A stretch of DNA of 62,313 nt, filler included, from Dugesia japonica (lineage: Eukaryota), in NCBI GenBank assembly GCA_001938525.1. It is 6 parts of 6 records of this genome, joined end to end, with 100 filler letters (N's around TTAATTAATTAA, not from the genome) between each part and the next. Parts side by side here need not be neighbours in the genome. Positions count along the whole stretch, not along the records: positions 52,628 to 62,313 come from MQRL01639632.1; 5 more parts are not named here. One strand, written 5' to 3'. Below are positions 1-62,313 of this stretch, piece by piece. The translations under genes were made by a program, and so were the position numbers. The notes under the pieces were generated by a model. It saw only the letters and a list, made by a program, of their open reading frames with translations. It did no database searches and had not been told where the DNA came from. Each line of letters begins with the position of its first letter. Within the stretch, counting starts at the first letter, position 1.

Positions 1-204
1 TATTATTCTTTTATTGATTTGCCACAAAAAATTCCCCGAATCAACCTGTCTATTTAATTTACCTCACAAACATATTTAAACCTTTTTAAATTTTTAAACA
101 ATAATTACGTATGATTTAATTTGATTTTGATAGATTTTTAAAATTGTTTTGTTTTATAGAAATAGATTTAAGTTTTAAAAAATATTGAATTAACGTGTAT
201 TCAG

Positions 205-484
205 TAGCTCATACATATGGCTGATGTTCTAACAACTGCTCGTACTAACAACGTAATTGAAGGATTACATAATGCATTTGCACGGTCAGTTCAGATTTGC
301 ATCTTTGACTCTGCCAATTGTTAAACTCCGTAAGAAACAGGGAATCAATCAACTGAACGCAGAATGTCTGCTAGCGGGGGAAGAAAATCCTCTAAGGAAG
401 AAAAAAATATTGCGATCTAGATCCTTGGCTGCACACTACTGTGCTGGACTACAAAAACCCCACATTAATGGGTTATTCGATTGA
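205..484 (+). mobile_element. Mutator (MULE) transposase C-terminal relic, frameshifted
   Basis: 241-282 translates RTNNVIEGLHNAFA, the MULE RTNNxxEGxH/N catalytic-Glu motif. Another frame continues KLRKKQGINQLNAECLLAGEENPLRKKK. Confidence 0.7.
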
Positions 485-550
485 AATGAAACAATAATAA
501 TTTTTGTTTTACCATAATTTTCTCATTTTTATTTTTCATTAGCAATTAAC

Positions 551-733
551 ATATTTTCCGCAAGATTCCGTGCACCAGCAGATAACGCGCATCTAATTAA
601 TTTTATTGAAAAGATAAAATTAAACACAGCTTTTAAATACAATTATTTTCCTGTGTATAATGCCCAGTCACATTTACTCGAATTTTATATTTTTTGTTTA
701 GATAACACGTGTGGTACCTAGCGGAAAATACTG
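551..733. mobile_element. Small MITE-like element
   Basis: Inverted ends TATTTTCCGC(A)AG ... CTAGCGGAAAATA. Confidence 0.45.
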
Positions 734-939
734 TACATTTTTCTATCTAACCATATATCGTATTTAATATACGTTGCTGATAGCATTGATAAAGTTTAAT
801 TAGCCTATGCGTATCCATATTCCTACAATAATATTGAAAAACATTATCCTTAATTTAAAATTTTTCAGTAATTATTATGTCATAGCAAAACTTTCCAAAT
901 TTGAAATAAAATAAAATATTTTATATTTTTCGTCGTTTC

Positions 940-1495
940 CAGAAAGATAGTTCACCACACATTGTACGCGCCGAATTGGTCGCATCGAATTGCCCTAGAA
1001 ACCAAGTTGGAGTATAGAAAAAGAGTGAAATATTTAAACATCGATGCCTTATCAAGATTGAATAACCAGTTGCGTAAACAATGTATTATCGGACTCACTG
1101 ATGCCAAAACTAGAATAGTCCAAACGCAATTATTAGATATAAATGAAATTACCATTAAATATGAATTGCAGATAAATAATGACGAAATAATTAAAATAAT
1201 AAATCAGATTGATAAGTAAAGAGAGAGTAAAATTTGAATTTTACCATGAAATTGTTTTTAAAAATAATAAAATATATATTCCTAAGAAAAAAAGAAATGA
1301 CATCAATACGGAAATGCACAAAAATTATGTCATAGTTTTCTGAAACGAAAATATTAAATAGAAAACTTTGAATAATATGTAAAGAAAAATATTCAGAATT
1401 GTAGAATATCTCACAAAGGAGAAGTGTATACAATGAAAACAAAAGAAGAATATCTAATATTAGCATCTAATAAACCATTTGAATCTATTTGTCTG
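940..1495 (+). mobile_element. Ty3/gypsy pol relic (RNase H end to integrase N-terminus)
   Basis: LEYRKRVKYLNIDALSRL...KQC matches the EYRKGxxHxNADALSR motif; KPFESICL near 1470-1495. Confidence 0.7.
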
Positions 1496-1909
1496 AGCTC
1501 TGTCTTGTTGCCGTAGTCGGTTTTCATAACCGTTTAAAGTTAAATTATTTAAATTAAATTATCATGGCAGCCACGGCCTACAGGGTTCCAATTTTATTTT
1601 CTTATATCCTTTTTAACTTCTAAACTTATTTTTCAAAGATTACTTTACCAATTATATACAATTTATGATCTAGTATAGGAACAATGAAACACTCTAAAGA
1701 TGTCTATTGTAAAAGTCTATCGAGAGGAGTGACATAAAGAATGTTTACCGACTGGGTGAAATCAACCCCACTGATGCCACTGATTAGACACATTTAATAT
1801 TTAATTTAATTTTTAAAATTCAATACACATCATACGTATCTAATTTGTATTTAATATTACAATAAAAAAAATTCCAAAAATTATATTAAAATTAATTATT
1901 AAATTTTAG

Positions 1910-2430
1910 ATTACAATTCAAATATTGACAATACCAGCCCATTAATTTTAAAATTATCACAGAAAATCAACGAACAAGGTGATATTATCAAGGATCTTGA
2001 ATTAAATTTATGTAGAAAAGATGAAATAATCGATGGATTTAAAACATTTGAAGCAAATCAATATGAGAATAATTATCGGAAAGCCCTGAAAACGTCCAGA
2101 TTAAATCAATGTAAAACCTCACATATTTCCCCATATACACATAGTTTTGTGAGTAAAGAAATGATCTCTTTAGAATCAAGTCCTCAATGGAAAGCTTTAT
2201 CATTATCAGACGAATCTTGGTTTTCTCAAGAAACATTATCGCCACAGAATTTTAATAAATCAACTGATAATAATAATGATAATAATAACGATGATAATAA
2301 TAATAATAATACACCGAAATCCTTCTCCATTTCTTTATCAATGAGAGAAAATAACAAAAGTCTCCTTGGATTACCTACAAATGTTATTCTTAAACATTCA
2401 AAAAATACTTGTTCTCCTGATATTATTTAG
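1910..2430 (+). CDS. Terminal exon of an unidentified host gene (coiled-coil start, Ser/Asn-rich tail)
   Basis: Acceptor aaattttag at 1901-1909, then a stop-free frame 1912-2430 (YNSNIDNTSPLILKLSQKINEQGDIIKDLELNLCRKDEII...CSPDII*) in very AT-rich DNA; AATAAA at 2481. Confidence 0.7.
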
Positions 2431-3026
2431 AATTTTTTCAATACCTAAATCATTTATAAATTTTAACTGTTCAAATGTTTAATAAATTGTTGAAATTTAT
2501 TAGTAAATATAATTTTGTAATATAATATAATTTTAAAAATCTGATTATGAGAATAGACTAAGTCAGTTAATTTTTTTGGTATTTCGACTGAGTATTTTTA
2601 AACGTCAATAATTAAATAAATTTGTTGTCATTTTTGTTTTATTAAATTTTCAATAGATTACAATATTCTTTTAAGTTCATCGATGTGTGTCTCAAACTCA
2701 TTTAACACTGATAAATACACAATCTTTAGTTATATACAATTGATTTCATAATAATTCCAACTGTAATAATACATTCGATTCATTAAANNNNNNNNNCAAT
2801 ATTACTAGATAACTTCTGCTAACAAAGGACTATAGTCACTGTTAATAATAATTAAAATCTTAATCTTAGTGGAAAATTATCGTTATTAAAATATTTAATT
2901 GTTTTTCTGGAAACGTCACAAATATTAAATTAAATAATCACCCAAAGGTTATCAAGTTAAACTTCTCTATTTTTAATAATACTTTGAAAATTATTAAAAC
3001 AACTGAAGAAATTCATTGTATTTTAT

Positions 3027-3210
3027 AATTACAATTATTGTGAGAATAATTGTTGGACTTAACCATTGATCGGATTTGAGATTTCATTNNNNNNNNNNNN
3101 NNNNNNNNNNNNNNNNNNNNNNNNNNNNNNNNNNNNNNTTGAACTTTTTTTACAAATAAATTTTGTTTTGTTTTGATCGAAGCCTTATCTTATTTTAATG
3201 AAATTCATTT
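3027..3210 (-). repeat. Penelope pseudo-LTR tail with inverted arm (N gap in the middle)
   Basis: ATTGTGAGAATAATTGTTGGACTTAACCATTGATCG..TTTGAGATTTCATT, shared with 16912, 19262, 34868, 41562, 44390 and 51491. Confidence 0.7.
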
Positions 3211-3604
3211 TAGTTTCTGTAATTCATGAATAATACCAATTGTATGTAATTATCAAGACCGAGAAGAAGAAAATAAAAATATCAAATATACCAATTTTAT
3301 GAAATGAATACAATTATTTTTTTTATTAACTACCATTGTAGTGATGTGTGAAACTGGTGTATTAGTTGGTGTGAAGATATTTTATACTTATTGTGAGAAT
3401 GATATTTGAGTTGTTTAATTTCAAATTTATATGCGCAATTGAAATATTTATAAAACCTTTGAAACTTAAAATATTTCAAGAAAATAATTAAAATAATTAT
3501 TGCGAATATTAGTTTGAATATTAAAATCTTTCTAATTAGTTTCTTATTTGATAGCAACTTTGTTTTAAATAAATGTTTGATGAGTATAGCGTTATTCTTG
3601 CTAA

Positions 3605-5800
3605 TATTGCGACTAAGCGATGACTCAAACTTAGTAACAGATTTGTTACGCCCTAGACCTTTCACGTTAAGCTACAATCTGGACAGATTCTTGAGAGACG
3701 ATGGTCGATTCTTCAAAGCTGCCAATTTTCCCAAGGATTTACAAGAAATTGTAATCGGTAAAATGATTGACCCGAAGCTTGAAAAAAGATATGAAGCATC
3801 AGAGAACCAAGTCAAGGAGTATGAGGCTAGGCTACGACTACTGGTGTAAAGGCCAAGAGACGTTTGAGAAGACCTAGACAAATTCCTTCGTTACAGGCAG
3901 GGTGATATCGATAATGAGGTATTCTTTCACGACATAGAAAAACTCGCAGATAAACTGCTTAGCCATAATCTGTCAAAAGAGTCGTTAATATTAGCACTCT
4001 TAATAAACGCAATGGCACAGAAGAAGGCAAAGAAAGAGATTCTGACGAAAAAGGTAGCCAAACCGGATGAAATAAGAGGAACTATCAGAGACATTTCAAG
4101 AATTGCCAAAAAGACAAGGAATAACCATGATGCGTAGTTACAAGGAGACATTTTACACGGAACCAAAAAGAACGATACCAAGGATGCAGGAATCAATCTT
4201 CAAAGGACTAAATACCAAAAGAGAGTTCAGAACAGAGAAAGTAGAATGTTAGAACTGTCACAAATTAGGACACATAAGTCGGGAGTAGCCAGACAGAAAG
4301 CCTCCAACATGCTATGCATGTGGAAGTGTAGGTCATATAAAAAGATAAGATTTAAGGTGGAAGTGAGGATTTGCAATTCGACTAAATGGATTAAATTCAT
4401 GATTTTGGAAAAGGTAATTCCTAGCATAATTGGTGACATTGAGTTGCAGACCAGTTTTGGATTAGAAATATATTAGATAGATACAGCAGAAAGAGATAAT
4501 CAAGATTAGATTTGAAATATCGAGCCACATTTTGGAAAAATTAATACAGATGAAGAAAGATATCAAAAAGTTGAGTGAGCAATATAGATTGGAATATGGC
4601 ACAATCAAGGAGTTGATAAGAAAACATTCAAATAAGAAAACATTCAAACAGACAAATGGGACATAGGATGCATAAAACTGGTGAAACATAAAACAGTAAC
4701 AAAAGGAGGACCTATAAATGTTAAGCCATGGAGAACACCTATGAACCTTGAGGATAAAATAAACGAAGGGGTACGTAATCTTTTTGAAAATGGAATTATA
4801 CGAAAGGGCAATTCAACTTGGAACACCCGTTTATATGTATCTGGAAAAAGAAAAAAAATGTTCGTTTCTGTCTGGATTTTCCAATGTCAAATGTGAAAGA
4901 GATTTTAGAACGATTAGCGGTTCAAAATTCTTCAGCTCATTAGATTTATGTAATGCTTACTATCAAGAAGAGTTAGAAGAAGAGTCAAAAGATAAAACAG
5001 CCTTTTCAACAAATTCAGGTCAATAATGTTTCAATAGAATGCCGTTTGGCATTGCTGCAGCCCCTGGGACATTCCAAGAACTCATAACAAAGGATTTAGG
5101 TACAACAACAGGGACAACGGTGTATTTAGACTATATTCTAATATATTCAGAAAACTTGGGAAAGCATTATAAAACACTGGATGAAGTATTTAGTAAAATA
5201 CATTAAGCAGGATTTGAGCCCGTCAAAATGTCAATTGCTAAGTAAAGAGATCAAAATTTTGGTACACATCATAAGTGATAAAGGAGTTTAGACCGATCCA
5301 GCAAAATTGGAGGCAATACAGACATACGAAAGACCCAAATGCGTAAAAGGATTAAGAAGCTTCTTAGAAATATGTTGCTATAACAGAAGATTCATAAAGG
5401 TTACGCAAAGAAGGCTAAAGAACTAGAAAAACTGTGCAGCGTAAATAATAAGTTAATATGGACACAGAGCTACGAAAATTCTTTCAGAGATATGAAAGAA
5501 GCATTGACTAAGCCACCAATTTTAGTGTTTCCAGATGTCAGGAGAGAATTCACACTGGATTAGGATGCAAGCTACAATACAATCGGTGCCGTGTTATCAT
5601 AAATTGACAACAATGGATAAGAAAAGGTCATAGCGTATGGATCACACACAATGAAAAACCACGAATTGGGATATTGTATAACAACAAAGGAGTTGCTGGC
5701 AATATTATATTTTTGCAATCATTTCAGTCACTACTTATATGGACGAAGATTCACTCTACAAACAGATCATAAGGCGATTACGTTTATGTTAACCACAAAG
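3605..5800 (+). mobile_element. Ty3/gypsy element A, decayed gag-pro-RT-RNase H, 3' truncated
   Basis: Two zinc knuckles (C*NCHKLGHISRE, CYACGSVGHI, ~4245-4340); RT motifs LDLCNAYYQ, FNRMPFGIAAAPGTFQ, VYLDYILIY; RNase H motifs DASYNTIGAVL, TDHKAITF; many stops and frameshifts. Confidence 0.92.
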
Positions 5801-6420
5801 TTGCAAATAAAGTAAAAAGAATAATGTTAAAAATCTTTGTGAGGTTCTATATTGAAAATCGAGAACCAGAACATTTAGTATTTTTGAGTTTCTAAGGGTG
5901 TATGGCCAGTGCCAAATTAACTTTTTGTATGCGTGATTTCTAAGACAGTGGTCTCAAACCTGCCGTCTTTAAAGTGTTTAAATTTGACATGCAATGCTTC
6001 ACGGGATTAGCAAAAATTACTTGTCAATAAATACAGCTATACTTTGATTATAAATAATTATAACTACTATTTGAAATATGATTTTATTTTTATTTCATAA
6101 TTATTATTTTTATTTCTCAGTAATTTCAATATGATAAAATATTTTATTAAATACATTAAATTTTAAAAATTCTTTTGTTATAATATTTGTCATCTCCAGA
6201 ATAAATGTTTTAATAATTATTTAGTTTATTTGAGGATAAATTTTCTATGGTTGGAAATAATTAGCATACTACATATACTAAACATATAATATGAATACTA
6301 AAAGGAAATGATTATAAAGAATTTTAACCAATAGAAATGGAATAAAGTGATTAATTTGTTCAAAAATAAACTATTTTTCTAAGATTTAGCTTAGAAATAC
6401 AATAAAAAATAATTCTTTTA

Positions 6421-9270
6421 GTTACAATATCCTTGTCCTCTATCATATTTCAATAACAACTAAGATTAGAATCTTTATTAAATATAAATTATAACGGTTA
6501 TTCTTATTATTCAAACAACGTTATTTCGAATTTCCTTAACTTTCCCCTCCTTCAAAATGTTTTCCATCTTTTTAGCCATTCTATTCTTCTGGTTTTCAAA
6601 CCATTTAAAAACTTGATTTCAACTTGATGTGCTGATACAAATCTCACTATCTCGCATAGGCCTTCATACAGCAAACCGTTTTTCTTTTGTTCTTGTGGTT
6701 TTACTCTGTCTAATACCCATTCTCCATCTTTAAAATATCTTTGTTTTCGCTTATCTTTCTCAAAACTTTTCGTTTTCTGCACCGCATTTTCCAAATTCTG
6801 TCGCACTATCTCTTCTCTGTTTGCCCTTCCTTTTGAGAGCGTTTCGTCTTTAGTATGCAGATTTATCTTTTGACCAAAAACGAATTCGAAAAGAGAAAAC
6901 TTTGTTGACTCCTGAATTGTAGCATCAATACTAAATTCTACTCTCAGTCATAATGTCTCCAAATCTTTCTCATTAAATTTCCCTTTTATTGATATCTTAA
7001 TCAAATCCCTCACTGTTCGGATCTTCCTTTCTACCATTTTAGACTGGTGTTAATATGGGGAACTAAATTCCTGTACAATTCCAAATTTTCCTAGTTTTTT
7101 TGCTATCACTTGACTTTCAAACACTTTACTACTGTCAGTCAGAATGAATTTTGGTTTAAAATTATCATAAAATTCGTCTCTTCATTACATTTTTGAAACT
7201 GCAAATAAGCTGACTAGTTTGCTAAAACGATCAATAAATACCACCATATATTTTTTTCGAGACTTGCTCTCTTCCATAGAAGCTATATTCACTACGATTT
7301 GTTCTAAAGGATTTTAGCTTCTCCACGTTATAAGTGTTTCTTTTGTACGACTTTGTACCACTTTCCTTTTGGCTCACATCTCGTAGTTATCAATACTTGT
7401 ATTAATTATCTCGCACATCCCTGACCAGAAATAACCATCTTGTACGTAAGAAAATAACTTTTTCCTTCCCACATGACATAAATCTTCATGAATTTCTTTT
7501 ATCACTTTATCAACTATGCTTGTTGGAACTACTAACAAAAATTTATTTCCTCTTTCCACTACTAACAAATCATCTACTATTTTCAATTCGTGCTTCAGTT
7601 TATTTTAATAACTACATTAATCACTCATTTTAGTTTCTAAATCTTCTTTTTGCAACATTGCTACACAACTTTGTATTTCTGAAACTTCTGCCTGAGCTTG
7701 TCAAATCATTGTAATAATATCGGTCTTATGTTGAATTCCATTGATGTATTTCACTTTCGCTTTTTCTACTTTTGTGCCTATGTGTTTCATGATACATTGT
7801 GAACATAAACTCTCCTTTAGCCTCGACAACCCTTCCACAATGTTATGTTCTTCGCCTTTTCTATACTTGAGTTAAAATGCATACTCTCCCAAATTCGCCA
7901 TCCACGCCTGGAATTTCGGACTGATTGGTTTCTTTGTGTTGTTCAGAAACACCAATGCTTTATGGTTCGTTCTTATTAGAAATCTCTTTCCATACAGATA
8001 TTGTTTGAATTGTTGTACAAATTTGTGTATAGCTAATAGTTCTTTCCTTGTCAAACAGTATTCTTTTTCATGTGCTGTTAAATGTCTGGATCCAATCGCT
8101 ATTACCACTTCTTTTTACTCTTCGCATTGACTAAGGACTGCACCTATAGCCCCTAAACTAGCGCCAGTGTCTAAAATGAACATCCAATCCTGTCTGGGAT
8201 ATTCTAATATTGGAGCACTATATACCTTGTCTTTTAACGCATTGAACTTGTTCTGGCAAGCTTCTGTCCAAACTAACGATTTGTTGCAACCGGAAGTTGC
8301 TTAATATAAAGGAGCTGCTATCTTTGCATAATCTTTATGAAACGTCTGTAGTAGTTTGTTAGTCCAAGAAACGAACAGAGGTTTGAAGAATATTCTGAAA
8401 CTATAGCATTCTAAATCTCCAGAATCTTAACTTCATTAGTGCGTATATCAGTTGCACTAACTGTATGTCCCAAGAATAATACTTTTTTCTGATAAAACTT
8501 ACATTTATCCGGGTGTATTCTTAACTTCGAGTCTCTAATCCTGTAAATAATTGTCTCTAACATTTTTTCGTGATCCTCCAAAGTTTTTCTTTACACTAGA
8601 ATATCATCCAGATATACAATATCTCCATTGAAAATTACTCCCTCCAATAACTCGTGCATTAACTTTTGAAAAGTGGTCAGTGCTGTAGCTAATTTAAATG
8701 GCATTCTGTTAAATCTGAACTGGCCTTCCTTTGTACTGAAAGCAGTGACATCGCTTGACTTTTCTGATAACTCCACTTGGTAATAAACTTAGCCCAGATC
8801 AATCAATGAAAATAATTTTGAACCAGATAAATAATCTAATAACAACTGAATGTCTGGCATTGGAAAAGAGACTTTTTCTGTCCTCAAATTGACTTGTCCG
8901 TAATCAACACACATTCTTATTGAGTCGTCTATTTTACCCACAATCACTAATGGAGAATTTCAAGGACTATTTTACTTGCTGATTACACCAATCTTTGCTA
9001 ATTCTTTAATCATATCTTCAATTTTCTTTTCTAAATGCATCAGTTGTCTTCTATGGTGCTCTACTATTGGATCTCCTTTTACCTTAACTTCATGTATTAC
9101 TTTTCTAGTATGCCCAATATCAAACTTTGAAGCCATGAATATTTCACCAAAATTCTGGATTAACTGAACCATTTTCCTGTTATCTATTCCTTTAAACAAC
9201 TTCAAAGCGTTATTTTTTCTATCTTCATCAGAATGTATTATCTTCAGACTCTCATTTTCGATGTTATTTA
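6421..9270 (-). mobile_element. Ty3/gypsy element B, decayed RT-RNase H-integrase with PPT and probable 3' LTR
   Basis: FNRMPFKLATA..VYLDDILV; YCLTRKELLAI..TNHKAL; IHEDLCHVGRKK; polypurine tract AGGAGGGGAAA at 6541-6551. The LTR extent (~6421-6540) is uncertain. Confidence 0.92.
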
Positions 9271-9849
9271 TTTATAGATAGTTGCACACTGGAACAGCAC
9301 ACATTCGATTACATCATCCCAGGATTAGTGATGTATTGAAACTTAATCCTAATGCATTTAGTTGGGAATTTAAAAATTGTATCATAAATTGCATCATTAG
9401 GTAACTATTAAATTTCCCCTATGCATTTAGTTGGGAAATATTTTTGCACACAAATTATGTCATGAGATTAATTTCATGGATACAATTATACGTAATAGGA
9501 TTAACTGTTTTTCAATTTTACCCTGTGTATTTAGTCGGAAAAATTTTTACAGGCTTTTTAGACGGTAAAATTTTTTAGGATTTCTAAGCAGCAATATTTT
9601 TTCAGACATGTTAGGTGAAAATTTATTCAGTGAGGTCAAATAAGGTCTATTTTTAGATGGTTCAGTTGAATTTGGTCGAATGTTTTCTCGATGAGGTCAA
9701 ATTAGGTAATTTTTTAATTGGTTTTAGTTAGTTTGGGTAATTACATAATTCTTGTATTACATAATTTGATAATAAAAAAAATATTGATAAAAGATAAAGA
9801 ACTTTGCAACAGAGATCTATTGTCGTTTTCGATCTATTAAAAATCGATT

Positions 9850-9890
9850 ATATTCCTGAAGAAGAAAAGTGTGTCGAAAATTTTAATTTC
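9850..9890 (+). ncRNA. Degenerate minimal hammerhead ribozyme (family 1) in a Penelope pLTR remnant
   Basis: CTGAAGA at 9856-9862 and GTC-GAAA at 9873-9879, followed by the pLTR arm (tttgatcgagga...gaaatc); stems I-III damaged. Confidence 0.55.
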
Positions 9891-10079
9891 TATAAAAATA
9901 CATTTTGTTTTGATCGAGGATTTCTCTTTATTTTGGTGAAATCCTAAAAACACATTCTTTAATAAAAACAAGTAAAATAGTGACGTATTTAACTCAATTC
10001 CTTAAATATCCAGAGACAATAAGTTAGAAATGAAATCAAACAAAATAATAATTGCCAGTAAATACAAATAGTCTTTACA

Positions 10080-10456
10080 AAATAGCCTATAAATAGCCTA
10101 CAAATAGCCTACAAATAGCCTATAAATAGCCTACAAATAGCCTATAAATAGCCTACAAATAGCCTACAAATAGCCTATAAATAGCCTACAAATAGCCNNN
10201 NNNNNNNNNNNNNNNNNNNNNNNNNNNNNNNNNNNNNNNNNNNNNNNAAATAGCCTACAAATAGCCTACAAATAGCCTATAAATAGCCTACAAATAGCCT
10301 ACAAGTAGCCTACAAATAGCCTATAAATAGCCTACAAATAGCCTACAAATAGCCTATAAATAGCCTACAAATAGCCTACAAATAGCCTATAAATAGCCTA
10401 CAAATAGCCTACAAATAGACTATAAATAGCCTACAAATAGCCTACAAATAGCCTAC
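10080..10456. repeat. 11-bp minisatellite AAATAGCCTA(C/T)
   Basis: About 30 visible tandem units, interrupted by an N gap. Confidence 0.97.
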
Positions 10457-11035
10457 TGCAATTTTCTAAAGGAACTAATTCATCCTGGAACTTTCAGAAT
10501 AGAAGATGATGTTTAAAATTTTATTTCGGAAATAACAAAATATTTTGATTTATCGAGAATAAAGAAAAGAATTAGAAATTTATTGGTAGTTGCTTTTCTA
10601 GATAAAGAACTATGAGAAATTTATGAATATATAGGCTCAGAAATGGGACCNNNNNNNNNNNNNNNNNNNNNNNNNNNNNNNNNNNNNNNNNNNNNNNNNN
10701 NNNNNNNNNNNNNNNNNNNNNNNNNNNNNNNGAAAAGTAGAAGATGTATTTAAAAAAATAAAAGATTGGCAAGACATAAAAGATGAAGTAAAGATTGAAA
10801 CTTTTGAGTCTTCTAAATTAAAGTCAAAAAATATATATTAATAATAGTCGAAAAAATATTATTGAGTTATTCCAAAATATAAATAAATTTATCATAAATA
10901 TAAGTAAATTAAATTATAATATAAAACAAAATATTTAAAATGAAAGTTAATTCATGCCAAATATAAATGCAATTTAATATGAACTGGGGTGTGCTAAAGC
11001 GTGCTGTAGTCAAAAGTGCGGGCCGAGTTTTAAAA

Positions 11036-11225
11036 AATAATGATAATAATAATAATAATAATAATANNNNNNNNNNNNNNNNNNNNNNNNNNNNNNNNNN
11101 NNNNNNNNNNNNNNNNNNNNNNNNNNNNNNNNNNNNNNNNNNNNNNNNNNNNNNNNNNNNNNNNNNNNNNNNNNNNNNNNNNNNNNNNNNNNNNNNNNNN
11201 NNNNNNNNNNNNNNNNNNNNNNNNN

Positions 11226-11268
<43 letters not shown>

Positions 11269-11300
11269 TTAATAATAATAATAATAATATAAATAATAAC
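11036..11300. repeat. (AAT)n microsatellite spanning an N gap
   Basis: AAT runs on both sides of the gap. Confidence 0.95.
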
Positions 11301-11879
11301 TGTTTCAATTATTATAAATCATTAATTCAAAAAATATTGATTGATCAATCTACTAATTTCCAGAATAATTTAAATAACCGTATTTATGGAAATAATTAAT
11401 TTTCAATATTAATCTTGTCGAATTACCAATATGAAAACTCAACCACTAAGGCAGATATAACGGAATTAAAAATTCACATATTTTATATTTAATTTCAGTT
11501 ACTAACCAATATAAATTTTTCAAGAGGAATTCATTTCATAATTAATTCATTGTTCAACGAATGCATATATTTCCCAAAAGTCAATTTATTCCGAATAAAA
11601 TATGATCCTAAATTGATTCTAGTTAGCACATAATTGGAAATTCCAATTAAAAAAAAAGCTGGGACAATCTGTTTAATTTTACGAAATCTCACAATTCATA
11701 TATCCTCATAAATGAGGATTTTTCACATCAAAAAACATAATTGTTTGTAATTTATTTTTACAACAAAATTAATGCGGTTTTTTTGGAAATGAGAATAAAA
11801 AAGAAAATCGATTTTCAATAGTAAAATTGAGTTTTATTATTAGAATTATTTTTTTGCTTGTAATAATAATTTGACTAAT

Positions 11880-12439
11880 TTAACCTTCCCGTTTCCGTGT
11901 TGTGTAGGATCTAAAAAAATAATATATCTATTAATACTATATATACATCGTTCAGATCTTTGGTATTTCTCCATTAAACATTTATACATCGAATAAAAAA
12001 TAGAACTAAAAATGGTTTTCTTCATAGATATTTATAAAGAATACATAGCGCAATAAATTCACTAATATTATGGCACACACAGTGCATCTCATATTCGTTG
12101 TGAGAAGTGTAAGGTAATTTCCGTACTAGTTGTCTTCACTCATTCGCTCTTTTCTTACACGTATTTACATAAATGCGTGTGACTGAGCACACTAAGTCGT
12201 AGCGTTTCCGTTGCAACTGATAGTCATTTTGTGCAGGAGTTCTCAAGTGAATCATTGTTTTAGACGATATAGTTTTTTTTATATATAAATTGAATATGTT
12301 GAAATTTTTGTGTTATTTTTTATTTATTTATTTTAATTTATATTCTAAAAATCTCTTCTTTTGTTAAAAAAAATCAATGTCTATAAATTTTTTTTTTTCT
12401 GTAACTGTAATTTTTTTGTTACGGTAAGGCAAAGATTAA
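11880..12439. mobile_element. piggyBac-type non-autonomous element (degenerate)
   Basis: TTAA at both ends (11880-11883, 12436-12439) flanking imperfect TIRs CCTTCCCGTTTCCGT / ACGGTAAGGCAAAGA (10/15 complementary). Confidence 0.4.
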
Positions 12440-12529
12440 AATAGAACTTGAAATAATGGTAATTATAAACTCAAAAAATAATGGTAATTTTTTAAAATAA
12501 ATAATTGACAACCAATTTTTTAAATATTT

Positions 12530-12574
12530 ATTTGCGATCAATTTCGACGGAATAACTGTCATTGTCAGGCAATT
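12530..12574 (-). ncRNA. Minimal hammerhead ribozyme (family 2), one core mutation
   Basis: Minus strand: AUUGC CUGACAA U GACAG UUAUU CCGUC GAAA UUGA UC GCAA; lies ~120 nt downstream of the Penelope GIY-YIG relic on the same strand. Confidence 0.7.
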
Positions 12575-12689
12575 AAAGAATATTAAAATAAACCTTTTAC
12601 AAAATTTAAAAGATTATATAATTTCAATTGTGCAATCTCAATAAAAATTTCAATAAAATAATTTTAAGATCTATGTTGAATCCGTCAAC

Positions 12690-13260
12690 TGAACATTAAG
12701 TTTATGATTTGATGCCCTTGTCAACAAAACTTCACATATCACACTCGCTCTGAATTTTAAAATCAGAACACCTGATTGATTTTAAAAAATTTCCTCCGAT
12801 GCTCAACAATATTACCATTTCCTCTATTTCGACTATGCTCTTGAACTCTGGTGCGGAGATGACGGAAAGTCTCTCCAATATATGTGGCGTTACACCCGTT
12901 ACAATAAAATTGATAGACCAGATCAGAGTACAAGCCTAAAAGGGTTATAGATTTATAATTGAACATATTGAACATATGAGATTGAGATACAACCTTTATA
13001 CTTAAAATATTTTTGAGAGCATTTTCAATCGAAAGTTTGAATTTTTTAAAGCCTTTAGAATAAGGTAAAGATTGAACAATTTTAGGATCTGTTTCTACAA
13101 CCTCAGATACATCAACACTAGACAAGTCACAAATTAAGTTTATTTAAAGTTTCATAAACTAAATTGTCCGTAAACAATTTAGAATACTCATTGTTAAGTA
13201 ATTCTTCAATTGATAATTTATTTTCAAAATCAGAACATTTAATTTCAGATATTTTATTTC
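12690..13260 (-). mobile_element. Penelope-like element 3' part (GIY-YIG endonuclease)
   Basis: LPYSKG...LVYQFYCNGCNATYIGETFRHLRTRVQEH. Confidence 0.92.
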
Positions 13261-13279
13261 AAAATCAGAACTCTAAATT

Positions 13280-15075
13280 TAATAAGAGAAATGATAATTG
13301 AATAGTACCTTAAAAATCGTTATGCAGAATTAACTCAATTTCTATTGGCTCAAAATTATTAAATAATAATTATTTCTTCATATTCCCCATCTTAAGAAAC
13401 TTTCTAAGTTTTTCCATATTTCTTTCTAATCGCTGTCCATTTTGTCCTTGTTCCGCATACTGTCTTTCGTGAATTTTCTTAGTTATTTGATAGGGTCCTT
13501 TAAATCTGTCTTGACCTTTATTTCTTGTTTCAAACAAATTGGTAGCTTCTAATCTCTTTGTCCTTTTTCTAGTTGCTGTTGTCAATACTTTGGTCTTCTA
13601 ACAAATTCCACAACTACAAACTATTTTATGTATTTGGCTCCACAAATTCTTCGCAATATATTTGTTTCTCAGAAATTCGTACACCTTTTCAACTCCTGCA
13701 TGAAATAATAATTTATGTATTTCTTCGATTGTCTCATGTATTTTGTCATCCGCAATTTCCATTTTCTTGCTTAAATTTGTTTCCTCAGAAATGTTTAATT
13801 GTTCTTCTTTTTCCTTTTCAATTATTTTCAGTATTTTTGTCTTAATCTTCACTTTTTTGGCATGTTCACTTGACATTTGACACTGTACACATACTTTGCA
13901 TCTTGATCTAGATAGCATATTTGCACTACTATGTTGAATTCCTTTTCTTTATTCCAAAACCATGTCTAAACTACTCAGATAATTAATCCATGTTTGGAAT
14001 TGTGAGGTAATTTGTTTTTTCGTCGTCATTATGAAGANNNNNNNNNNNNNNNNNNNNNNNNNNNNNNNNNNNNNNNNNNNNNNNNNNNNNNNNNNNNNNN
14101 NNNNNNNNNNNNNNNNNNNNNNNNNNNNNNNNNNNNNNNNNNNNNNNNNNNNNNNNNNNNNNNNNNNNNNNNNNNNNNNNNNNNNNNNNNNNNNNNNNNN
14201 NNNNNNNNNNNNNNNNNNNNNNNNNNNNNNTTCAATTGAATAAAAACTGGCATATGTATCTAATATAGATTCTTTGTTTATGTCTGGAAAACACAATATT
14301 GGTGCAGTCATTAGAGATTTATTTAGACCCTCAAATATATCGTTTATTTCATCTGTCCATTCTAATTTTTTGTTGCTTGGTCCGGTACTGTTCTAAGATC
14401 CGTGATTTTATTGCTTAGTTTTCTATAAACTTCCTGTAATAATTACAAATTCCTAAAAAAAACTTCACAGCTTTTTGATACAGTTAGGTTTGCCAAATGT
14501 TCTTATTGCTTCTATTTTAGACGGGTCAGTTCTAACACTATCTCTATTGATTATGTGTCCAAGAAATTTGATTTCATGTTGTAGAAACTGACACTTTTCT
14601 GGATTAATTCTTAAACAAGCCCTCATTATTTCCATCAATACTCTGTCAATTACTTCATAGTGTTGATCTTAATTGTTCGTAAATATCAGAATGTCGTCAA
14701 GGTAATCCATTGATTCCGCCTACCACTTTTTTCATCATCTCCTGAAATGTCACTGGTGCCAGTGTGATGTCAAATGGCATTATATTATAACAATATTGTC
14801 CGTGCTTCGTTGAAAATGCTGTTTTTTCTTGATATTCTTTTTTGAGCTCCACCTGATAGTACGCATTTCCAAGTCTTTTGAACTGAAATATTTGGCTCCA
14901 TCTAACTTGTCCAGCATTTCATCGACATTAAGCATTGGAAAGGCTTGTCTTTTNGTTACTGCATTCAATTGTCTGAAATCCAAACATATTCTTATGTCTT
15001 TCCTTTCCTTTTTATAAACGAAAATCAATGAGGTATTCCAAGGAGAGTTGCATTTCCAGATAATATTATTCTCGT
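13280..15075 (-). mobile_element. Ty3/gypsy element C, decayed and internally deleted RT-RNase H-integrase
   Basis: IRICLDFRQLN; MTAPILCFPD..LDTYAS; IHKLLFHAG...CGIC (integrase HHCC); FKGPY; PPT GATGGGGAA at ~13383-13391. Confidence 0.9.
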
Positions 15076-16125
15076 TTTTGCGTTTATTAGCATTGCTCTT
15101 TATCTATCATTCCAACATTGTTTATTTCGTTCAAGAATGGTGCTAATATTTCATTAACATTATTATTATCATGTGTTTTCATTTATATTTTTAATTGTTA
15201 TTATTAGTCATTACTTATTAATTATTTGTCATTTAATTAATTTTATTAATATAGATACTTCTTATTTTATTATGCCCACAGATTGATAATTTTTTTAGCT
15301 AATTTAAATAGGCTTTATAATAGTAGAATGATGAATGGAAAATGTATTATAATCAACTTTGCTACATTTATTTTTTAATGGTAACAAAAAAATATTAAAT
15401 GTTTCTTAATACTTTGTTTTTCTTTANCTCCCTTAATCAAGAACTGGATTATTAAACAAATTAGGTAATACCTCCCAGTACTACTTATTTTTAAAAGGAA
15501 CAAGGTTACATCATTAAACTTTTGAATTATAGACTGTGTTTAGTGTTTACGATTTAATGATTTTTACTATTAAAATTTTTCGTATTTTTAATGCTGTTTT
15601 ACTTATACTTTTTAAAGTTCATTTAACCTTTAGAGATTCTTTATAATTTGGTGTTTTTCCATTTTATTGCTTTGGATAATTTTATTTGTNATTAACGTTT
15701 TAATATAAGAATTTCTTAGCTTATATTTCTGTAACTGTAAATGGTAATTTTATTGAATATTTCTAGCATCGATAGAAAAAGTTATTAGTTTTAATTATTA
15801 TTAAGATTAATAATATTAATATATTATGAAAAAGTAAATAATAAATATTATCAATAATTTTATTAAAATTAGAAATGAATAATAAACTTAATTCTAATTC
15901 CATTTCAATCTCACAAAATTATCTCATTATCAAAAATGAATTCTTGAAATAAACAAAAAAAAACTTTATAAATCTCGTAAGTTCGGAAAAAAATAAAAAC
16001 AAATCTCTGTGTTTATTCGGAATATCCATTTAACACAATTTTCATTTTTTTTAAATATTCACATCTAACTACAATTAGAAAATAAAAATAAACACTCGAT
16101 TGTTTAAAACAATATCTTTATCTGA

Positions 16126-16209
16126 TTAATTTAAAAATTCTGTAGGCAGGGGATCAACAATATTTTCTTTAGTTCCGTGAAGCCAATATGTTTTCTGAAT
16201 ACCTTTACC
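16126..16209 (-). CDS. Terminal exon of a class III nucleotide cyclase, most likely a receptor guanylyl cyclase
   Basis: Phase-0 acceptor ttttttag, then GKGIQKTYWLHGTKENIVDPLPTEFLN*, matching the (K)GKGxxxTYWL cyclase C-terminal motif; minus-strand AATAAA at 16012-16017. Confidence 0.85.
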   Translation of the reverse strand, partial: GKGIQKTYWLHGTKENIVDPLPTEFLN

Positions 16210-16974
16210 CTAAAAATAATAATAAAAAAANNNNNNNNNNNNNNNNNNNNNATTTCTACAGACGCAATAAAATTATCTATTTTTATTTATTTAAATAAAA
16301 TTTTCAAAAAATTAAAAAATTCAATTTAATCAATTGAAAATTTAACCATTTCATATATCAAATAAATATATGATAAACAACCACTTTATTCTAATTGGTT
16401 AATTTAAAAATTAATAATTAATTTAGTAATTAATCTTATATATCAATCAAATTACATAAAATATCTTGTTATAAATGAAATAATCGTTATAGATTTTAGA
16501 TCTCTGAGGATTTATATATAACGATAATATTCCTAATCTCCACTAACTGACTTGAACACTATCCACATACATCAAGTGTATAGAATCTCTACTGAATATT
16601 AATTGAAAATCAATTATAAACATTAATAATTTTTTTAAAAATGTTTTTAATTAATTTTAGTAGATTTAACTATTCAAATTGGTTACCAATTTGATTTAAT
16701 TTGTAAAAAACTGTATTTTACATTTATTAAAAATTTATCTAATAGTTTACTTTATAAATTATTTCATAGACGCTTTAAAATAAATATGAAAACTTTCATC
16801 GATTTTTGCATTGTTTTTTTTGAAATTAATGAATTGTTTCAAAAATATACCGAATATTGACAAATCAATAAGTAATCAATTAAAGTTATTTCAATAATTT
16901 AAATAATTTTATAATTACAAATATTGTGAGAATAATTGTTGGACTTAACCATTGATCGCATTTGAGATTTCATT

Positions 16975-17074
16975 NNNNNNNNNNNNNNNNNNNNNNNNNN
17001 NNNNNNNNNNNNNNNNNNTTAATTAATTAANNNNNNNNNNNNNNNNNNNNNNNNNNNNNNNNNNNNNNNNNNNN
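16975..17074. other. Artificial scaffold spacer N44-TTAATTAATTAA-N44
   Basis: Exactly 44 N + 12 nt + 44 N, identical at five places. Confidence 0.97.
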
Positions 17075-17499
17075 CTTTTAATTGCGATTGCTCACACACA
17101 AATTCTAGCCTTCTTTACATTATGATGAATTCCGTTATGCAAAAAATAATCAAATAATAGCGTTCTCACAAATTATAAAGAAATTCATAACCCATTCATA
17201 GTTCAGCACTGGTTACACTTATGACGCATTAATATTAAAAGGAATAAAGAATAAGTTGTTTGGAGAGCGATGAAATTAAGAGTAATGATCGAATTCATAA
17301 AGAAGTTAGATATTTGGATTGTTTTGCGAAGACATACCATTACAAAACTAACGAGCAAATAGAAAGACAATTCCTGACAGTTTAAAAATTAATAAGTGCT
17401 ACTTTACAAAATATAGTTAAGACAGATTAGGCAGAGATACTTTAAGTGATTGAAATTCTCATTGAATGCAACCAAACAAAAGACAACGGAAATTAACAA

Positions 17500-18290
17500 C
17501 TCTCTGCCATCTCTGAAGAACGTCTCATTTTTTGATTAGAAGAAATCTTCTAATACCTTTTTGACACTACTCTTATCCTTGAAATGGAAGTCTGATGAAG
17601 CAATGTCAGGACTGTATGGTGGATGTGAAAGGAGTTCCAAGCTAAACTCCGTTATCTTATTGTGAGGGATTTTGGCCGCATGTTTGTGGAATTGTCTTCA
17701 TGTAGTATGATTTCTTTTCTATTTAGCAGTGCCGGTCGTTTCTTCGTCAATGCGTGTCTCAAACTATCTAATTGCTGGCAATATATTTCGGCAGTAACTG
17801 TTTGGCCCATATTTACCAATTCATAGTATATGACCTTATGTATGTCCGACCAAACACACAACGGTACTTTCTTTGGGTGCAAACCTAGTGTTTTCTCTGT
17901 GAATTATTTATTATTGAAGTTAACTGGTTAATACAATCTTAATGGCTTAAGTCAGTTCTTAGCTATAAAGAACTTGTGGAGGCTCGTGCGAGTCATTTGT
18001 TATAATATTCATAGCTGACTGGTTAGTGTAACCCTCAATACTTCGTTAATTTCAATGCTAGTGGAACTTGGTCGTTGCTTATCCATTAATTTTTCTTGTC
18101 CGAATTGACATAGAGAATCCATTTCTCATCTCCAGTTACCACACGATCTAAAAATGGACACGATTTCTGTCTGACCAATAATGAAGACGAGTTAGGAATT
18201 CTATGCAAAAAGTTTTATTGAGATAAATTTTACGGACTCTTGTGTGATATTTGCTAAGAATTGGCTTCAACTCACCATTAATTTCATTTG
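17500..18290 (-). mobile_element. mariner transposase relic
   Basis: HPKKVPLCVW, IILHEDN, SHPPYSPDIASSDFH; PFLDRVVTGDEKWI-like stretch near 18120-18160. Confidence 0.9.
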
Positions 18291-18720
18291 AGATTTCATT
18301 GAATTAAAAGCTTCGATCGAAATGTTGTTTTATTTGTTTAATTTTTGTTCGTAGTTATTCAAATTTTTGACAATTGTCATAGTCAGGAATTCACCATTTT
18401 TGATTGTGTTAACTAATATTATAACATTTTAAAAAACTGTTCATATTTTATTGAAAAGTTATTCGATGAATTTATTTAAGTTTATTTTAATAATTATAAT
18501 TATTATAAATTTCATTGCTTTTTGGTTTATTTTCTTTGATTGATATTTCTTTATGTTTCTTCTTTTGAAGTGTAGAAATGTTTCTTGTTCCCAATGTTTT
18601 CCATGTTATATGATGTTATTCTGATGAAATTTTATGTTTATATTGAAAAGGTTTGTAGACTTCACTTTCTTTCTGTTTCAGATATTCTTTAATTCTTGTT
18701 AAATTCTTTCTAATATTAGT
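18290..18720 (-). mobile_element. Penelope-like 3' end with pseudo-LTR
   Basis: 18560-18700 aligns with 32650-32780 of the GIY-YIG element, then a hammerhead and the pLTR arm GATCGAAGCTTTTAATTCAATGAAATCTCAAATG. Confidence 0.8.
18355..18393 (-). ncRNA. Degenerate minimal hammerhead (family 1)
   Basis: Minus strand: AUUC CUGACUA U GAC AAUU GUC AAAA AU UU GAAU; stems I and II intact, three core substitutions. Confidence 0.6.
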
Positions 18721-19163
18721 TAAATCAATCAAAAAGTTATAATCATGAAGAAGACAAACATCTAAAATTCAAAAAACTACCAAAAAAGAAATAATTAGAA
18801 TATGTGAAATTTTTTAATTGATATAAAATTAAACCTGAATTAATTTTTATTATCATTTCATATTGAAATAAATTATAAAGATTTAATTAGTGTCAGATTC
18901 TAAGTCTCATGCGTTAATGATCGATGCTTTTAACAAAGGAATTTCTAGTTTTTTGGAGTTTTATAATCTGTTCTGCTTAATTTTTATTCGTTAAAATCTT
19001 TTATTGTTCTTTACAAATTTAAATTTCGAGTTAGTTTTTAGTTAAATCTTTTTTAAAAGATATTGCACTCATATTGAGGGTAATGGATAAATGATTTCAT
19101 AAATAAGAATGATATCAAAACTTATAAAAATAAAAGAACGTAATTTAAAAAAATATTTATTTG

Positions 19164-19206
19164 TTGCAATTAATTTCTACGAAATAACCGTCATCGACAG
19201 TCAATT
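19164..19206 (-). ncRNA. Degenerate minimal hammerhead (family 2)
   Basis: Minus strand: AUUGA CUGUCGA U GACGG UUAUU UCGUA GAAA UUAA UU GCAA; homologous to 12530-12574. Confidence 0.6.
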
Positions 19207-19904
19207 AAGGATTAACTTCGGTTAACTTCCAAAAAATAAGAAATAAAATAAAACAAAACAACATTTTAATCGAATCATTTAATTTAATGAAATCTCAAAT
19301 GCGATCAATAGTCAAGTCTAATAATTATTCTCGCAATAATTGTAATTGTAAAACACAATTAATGGTTGGCGCCATCAATTTTGGACTTTTTGATTTATTT
19401 AAAGCAATGAAAATTTACAAAATTAAAAATTAATTATTTATTTTAAAATTATTTTTTTATTAATTTTCATTAGTTTCAACTTATTATATTTTCAAATTCT
19501 TTTATATTTAAATGATATTTATATTACACATTGTCCAGTTTTAAATTTTTTAATTCTATTCTTAAACTTTTAAATTGTTTTTTTGAAAATGTTTAACTAT
19601 TTTGTAAATTAAATCATTTTAAATAATTTGCAATCTCAAAAAATTTCCCCATATTATTAATCATTTCTCACGAATTCGTTTAACGAAATTTATCANNNNN
19701 NNNNNNNNNNNNNNNNNNNNNNNNNNNNNNNNNNNNNNNNNNNNNNNNNNNNNNNNNNNNNAAGTGCTAAATGACATTCAAAGATTCAAAATCTTTATAA
19801 TATTAGGTCAAGGAGAAAATTTGGTTTTAATAAAATTTCATTTCGCATTAATGTTTTTATTGTTTTATACAAGTTGATAATTATTCAACAAATAACAATA
19901 CAAA

Positions 19905-20160
19905 ACAATCTTCAGTCGCTTCATTAACTGCTTGTCGACCGACTTCAATTAGACAGCCTAAACGAGGTTGATCTTTCAGAGCTTCATTGCAAGCGTTGAA
20001 CTTTGCAAACTATTTTTCAGCTGTGGATCAGTCAATAGTTCTTTCTCCATATGCGCAACAAACTTTTCGCTCACTTTCGGAAGTATTCATGAAAAATTTT
20101 CATTGAAAATGAAACATTTTTCTTTACTTTCTGGAAGAATTTCCAGACAAATATAAATAG
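19905..20160 (-). mobile_element. mariner transposase N-terminal HTH relic
   Basis: CCAYGERTID*STAEK*FAKFNACNEALKDQPRLG matches the YGExxxxxxTxxKWFxKF..EDxPRSG pattern. Confidence 0.75.
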
Positions 20161-20258
20161 GTATGGACAAGTATAGATAAGTATAAACAAGTATAGACAA
20201 GTATTGACAAGTATAGATAAGTATAGACAAATATAAATAGGTATGGACAAGTATAAAC
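20146..20258. repeat. 10-bp degenerate tandem repeat GTATAGACAA
   Basis: About 11 units. Confidence 0.85.
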
Positions 20259-22106
20259 GATTATACCTTATAATATTCTCAAGAAACTAAACTTTCAAGC
20301 GGAACCAAAATTTTTAAATATCACAAAAAATATATAATCTTTATTAAACTTTATAAGGGGCGATAAACGTTCTCCTTGACCTAATAATAGAAAATTATTA
20401 TAAATAAAATCATTAAAACTAAGACAAATCAAAATGAATTATTAGAATATTCAATAATGATTTAAAAACGAAAATAAGTAAACATTTATTAAATTGGAAA
20501 TGAAAAATTCATTAATTACTTTACTCTAGAAATGTCTTTATTTTACTTTTTTTATCATCAATGCTGTTTTAAGTATTTTATTTATGAAATCATTCGAGAA
20601 AAATTCCCAAATACTGATTTCACACAAATTCGAATTAATTAGGACATATTTAATCTATCACTGTGTTCAATGTGATACCAATTTTTTTAACAGCAATTTT
20701 ATCTATTGAAAACAGTTAAAATAAGTTCGTTTATTTGTGAAAAATTCAATACCGATAATCATCAATTATATATATCAAGTTAACTTCAAACATTAAATGT
20801 CTTAAAATTTTTATATTATTCTACGTTAAAATTTGGGAAATGTTGAAAATCTGATTCGTTATTATTTGCATTAGAAAGAATCTGTTGAATTGTTTTTAAA
20901 TGGTGTTTATTATTATAACTTAACGTTAAAAGGTGTTTTATTTTCTGCGTAATATTATTTTGTTTATGTTTGTAAACCACTATTCTTTTATTAGAATCTT
21001 TGTGAACTACGTTAAGAAACTTGCAAGTTTATCTGTAAAAAGAAATATTGATAAATAAATAATAGTAAAAAAAATGTGAGCTTGACTGATCAAGATTGAC
21101 AATTGATAAAATAATTAGTAAAATTGATGTTGCAGTAAATATCAGGCAATAAACAAGAGTGAGACAAATGAGGAACTTGACTCGGGTGAATAATCAGAAA
21201 GTGTGCCAAATTTGATCAAAATATTGATAAAAAATAATAAGCAACACAATATTTTAGTTAATTTCGTCCAAAGATAAGCAAATCAACGATTTGTATTAAC
21301 AATAACAATGAGAATTAGTAAATCGACACGATGGTGTTTTGTTGTTGTAATTTTACACTTGTAAATGCTCCAGAAATAATTTAGGAAAATATCGCAACCT
21401 AAANAAATGTAGTGCCTCCGCAATAAACGTCAAAAGTGACAAAAATATTCACTACAAAATAAAATCACTCTTAAAATTAAATTTTTAAGCTCTTAACTGG
21501 CTAATTTAATCAATCGTTGAGCAGCAATTTTTATATTTTGTTTTGTTAATATCTAAATATTTAACTTTAATTTATCTACGAGATCATCTACTGTTTACGA
21601 AAGTATTAAAGAATGAATGTATTATCATGGAAGTAAACAACTGCCGAGTGGTATGAACATAAATATGATAAAGAGAACATAAACATGATCATGTAAAAGA
21701 TGGAAAGGTGATAAAGTTAGTAGTATGAATATAATAAACAAGATAAAGTGAAGAGTCTGAACAGAATAAAGTAAATAATATGAACATGAAAATGAGCAAG
21801 TAATACTGAAGAGTGATTAGTGCAAATGTAAATGAACACAATGTAGTGACAATGTCAAATAGGAATACGATCGAGTAATATTGAAAATGAATGACATGAA
21901 CATGAATATGATGGTATTGAGCATAAACATGTAAAAGTAAAGAGTAACAAGGTATGAACTCNATTATAGAAAGAGATATGAATGAGTAAAGAGATGCAGT
22001 TGAGGGCGATTATGATGAATACGGAATAGTAATTGATAAAGTTGATGTATATGATTAATACTAATTGATAAATACGAGATAAAAAATGAGAGGTAATATA
22101 TAAAGT

Positions 22107-22167
22107 TACAAATCACCCTTACTCTTCATCATTTATACCAAATGATGAAGAGTAACGGTGATTTGTA
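22107..22167. repeat. Near-perfect 28-bp-arm hairpin
   Basis: TACAAATCACCCTTACTCTTCATCATTT-ATACC-AAATGATGAAGAGTAACGGTGATTTGTA, one mismatch. Confidence 0.9.
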
Positions 22168-23949
22168 TCTAATGAATGGAACTTGATGAAGTAAATAATG
22201 AGTAGCATTTAATAAGGATGGTCTAAATGGTGGATATTATCTAATGAAGGGGCTATTAATGATGAATTCATCTAGGAGAGATGCTAAAAACGTTATAGGA
22301 TATGACATGAATATTAAAAATGAACAGAACATCCGAAGATATAAAATTTGTTCATAGAGAAGGAGTTTGATTACTGAGATATAGTGAAGAGGAAGTGTAA
22401 AGGGTAGATTCTCATCAATTATTGTGATTATGGTGGTTGGTGGTGGATAATTCTTCATATTAATAACTAATATTAACCAAAATGTTCAATGATATTTTTT
22501 GATAATATGACTTTATTTAGTATTGACTCTGCCTACCTTATATTATTTATCAAGTTGTAAAATATTTAGTATAGAAAATATTATTTTATTGAGTGAATGG
22601 CGTTTACTTAGTTCTATTAGTTTGAATTCATTTATTATTTTTTCATTTTAGTATCTTGAATGATTTATAAATTTTAGTTTAAGTGGTAGTTATTCAATTT
22701 AATTATTAATAACTTACAACTTAAGTTTGAATTTTTGCTAAAGATCATTTGATTTTTAATTTAATTTCATTATTACCTGTAATTTTAACTTAGTTTACAA
22801 TGATTTAGAATCTTTGATAGATATATTTTGTTAAATAGAGTTAAATAAATAGTTATAAGATAGTGATCAAGTGGNNNNNNGGATTTCTCGATACAATATC
22901 GGAATCGAATTCTCTTCCGTGCGTAATTTGCTTAATTTATAGAAACCTTAAATTAGTTTGAAGTAATGATCAATTAAATGGTTCATGCCAAATCTGATGA
23001 TTGTTTCGAGCGATATAAAGTCTGCCGGATATAAAATCTTAGTGATATCATCCAAATATGCTTCATTGTAAATAATCCTCAGAGGTAGTCGCATNAATTT
23101 TCATCGTGGNTGATCGCAGTTACTCACGGTACAAATTTTTCAAAGTAAAGATAAACTAGAATAAATATAATAAACTTATTTTGAAGTAGATGTCAAGAAA
23201 GATAACGAATCAGAGGCGGAGCAGTCGTTAAAAGAGGAAGGTTGGTTCTTCAATACCAACCAAGCAAGCACTGTGAAAAATATCTGAAATTTGTTAGGGC
23301 TCGAGAGGACAGATACTGAACCCCGGTCGATTACTCTTGACCAATTAAACAGAAGGACTTCCTGATCAAGGCTCTGAAAGAATAGCTGGCGACCATGAAG
23401 GATGCCCACGAAAAATAGCTTACATCAATCAAGATCACACAAAGTAAGAGAGCAAAATAATAATAACCCTTCTCATTCACATGACTGAGTTCTTCAGACA
23501 CCTAGCTTAACTGATTCATTACATGAGAACTACCTAACAGAAAGAGCTAGAAAAACAATTGGAGAGGCTCACCGCAAGAATCAAAACAGCTCTACAATAG
23601 ATCCTTTTTCCGTTGGATAATGAATCTGCTAAGTCTATCACGGAAGTATAAACACTAATCACATGTGTGATCGTATATAATTACGCTAATAAAAGTTTAC
23701 TTTAACATTGCACTAGTGTTTTATTATCAGTCATTTTTCAGTGTTATTAAGGAATTTCTGTCATTCATTAATACAGTTAACAATGATAAATAAAATAACT
23801 AAATAGCCATCAATTATAATTATATTGTGTCGATATTAGATTTAACATACATTATTTTGGTTTAGTGTCGACAACTAAGGATGCTACATTAATAACTGAA
23901 TTAAGAAATCAATTTTTTTAGCTTCCATCAATCTATCAAATTAATAATT

Positions 23950-24277
23950 CCGAAGTTTACTGGATAATTTGAATGAATGTATTAAGAAAAATAGACCAGC
24001 ATTGAAGCACGGAAGAAAATTAGTATATCACCATGACAATGCCAATTTCTACTCTAATTTAGTGACTCGACAGAAACTATTAAACCACATTCACCATATT
24101 CATTCGATCTAGATCAATTTGATTTTCATTTATTTGGCTCCATGAAACATTCTTTCGATAACAAAATGTTTTACTCAAATGAAGATATCAATACTCACTT
24201 TACTCAGTTCTTGGCAAATAAGACTAAGAAGTTCTACACTGACAAATTCTTAAAATCATCAGGTAGATAACAGATCA
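23950..24277 (+). mobile_element. mariner transposase C-terminal relic
   Basis: KKNRPAL..VYHHDNA; HSPYSFDLDQFDFHLF. Confidence 0.85.
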
Positions 24278-25550
24278 NNNNNNNNNNNNNNNNNNNNNNN
24301 NNNNNNNNNNNNNNNNNNNNNNNNNNNNNNNNNNNNNNNNNNNNNNNNNNNNNNNNNNNNNNNNNNNNNNNNNNNNNNNNNNNNNNNNNNNNNNNNNNNN
24401 NNNNNNNNNNNNNNNNNNNNNNNNNNNNNNNNNNNNNNNNNNNNNNNNNNNNNNNNNNNNNNNNNNNNNNNNNNNNNNNNNNNNNNNNNNNNNNNNNNNN
24501 NNNNNNNNNAATAGATAAATTTTAAAAATTTAAATAAAGAATCTTTACGGAAAATTTCCTCATCAAATGATTAACTTAAATATAAAAAACAGAAAAATAT
24601 TAATAAAAATTAAATAGTATTTCTTCAAGAAAACAACATTGAATTTAGATTTCATGATCTAAATTTCTAAAATATATCTATATTGTAAAAATTGAAATGT
24701 AGCACAATTTGGGAGATTTCTTCTATTTTATAGACACTGGCTAAAATCAAATTTCTAACGAGACCAACTGTATTTTTTGTTTAAATGAAACTTGTTAATT
24801 AATAAGTGTTTTTAACAAAGATTATCATTGCTTTCAAAATAACATTTTAATTTCTAGGCCGAATTAATTTTAGAAAATCATTTCTAAAGATTAATAGCTG
24901 AAAGTTTAGAACTGTTAAAATTATTAATTATAAGTTGAATANNNNNNNNNNNNNNNNNNNNNNNNNNNNNNNNNNNNNNNNNNNNNNNNNNAAAAAAAAA
25001 GAAAATAATTGTGTGTTGGATTTTACAACTTCAATCAAAAGAAAAATCATAATCCCACTGGGGTGAAAATTATAATACATCACGCGTTGCATTTGTAGAT
25101 TGTCATGAGTATTGGTTATTGTTTGAAAAGAAAAGTTTCTCTACAATTCAACCGCTATTACATGGAATCACAAAAAAAAGCGTTTTTAATTTTTTTTCAA
25201 TTCGCTAAATTTTTGATAAAATTTCAATCATGTTTCAAATGTTTCCCAAATAGCGATATTGTATATTCTTATATGTTTAGCTTTTTTAGATGAGGATTTT
25301 TATTACGTATTAGANNNNNNNNNNNNNNNNNNNNNNNNNNNNNNNNNNNNNNNNNTTTTTTATCAAGCAATAGTATTAATATTTTAAAGTTAAAATATGT
25401 TGATATCTGTTTGAAATTTTAAAAATTTCACTAACGAATTTGGAAAAGATTGTTTGTTTAAATTACTTGAGAAATTATTAAAAAATAAATATCTAATTTC
25501 TATAATACAAATTTAGAGTTCCAAGGTATTTAATTGACTCATTTATTATT

Positions 25551-25650
25551 NNNNNNNNNNNNNNNNNNNNNNNNNNNNNNNNNNNNNNNNNNNNTTAATT
25601 AATTAANNNNNNNNNNNNNNNNNNNNNNNNNNNNNNNNNNNNNNNNNNNN
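25551..25650. other. Artificial scaffold spacer N44-TTAATTAATTAA-N44
   Basis: Same 100-nt spacer. Confidence 0.97.
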
Positions 25651-27949
25651 TATGATCACTCAATGGACGATACTCAGTCATTAACATTAAAAGCAGAGAA
25701 AGGAGTAGAGATCATGTCTCGGATGAGAACTAAATGAAACTGGATTTTGATATAATGTGACGATCTTAGTCCGGACAACTTTTAACTTCTATTTTTCAAT
25801 TAAATAATAAATCATTTTGAGTGAATTTCATTCCCATTTTATTTATAGACAATTACTTGTTTAAAACCATATAATTCATTTCAACCTTAAGCAATTGTAA
25901 TATTATAAATGAAATTAATGCAAGAAAAACAATTCATTATTTAATTTTTTTTCTAAAAATAATGGTATTTTGAATTTAAATATGAATTTAGAATTTTCTG
26001 ATAAAACTGATATCTTAAAATTAAAAGCTTATCATATTTACCGTTTTTGTAAATCTGTTTAAAAAATTTCTTGTAAAGAAAACAGAGGTGTATGCTGTTA
26101 TTTTTATAGTTTGATCNCGACCTTTTACTCGTATTTACTATTTGCCTTCAATAGTCATAGAAACTACATAAGTACCTTCCGGAATTTTATTGAGTGTTCT
26201 GATACTGAATTTTACAAAAATTGTCAAAGACTCACTTTTTGTAATGATATGTATTTTTATTTAACTTTCTTTGAAATTCGTTATACTCGCTTATCATCGG
26301 TTACATTTGATTTATCGTTGCCTTATAGTAGAAATTTATTTATTTATTTTTTAATTTTTAAGTTTGTAAATTTTTCAGTATTTCGTTTTAATATTTTTTT
26401 CTAGTTTTATTTTTCATTTATTTTAATTTTTTAAATTTTATTTATTTTATCCTTTTGTCAATTTTTTTTATTTTAAAAGTTTTTTTTGTGAAACCTTTTT
26501 TAAAATTTTTTTTAAGTTTTTAAAATGTTATTGTGACAAATTTAGTATAATCAGATGCGCAATAAAAAGATAAACAATATGATGTGGTTAAATATTTAGT
26601 CATACTAATGAGTAAAACGTTATTAAAGATTTAAAATTTAAAATCGACTTAAAGAAAGATATCATTTTGAAACTTATACCAATCGAAAGAGAGTTAAAAT
26701 ATATTTATCAATTGTCTAGAAGAATATCATCGTGAATCACTTCCTTCATGATAAAATAGCTTTTAGTCTAGAATCGGTAAATACAAGAGTACTGTGTACA
26801 TCTAGACAAAGAATCTTTCTTTGAAGATATGACTCTTAAATATGGTTCACCTCAATGACTTTTACACAGTGCTACATATCGATGAGTCATAACTGTGATA
26901 AGTCACCCTGTATGAGTTATAATTGGCTTGAAAATAAAGAACACTAGGATAAAGTAGCCCGCCTTATAGGATGATTTATCTCAATAAGTAATGCGTGATA
27001 AGTCATTCAAATTCATCATATGTAAATAAATGTAAACATATATTTTCGAGATTTCAATCTCAGTAGGACAAGTAGGTGAAAAAATATTAAAGATTTAAAA
27101 TTAAAAACGGTATAGTCAAAGTAGAGGGATAGTAGCGCACTGCAACAAACCCTCCAATGCTGACGTAACTCAATTCTGTTGCATAATGAGATTATCTGAA
27201 ATTCGATATTTTAATACATTTTAATTTGAAGAAATTTAATTCTTCAATTAATTTTATTATGTAATTAATCTGCAATTTGATCTCTTTCATTAATTTTTAA
27301 TGGGTTTTCAAGAATTTTGGTCGACTTTGTTTAAATTTTCAAATTTTTGAATCAAATTCTTATGTGAATCCGGGAGAACAGCCGAAATTTTTAAAATTTT
27401 TGAAAAACCTTTATCCTGAATTTTTTTTCTTCTCGAAACTTGAAATAATCATGTCTTTTTGATAAAAAATGTTTTGCTGATTAATATGGTCATAATCTTA
27501 TATCGCCAAGTTTTATCCTAGATGAAGTAAATGAAGTTTTGTCTCAAATATTTACTAGTTTTGAATTTGGTGTACGTAACACGTACGGTTTCAAATTTGG
27601 TGTTATTGAACGAAGAATTAAAAATTGATTGAAAAACTTAAAGTATCACCTCAAGTAAAATGATTCCTAACAAAAATAGACAGGTGTCCTTCGAATTTGA
27701 ACTTTTTTCGAAAAAATAAGAAATACTTCAAATTTGAACGTCAAAGTATAGATTTGACAGAGAACTGTTTGCTGATCAAGAAACACACCACCTAAAATCT
27801 TCAAACCTTATAGTTAAAAAGTTAAATCAATAAAACGTGTGCTTAATATCAGTTGCTCCTCCTAGGCACAATGATATTAGTTGAACCCTGAGTATAGAAA
27901 AGTTTTATAACAAAATTCTTACCATCAAAGTATATATTAGATAGAGAAT

Positions 27950-29208
27950 TTAACGTTAAATAACACTGGTTCCTATGACTTTGTTTCATTTTGGAGTCCA
28001 ATAGTCTTGCTTGACTGTCTCTATAAGCTCTTCGTGGCTTATCTTACATCGCAACTCTGGAGTTGAGCTCAGAATGTTGTCTTGCTGCATAAACTCCAGA
28101 AGAGTTCTGGAGAATATAAACGGTGTTCAGAGCACAATGGGCTACTTGAAAATTCCTGTTCTTCATAGACCTCTAGGTATTAATAAGAGTATTCGATCCT
28201 CCATTAGACAGATTTTATCTATTCTCACTCTTCTTCTGACTATTTATATAGCTGCTGTAAATTAGGGTTAACTTCTGCGAGGAACGAATATTTAGTACAA
28301 TCTCTATTACATACATTAAAGATGCTTGTCNNNNNNNNNNNNNNNNNNNNNNNNNNNNNNNNNNNNNNNNNNNNNNNNNNNNNNNNNNNNNNNNNNNNNN
28401 NNNNNNNNNNNNNNNNNNNNNNNNNNNNNNNNNNNNNNNNNNNNNNNNNNNNNNNNNNNNNNNNNNNNNNNNNNNNNNNNNNNNNNNNNNNNNNNNNNNN
28501 NNNNNNNNNNNNNNNNNNNNNNNNNNNNNNNNNNNNNNNNNNNNNNNNNNNNNNNNNNNNNNGTCTGCAAATTATCGATTTCATCTCAAAAAGAAACTAA
28601 TTTATGATGGCTCAATCAACCCTGAACAATGGTGTTTCATATACAAAGCAAGAATAAGCACTCTTCCTGTTAGATGCAATCATTGAATGACTTTCAAATG
28701 TTCTTACGACATAAAAACTCAAGGACATGTTCTTTGCTATTGTGGACTATATTCTGCTTTCCGCATATGACAACACAGTGATGTGCTTGAGTTACTTGCC
28801 AAGTTTGTTAGAGTCAATATCGGTTTTAAAGTCATTGTTTATGAGACCTGTGACATCGTTAACAGGACTGATCGCGTTGACTTGCAACTGATACACGGTT
28901 CAGTGTAGCGAATTATCCTACTAGTTGTAAAAATTCTATATGACACATCCATAAATATGAAATTATTCACTGACATGAACATAAGCAAATACACACCACT
29001 CAAGTATGATATTCAGAAAAATCTTCCAAACTAGAAGGTCCTCCTTGAAATGATCTCAGTTGAGTGCCTGGGATCATAGTGTATCGAAAATGAGTCAGTA
29101 ATCAAGCAAGTTGATCTCAAAGTTAATTTGAATAGGAAGTTTGAACTTATTTTGATCAGGAAATACATCGCTTGGTCGAGCAAAAATTGGGCCCTCCATC
29201 AAGGATAA
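27950..29208 (+). mobile_element. RLE-type non-LTR retrotransposon (NeSL/Utopia-like), decayed 3' half
   Basis: WCFIYKARISTLPV; zinc knuckle KCSYDIKTQGHVLCYC; RI*QH; RVDLQL..ILLVVKILYD (PD-D-K nuclease); KYTPL; VECLGS; IAWSSKNWALHQG*. Confidence 0.8.
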
Positions 29209-32200
29209 GCTGAAAATTTGAAGATAACAGAAGTTAACTCCAATAATTCAGCAAACAGCGAGTCTGAGATGAAAGATCAAAATTAGAGTCCAGATCTTTG
29301 AGTTGTCTTCTTATGCCATATTCTTCGTCCTTCTCTTTTTGTTTTGTTATTCAGCTTTAGGCTGACCGAACCAGGATTAAATTTAGCCTGAGAAGCAATT
29401 TCTAGTCTAAAAATGGCTTTGTTTATCGCAGCGTTTGAAATCGTGTGGTTCCTAATCAGTGAGTTCAAATCATGCAATGATTGACTTATTGTACACTTTG
29501 TTTTTTTAATTTTATTTCATTGGTAATTATTATTGTCAATTTTAACAATGTTTTTCTTACTCAGTGTAAAATTGTCTATCGAATAGATACTTAGATATTC
29601 AGATTTGAGTTACTTTTTATTTTTTTAAAGATTAATGGTTCCTCGGGGAGTTCTACAATTGTCCGGTGAGTGACCCATAATAAGTACTTGTTTTTAAATT
29701 TATTTCATAAGAGAGAATAATTGACAATTTTTAACGAATTAATTATGATCATTGAAATTTTTATTGAATAGATGTCCCAGTAGTAAGAAACTTTCTTTTA
29801 CAGCGAATCAGTGGTGGGTTTAAAATCTGCTACTGTTCTAATTAAATGTTTATAATTAAACTGTTCAAGCTACTATATCCATCAAATTTGCTTAATTTGT
29901 TACATTATAAATAAATCTATAAGCAATAGTTACTATTTTCATTAAAATAAACACTAAGCTGATTCTAAAGTTTACCGAGGGTTAACATGATTCTATAATT
30001 ATAATCTTTTTCATCTTACAACTAATGATACGGTTAATCAAATTACATAGTTATTAAGTTATATAAAATTTCTTCAAGGTAAACACATTAAATTAATCAA
30101 TTAATCAATGAACACAGCAAAGTCTATACGTGTCTATATATGCAAAGCTAATGGATTATGAAAGCAAATAAGTACAGTAACCTAATTTAATAGAGTAAAA
30201 CCAATGAATATAGTATATTTTAATTTATCAATTGAATATACATCAAGACTAGTCATCTATATACCAATTTTATTAAGTCATGAATAATTTGTAGTCGCCT
30301 ACAAGCAAATTATCAACAATTATGTACAAATTACAACCACTTATGAATAAATTGTAGTCATTTCTAAGGAAATTGTCGCCATATATGTGTAAAATATAGT
30401 AAACTATGTACAAATTGTTGCAAGCTGTTTAAATTATAACTACCTACGTATCAATTAAGACATTAGTTTGTTAATTTTCAAGTCAAAGTTTTATTTGAAT
30501 AACTTGCTTTTATACGTTCATATAGATCTACCAAAAATATTACTAAGTCCATAAGTAATTTCATTAAAATGTATAGATCCATATTTTAAATATAGACTAA
30601 TTTTATTAATGTTAGTTAAATTTCCATTAATTTTCTTAAGTTTCATAAATTTTTGTTATAAAGTTATTTAAAATGAATTAATTGCATTAAAATTCATCGA
30701 ATATAATAGGTTTAATAGACTTATAGTGCTGATTAGAGTTCAGCAGTTGTATTTACACAGTATGACAATGGTTATAATATATGGATAAGTAAAAACAATA
30801 GATTACCATACGAACATTATATTACTTTATTCCTAGATGATCATGATTCAAATCAAGAATTGTTAGAAGTAATGATTTTAATTTGATATTTCAAAGTATT
30901 ACAATTGTGACATTTAAGTAATTTCATTCAAGATAGTAATCAATCAAGTCATCCATTCATCAGATTTTCATTTTAATAAATGTTATTTATAAAAAAATCG
31001 TTATTGGTATCGTTATTTTGTTATTTACTTTGTTTTTTATAATAATATTGATATTGTTCCGTGAGTAACACATAAAAAGTACTTGTTTTTCTATTTATTT
31101 CATCAGGGATGAATATTGACGATATTTAACCGTATTATTCTTACTCAACTTTAAATAGGCACTTGGAATATTGAATAGACACCTTTATGTGCAAATTTGA
31201 GCTCCTCTTTCAAAATTCATTATTTTCTCGGGGAGACTCAAAAAGTATGTAATTGTTTTTCAATATAACTTTTTATGTATAAAATTTGACGATTTTAGGT
31301 GAAAATATTGTTAATCACCGCAAAATTCTCTATCGAATAGATAGTTTAATTATCAAATTTGAGATACTTTTTATTTTTAATTAATTATTGAGAATTACAA
31401 AATGCAAAATATTTTCAAAGTAATTTAAATTTACACTTTAACGTATATATTCTTGATCAGTAAAATATTCTCTATCGAAAACTTCTTAAATCATTAAATT
31501 TGAATGAAANNNNNNNNNNNNNNNNNNNNNNNNNNNNNNNNNNNNNNNNNNNNNNNNNNNNNNNNNNNNNNNNNNNNNNNNNNNNNNNNNNNNNNNNNNN
31601 NNNNNNNNNNNNNNNNNNNNNNNNNNNNNNNNNNNNNNNNNNNNNNNNNNNNNNNNNNNNNNNNNNNNNNNNNNNNNNNNNNNNNNNNNNNNNNNNNNNN
31701 NNNNNNNNNNNNNNNNNNNNNNNNNNNNNNNNNNNNNNNNNNNNNNNNNNNNNNNNNNNNNNNNNNNNNNNNNNNNNNNNNNNNNNNNNNNNNNNNNNNN
31801 NNNNNNNNNNNNNNNNNNNNNNNNNNNNNNNNNNNNNNNNNNNNNNNNNNNNNNNNNNNNNNNNNNNNNNNNNNNNNNNNNNNNNNNNNNNNNNNNNNNN
31901 NNNNNNNNNNNNNNNNNNNNNNNNNNNNNNNNNNNNNNNNNNNNNNNNNNNNNNNNNNNNNNNNNNNNNNNNNNNNNNNNNNNNNNNNNNNNNNNNNNNN
32001 NAAGAACAAAAATATTTTTCGAAAAACTTATGTTTAGCTTAAAATGATCCCGACGTCATTCTGAATCGATTGATGTGAAAATCTCGACAAATTTTTTTCA
32101 AAAAATTTTGAAATTTTAAATGTTCTTCCGGATTTCCATAAAAATTTCATTTAAAAAATTTAAAATTTGAAAATTTAAACAAAATCATAATTTCGCTTAA

Positions 32201-32449
32201 TTTACTATAAAATTCCATAAAAAATATACTAAAAATTCAATTAATTAAAAATTGAAAATGATTCGGTAAACTTTTCAAAAAATACGAGCAAAAGTTACGA
32301 AATTTGTTCTTCGTCTAAATCATATACATTCGAAGCCATTATGTTATAATTACGTAATAGGACACCAATGTGTGTCTTTGGGTATTTACATTAGAAAAGT
32401 TATGTAATAATTTTACACACAGGTTGTAGGGAGAATACGCCAAAAAGTG

Positions 32450-33560
32450 CCTCAGTGNGTANCTATCAATCTACTATATTGCAAACTAGAGAAGTGCTCG
32501 ACAGGGCTGTTNTTATAGATGCTTTTTTTCAATATTGGCATTAATCCTATAATTAACGAAATTTCTAAAATACCTAATGCAGAAGTACGTTGTGGGACCA
32601 CTCGATTTCTTGTTTGCTTATGCTGATCACTTGGCATTAGTTGTTTTTTCCCATGAAGTGTGGAAATGTAGCCTGTCCCTAGTGCTTTCCATGTTATGTT
32701 ATGTTGTTCTGGTTAAATTTTATTTTTGCGTTGAAAGTGTTTGAAGACTTCACTTTATTTTTGTTTCAGATGTTCCTTAATTATTGTTCGGATGGTTCTG
32801 CATAGTTTCACCTATATATGTTTCTTTACAAATGGTGCATGTCATTTTATAAGTGATATTTTTCTTATTGAATATATTTCTATCATCATAAATGCATTTG
32901 TGACCACAAATTTTTTGTTGTGGTTTCTGTAATTGGATGACCAAAGATGCTTGCGTTTTGAATATAATTCTTGGATCGTGCTTGAGTTTAGAGACTTTTA
33001 TTATATTTTGCATGATTTGGTTACATTTGTCATTAATAAAAGGTAATTCAATAACTCTGTTTGTTTTTGGTTTGATTTTATTTTGTTTGGAATTTAAAGA
33101 TAAATATTTCGATATAACTTTATTTGGATATCCGTTATTTAAGAATCTATTTTTTATCAACCTGAGAGAAATCAATTTAATTTCTTATTTCAGCTTAAAT
33201 TCTTTCACCTTTAATTATACCAATTTGCTGGCTGGTGATAATATTGCTACTCCTAGGTAAAATATATGTACTGTGAAATATATAATTGGTTTCATATATA
33301 ATTGAATAGTTAATATTTCACCGGGTTTCTTTTGGATTAAAGTGCCCAAAAGGAAATCTGAAAGTTAATTTAATTTCTCTAAAGTGAGTTTAATCCTATC
33401 ATTTATACTATTGGTTAATTCTATAATGTTCTGTAAAGAAGAATTAGTTACAAAGGAAATATCGTCTATGTATCAAAGAATTATTTGATTTTCAATGAAG
33501 TTCACGAAATTTATCGCTAGAATTGGAGATAAATTATTGACCACCTTTTTGTTAAAAAAG
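32450..33560 (-). mobile_element. Penelope-like element, decayed RT thumb plus GIY-YIG
   Basis: YIDDISF-like RT motif at ~33455-33475; FLNNGYP; IELPFI; ITYKMTCTICKETYIGET. Confidence 0.92.
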
Positions 33561-34867
33561 CCGTTCACTGATGAAAATGCTATCTGAGAAGAGTCACGAA
33601 TTAATTAATTATTAAATTAGCAACAAAACGTAAAGCATCTCAACACTATCGTAAAGTGCTTCATCTTCTCATAATCCTCAAAACAAAGAACAAAATGTGA
33701 AAACGTTTTTTTTTTCATGTTTTCTTGTAACTTTTCTTTGAAACTTATTTTGAATTTTTGTTTTTTATAAATTATTTTTTAAAAAATTGTTTTGTTTTAA
33801 TTTTTTTCTTTGTGATTTTGTAATTTTATTTCATAAAATGTTAATTTTGTTTTCAAGTGTTATAAATTTATTTAATAATAACAAAACATTATTCTTAATT
33901 AAGACAGAATAAATTACATAATCGATTTAATAAGACTTATTCATAATTGGATCATGCTAATCAATAGTTGCTGGATATATATTATTTCATTACACAATAC
34001 ATATAAATATTTTAAGTAAACCATAATTACAACTAGTTTCACAAATAATTTCAATAAGATATTAACACTTTTATAGTAACTTCAACAACAACAATTTCAT
34101 ATAAATAAACATAACTTTCAAAAGAATATATAAATTTATTTAGAATTATAAGTTAAATATACACTAAGTTTTAAGAATAAAGTCTATTGCGAAGAAACTT
34201 GATTCATATTCAATTATTATAACCCATCTTATCCTGCAACCAATAATCCACATGATCGTTTTAGAATTTTAAATCTTTTCCGATTGTCCACTTGTCCGAT
34301 TGAAAATTTAACCACATAATATTGTTCATTTTTTCATTTCACATCCAATAATACTAAATCTTTCACCACAACATATATAAAAGTTTAAAAATTTTTAAAA
34401 TTATTTAATGAAAAAAATTTCAACTCAAAAAGTAAAAATTAAAACAAAATTTAAAAACTATTTTAAAAATAAACAAAATAGAAAAATATTAAAAAAAAAA
34501 TATGCAAAAATTAAAACTGAAATATTGTAAAATTTACAAACTTAAAAATTAAAAAATAAATATGTAAATAAAAAAAATTCTACTGAAATGAAACGACAAA
34601 TAGAATTCAAAATTCTACACATACATACATTGTGTAAAGAATTTGTTTTCCAAAATTGAGATTGATGGGTACAACGCTACTTTTGAAAAGATTTTATCCC
34701 GCCAGAGGCGGTGGTAGTTTAATGACCACTATTTACATACTAATGTAATCTATCTACATATTAAGTTAAAACTTACGAAGTAATGAATGATAAAGTAAGA
34801 TCATTTATTCCATGTGGACAGTAATCCATTATAATTATAATTCTTGGATTTATCAGCTTGAATTTAT

Positions 34868-35015
34868 TTCATTAAAATAAGAAAAAGCTTCGATCAAAAT
34901 AAAATTTATTACAAATAAATTTTATTTTGATCGGAGCTTTTTCTTATTTTAATGAAATCTCAAATGCGATCAATNGTTAAGTCCAACAATTATTCTCACA
35001 ATAATTGTAATTATT
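34868..35015 (+). repeat. Penelope pseudo-LTR tail with a near-perfect ~43-bp fold-back
   Basis: TTCATTAAAATAAGAAAAAGCTTCGATCAAAATAAAATTTATT inverted around a 3-4 nt loop, then the pLTR tail. Confidence 0.8.
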
Positions 35016-35189
35016 GAATTTATTTATTAATAAAAAACCATATCATATTTCTTTAAAATTTATATTTGTTATGTTATATTAGAATGTTCCAAAAGTTATG
35101 TTACATATGCAAAAAAATACAAAAACAGTATTTTATTGAAGTTAACAACAAATAACTACTATTCCAAGTATTGTTCATCATTACTCGTT

Positions 35190-35599
35190 ACTTTTTGCCA
35201 TAGATTTGCAAATTTTAAAATTTGATCAAAGTATCAATCTGGCTTTATCAAGTGAAATAGCTGTTTGCACGCCTCTTCGACTTCATCAAATGATTCAAAT
35301 TGATGACCATTCAGAGTGGGCATAGATTTAAAAACATTGTAGTCAGTTGTTGCAACGTCTGGACTGTATTTTGGATGTGATAAAACCTTGAATCGTCTAA
35401 CTTTTCATATGTCTCCTGAAGCTTCTTAGCATTGCGTGTCTTGGCGTTGTACTGGTGAACAAAATGTGTTCGGGATGGACTACCACGGCCAAATTACTGA
35501 CAGTAGAGTTCAGCAGTGATATCACGACCATTCAAAACGAGTTCAAAGAGCAAAATAACTTCAAAGTTCTAACAGACTGAAATCATGACCTTCTTGTCA
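35190..35599 (-). mobile_element. mariner transposase C-terminal relic
   Basis: KKVMISVC; VHQYNAKTR; LSHPKYSPDVATTDYNVF. Confidence 0.85.
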
Positions 35600-35699
35600 N
35601 NNNNNNNNNNNNNNNNNNNNNNNNNNNNNNNNNNNNNNNNNNNTTAATTAATTAANNNNNNNNNNNNNNNNNNNNNNNNNNNNNNNNNNNNNNNNNNNN
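35600..35699. other. Artificial scaffold spacer N44-TTAATTAATTAA-N44
   Basis: Same 100-nt spacer. Confidence 0.97.
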
Positions 35700-36421
35700 T
35701 TTATATTAAATGAATAAACAAATAGTGTTTTTGAATAAATTTTCCCATGTAGTTGAATTTTGATATTGATGATCAGATGAACTCTCCAAACTCATCTAAC
35801 AGGGTCTTAAATACTTTTTAATAAATATAATATTTTCTATATAAATATTCACTTTTCGTTCCATCTTTATTATTTACTAATTTTACATATAATATTACTT
35901 TTATAACATTAATATTCTATAAATAACAATAATTAACACCCGTCATTTCGAATTTCCATTTCACTTGCCCATTTCATTTCTATTTTATGTAATTCGTTCG
36001 TTTATTCTACTTAAATGATTTTATTGTTAAATTATTTATTTCGATTCTCATTTCCCGTTATTTTATTTCTTGTATTCAATTGTTTAATATATTTTATTAC
36101 TTCTATTTAATTATCTGGGGCGTTTCTATTATTATCTTATTCGTTTTTTCTCTTATTTTCCATTTACTTCTTTGACTTTGTTGCTTTCGCTTATTTTATC
36201 TTCTACTTTGTGGCCGTTCCAGACCAACAGTACTAGAAAGTTACGTTAGATTCACTCATAATAATAATCCTGGAATCTTGAGACCCATACAACCATATTT
36301 ATTAAAAAGTTTTGTCTGACAAAAGAGAAATTTAAATATTTTCATAAGTATTTATCGAAAGTGATTAAGACCAAAAGTAGAATTTTCTTAATTACATGAA
36401 AAACGAAACTATATTTAGCAC

Positions 36422-36511
36422 TGTGATATGTGTTTAAATAATATTAATTAATTAGTGTACTTTTTAAATAAACTTTAGTTTTCCAAGTTACTTAATTTCT
36501 TATCAATAACA
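36422..36511 (+). repeat. 5' LTR of element D (90 bp)
   Basis: 5 substitutions and one 2-bp indel relative to the 3' LTR. Confidence 0.93.
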
Positions 36512-39500
36512 TGGCGTCACGATCATTGTTGGAGCAACTTATAGACTGGTTAAATGAAAAAAAAAGTTTTCGAAGAAATTTACAATCGAAGAAAATATTT
36601 CTAATCATATTACCGAATTCGAAAAATTTTCCGAAGAACAAAAAATCAAGGATCCAACACAACGCTCAGAGAAATTATTGAAAAGTTTACAAGAAGCATT
36701 TTTTGAACTCCAATAAATTTCTGAGTTAAAATCTAATAAATCAAATTATTAATGGATGGAGAAAAGGTTAATTGAATTATATCTATATAATTATAAACAG
36801 TATCTAACTGCCATAAGAGTGACTAGAATACAGGAAATACTAGATTACGATGTATTTGACAGAGAGAAAACGCTCTTATCAATACTTTTNAAAGGAGTAA
36901 ATAATCGAATGGCAGCCAGTGCCACCAAAATTATTAAACCGAATACTCTGGAAGAAGCTTTTAATTTCATGAAAAAATGATAAAGCTCTAAATAATGATA
37001 AATTGCGAATTATTAGGAATGATATTAACACAAAAAATGGTCAGAAATGGAAACCTTAAAAAAGAAAATAATTGAGCTAGAAAATTGTATAAAGTATTAG
37101 GAAAAAAACCATGAAACACTTTATCCAAAGGATCCAGTTCAAAAGATTAAACAAGAAATAAAATATTATAATTGCAATGGGGAAGGTCATATTGCCAAAA
37201 TTGTAACAAAACGTTGCTATGCAGGAACTGTAACAAATTCGGAAATATATCTTGATTTTGTCAAGCATCAAAAAGATCCAATATAAAGAAATGAGAAACG
37301 AAGAAACCAATGACAATTCAAATATTGAATTTAATGAAACCAGTTCTGATTATACAAATGGCTCACCAATTAAAGTAATTGGGTATTCTTTTACAAATGT
37401 AACTATATGAAATGAAACTAATAGAATTAGAATGACTATTGTAGATAAATTGTTCCCAAAAGTCATAATAGGAATAAGAAATATGAAAAAAATGAACATT
37501 TCGATTTTACCAAAACTAGGCTGTGTAACTGTATATGAAATAAAAATACTTTTCCAAAATAAGGTAAAAATAAAAAGCACTGTATCCAAGGGTTTAGTTA
37601 ATAGTACGAGAAGTGTGAAGGGGGCTCTAATTTGCGCAGTAAGAGTTGTATTAGACACAACAGTTACAGTTTTGAGAAAAAAAGAAGTAACTGTTTTTGC
37701 GAGTGTAGATAGCGAAATGTTTTTTGAAGGAAGTTTTATTTAGTCCTTTTAAAGATAAGTTAGCGAATATAGGGGATGTAGCTACAAAAAGTGTGTCTTA
37801 TGTTAGAGGAACTGGTAAAATCCTAGTTAAAATAATTAACTTAAAAAATAAAGATATTACTATGTTTAGAAATACGAGATTAGGTTGTATTGAGATTGTG
37901 AATAATACAAAAGATAATATTGAAATATATATAGAATATATCAAGATACAGAGATGGGACATATCCAATTTATATCGGATACGATTATTTACAGAAATTC
38001 AGCTGATTTCAATAAAAATGCGAAAAATACTGTTATTAAAATAATAACAGAATTTAAAGATGTATTTAGTAAAGATAAATATGATATCGGACATTATCCA
38101 ATTTAAAAACACGAAATAGATGTAATTGATCCTAAACCTATTGATCAACCATTACAAAGAGCTCCTTTTCACCTAGAAATTAAAATTGATGAGATGATGA
38201 AAGAGCTTAAAAAAGGAATCATACGCGAGAGTTAAATTTTGTGGTCTTAACCTATTGTGATTGTCGACGATTCGAAAGTCTAAAACATGCTCTCACAAGC
38301 GCATCAGTTTTATCGTTTACAAATAGGAATGATATTTTCGTATTGGATACAGATGCTAGTCACTTTGCAATGGTATCAGTTTTAAGTCAAATTCAAGATA
38401 ACGAAGAAAAAGTAATATTCCATGGATCTAAAAAGTTTTCAAAAGTAGACAAAATGTATTGTATCACAAGGAAAGAACTCATAGCGGTTTATTACTTTGT
38501 GAAAAAATACAAGCATTATTTATTGGGAAAGAAATTTATTATTCACACAGATCATAAGAGTTTAACAGGGATGCTGAATTGGAAAAGACCAAATACATCA
38601 TAGTACTGCTCCTGGATTGAAGAACTAAGTATGTATGATTTTAAATTTCAGCATCGAAAAGGAAAATTACTTGCAAACACAGATGCACTTTCCAGAGAAT
38701 TCCAATGCAAACAATAGGATATAAAACATATTGATCCAAAAACTAGACGAAATNTCAAAGTCCAACAAAAGCGATTCAGATGATGAAGGTTATCGACAAC
38801 TCAATGAATTAAAAGATTCCCATAAATAGTATAATGAAAAGAAAATCAATAACATTTTAAAATTTTTTCATGGTCGATTCGGCCATCCAAACGCTAAACA
38901 TACTTTGAATAATATCAAGAGATATCCTGAATGGATAAACATGGGAAAAGATACGTAGAAACTTGTGGCAAATTGTATGCTTTGTGCTGAAAGAAAGCAG
39001 GGAAGATGGGGTACACTATCAACAACTCTTTTACAGTGACAGAACCATTTGAAATGATATGCAGCAATATAACGGGACCGCTACCGAATTCCGAGGGATT
39101 TTCATATATTTCAGGAATCATTGATGTTTTTTCTAGATATATAGAGTTAATACAATTGAAGGATATTTCTTTAAAAACAGTTACTGAAGTGATAGTTGAG
39201 AGATGGATAGCGTACTTTGGGATTCCTAGGATAATTCATTCTGATAACAGAAAATAATCAAAATCGGAAATAATGAAGGGATTGCGTAATAAATTACAAA
39301 TAAAGCAATCATTTTCAGCACCATATTATTATCAGGGCTTAAAGATTGCGTGTTTAGAACAGCCAAAGACAAATTATATTCATCTTGTACTAAGCACGAG
39401 ATCATCAAATAACANAAAATTAGAGGTCTCATCTTACGAAAATTTATTTAGAAAAAAGATGGATTTGAAACCACATATTTTGATTGCAAATATAGAAATT

Positions 39501-39937
39501 GACAAGATAGATTATCAGAATAACTTTAAAAAATCAAGGGACAGAATTACAGAAAAGAGAAAACAGATTCCAAAAGAAAATAAAGCAGAAAATCAGAACA
39601 CCACAGTAAAGATTGGAGATTTAGTAATGGTAAAAACAGAAAAGAGAGGGTTACTTAAAAAAAAAGATATACAGGACCGTGTATGGTAAGCAAGTTTCGC
39701 AGTAATTATAATTTAGAATTAGATGATGGAATGAAAGTAATTCGTCGAAATCTTCACCAACTTAAACGATTCAAGGGAGAATTCATAAATAAAAAGGAAA
39801 CGGTTGACGAATTAATCATTAGTTTCACATATTTGACAGTGATGTAAAACGTGTTCTTATAGACAACTCAGAACAATGCAACGAGAGAGATGAAGTTAAA
39901 TCCCAAATATATGATTGACTCTTTAAAGAAAGGGGAT

Positions 39938-40025
39938 TGTGATGTGTTTAAATAATATTAATTAATTAGTGTATTTTTTAAATAAACTTTACTTTCCCAA
40001 GTTACTTTATTGCTTATCAATAACA
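39938..40025 (+). repeat. 3' LTR of element D (88 bp)
   Basis: Directly follows the PPT and is followed by the TSD. Confidence 0.93.
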
Positions 40026-40251
40026 AGCACATTAAGAACATTTAAGAATCGATCTAAAGATAAAATTTGACGATCATGGAAACTCAAAACCAATAAAGTC
40101 AAAACAAGATTTTCCGATTCATTCCGACCAGAATAGATAAATACGAAATTATTATTCTCATCGTTATACAAACAAAATATTTTTTTACAATAATACATTC
40201 AAATCTGTTAAATTAATATCGGAACATTTATAATTATCATACAAAAATCAG

Positions 40252-40410
40252 GGCACCCTATCAAAATAGCCTCCTCAAAAATTCTATAATTATTATTATT
40301 AATATATTATTAAAAGTTATATATTAATAATATAAAATATAATATAATAAAATAATATATTAATAATAATAATTATAAATTTTTTAATGAGGCTATTTTG
40401 GCGGGCCACC
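40252..40410. mobile_element. Fold-back MITE, Mutator-like
   Basis: Long inverted arms (CAAAATAGCCTC...GAGGCTATTTTG); 9-bp flanking repeat AAAAATCAG / AAAAATTAG. Confidence 0.65.
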
Positions 40411-40589
40411 AAAAATTAGAAATCTAAATAAAATGAAATATTAACAATAATTATCAAATGAATATCAATGAAAAATAATAAAATATATTGAAAAACAACA
40501 ACGTAAATAATATAAAGAATAAAATAGTAAGAATTATGGAATGTAAAATTTGATATGTATTAATTTTGAAATTAATTGAATCCTAAAAT

Positions 40590-42329
40590 TTATCGTTTCT
40601 TCATTGGTTTTGAAGCGACAATAATGGAGCTTTGAGGAGTATTCGATGCCGGTTTGCTAAGAATACTTGAAGTGTTTCTATTTCTACTGTATAAACTAGC
40701 TTTTGATATCGTATTTTCAGTGAGATCTGATTTGCTTGGATGGGTAACATAATTTTGTGAAAGCTAAATAAAAATATTTGATCAGTATAAAATTATTTGA
40801 TCGAAACTATTATTTTAATGAAATATCCCAAATTAATGGATCGATCCCTAATTATTGATAAGCTTATTAATATACTCATATCTAAATGCAGTGGCGCAGG
40901 GAGCATAATTGGCACCAGGCGCACAATACCTTTTTGAATCTCCCATTTACCGCCGGAAATCATTAATTAAGTTAAAAAATTTTTTTCGACGCCGAAAATC
41001 TTGTTTGCCTTGGGAACCATTTGATACCCCTTTGTGAATGACCCCCCGGACATGATAGACCCCCTTCGCTACGCCTCTGTCTAGATGAGGAACATTCAAA
41101 AGAAAATGATTTTACTAATTACAATAAACAAAAATGAAACACATTAATAAAATTAAAACTTTTGGTCAATAATAAAAAAAATTAGAAAAACGTAAGAAAA
41201 AGATTTTTGATCTTTACATTTTGAAAGTGAATAAATATTTTATAATTAGTTAAGTAAAAATTTAAAAAATAAAAAAAACTAAAACACTTTCTAAAACACA
41301 AACAAAAAATTTCGCAAAAACAACATTATATAACATGGAAAATATTAAGAACAGACTAATTTTCTCAACTTCACAGGAAGAAACATGAAGAAATATTAAT
41401 CAAAGAGAATAAACCTAAAATCAATGTGATTTATAATAATTAAATAAACTAAAAAAAATTATCTAATAAAATTTCAATAAAATTAAAAAGAAATTTTTCT
41501 AATTAGGCCTGAATTACTCAAAAAAAAATTCCGATCATTACCAAAAGAGAAATAAAAAAACAAAATTTTCATCGAAGCTTTTAATTTAATTTCAAACACG
41601 ATCAATGGCTGANTCCAACAATCATTCTCGTGATAATTGTAATTATTTAACTCTTTCAATTTATATAATACTGAAAATTCTTAGAATTAGCATAAATTAG
41701 ATTAATTGGAATTGGGTTACTATTTGATATCTGATGACTAAATAAATTAACGTACCGTTTCTGATGAATACTATTAACTATACAGAACAAAAGAATACAA
41801 ACTGATATTCAGATTTTAAAAAAATATACTTGAAAAACCGAATAGTTAATAAGGTTTTATCAATTCATAATTTATCAATATTATTTAATGATGAAAGAAA
41901 ACAAATCCCTGAAAACAATTGTCGAAAATTCGAATTACTAATAACAAAACAAAAATTATTTTGATTTAAGCTTTCTAATTTCTAGAAACTTTAAAAATCC
42001 GATCTATGCGAAAGTTCGACAATTATACTCGCAATAATTGTAAATTTTAACTTATTTATTCAATTGTAATTTTTGTTTATTTTTAAAATATAATCATGTG
42101 AATAAAATTACAGCTGCTTCAGGCATCATATAAGTGCTTTTAGGTCGGTTTTTACGTTTTCGTAAATGGCACCAATATAGAACGATTATGGATACAAGAA
42201 GAATATTAAATAAGCCAATAAATATTCCAAAAACTGTGGATATAGATGCGTACAGATTATTTCTAAAAATAAAATTAATTTTACCTAATCATTTAATTAA
42301 AGAAATACCTGACAATTTTGATGTTGGAT
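40590..42329 (-). CDS. 3' exons of an unidentified single-pass membrane protein
   Basis: Exon 42112-42262 (NNLYASISTVFGIFIGLFNILLVSIIVLYWCHLRKRKNRPKSTYMMPEAA: TM helix plus basic stop-transfer) ends in a phase-0 GT. It joins the phase-0 terminal exon 40590-40763 (LSQNYVTHPS...SKPMKKR*). Possible 21-nt micro-exon at 42309-42329. Confidence 0.75.
40889..41079. mobile_element. hAT-type MITE in the last intron of the membrane-protein gene
   Basis: Ends CAGTGGCGCAG...CTACGCCTCTG; 8-bp TSD TCTAAATG / TCTAGATG. Confidence 0.8.
41300..41645 (+). mobile_element. Penelope-like 3' end with pLTR tail
   Basis: Similar to the reverse complement of 18480-18620, then the pLTR arm and tail. Confidence 0.7.
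41903..41936 (+). ncRNA. Degenerate minimal hammerhead (family 1) at the head of a pLTR (to ~42045)
   Basis: AAUCC CUGA(AA) ACAAUUGUC GAAA AU UC GAAUU; part of the 5' core is deleted. Confidence 0.55.
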
Positions 42330-43829
42330 CTGAAAATAATAATTCACATTAAAGTTCAATTTAAAGAATTCTGCTATATTAACCAAAATTTTACTAATGA
42401 AACATTTAATAGATAGAAAATGTCTATATTATTCTACATTAGAAACATCACAAATATATTTAATTATAAATTAGTAATATTTTCTATTTGAATGAAAAAT
42501 AAATTTTTAATTATGGATAAATTTTGTTAAATTCGTAATATATTTAGAATGAATTCATTTGATTGCTAGAGCTAATCATTTTGAAATCAGGTAAAAAATA
42601 TTGATTGATAAATTGATTTAGAATTTCGATAATAATCGTTATTTAACTTCTAATGCAAATCATTTGTCGTATATTACCATAATAAAACTACTGAATGTGG
42701 CATAATGCAACACTTTTCGCATGTGATATTTTCTTATTTCAAATATCATTCCATTCTGAAAATTTAAGCTATTAGACAAAAAGTCTAGACTAAATTTCCA
42801 AATGAAATAATCAATGGTCGAAAGCGCGATTTTTAATTTTTTTAAATAATTTTCTGTGCTTCGGCGTATAACAAGCACGATGAATAACAAATATATTTTA
42901 ATACGTTTTATATACTTTTAAGGTATTCAACCATTAATATATTTATGTAGTACAAGGTATCCAAATTATTTTATCTGTTCTACCAAGAAATTATGAGACA
43001 ATATTTTTGCTAAATCTTTATGAAAAATGAATTAAAGTCCACGTAGCAAAAATAATTTAACAATAGTTATCATTGAATCTAGATTGTAGCATTGTTAAAT
43101 TAATTCAAATGTATAGGAACACAACAAAAATATCTAAATTAAACTCAAATAAATATTTATTTATTTTTTGATTTTTCCATTAAAGTTATTTATGTTTTTT
43201 AAAACGTCCCACCGAAAATTGATGAACTGCTAAATGTGGTCTTACGGTTGAAAAGTTTGAAAAAAAACTAACAAACTATCAAAAGTTAAGTAAAAAAAAA
43301 ATTTCTAAAAAACAAATTTTACATATTTCCTTAGAAATAATATAGCAAATTAATTATTTCCATGTGTTTGTATCTAAATATTTTATCTCTACTGCTGAAT
43401 AAATAATTTTCGGTCATACGCCGGAGTGGGGAGGATAAACGTATGAATCTTTTGACTGATCCGACCAAATTAATTATCAAAGATATTATCATTTTTAATA
43501 ATTTACAACGAAAGACTTAATTTATCGATGATATAGGTCAATATAAAAGTAATAATTTTTATCTTTGTGTTAAAGATGTTTAAATGTAAACTATAAAGTG
43601 ATTGTTTCCAATTGAATGAACGACAGATATTGAACTCCACATACGTTCGTATGGCGAGTAAAATGGCATTCACGTTCAGAGGACGGACAAAGTGTAAAAA
43701 TTTCGCCCCTTCTCTTTCTTTCTTAAATTTTTTTATTCCCAGTTTTACAATAATTTTTGGATAATGAAATTTCATTAAAAATGAAAAAATCTGAGAAAAA
43801 ATTAAAATTCTGATGAAATAGTTACATCA

Positions 43830-43929
43830 NNNNNNNNNNNNNNNNNNNNNNNNNNNNNNNNNNNNNNNNNNNNTTAATTAATTAANNNNNNNNNNNNNNN
43901 NNNNNNNNNNNNNNNNNNNNNNNNNNNNN
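43830..43929. other. Artificial scaffold spacer N44-TTAATTAATTAA-N44
   Basis: Same 100-nt spacer. Confidence 0.97.
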
Positions 43930-45009
43930 GATTGGTAATTTTTATAAATTGTCCATGGGCCACTGGTGGTCAAGGAACCTTTGGTGGTTAAAAGAAGAAC
44001 TACTTTGTGCACTAAACTTGCCAATCAGAACAACTAGCTCTGAGATATTAAAAGCGCTCAATTTTACTAAATTTTTCACTATTAAATCAACATAAGATTT
44101 CTCAGATTTTGTCATAAATAAGAATTAACGAATAATTACAANNNNNNNNNNNNNNNNNNNNNNNNNNNNNNNNNNNNNNNNNNNNNNNNNNNNNNNNNNN
44201 NNNNNNNNNNNNNNNNNNNNNNNNNNNNNNNNNNNNNNNNNNNNNNNNNNNNNNNNNNNNNNNNNNNNNNNNNNNNNNNNNNNNNNNNNNNNNNNNNNNN
44301 NNNNNNNNNNNNNNNNNNNNNNNNNNNNNNNNNNNNNNNNNNNNNNAAAATTGGAATTGCAATAAAAATACATTTTATTTCTTTCTCTTAATTTTAATGA
44401 AATAATCTCAAACGCGACCAATGGTTGATTGTCCAACAAATATTCTCACAATAATTCTTTTTGTAATTATAAAAATGTTTATCATTGGAAAATTTTTATC
44501 AGTGATCCGTTGGATTAAAAATTATTGTATTAGTGGTCCGTGAAGTCCCAAAGGTTGGCGGCCACTGCCTTGGAGCTCCAAAGATTTGAATAAAATANCT
44601 ACAGAGAAATTGTATATTGTGTATCAACTAATGGTAAAATGGTTCCCTATCTTTGCCTTAGGTCATAAATTTCCTTAACTGTGAACATTTAGTAATTTCC
44701 ATAAAGAAATAGATTTTTTTTTACCGGGATTTGATGCAAGTTTGGATATTAACATGTGTGGCGATTTTATGCGAGAGAATGAAGAATGTATTGTTGAGAA
44801 AGATAATTCGATCTCTTCTCCAACAGAGGTTATTATCGATGAATCAGGTTTATCTGAACGCGAAGAAATTTACAGCTGTGATGAAGAAAAGGTTATGATT
44901 TATCTTGAGAAGTTGGAAATCTTTTTTCTGAATAATTTCCCGAGTAAAGTAATGAACATTCAAAAGTTCAAGAGTGAAATAATCAATAGAAGAAACAGAC
45001 GTTATATTT

Positions 45010-45435
45010 TATATTATCAATTGCTGTCTGTGCTCGTCCATCCGTCTCCAGCATTTGTCTATCTCTCTTATCTACTACTACCAACTCTTTTTTTCGTAAA
45101 ATTAAATATCTTCTTTCCAATCGCATTCACATCCCCCACATATCCACTTCGTGAGGATATACCATCGAACTTACAGTTAATATATGGCTCCAACTAGCTC
45201 CTCTACTGCTCCCTCTTTCAATCTCATCCTCCTCTTCATATATATTTCCTTGTTCTAAATCATCTTTTATTGTGTTCAACGGTTCATATCTATTATTTCT
45301 AAACCCAGTCTCTCCTTAAATCATAATTAGTTCGTTTTACTTCCACATTCCCGTCAGTCGTACTAGATATGAGTTAATTTTTACCGGATCCTTGTTCATT
45401 TCTTCACATTGCCTTCTTCACATGCCATCCAAATA
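45010..45435 (-). mobile_element. Ty3/gypsy gag-protease fragment
   Basis: Knuckle-like CVFGWHVKK followed by decayed purine-rich coding sequence. Confidence 0.45.
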
Positions 45436-46352
45436 CACATCGAAATCAAAGATGAAATAATTAATGGAAGAAACAGAAGAAACTCAAAGATAATTNNNNN
45501 NNNNNNTAGAGAAAAATAAATAAAAGAACGTTGATTAAAAAATTTTTCTTATGTGTTCATTTCGTATTGGATGAACGTCGTATAATAAAACAATGTTTGT
45601 ATTCGAATTAAACCACTTTCTATGTAGCTATATTAAATTTGAAAGCAATTACAAAGTTAGTTTTCAGTGTTACCAACACATATCTAAAGAAAAATTTTAG
45701 TTTTTACTTAAAAGTTCATGTACAAATGTTTTTCAATAAAAAGTTGACTTATTTATAATCGATTCTGAAATTGTTGTTCCCAAACATTTTTGGTTCGCGG
45801 CGCTGCTAGTCTATCAAAATATTTTCCACTGCGCTTCAAATTCAAATATTGATTCAAATATTATGCAAGTTTGTAATCTATAGGTCTAATAAATATATAA
45901 TATTGAAAAATTCATGAGGCACCTTACAGCGCACAATTTAGGAATCACCTATTCAAAAGCGATTTAAAAAACAACTTTGTAATGTAGAATAAATGTACAA
46001 TACATTTAATTAACTAATACATTTAATTAATTCAAATAAAATTGACAAAAAACAAAAAATACCAATTGACTTTATCTGATCTTAAACGGCATTAAACAAA
46101 TATGCCAAGTCTTTAACAAAACTAAACACCTATGAACAAAATTTTTCTTATAAAATTATTGTCGAAACTTCAAAAAATGAAAAGTAAAATAGAAATTAAA
46201 ATTCAAAACAATTATAGTNNNNNNNNNNNNNNNTATTTTCTCTCCAAATATTTTTAATCAAATAAATTACATGACTAAATCAATAAATTTTGTAATTTAA
46301 TAATTTTTAAAATAAATTTTAGTTGTAATTTAAAATAATTAATAATAGAAAC

Positions 46353-46811
46353 CTCAAACGATCATTAAAATAACCAAATGATACGGATCCATCTTCTTCA
46401 TCACAATCTTCTTCAACATATGCCACAACATATGATTTATTTAAAGACACTAATTCTAATATTTCTACTAGTACTTCTAACAAAACCATATAAATATCTA
46501 TTAAAAAATATTGAAAATCTATCTATAAATTAATTTCAAAACCATTGTTTACATTATTTGAATTCTCAAAAAACATGTTTTTAAAAATATGTCCCTGTAC
46601 TGATGCTATTATTGAGCATGGACCCCCGTTGAATTGTATAAGTGCAGTTTCTTCAAACTCACTAAATTCAAAACCTATGGTTTTAAGCTACATTTCACGA
46701 AATTTACAAAACAATACCTTGACACCATCTTTTAAACATATCTGAAGATACAGATGATTTACCACCCCAAATTACTTCATGAGCCTCTTCTTTGTTAAAT
46801 ATAGCGGACAT
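46353..46811 (-). CDS. MINDY3: MINDY-3 (FAM188A) deubiquitinase, 5' exons only
   Basis: Exons 46718-46811, 46543-46674, 46353-46497 (alternative donor after 46385); GT-AG introns of 43 and 45 nt. MSAIFNKEEAHEVIWGGKSSVSSDMFKRWCQGFEFSEFEETALIQFNGGPCSIIASVQG matches the MINDY3 VWG..F.RW.QGF.FS..E..AL.QF.GGPC catalytic-Cys region. Confidence 0.9.
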
Positions 46812-47299
46812 AATAAAATAATTAAAAATCCTAAGTTTAACAAATAAAAAAATATTTAATTTAAAAATTTAATTTCCCTATATTTTAAAACAAACTTGTT
46901 TGTAATTGAAGCAAAGAATGTCAATTAAATAATATTCTTATATTTAAAAATGTTTTTATAATTTAAAATCAAAATTTTTAGATGAACAAATTTAAAATTT
47001 GGAATAAATGAAATCCAATGGATGTTTTACAAAAAATGTTAAAAACAAAACTTAAAATCTCTAGTTATTTTTGTAATGTAATTTGATTTTTGCTCGTAAC
47101 CGATTATAAGCGCTGGCTTAGTATAGTGAAAAGATAATGAAAAACTTTAAATCGTCTTATTGATGGTTTCAATAATTTCAAAAGAGGAATGACATCAAAT
47201 CAAGAATTCATCATTCATTTAATAATAATCGAAAGGCCTGGTAGTAGTAGTTTGCGTTATTGCATATAAATTCTGGAATGGATTGGAGTTCTAAACACA

Positions 47300-47562
47300 C
47301 TTCTTCTAAATTTTTCTATATGTTTTTTGGATGATGTGCCGAATTCACGATCTTTTCTGTTCGGGAAATTTTTCAAATTCTTTTAAATGAATAGAATTAT
47401 TTTCTCCAATAGTAAATTTTTTGGGGAACTTCTTTTTTCATTTAACCAATCGAATTATTCCTCCAATTAGGATTGTAACGTCATGTTATTAAGAAAAATT
47501 AGTTCACTGAAAATGTATTTAAGATTTTTACGTACAACTTCTATTATTCAAACAACGATACA
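47300..47562 (-). mobile_element. 5' end (79-bp LTR, PBS, gag start) of a relative of element D
   Basis: ...TAATAACA|TGACGTTACAATC vs ...CAATAACA|TGGCGTCACGATC; MKKEVPQKFTIGENNSIHLKEFEKF vs KKFTIEENISNHITEFEKF. Confidence 0.75.
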
Positions 47563-47564
47563 TC

Positions 47565-47946
47565 TGTTAGATCCTAGTGGGTATAGGTAACTAACAAGAA
47601 AAATCGCTGACTCCAAATAATTAATTACTAGGCGTGTAGGTAAAAAAGTTCTTTATTTATTATAAACAAACGATATAATAAAAAGATATATCAATTAAGA
47701 TAACACGTCAGATTATAATAAAAACTTTTATTGATTATTAACAATTTACAAATTTGTCTAGGGAACACCTTTTTGAGCAATTTGCTCATATATAAATTAA
47801 ATGACAGAGCTCAGTAATAACTATTGACCTACAAAGATATTCACACGGTGGCACTAACAAATTACAGCATACCGCATTTAGGTCTCGCTAATTTTAAAAT
47901 GGATTTTAGGAAAATATAGGTTACCTGCTAACAATTATGTCTAACA
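47565..47946. mobile_element. Probable solo LTR
   Basis: Terminal inverted TGTTAGA...TCTAACA; no matching TSD seen. Confidence 0.4.
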
Positions 47947-47984
47947 GTACCCTTCAATGTAATTTATAATCAACTTTGTATTTC

Positions 47985-48185
47985 TAGTCCATAACAGACT
48001 ATTGAAATAAGATAAACAAAATGGTATGATAAAAAAATGATTAACTAGTCTAAAACAGACTTACTAATAAATTTCCAAATAAAACATCGAGTTAAATTAA
48101 AACTTGTAATTTAAATAAAAACTAGTCTTTAACAGACTAAAAAAATTTATATTAATATTTTTTAAATTTAGTCTTTAACAGACTA
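47985..48185. repeat. Four spaced 17-bp hairpin repeats TAGTCT-TTAAC-AGACTA
   Basis: Copies at 47985, 48046, 48123 and 48169; spacers of 44, 60 and 29 nt. Confidence 0.75.
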
Positions 48186-49689
48186 TAAATTTAATAGAAA
48201 ATTATAATAAAAATTATAAACTATTTAAATAAAATCCCAGCTATTTTCAAGCTGGAGCGAAACATTCACTTTACAAAAAATTACTAAATAACAATGCGAG
48301 TGTGTTTAGAAAAGCGAGTTCATATTTTTGTGTGATAGGTGATCATATTTTTAAAATCTTTTTATAAAAGAAAGATTTCAAGTATTGATGAAGAATTTAA
48401 AAAACAAATATTTCTTTTAATGATAAATTAAAACTTTTGAGTAAACGGAAATTTTTCTTAAATTTTAAATAAATGAAATAAATGTTTTAAAATAAAGTAA
48501 ATTAAATTCATTTTAAATAAACTAAGTTTCAATGCTAAAAATTCCAAAATGATGATTGGATAATAAAGTAAAATTTTTAATAAATAAAATTTTTACCGTG
48601 AAAGAAAATTTGTCTTAAATTTTAAATAAATAAATAAAATGTTTGAAATTAATTAAATTAAATAAATTTTAAATATATTACAGTTTTTGATTTTGAAAAA
48701 TAATCACCAATGAAAACACAGGATTTTAATTTGTTTGAATAAACAAATAGTGTTAAGCATAGTTTTATTTTAATAAATTTATGGAGTCGAATTTTGATGT
48801 TAATAATCCTATGAGTTCTCAAAACTTATCTAAAAAACAATAAATTAATTTTTGCAATAATTTTACTAAATTCCAAAAAATTTTCCATTTGATTTTTTCA
48901 AAGAAAAATGTCCAACAAAAATTCTCAATCGTGCTATTGATTCAGATAATAAATTTTCCAATTGATTTTTTCCAAAAAAAGGTCTTAATAAAATTTAAGT
49001 GTTGTGCAGTTCTTATTGAACTGCAATGGTTTTATATAGATTTAAACAAGGGTAGGTGCTGCCTACCTAACTTTGAATACAAAAAAATTGCTATAGAAAA
49101 AAGCTATGTTACCACACTTAGTAACATTTGAAAATAAAATATTTAAAATTTATTTGTCTATTAAATATAGTAACTATTGTAACTATTTATGAATTAAAAT
49201 TATTTCTTATTTTAAATAATTTTTTATAACTATTTATAGTAATTTCCTCCAAAATTAATAATAACCTTGATTTAACAAAACAATAGTTAAAAATATTTAA
49301 TTTTTTTAGTTTATCTAATTTAAACTGAAACTGTCCCTAGTTATCACGTATCTCAAATATATCACAATAAATACAATCATTATGACTGATTCACAAAATA
49401 AATTTCTGAAGATTTTTTCAAAATAATTAATAAAATTTCTATATCATAAGATCAATTAGTTATTTTTATTTATACAGCTAGAAACTCGTTAGAAGAAGAT
49501 TTATTGTCAATAACAAAACTATTAATTTCGCACTTATTTTATTTATCAAAATTGAAAGATAACTTTATATAATAAAATAACAAAAATAGAACCGTTTAAC
49601 AATTAAAATTATTTTAACCAATATTTCATCTTCAACATAAAATCTTGTTAAAAAATTTGAAAAATAAATTTTGCTTTTAATGTATATAT

Positions 49690-49995
49690 TGCTCTCTTCT
49701 TAAAAAATTTCTTAAGTTTTTCTAAATTTTTGTCTAATTTCTATCCATTTTCTACTATCGTGAATTTTCTCAATTATACGACATGGGCCCTTAAATCTTT
49801 CTTGTCTTTTATTTCTTGTTTCTAATTTGATGAGAAAGCAATCTTCTCCTATGAAATGCCTATTGGTAGATACTAACAGAATGTGTTCTATAGTTATTTT
49901 TTAAAGCACCTGGCTTGTGCCACTTTTCGCTGCCAATAGTCTTTTTGGAAACGATCTCAGTCTGGATTTTTAGTCGTCTGTCTTTGTAGCGATCC
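49690..49995 (-). mobile_element. Ty3/gypsy integrase C-terminal fragment related to element C
   Basis: LETRNKRQERFKGPCRIIEKIH vs FETRNKGQDRFKGPYQITKKIH. Confidence 0.8.
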
Positions 49996-50929
49996 TCATG
50001 AATTTGTTAGGGTTGTAAGCTAATCTTACATTAATCTTATTTAGTTTATTAAAATTTATTTTTGTTTAAATTTATCAATTTATTAATTTATTCAAGGTTA
50101 TTCAATTCAATAAAAAAGAATTTTTTAATTACTAAATTTAGTAACTAAAAATAACAAAAATTCAATCAATATTTTCCTNNCTCATATTTTTCAATCGAGA
50201 AATAAATAATTACTATATTTGGTAATAATGAATATTTTCTTAAATTCTTTGTCTGTGTATTAATACACATACTTAATAAATTTAGTATAAATATTGATTG
50301 AAAATCAGTAGTTTTCAGACTTAAATGTTTAAGCTAAATTAGCAGTTCGGCTAACAAGCAGTATTAAAATTTAAAAAGCTAATTATTAGCAGTGNNNNNN
50401 NNNNNNNNNNNNNNNNNNNNNNNNNNNNNNNNNNNNNNNNNNNNNNNNNNNNNNNNNNNNNNNNNNNNNNNNNNNNNNNNNNTTTAAACACTGATATATT
50501 ATCTGTTTTATTGTTATAAAATTAGCCGCCTAAAATTATATTTCTTGAGTTATTTACGTGTGATGAGGAAACTTAGGCCCACCATTCATTTATTTTCAGA
50601 ACGGTATCGTAATACCGGTTTTCATCCTTCTTTTAAAATTAAATAGAGCAGTTCTTGCTAAATCCCAAAAATCAATCGGTTTTTGTTTTTCAATTGTAAC
50701 TTTGTTAATTTGATAATTATATATATATTTTGATTTTTAAAAAAAATTTTTTTATTAAACATAAAGTGTTCTCTTAGTTATTTATTGTTATTATCATATT
50801 GAATTATTCTAATAAAATACCTTCACGCACAATTATTTAAACTTAAATTTAGACTCAGTATAAATAAATAAATAATTGTTATTTCTCCCCACAAGATCTA
50901 ACAAATTCAATATTTAGTGTTCCTCAATA

Positions 50930-52420
50930 TATAATGTTTTTTTACAATTCATTAATAAAATCTGGAATCTTTCTAAACTACCTTTCGATTTGGCCGTTCA
51001 CACTATGATTATACGGTTTTCATAAAAAAAGTTTAGTGTCCTGATTTTTCAAAATTTCTCTTATAACTCAAGGATCAAAGGCTTTTTCACAGTCTAGTTT
51101 CATCTCTCTTAGGCATTTAAATTTTTGTATCAACTTCTCAAAATTAGTTTTCTTATAAATTCCTTTTCTGTTTTCGTTAATGTTATATGAATTAAGTATT
51201 TACTGAACTTGTCTATAAAACCAGAAGTATACCTTTATTGCAAACTTGTTTCTAATACCGGCTCATGTAGACATTTAAATACAATTTCAAATTGGTTCTT
51301 AGCTTCTTATCCTATTTTCTTCTCTTTAATCACTGTTATAGATACTTTTGACTTCTGAAAACCTTCATAGCTACAGACAATATCTAGTATGAGGCTCCTC
51401 AAATTCATCGCCATGTATTTATCTCTCATATATGTGTACACTTTTTCACTTTTGTGGAACACATTAATGTATGTATTTCTTGTATTGTGATTTTATTAAT
51501 TTAAAAGCTTCGATCGAAATTTTTTTGTAGACAAAGTCGAAAATTCAAAATACTATCAAGAACAAAAATAAGGAAATTTTGATCAAAGCCTTTAATTTAA
51601 TGAAATCTCAAATACAATCAATGGTTAAGTCCGATGATTGTACTTGTAAAATTAATGTATTATTTCTGGTATTTTTTCATCTTGATTGTTTTATTTTTTT
51701 TGATTGATCCTATTTCTTTACAAATGTTTAATCGCCCCTCTTTTTCTTTTCGATAGTGTTCAATACTTTTATTTCAATCTTTCCTTTTTTGGCAGTTTCA
51801 TGAGATATATGATATTGCGCACACATTATAAATCTTGGTCTAGATAATATATTTGCATTTCCATATTAAATTATTCTCTATTCTAAAACCATGTATAATC
51901 TACTGAGATGATTAATACTTATCAAAAATTGGGACGTTATCACAATTTTCTTCGTCATCATTTTGAAAGTAAGAGCTTCATGATATGTTCTCAAAATTAA
52001 TTTTCTACCATGCAAGTAATACAAACAGAAATAATAAACAACTAATAACTCCTTTCGTGTAATACATTATTCTTTTTACCAGACATCATCAAATTGGATT
52101 GATTGGTAACCACTGTTTCTTTTCCTTCTTTATATCTCTGTGACAATACTGCTTCAATTGTATCAAAACTGNCAATATCTAATTCAATTTTTTTGTTTAT
52201 GTATGGAAACCATCATAGTGGCGCAGTCATTAGAGCTTCTTCCAGATCCTCAAATTATGTCGTTTATTTCAGTTGACCATTCTAACTTCCTGTTGCTTCT
52301 TACACTGTACAACTATTCTGATATCTTCGATTTTCCTGAGCACCATCTTTGCTAATTATGTGTCACAGAACTCTAACTTTTCTTAGAGGAAACTGACACT
52401 TTCTTGGGTTAATTCAATAC
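50930..52420 (-). mobile_element. Scrambled Ty3/gypsy pol fragments interrupted by a pLTR hairpin (51491-51650)
   Basis: INPRKCQF at ~52390-52412; YRRKRNSGYQS in the RNase H region; several decayed frames. Confidence 0.55.
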
Positions 52421-52527
52421 ATTTGTACCAAGCTGCTCACACAAGGGTTAAGTTTTTCAAAATTTTCAAATAAAAATGTGTAAAAATCAAGAAAACAAGA
52501 AACTTCGAAAACTGAATTTGTTATTTA

Positions 52528-52627
52528 NNNNNNNNNNNNNNNNNNNNNNNNNNNNNNNNNNNNNNNNNNNNTTAATTAATTAANNNNNNNNNNNNNNNNN
52601 NNNNNNNNNNNNNNNNNNNNNNNNNNN
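52528..52627. other. Artificial scaffold spacer N44-TTAATTAATTAA-N44
   Basis: Same 100-nt spacer. Confidence 0.97.
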
Positions 52628-52644
52628 TTTTTTATATTTTTCAG

Positions 52645-53049
52645 TTTTATCAACATTTATCCTTGATTTGTTATTAGTTCGAGATGTTCTATTTGTAAAC
52701 CCAGCTTTTATATTTTTTATAGTTTTAATTTTTGTGTGGATTATTTTTCTTTGTGTAACATTAACTATTCAACCGGAAAATCCAACTAAAATCTCATTTA
52801 AAGTACCCGGTGTTCCATGGTTGCCGGCGATAAGTATGTTAATAAATATATACTTAATGATGAAACTGCCAATTGATACTTGGTATCGGTTTTGCATTTG
52901 GATGGTAATAGGTAAAATAGTTTGTTTTCTTTATTTGTATTTTTACTTTATCATAATTAGGATTTTTAATATATTTCTTCTATGGAATATGTCACAGTGA
53001 AGAACGAAAGAAGAGGTCTAAGTTAGTTGATTTTGTTTATTTGAATTAA
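52645..53049 (+). CDS. Cationic amino acid transporter (SLC7 CAT family), last two exons
   Basis: Exons 52645-52911 and 52961-53049 with a 49-nt GT-AG intron; QPENPTKISFKVPGVPWLPAISMLINIYLMMKLPIDTWYRFCIWMVIG|FLIYFFYGICHSEE is the CAT C-terminal signature. Confidence 0.93.
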
Positions 53050-53785
53050 TCAAAAACGATTTCACTTTATAGTAGTAAAACCAAATTGTTATTTAATAAC
53101 AAATAAGTAAGAAGTAATATTTCCTTTCCGATATGGTCTTCTTGATTAAATTTGATTGTAATTTTATAAATATTTAAAGTAATAATAACTTATAATTCCG
53201 GTTTTGGTATTTCATTTATATTTTTAATTAATATTTGTTGGTGCTATTTTATTTATATATAATATTATTCAATTGGTTCAACGATTATCTAATAATTTAA
53301 GAAGAANNNNNNNNCAATAGAGAAGGAGAAGAGGGAAAACAAAGTAGAAGAAGATGAAAAGGAAGAAGAAAAAAAATTGCACAAAAAGATGGAATATTTA
53401 AAAGAAAAAAAATCTTTAGCAAAAAACAATTTAAAAGTAAAGGTATAATTAATCATCTAAAATATTACACATCAATAGAACATAATGTTATAAAAGAATG
53501 TTGTTGCAAAACAAATCATTGAAGAAATGACCCTATTATCCAATAAAAACGATTGTAAAAGTGAAACAAAGATTATAAAGCAATTTTACAAAACAATCAT
53601 TATAACTGAAAATTAGTAAACTCAATTGAAACAAATATATAAGGAAACACCAGAGACTAGAAATAAAGAAATCGACGATTAAATAAAGAAATTAGAAACT
53701 TATAATAAAAATTTAACAGTTGAATAATGGTAAATAAAATAAATAAATAAAATTGAGTGAAGCAAATAGAAAATAGGAATAGGAA

Positions 53786-53957
53786 AATCAAAATTTTTAT
53801 TTTTTTTAATTGATATTTGATTACAATTCGATATTTTGACTTTGTCTTCAGGAATTGACTTTTGATTGACATGGAATTATAAAAGTCAATTTCTGAAGAA
53901 GACAGTCGAAATATCGAATTGTAATCAAATATCAATAAAAAAACAAAAATTTTGATT
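53786..53957. repeat. Inverted duplication of a Penelope pLTR head; each arm contains a hammerhead
   Basis: Arms of ~77 bp (53786-53863 and 53881-53957). Confidence 0.85.
53887..53921 (+). ncRNA. Minimal type-I hammerhead ribozyme (family 1) with an intact catalytic core
   Basis: CAAUUU CUGAAGA A GAC A GUC GAAA UA UC|GAAUUG: 6-bp stem I, palindromic AUAU stem III, AUC cleavage triplet; loop II shortened to 1 nt. Confidence 0.75.
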
Positions 53958-54169
53958 GAAGCTTTTATTTTAAATAATTTAAATTTGTCTAATTATTTGA
54001 TTGATTTTACGAGGATCAGATTAATTTATTCATTGCAATTAATTCATTGTATTGATTATAATTCATGTAACTTAGTTATGAAAATAATTAACAGGTGTAA
54101 TCTATTAGGTTGGAACAAACGTTCTTTAAGTGAGTTTTTTAAGTGAAAGTAAAAAAAACAAAAAAAAAC

Positions 54170-54812
54170 CAATATACATAATATTTTGTCAAATATGCAT
54201 CATTTTGTTGGATTACTTATCGTCATCTGTAATGAAGCTTCATGAATTCATCCACCAATTTTATTTTCCTTTTGGTCATAAATTAATACAAGTCGTATTT
54301 GCAGGCCTGTGAGGTGTTGAAACTTTTCTCACTTAGAGAATTCTGCAGAGATCTAATTAAATGTACATTGGAAGGCGTTAAATCTGGTGCATATGGTAGG
54401 GGGCTTATTTATTTCCAACACAACTCAGCACTTTTCTATTGAGTCATCAAAGACACTCAAAGTCTGGCATTATCCTGGTGGAAAAGAATATCCTTTATAT
54501 TAGCAAATATAGATCACTCTACAACGATGATAGCTTTTAATGGATCCAATTATCAGCAGTATTTCAAGGAATTCTAAGTCTGGTCTTGTGAAAGAAGTTC
54601 ATAATATATTATCTTTATGATTTATTAAATTATGATTGGAAGGACTCCAATCTAATCAAATACGGAGTATTTCTTTCTTGGAATGTAAGCCAAATTTTGA
54701 AGTAGTATTTAGAGGCATATTTATTTTTTGTTAAGACCTATCACGTTTGGGATTAGTAAATACAATCCATTTTTCATCACCAGTAATTCTCCTTTTCAAA
54801 AACGGATTATTC
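54170..54812 (-). mobile_element. mariner transposase relic
   Basis: NPFLKRRITGDEKWI; FHQDNARL; PYAPDLTPS. Confidence 0.9.
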
Positions 54813-55024
54813 NNNNNNNNNNNNNNNNNNNNNNNNNNNNNNNNNNNNNNNNNNNNNNNNNNNNNNNNNNNNNNNNNNNNNNNNNNNNNNNNNNNNNNNN
54901 NNNNNNNNNNNNNNNNNNNNNNNNNNNNNNNNNNNNNNNNNNNNNNNNNNNNNNNNNNNNNNNNNNNNNNNNNNNNNNNNNNNNNNNNNNNNNNNNNNNN
55001 NNNNNNNNNNNNNNNNNNNNNNNN

Positions 55025-55663
55025 TCTTGTTTCTTCCATTTTTTTGATGATCATGTAATTTCAAAATTGAAAATTAATATCAACAATTTTAAATGATGTA
55101 AAACAAGCTCTTTGAGAAAATATATGTCAACTATTCATACCACAATATAATTTCATTTAGATGTTCAAACACAATATTGAAAAAACTAAACGAACTTATG
55201 TTTAAAACTAATAATTCTATTTCTGATTCATCATNNNNNNNNNNNNNNNNNNNNNNNNNNNNNNNNNNNNNNNNNNNNNNNNNNTGGAATCCAAATATAG
55301 TAACGGTTGATGTATTCAAGTCTTTTCAAATGACTTTCAACACTCATGTGAGATATTTAAATGAATCACTCTGTAATAAACAGAGTAAATATTCCTTTTC
55401 ATCTGCGAATCATTTTTTATTTTTTTGAAACATCAAGTGTCTGGAATGCATCTTGTTTCTTCCATTTTTTTGATGATCATGTAATTTCAAAATTGAAAAT
55501 TAATATCAACAATTTTAAATGATGCAGTAAAACAAGCTTTTTCAGAAAATATATGTCAACTATTCATACCACAATATAATTTCATTTAGATGTTCAAACA
55601 CAATATTGAAAAAACTCAACGAACTTATGTTTAAAACTAATAATTATATTTCTGATTCATCAT
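55025..55663. repeat. ~210-bp near-identical direct duplication (55025-55234 / 55451-55663) beside N gaps
   Basis: Direct sequence comparison; probably a gap-filling or haplotype artefact. Confidence 0.85.
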
Positions 55664-55849
55664 AATTTCACTGTAATTACTATGGTGGTTTTCTTTTCTT
55701 TTGGTGGTTCTATTTTTAGAATATAATTGAGATTATTTTTATTATTATATCGATTACAGATAAATTATGATTTCCCTTCAATTATGAGCTTTATCAATAG
55801 TATTATTCATCAGCACTACCTGGTATGTAGACTCTCCTGTCCAATTCAT

Positions 55850-56730
55850 ACCATACGAGAACCATTTAATAAATTAATAAATCTACTTGAAGATGTTTAA
55901 AGAATGGAAAACTGTGAGAGTCAGGTCCAGTGAGTATGGTGNNNNNNNNNNNNNNNNNNNNNNNNNNNNNNNNNNNNNNNNNNNNNNNNNNNNNNNNNNN
56001 NNNNNNNNNNNNNNNNNNNNNNNNNNNNNNNNNNNNNNNNNNNNNNNNNNNNNNNNNNNNNNNNNNNNNNNNNNNNNNNNNNNNNNNNNTTCTCCAATTC
56101 CTCGCAGTACGATGTTGCAGCGATTTTTTTTTAAAGTCGGGTGTATGAAAAGTAAATAACTTCTGCAGTTGAGTACCATACTGTAAGCATAGACTTGTTT
56201 AGATGGAGTTTCATTTTTAAGAACTATTTAGGAGACTCATCAACTTATAACCACGGTACAGAACGTTTGAGTTTATTATAAATAATACATTTTTCATCAC
56301 AAGTTATCAAGAAAGGATTAGTGGAATATCTTCTGAGAGAGATGTTGCTATCTCTATTCTCCTTTTCATGTGAATTTCCGTAAGATTATGTGGCACCTAT
56401 TTTTCTAGTTTCTTAACTTTGTTGATTAGCTTCAGATGTTCGAAGGTAATTGAATGCGAAACATGTATTTCTGCTACTATCTCGGACACACTTTGGGTAC
56501 TCTTGAAATATTTGTTTTAAAACATCATCAACAGCAGAAGGTTTCCCGGTTCTTGCTTTATCTTTAAGAAACTCATTTCCACTTCAAAATTTCTGAAACC
56601 AACTTTGCATGATACATTGAGCTGAAGTACAATTTCTCCATGCTTTGTTTACATTTTCAGTTGTTTCTGTTGTATTGTGACTTAGTTTTAATTAGCGAAG
56701 TATTATGGTACGAAAAAAAATTCTGTTCAT
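55850..56730 (-). mobile_element. mariner element, near-full decayed transposase
   Basis: MNRIFFRTII..SWFQKF..KDKARTGKP; VPHNL; NPFLDNL..DEK; PYSLDLT. Confidence 0.88.
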
Positions 56731-59204
56731 GGCAACTAGTTCGTCCATTAATAACTAAAAAGTAATATAATTTCCATGAAAAACCTTTGTAATATATAGA
56801 AAATATGGCTGCTTATTATATTAGCATAAAAAATCTATTGGAAATAAATATTCTTTATCAATATTCTTGAAATTTTGGACTGTTGAAAATTCCACAATTA
56901 CTTTTCTAATAATCTAATATAAACATGTGTAAATTAACATTTTTTAAAAAAAATTTCTTAAGCTTGACCCTTTTATACTTTAGTAAGGACTTTCATATTT
57001 GATCTTCAATGATAGATGAAACAAGTATAGGAAACGATTAAAAGCCAACACTTGGTCACCACCGAGCTTCAGAAATAAGTTAGGAAACTGGATCAAAACA
57101 CCCACAATACAGTGAAAGCGCTGCAGTCTCCTCACACTCGAAAACTCCTATAGCTCCATATAGTCATCAAACAATTAAATGAGATGCTAGGGAGACACTC
57201 AGGTTAACACTTGAACCTTGAAGTTATAAGAGGTGTGGGGTTCCCAACCATAGTTTAAAAGCTCTGATTTAAACAAATATACTTCTTTAAAAAAAATTTA
57301 AAATAACTAACAAAACTTTTTTTAAATTTCAATTTGTTGCTAGTTTTTTAAACTTTAACAACTTTCAGCATTTCTCATATTCACAATTTTCAGAAATTTT
57401 AAAAAGATTTCCCACATTCCTTTCAACCTGCTTTCCATTTTTGCTTAATAAAATATATCCTATGACATGAATTTAATTACTCTACAAATATATCTTCTCC
57501 ACTTCGAATTTCCTCATTGTTTCTTCTGCCGGCTTCTCTTTTATCTATTTCTTCGAAAACATACAATCTTTGTGCTAACAAATTTATCTGCAGAACATTG
57601 TTATTTTGATTGATTTTTGTGAATTCTAATTTTGAATTTTTTCTGCTTAATCTTTTCCGTAAAGTAGTATCTACCAATTCTCAAATTGTCTTTCTATTGA
57701 TGCGATATATTTTTGAAATTTGAAGTATTACCAAAGTGAGAAATCATGAGCTGGAACCAAACCAAAAAAATTATTTTGAAAATCAGGCCAAGAACACCGA
57801 ATACAAACTATTGTGCATTTACTAAGATTGATTAAAATACCCTTTGATGATTCCACTAAAATAGAAACCCAAAAATTAGTTTTTTAAAGTATTTTTCCAA
57901 CTGCCAGTAGATATTTCATTTTAATGCAATTATTATAATTTCGTATTGTAATTTAATTATTTATGACAAAGTCCTTATTGGAAAATTATGAAAATACGGC
58001 ACATGATAAAAAAAATTAATTAATCCTAGTTATCTTTAATTTTTAAAGTATATTTCAAGAAATCTTTAATAAATTCGTTAAACAAAATGTATTCAAAGTA
58101 TTAATATAACAATCCTATCGCAATACAATTACACATAATAAAACATTTTCATGAAACCTAAATTTTATTTTTCATCAGCCATCTTCATTTGATAATTAAT
58201 TTTCTTTGTTGATAACAAATTAATTTTTTCCTAAGTTTTGTTTTTTTCGTTTGCGCACACATGATTAGTTATTATGTTTACAAACACTGTTAATTTTAAT
58301 ATTTTATCTTGAAACAAATATTTTCCCGAAATACATTTATTTCATTAAACGATAAGGTCATTACAATTCATTAACACTGAAATTTATTTCATATTGATAT
58401 AAAAATAGTTTAAGTAAATTGTCTAGTCAACACAATTTTGCAACATAAGTAGAACGTTCAAACAAAAATATTTATGCATAAATTAACATTGAAAGTAAAA
58501 CTTATATGTTTAGGGATAAAAATAATAATTTTCAAAAAGCATTGTATTTATATCTTCAGTTATAATAACTAGAGCGGAAATTTTTATGTACATGGGTTTT
58601 TTTAATGTCACTTTAAATATAATTAACCGGAAACAGATCGGTAGTATTTACTAAAAATCTAGCATAGTAAATTGAAAGATATTTTACTGAAGGTTTTTAT
58701 TTTAAATATAAAGTATTCAAACAAAGGATGTTTATTAATTATTTATTAATACTTCTAAGTTATTACTTACGATAAAATAGCCTTTCTCCCACTAGCCGAA
58801 TTTAGAACAAAGTCAATGACAAAATATACTTAAAATGAAAACATTCACATTAATGGGGCTACAATCATTTTTTTCTAAACTTACAATTATAGTAATTATG
58901 AAACTCATTATTTACAAAATTCATAAAAAATCATTGCTTGATTTATTTACTTTTAGAACGAACTATACCGATGATGATATATTAGCAATGAAACCAACAG
59001 ACTGATGGAAATATTCTCAAGCTTATTTCAAAATCGACATTTTGTGGAAACATCAATTTGAAATAAAATTTTTGCATTAGACATATTTATTTAAACTAAT
59101 AAAACTTTCTCACTAAAGTCAACGTACAAAAACATTAATATACAGATTTCTTTGAAATCAACATTCATTCACAATGGAAAATGCAGTAAATGTTAACATA
59201 CAGT

Positions 59205-60033
59205 TTACTCATCATCTTCACAACCGTCTTCGGGTTCTTCATCTAAGTCTTCGTCATCCGCACCCTCATCATCATCGTCGTCTTCAACAGCTAGATAATA
59301 TTGGAGAGGATTTGGCCATAAGTCATCTTTAATGACTTCCCCTAATTCAACCATTGAATTAGCGATATCAGATGTAAACCATTGCATGAAACTTATCGGT
59401 GAACCAGATCCTCCTTTGCTGCCAGCCGCGGCTTTATTCAATGATTCATTTAATGACTTGACAAAGTTTTTTCCTTCTTTCCAATCTACTGGATCACAAG
59501 TAGTTTTGATTTCGGATTCACCAACATGAATTGACTTTGTTATTGTTGTATTGTTAAAGTATTCATTTGGAGAAAAAGTCTTCACATTAAACCAATAAAA
59601 TAAACTATTATAGAAAAAATTACCATTATTATTTTGAATCCTGATTTGATATCATCAAACTCTTCTACATCTAGACTTGTCAATGATTGTAACAGGTCTT
59701 CATCATGTTCCGTGATTAATGTCATCAGTTGGGGATGATTACTCAAAGCATTGATCCAAAAATTTGGTATAGTTTTGATTAAGTTAGCTCTTTGTTGAAA
59801 TAATGGTTGTCGTTTTTGATTAAACTTCTTTTCTACTTCCAAAATTTCTTCACTTGCTTGTTCATTTAATTTATCAATATCACTTTGTACTTCATCGATT
59901 TTCTCAATTAAAGAATTCAATACTTGATCTACAATTTATAAGTTTAATATAAAATAACAAATCATAACTAAATTTCACCTTGGTCAACTTTTCCATTGCT
60001 ATCTGTTTTCTGTATTTTAGGTGCAGACGCCAT
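59205..60033 (-). CDS. SET: SET / TAF-Ibeta (NAP-family histone chaperone, I2PP2A), complete, 244 aa
   Basis: Exons 59979-60033, 59624-59928, 59205-59579; introns of 50 and 44 nt. Motifs [53 protein letters not shown] and an acidic tail; the spliced frame is continuous. Confidence 0.97.
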
Positions 60034-62313
60034 GCTTTCTCTTTCTTTATGCGGTAATAAATAGTTATTAATTAAAACATTAAAACAAATGAATATTAAC
60101 AATGAGACAAAATTTAATTATCATGCATATTTAATTTATCAAAATATTAAAATTAATAAAATTTCTATTTAAAATTTATTATTTTGATTATTTATAAAAT
60201 TATGAAGTGGGTTTATAATGAATTTAGTATTTTGAAAATTAACTTCAAATTCCAATTTTTTGTTACCTAGTAGTAGTTTTTATTGTATTTAATTGTAAAT
60301 TATTTATTTGCAAAATTACTTGTTCATATAAAGTCTTTCATATTTCAAAATCTTATTTATTATTTATTTATATCATATAATAATTTGACCAATGTCATAA
60401 TGATTTTTGCATTAATGGTACATAGATTACTTACTGTGTTTTGAATAAAGAAAATAATGTCATGCAAAATAAACTAAAAATGGAATTGTTTCTTTATTAA
60501 TTTGATTGACTTAAAAAAATAATATTTTCGTATAAATTAACTGATAATCTAAATTTGTTTAATCTACTCTTATTTTATTATTATACACTTATTTTTCATT
60601 TAATATAATCATTTCAGTCATTTTTGATAAACTAAATTTCATAAAAAGCGTTCATTAATTATATTAGGAATTTAAAAGTCGAAATGTATTCATTATGTAA
60701 GGTATTATTATAACATAATGAATGTGTATATTTTGATAGAATGAATATAAGTGTTGAGTAGTGTGCGTTATAATTTTTATTGCGCTGATTGTTGTTGTGT
60801 GTTTACCAGGGTTTGAATAATAATAACATTACTCTTTACGTAATCGGTATTAAGACTTGAAACAAAAAATCAAAATTATATTAATTTATTCCAAAACACA
60901 ATTGTTTAGTCTAATTTTTTTATATAAAAACATGTTTGCATAATATAACTGAATACTTTTTTCAATTATTGGATAATTATAAGATACTGAATAAAATTTA
61001 TTAAAACCAAACTTTAGATAAACATTCATATTATCTGATCTTATTTAAGGAATTTGTCATAATATTTTAAAAAAAAACTGTACTTTTGTCGTGTAAAACA
61101 TTTAAATTGCCAAGGAAAAAATAACAAAATTAACTTTTCATGGTGAATTCAAATAAATTAAAGTTAGTACTTTTTTCTCAACACGAAATACCATAAGATG
61201 AGCAAATTTAAAATCAGATGGATCCTCAGTGGATTGCTCAAAAGCCAAGGAACTGCCAAAGGTTTGCCATGTACATGGTGTACACTTCACTTTACAAATT
61301 AAACACAACAATGAAGTGTTTATTAAATTTGTAAAATAGTTTAATCTATTCGTGACTATTTTATCTTGAAACTTCTCTTCTATAACTGGATATTCTCCCT
61401 GAAAACAAAGTTTCTTCTAACTCTTATAAAACCATTCTTTGATATAGTTCTATGCTGGTGGTAAACAATGGCAGTTGATCCGTCTCTGATTGTTCCGTGT
61501 GGTTATTAAGGGATCTTTTTTTATGAAACAATCTTATCATTAGTTGTTTGTAACTCCCAGGTTAATTGACGTATTTTTTCTTTCAGAGTCCATATCTGTT
61601 TTTTTGAAGAGAGAAATTGGCATAAGTTTTTCTTACTTTTAGTGAAGCTACGATATTTCTGTTCTATTAAAATTATAGAGTATCCATCAAAATTAAAAAT
61701 ACGTTGTGAACAAAAGTTGTTAACAACAAAGTTGAACAAGTTTCTTTGTAATTTCAAAAGGTTTCTAACACTTTAAGATCAGTTTTTGGGGATTATTTTA
61801 CCACTTCAAACAAAAATAAATGTGCGATCAATTAATTCCACTTCAAAAGCTCTAATTCTAACCTCTGAACTTTCAAAGCTATTACTTTGGTGTTTTAATT
61901 AAATTTAAAACCATATACAATAATCGATCTACAAAGTATAGAGATGTGCATGAGATCATTTAAGTGCATCAAAATGGGCTATATGTGGTTAAAATTATAA
62001 CAGCAATAAAATATGTCAGTACTATTTTACAAGGAAAACAAATTACAATTGATCTTGAAATAAATAATATTTCTAATTTAATCGTGAATCTAAAAGATAT
62101 TAGAAATAAATGGTAATCTCTTTTGAAATATCCAAAAATATATCTGAAAGCATGGAGATTTAACATATATTCTTAGGAAAAACTAAAACAGAAAGAAAGA
62201 TGAATAAAAATATGATTCATCAATTAACGATATATTTTAACTGTGAAGAACAACTTAAGTACCAAACTTTTTATAAATTTGTTGATATCATAAAAGGTAA
62301 TATGACAACAAGA

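Follow-up and report, generated by a model that had tools for sequence, protein, structure and literature searches.

A decayed, ribozyme-bearing Penelope-like end repeat doubled head to head in the Dugesia japonica genome, probably by a single insertion

The locus described here raises the question of whether an inverted pair of hammerhead ribozymes lying behind a transporter gene serves its host as a source of regulatory RNA, or is what a retrotransposon leaves when it inserts. The window (the whole stretch of DNA analysed, 62,313 nucleotides of Dugesia japonica, filler included) carries the pair in the part spanning 52628-62313, which is contig G000:C639632; there, positions 53786-53957 form one hairpin with 76 base pairs at -82.8 kcal/mol (z -16.2), equalled in stability by none of 200 shuffles. 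The original prediction had read it as two minimal hammerheads in an inverted pseudo-LTR (pLTR) of Penelope type, and as a candidate source of small RNAs. Our analysis gives a probability of about 0.8 that an abundant Penelope-like retrotransposon left the hairpin as a decayed copy of its ribozyme-bearing end repeat, doubled head to head, likely in one insertion during which each nicked target strand primed a short cDNA and the two cDNAs were then joined. The features of the locus are collected in Table 1.

Table 1. Features at and around the hairpin (positions along the window; strand "." where none applies).
Feature	Position	Strand	Remarks
Amino-acid permease gene, last two exons	52653..53049	+	AA_permease_C; intron read from sequence; stop TAA 53047-53049
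Piece of unrelated repeat, neighbour of left arm	53715..53788	+	continues at other loci, broken off here
Left arm, pLTR copy	53787..53863	-	ends ~80 nt from its head; outer part absent
Broken hammerhead in left arm	53824..53857	-	3-nt loss at bulge/stem II start; A at G12 (CpG position)
Junction between arms, 17 nt	53864..53880	.	unmatched in other copies examined
Right arm, tail-less pLTR copy	53881..53975	+	begins 12 nt upstream of hammerhead core, stops at the short 3' end of the family
Minimal type I hammerhead, right arm	53887..53921	+	core complete; loop II 1 nt; innermost stem I pair U-G
Stem I 5' strand CAATTT, right arm	53887-92	+	sequence
CTGAAGA, right arm	53893-99	+	sequence
Bulged A, right arm	53900	+	sequence
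GAC-A-GTC (stem/loop II), right arm	53901-07	+	sequence
GAAA, then TAT, right arm	GAAA 53908-11	+	sequence
C17, right arm; predicted cut after 53915	53915	+	sequence
GAATTG, right arm	53916-21	+	sequence
AATAAA within A-rich tract of pLTR	53934..53939	+	sequence

The inverted repeat was found where it had been placed, at 53786-53957, but the element itself does not end at 53957: reads of other copies diverge from the window only after 53975, which marks its right end, and the same flank follows that end in a contig of a different sample. The left arm lacks the outer portion, in which the tail sits in most head-to-head pairs, and is cut at 53787, where the unrelated repeat breaks off; because that repeat continues elsewhere, a later deletion probably took both the tail and the left target duplication of this copy. 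No upstream sequence matching the right flank with fewer than two mismatches was found, and this copy shows no tail, its right arm being of the tail-less kind and its left end being lost. Given that neither tail nor target duplication is present, we infer the single-event origin of the window's copy from its family. Between the arms, two 6-mers of the 17-nt junction repeat the neighbouring head of the left arm.

Every base of the hammerhead core (CUGANGA / GAAA / UH) is present in the right arm, where C17 falls at 53915 as originally read. The left arm is incomplete; its 3-nt loop II is kept and G12 is lost (it reads A), both of which had been described, and three nucleotides are missing as well. 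Of the stems predicted for the right arm, the 6-bp stem I, with its innermost U-G pair, and the palindromic stem III can be read in the sequence, but a loop II of one base is too short to close a 3-bp stem II. That loop and the U-G pair explain why the hammerhead is not the best fold of this arm (-0.1 against -3.2 kcal/mol for the lowest-energy fold); in the intact arm of another locus (L025) the hammerhead is the lowest-energy fold. A generic core pattern gives 4 matches in the window against 1.2 expected, weak evidence alone, and a scan of Rfam at E values up to 10 matched no hammerhead family, so that the case for a ribozyme rests on the family. MiRNA-like Rfam matches, with scores far below the gathering cut-offs, were set aside as hairpin artefacts. 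Positions 9850-9890 contain another hammerhead-like core, which differs in having a longer stem II; it is unmatched by the family arm and possibly belongs to another Penelope family.

The right arm and the family motif agree with the hammerheads of metazoan Penelope-like elements (PLEs) in the available text of Cervera and De la Pena (2014, PMC4209133): a type I core, an extra base at 9/10.1, the pair G10.1-C11.1, a palindromic 15.2/16.2, no loop III, and a position in the pLTR. That text describes minimal hammerheads with an extra base, a palindromic helix III and low activity even as dimers, and pairs of them on opposite strands 100-700 bp apart; unlike these, the Dugesia motif has a stem I of 6 bp, its two cores lie about 40 nt apart, and its stem II counts 3 bp against the 7-8 bp of the Schistosoma families. 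A promoter in the pLTR and cleavage by hammerhead dimers are both covered in the accessible part of a review (PMC6765202).

The consensus obtained by merging the two lesioned arms occurs intact elsewhere in the genome, its central 25 nt having 263 exact matches against 0 for the reversed control, and the ribozyme motif with N7 and loop II left free has 3,021 exact occurrences, again against 0 reversed. A DNA search of the genome returned 2,685 first-look candidates, 40 of which were scored, and at least 369 exact cores stand head to head, 2-32 nt apart (reversed control 0). In copies that are not inverted, the sequence continues upstream as a reading frame with a GIY-YIG domain at its end, and at two loci (L104 and L112) RT motifs, GIY-YIG and the hammerhead follow one another in that order. 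Pfam matches at L104 fall below the gathering cut-off for both RVT_1 (E 3.5e-4) and GIY-YIG (E 2.6e-4), a third piece being without match; the ORF piece of this locus is 75% identical to an 843-aa protein (P0001) annotated with RVT_1 and PF26215, whose layout is shared by three further homologues, and the homologues carry RVT_1, GIY-YIG and PF26215. The pLTR stands after the ORF end in the non-inverted copies and before the ORF start at L120, L212, L216 and L219; L120 runs continuously from ribozyme through tail to ORF, and the peptide encoded by its tail matches the N-terminus of P0001. By this physical linkage to an ORF with RT and GIY-YIG domains, the repeat is the pLTR of an endonuclease-bearing (EN+) PLE, and the Penelope identity first proposed for it holds. 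Cysteines are present within the RT-endonuclease linker, and a Cys-rich linker of this kind may point, as read from the sequence, to the Neptune or Nematis type, which the available texts of PMC3846280 and PMC8557442 define by that feature.

Other parts of the window contain further pieces of the same family. An older head-to-head remnant with a collapsed centre lies at 51496-51632, and more pieces were seen at 32642-33605 (minus strand), 18274-18700, 19242-19423, 34855-35022, 41250-42054, 3021-3088, 16904-16974 and 44385-44456; they include about 1 kb of RT/endonuclease ORF (identity 79%) as well as several tails that assembly gaps interrupt.

The head-to-head pairs have a regular anatomy. 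Fifty-two were found, and dropping one near-identical contig left 51, the duplicate L002/L026 being retained; samples were chosen by BLAST similarity or by exact motifs, and because a few loci such as this one are duplicated, the counts are slightly inflated. A short-end arm is joined to a tailed arm in 38 of the 51, the others being two short arms (3), pairs with a truncated arm (3, the window's copy included) and pairs cut by contig ends (7). The two fixed 3' ends lie about 60 nt apart, and the outer tail codes for the first residues of the ORF. Exact direct repeats of 11-16 nt beside both ends were found in 12 of the 27 pairs with readable flanks, compared with 0.9% of mismatched flank pairs; the target duplications measure about 12 bp, and several more pairs have a near match by eye. 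The centres are of 44 different kinds among the 51 pairs, and only a few recur among the 50 listed from exact head-to-head cores, namely short A/T ones and one longer centre shared by two contigs. Fragments of the neighbouring arm occur within many centres, and also within the window's 17-nt junction; junction pieces copied in this way may be read as polymerase theta-type end joining. Several insertion ends (L004, L042, L044, L079) adjoin (TAA)n microsatellites.

A second set, of 69 exact-motif arms, was made up of 29 new loci and 40 more that were picked by flank length among 100 listed places of the 263 total matches, and about five pairs of its loci are duplicates of each other. Of these arms 34 have a detected inverted partner, the rest being solo or linked to the ORF. 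Among the 63 arms with at least 60 nt upstream, 54 reach no further than 20 nt upstream of the core and in most cases stop at 8-13 nt, and the usual 5' boundary of the family lies 8-15 nt upstream of the ribozyme core.

This pattern is of a known kind, inverted pLTRs, tails, duplications and opposite-strand hammerheads having all been published already. In the portions available of PMC3846280 and PMC8557442, insertions of EN+ PLEs carry an inverted 5'-truncated pLTR, a tail on one side only that encodes the start of the ORF, and duplications of 8-10 bp. The Dugesia pairs are like Pen2a of Adineta (PMC3846280; scheme in PMC8557442) in having an inverted beside a direct pLTR, a tail at one end that codes for the first residues of the ORF, and a short duplication; unlike Pen2a, the insert here is often just two pLTR ends (about 270 nt) and such pairs run into the hundreds, with a tail of about 60 nt against 30-40 in Pen2a-type insertions and duplications of about 12 bp against 8-10.

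The sequence differences between copies tell where the two arms come from. Variants common to both arms of a pair number 88, against 23 +/- 7 by permutation (maximum 48 in 2,000), and the type of loop II agrees between arms in 23 of 29 pairs (permutation mean 7.8, maximum 18): both arms of a pair derive from one source element. Later gene conversion is an unlikely cause of the mirrored variants, because 284 differences are still confined to a single arm and mirroring is rare at the CpG positions, where change is most frequent. For N7 and loop II, 31 of 116 cells show mirrored changes in 29 pairs that had been chosen independently of the positions concerned; for the core the figure is 1 of 202 (Fisher p 3e-14, the cells not being independent). 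A variable N7 and loop II around a constant core is the known tolerance pattern of hammerheads, and it shows that the ribozyme was under selection in the source elements and not at the window's locus. The conservation that had been looked for across genomic copies is thus found in the core, which is nearly free of mirrored variants; the stem covariation expected alongside it is not, as the stems hardly vary and at most one two-sided change occurs among the mirrored variants. Both arms at L011:1030-1232 have A in place of G12 in the core; apparently a template with a dead ribozyme could still be inserted, as would be expected if insertion does not need cleavage. The same 2-nt loss in loop II is seen at unrelated loci (L001, L002/L026 and L012; C61662 and C65984 in G000), and in one arm only wherever both arms are visible; repeated slippage at the small hairpin may be its cause, and the BLAST sample is biased towards this loss.

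In the proposed insertion, a staggered double nick at the target would give rise to the target duplication, and one cDNA would start at each of the two 3' ends on the element's RNA. The template would be an uncleaved RNA that begins just upstream of the ribozyme; both cDNAs would reach its 5' end and would then be end-joined head to head with short inserted pieces. On this reading the ribozyme at the window's locus is a passenger, decaying since insertion. The weakest step is the RNA start as the 5' boundary. Five of 30 ORF-start copies reach the ribozyme, three of them stopping at -7 to -21, one meeting a gap and one running on upstream, and none of the remaining copies ends at the cleavage site. 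Among 29 mapped ORF-start copies, several of which are cut by gaps or contig ends, 5' ends do not accumulate at that predicted site. The steps have parallels in the anole element PAc, a Poseidon of Anolis (Frangieh et al. 2024, PMC11167929), for which the available text reports that both target strands are nicked and extended in vitro, that the RT begins copying at two sites, one at each boundary of the tail, that targets are AT-rich and that uncleaved RNA is the main template. PAc belongs to the Penelope/Poseidon clade and has its ORF start inside the ribozyme, whereas the Dugesia family has a Cys-rich linker between RT and endonuclease and an ORF starting near the short end. As far as the available text of that study goes, Penelope integration steps after priming are still unproven and head-to-head inserts are not derived from its two start sites; no description of twin priming for PLEs was found in titles and abstract openings, a coverage that mostly excludes subscription journals. 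We lean modestly towards a more specific reading, in which these stump palindromes record how Penelope integrates in vivo: an enzyme acting as a dimer would make a staggered cut of about 12 nt, one cDNA per start site would be copied from the same uncleaved RNA as far as its 5' end, some 12 nt upstream of the ribozyme, and the two arms would report the source transcript twice.

The mirrored variants fit any copying from one source, and so would also suit a single event in the same family in which fold-back or a template switch made the mirror arm out of the first cDNA, or in which the 5' boundary was set by stalling of the RT or by an endonuclease cut at an AT-rich site upstream of the ribozyme. 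For such rival versions speak an ATT motif just upstream of the 5' boundary, the preference of the anole enzyme for ATT near the ORF-pLTR junction in the accessible text of PMC11167929, and the 9 of 63 arms that extend more than 20 nt upstream. Fold-back, however, cannot yield the pair at L112, where the tail is on the inverted arm and the arm with 2 kb of ORF has none; each arm has sequence missing from the other, which points to two templating events. Nor does it explain the one fixed stop site of the tail-less arm, and this family of explanations is improbable overall. That the palindrome is instead a MITE-like or retrozyme-like unit amplifying as a whole is far less credible still. Hundreds of palindromes of similar size with target duplications, and the few recurring centres, are what such a unit would show, and the Dugesia inserts are like non-LTR retrozymes (bioRxiv 10.64898/2026.07.22.740005) in being short, ORF-less, hammerhead-bearing and related to pLTRs; but nearly all centres differ (44 of 51), the 18-nt centre that recurs (L002/L026) does so with the same flank and is therefore a duplicated locus, and the ends are asymmetric. 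The head-to-tail tandems that define non-LTR retrozymes in the part available of that preprint also contrast with the head-to-head arms and variable junctions seen here.

A role for the host was the remaining proposal, namely that read-through from the transporter would give a hairpin RNA sequestering both ribozymes and yielding regulatory small RNAs. Part of this is borne out: the inversion does put one ribozyme on each strand, the arms would pair in any transcript that runs through the locus, and the spacing of about 0.7 kb holds, the permease stop codon lying 737 nt upstream of a very stable hairpin. PLE copies give small RNAs in other animals according to the available text of PMC3846280, and silencing RNAs made from such hairpins at the level of the family are plausible. 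The RNA data consist of three raw runs under the same species label (X22, X23 and X24), of which 6-26% each was read, and one contig set. Gene-strand reads of X24, at a depth of 1-5, stop by 53138 and leave 53139-53795 without any, X22 and X23 barely cover the permease gene, and the reads on the hairpin mostly continue into other sequence (73-96% of all reads aligned) and so come from other copies. No RNA read joins the transporter 3' end to the hairpin in these three poly(A)/cDNA runs of low depth, in which small RNAs are unsampled; at that depth, and with runs partly read, this is weak evidence against read-through. The inversion is, moreover, a routine insertion product with hundreds of examples in the genome, and both arms are decaying, so that a small-RNA source tied to the transporter is not supported and the read-through idea has very little left to recommend it. 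No sign of host use of the hairpin was found. Around the locus, an ORF-like stretch at 53316-53700 has no strong relative in the genome, a short frame at 54731-54812 on the minus strand reads NNPFLKRRITGDEKWIVFTNPKR, which we take to resemble a mariner-type transposase motif, and a near-identical direct repeat (55025-55234 and 55451-55663) flanks assembly gaps and may be an assembly overlap.

Taken together, the window's locus itself is an ordinary decayed transposon scar, and such value as there is lies in the family to which it belongs. If double priming is the true origin of the pairs, the inverted pLTR, the one-sided tail and the target duplication would be explained in one step, and cleavage by the ribozyme would serve something other than the making of template. 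The double-priming model is testable in this genome through its many natural insertion products, whose ends are fixed and which carry duplications and mirrored source markers, and the variation within the family amounts to a mutational scan, natural and clean, of a minimal hammerhead.
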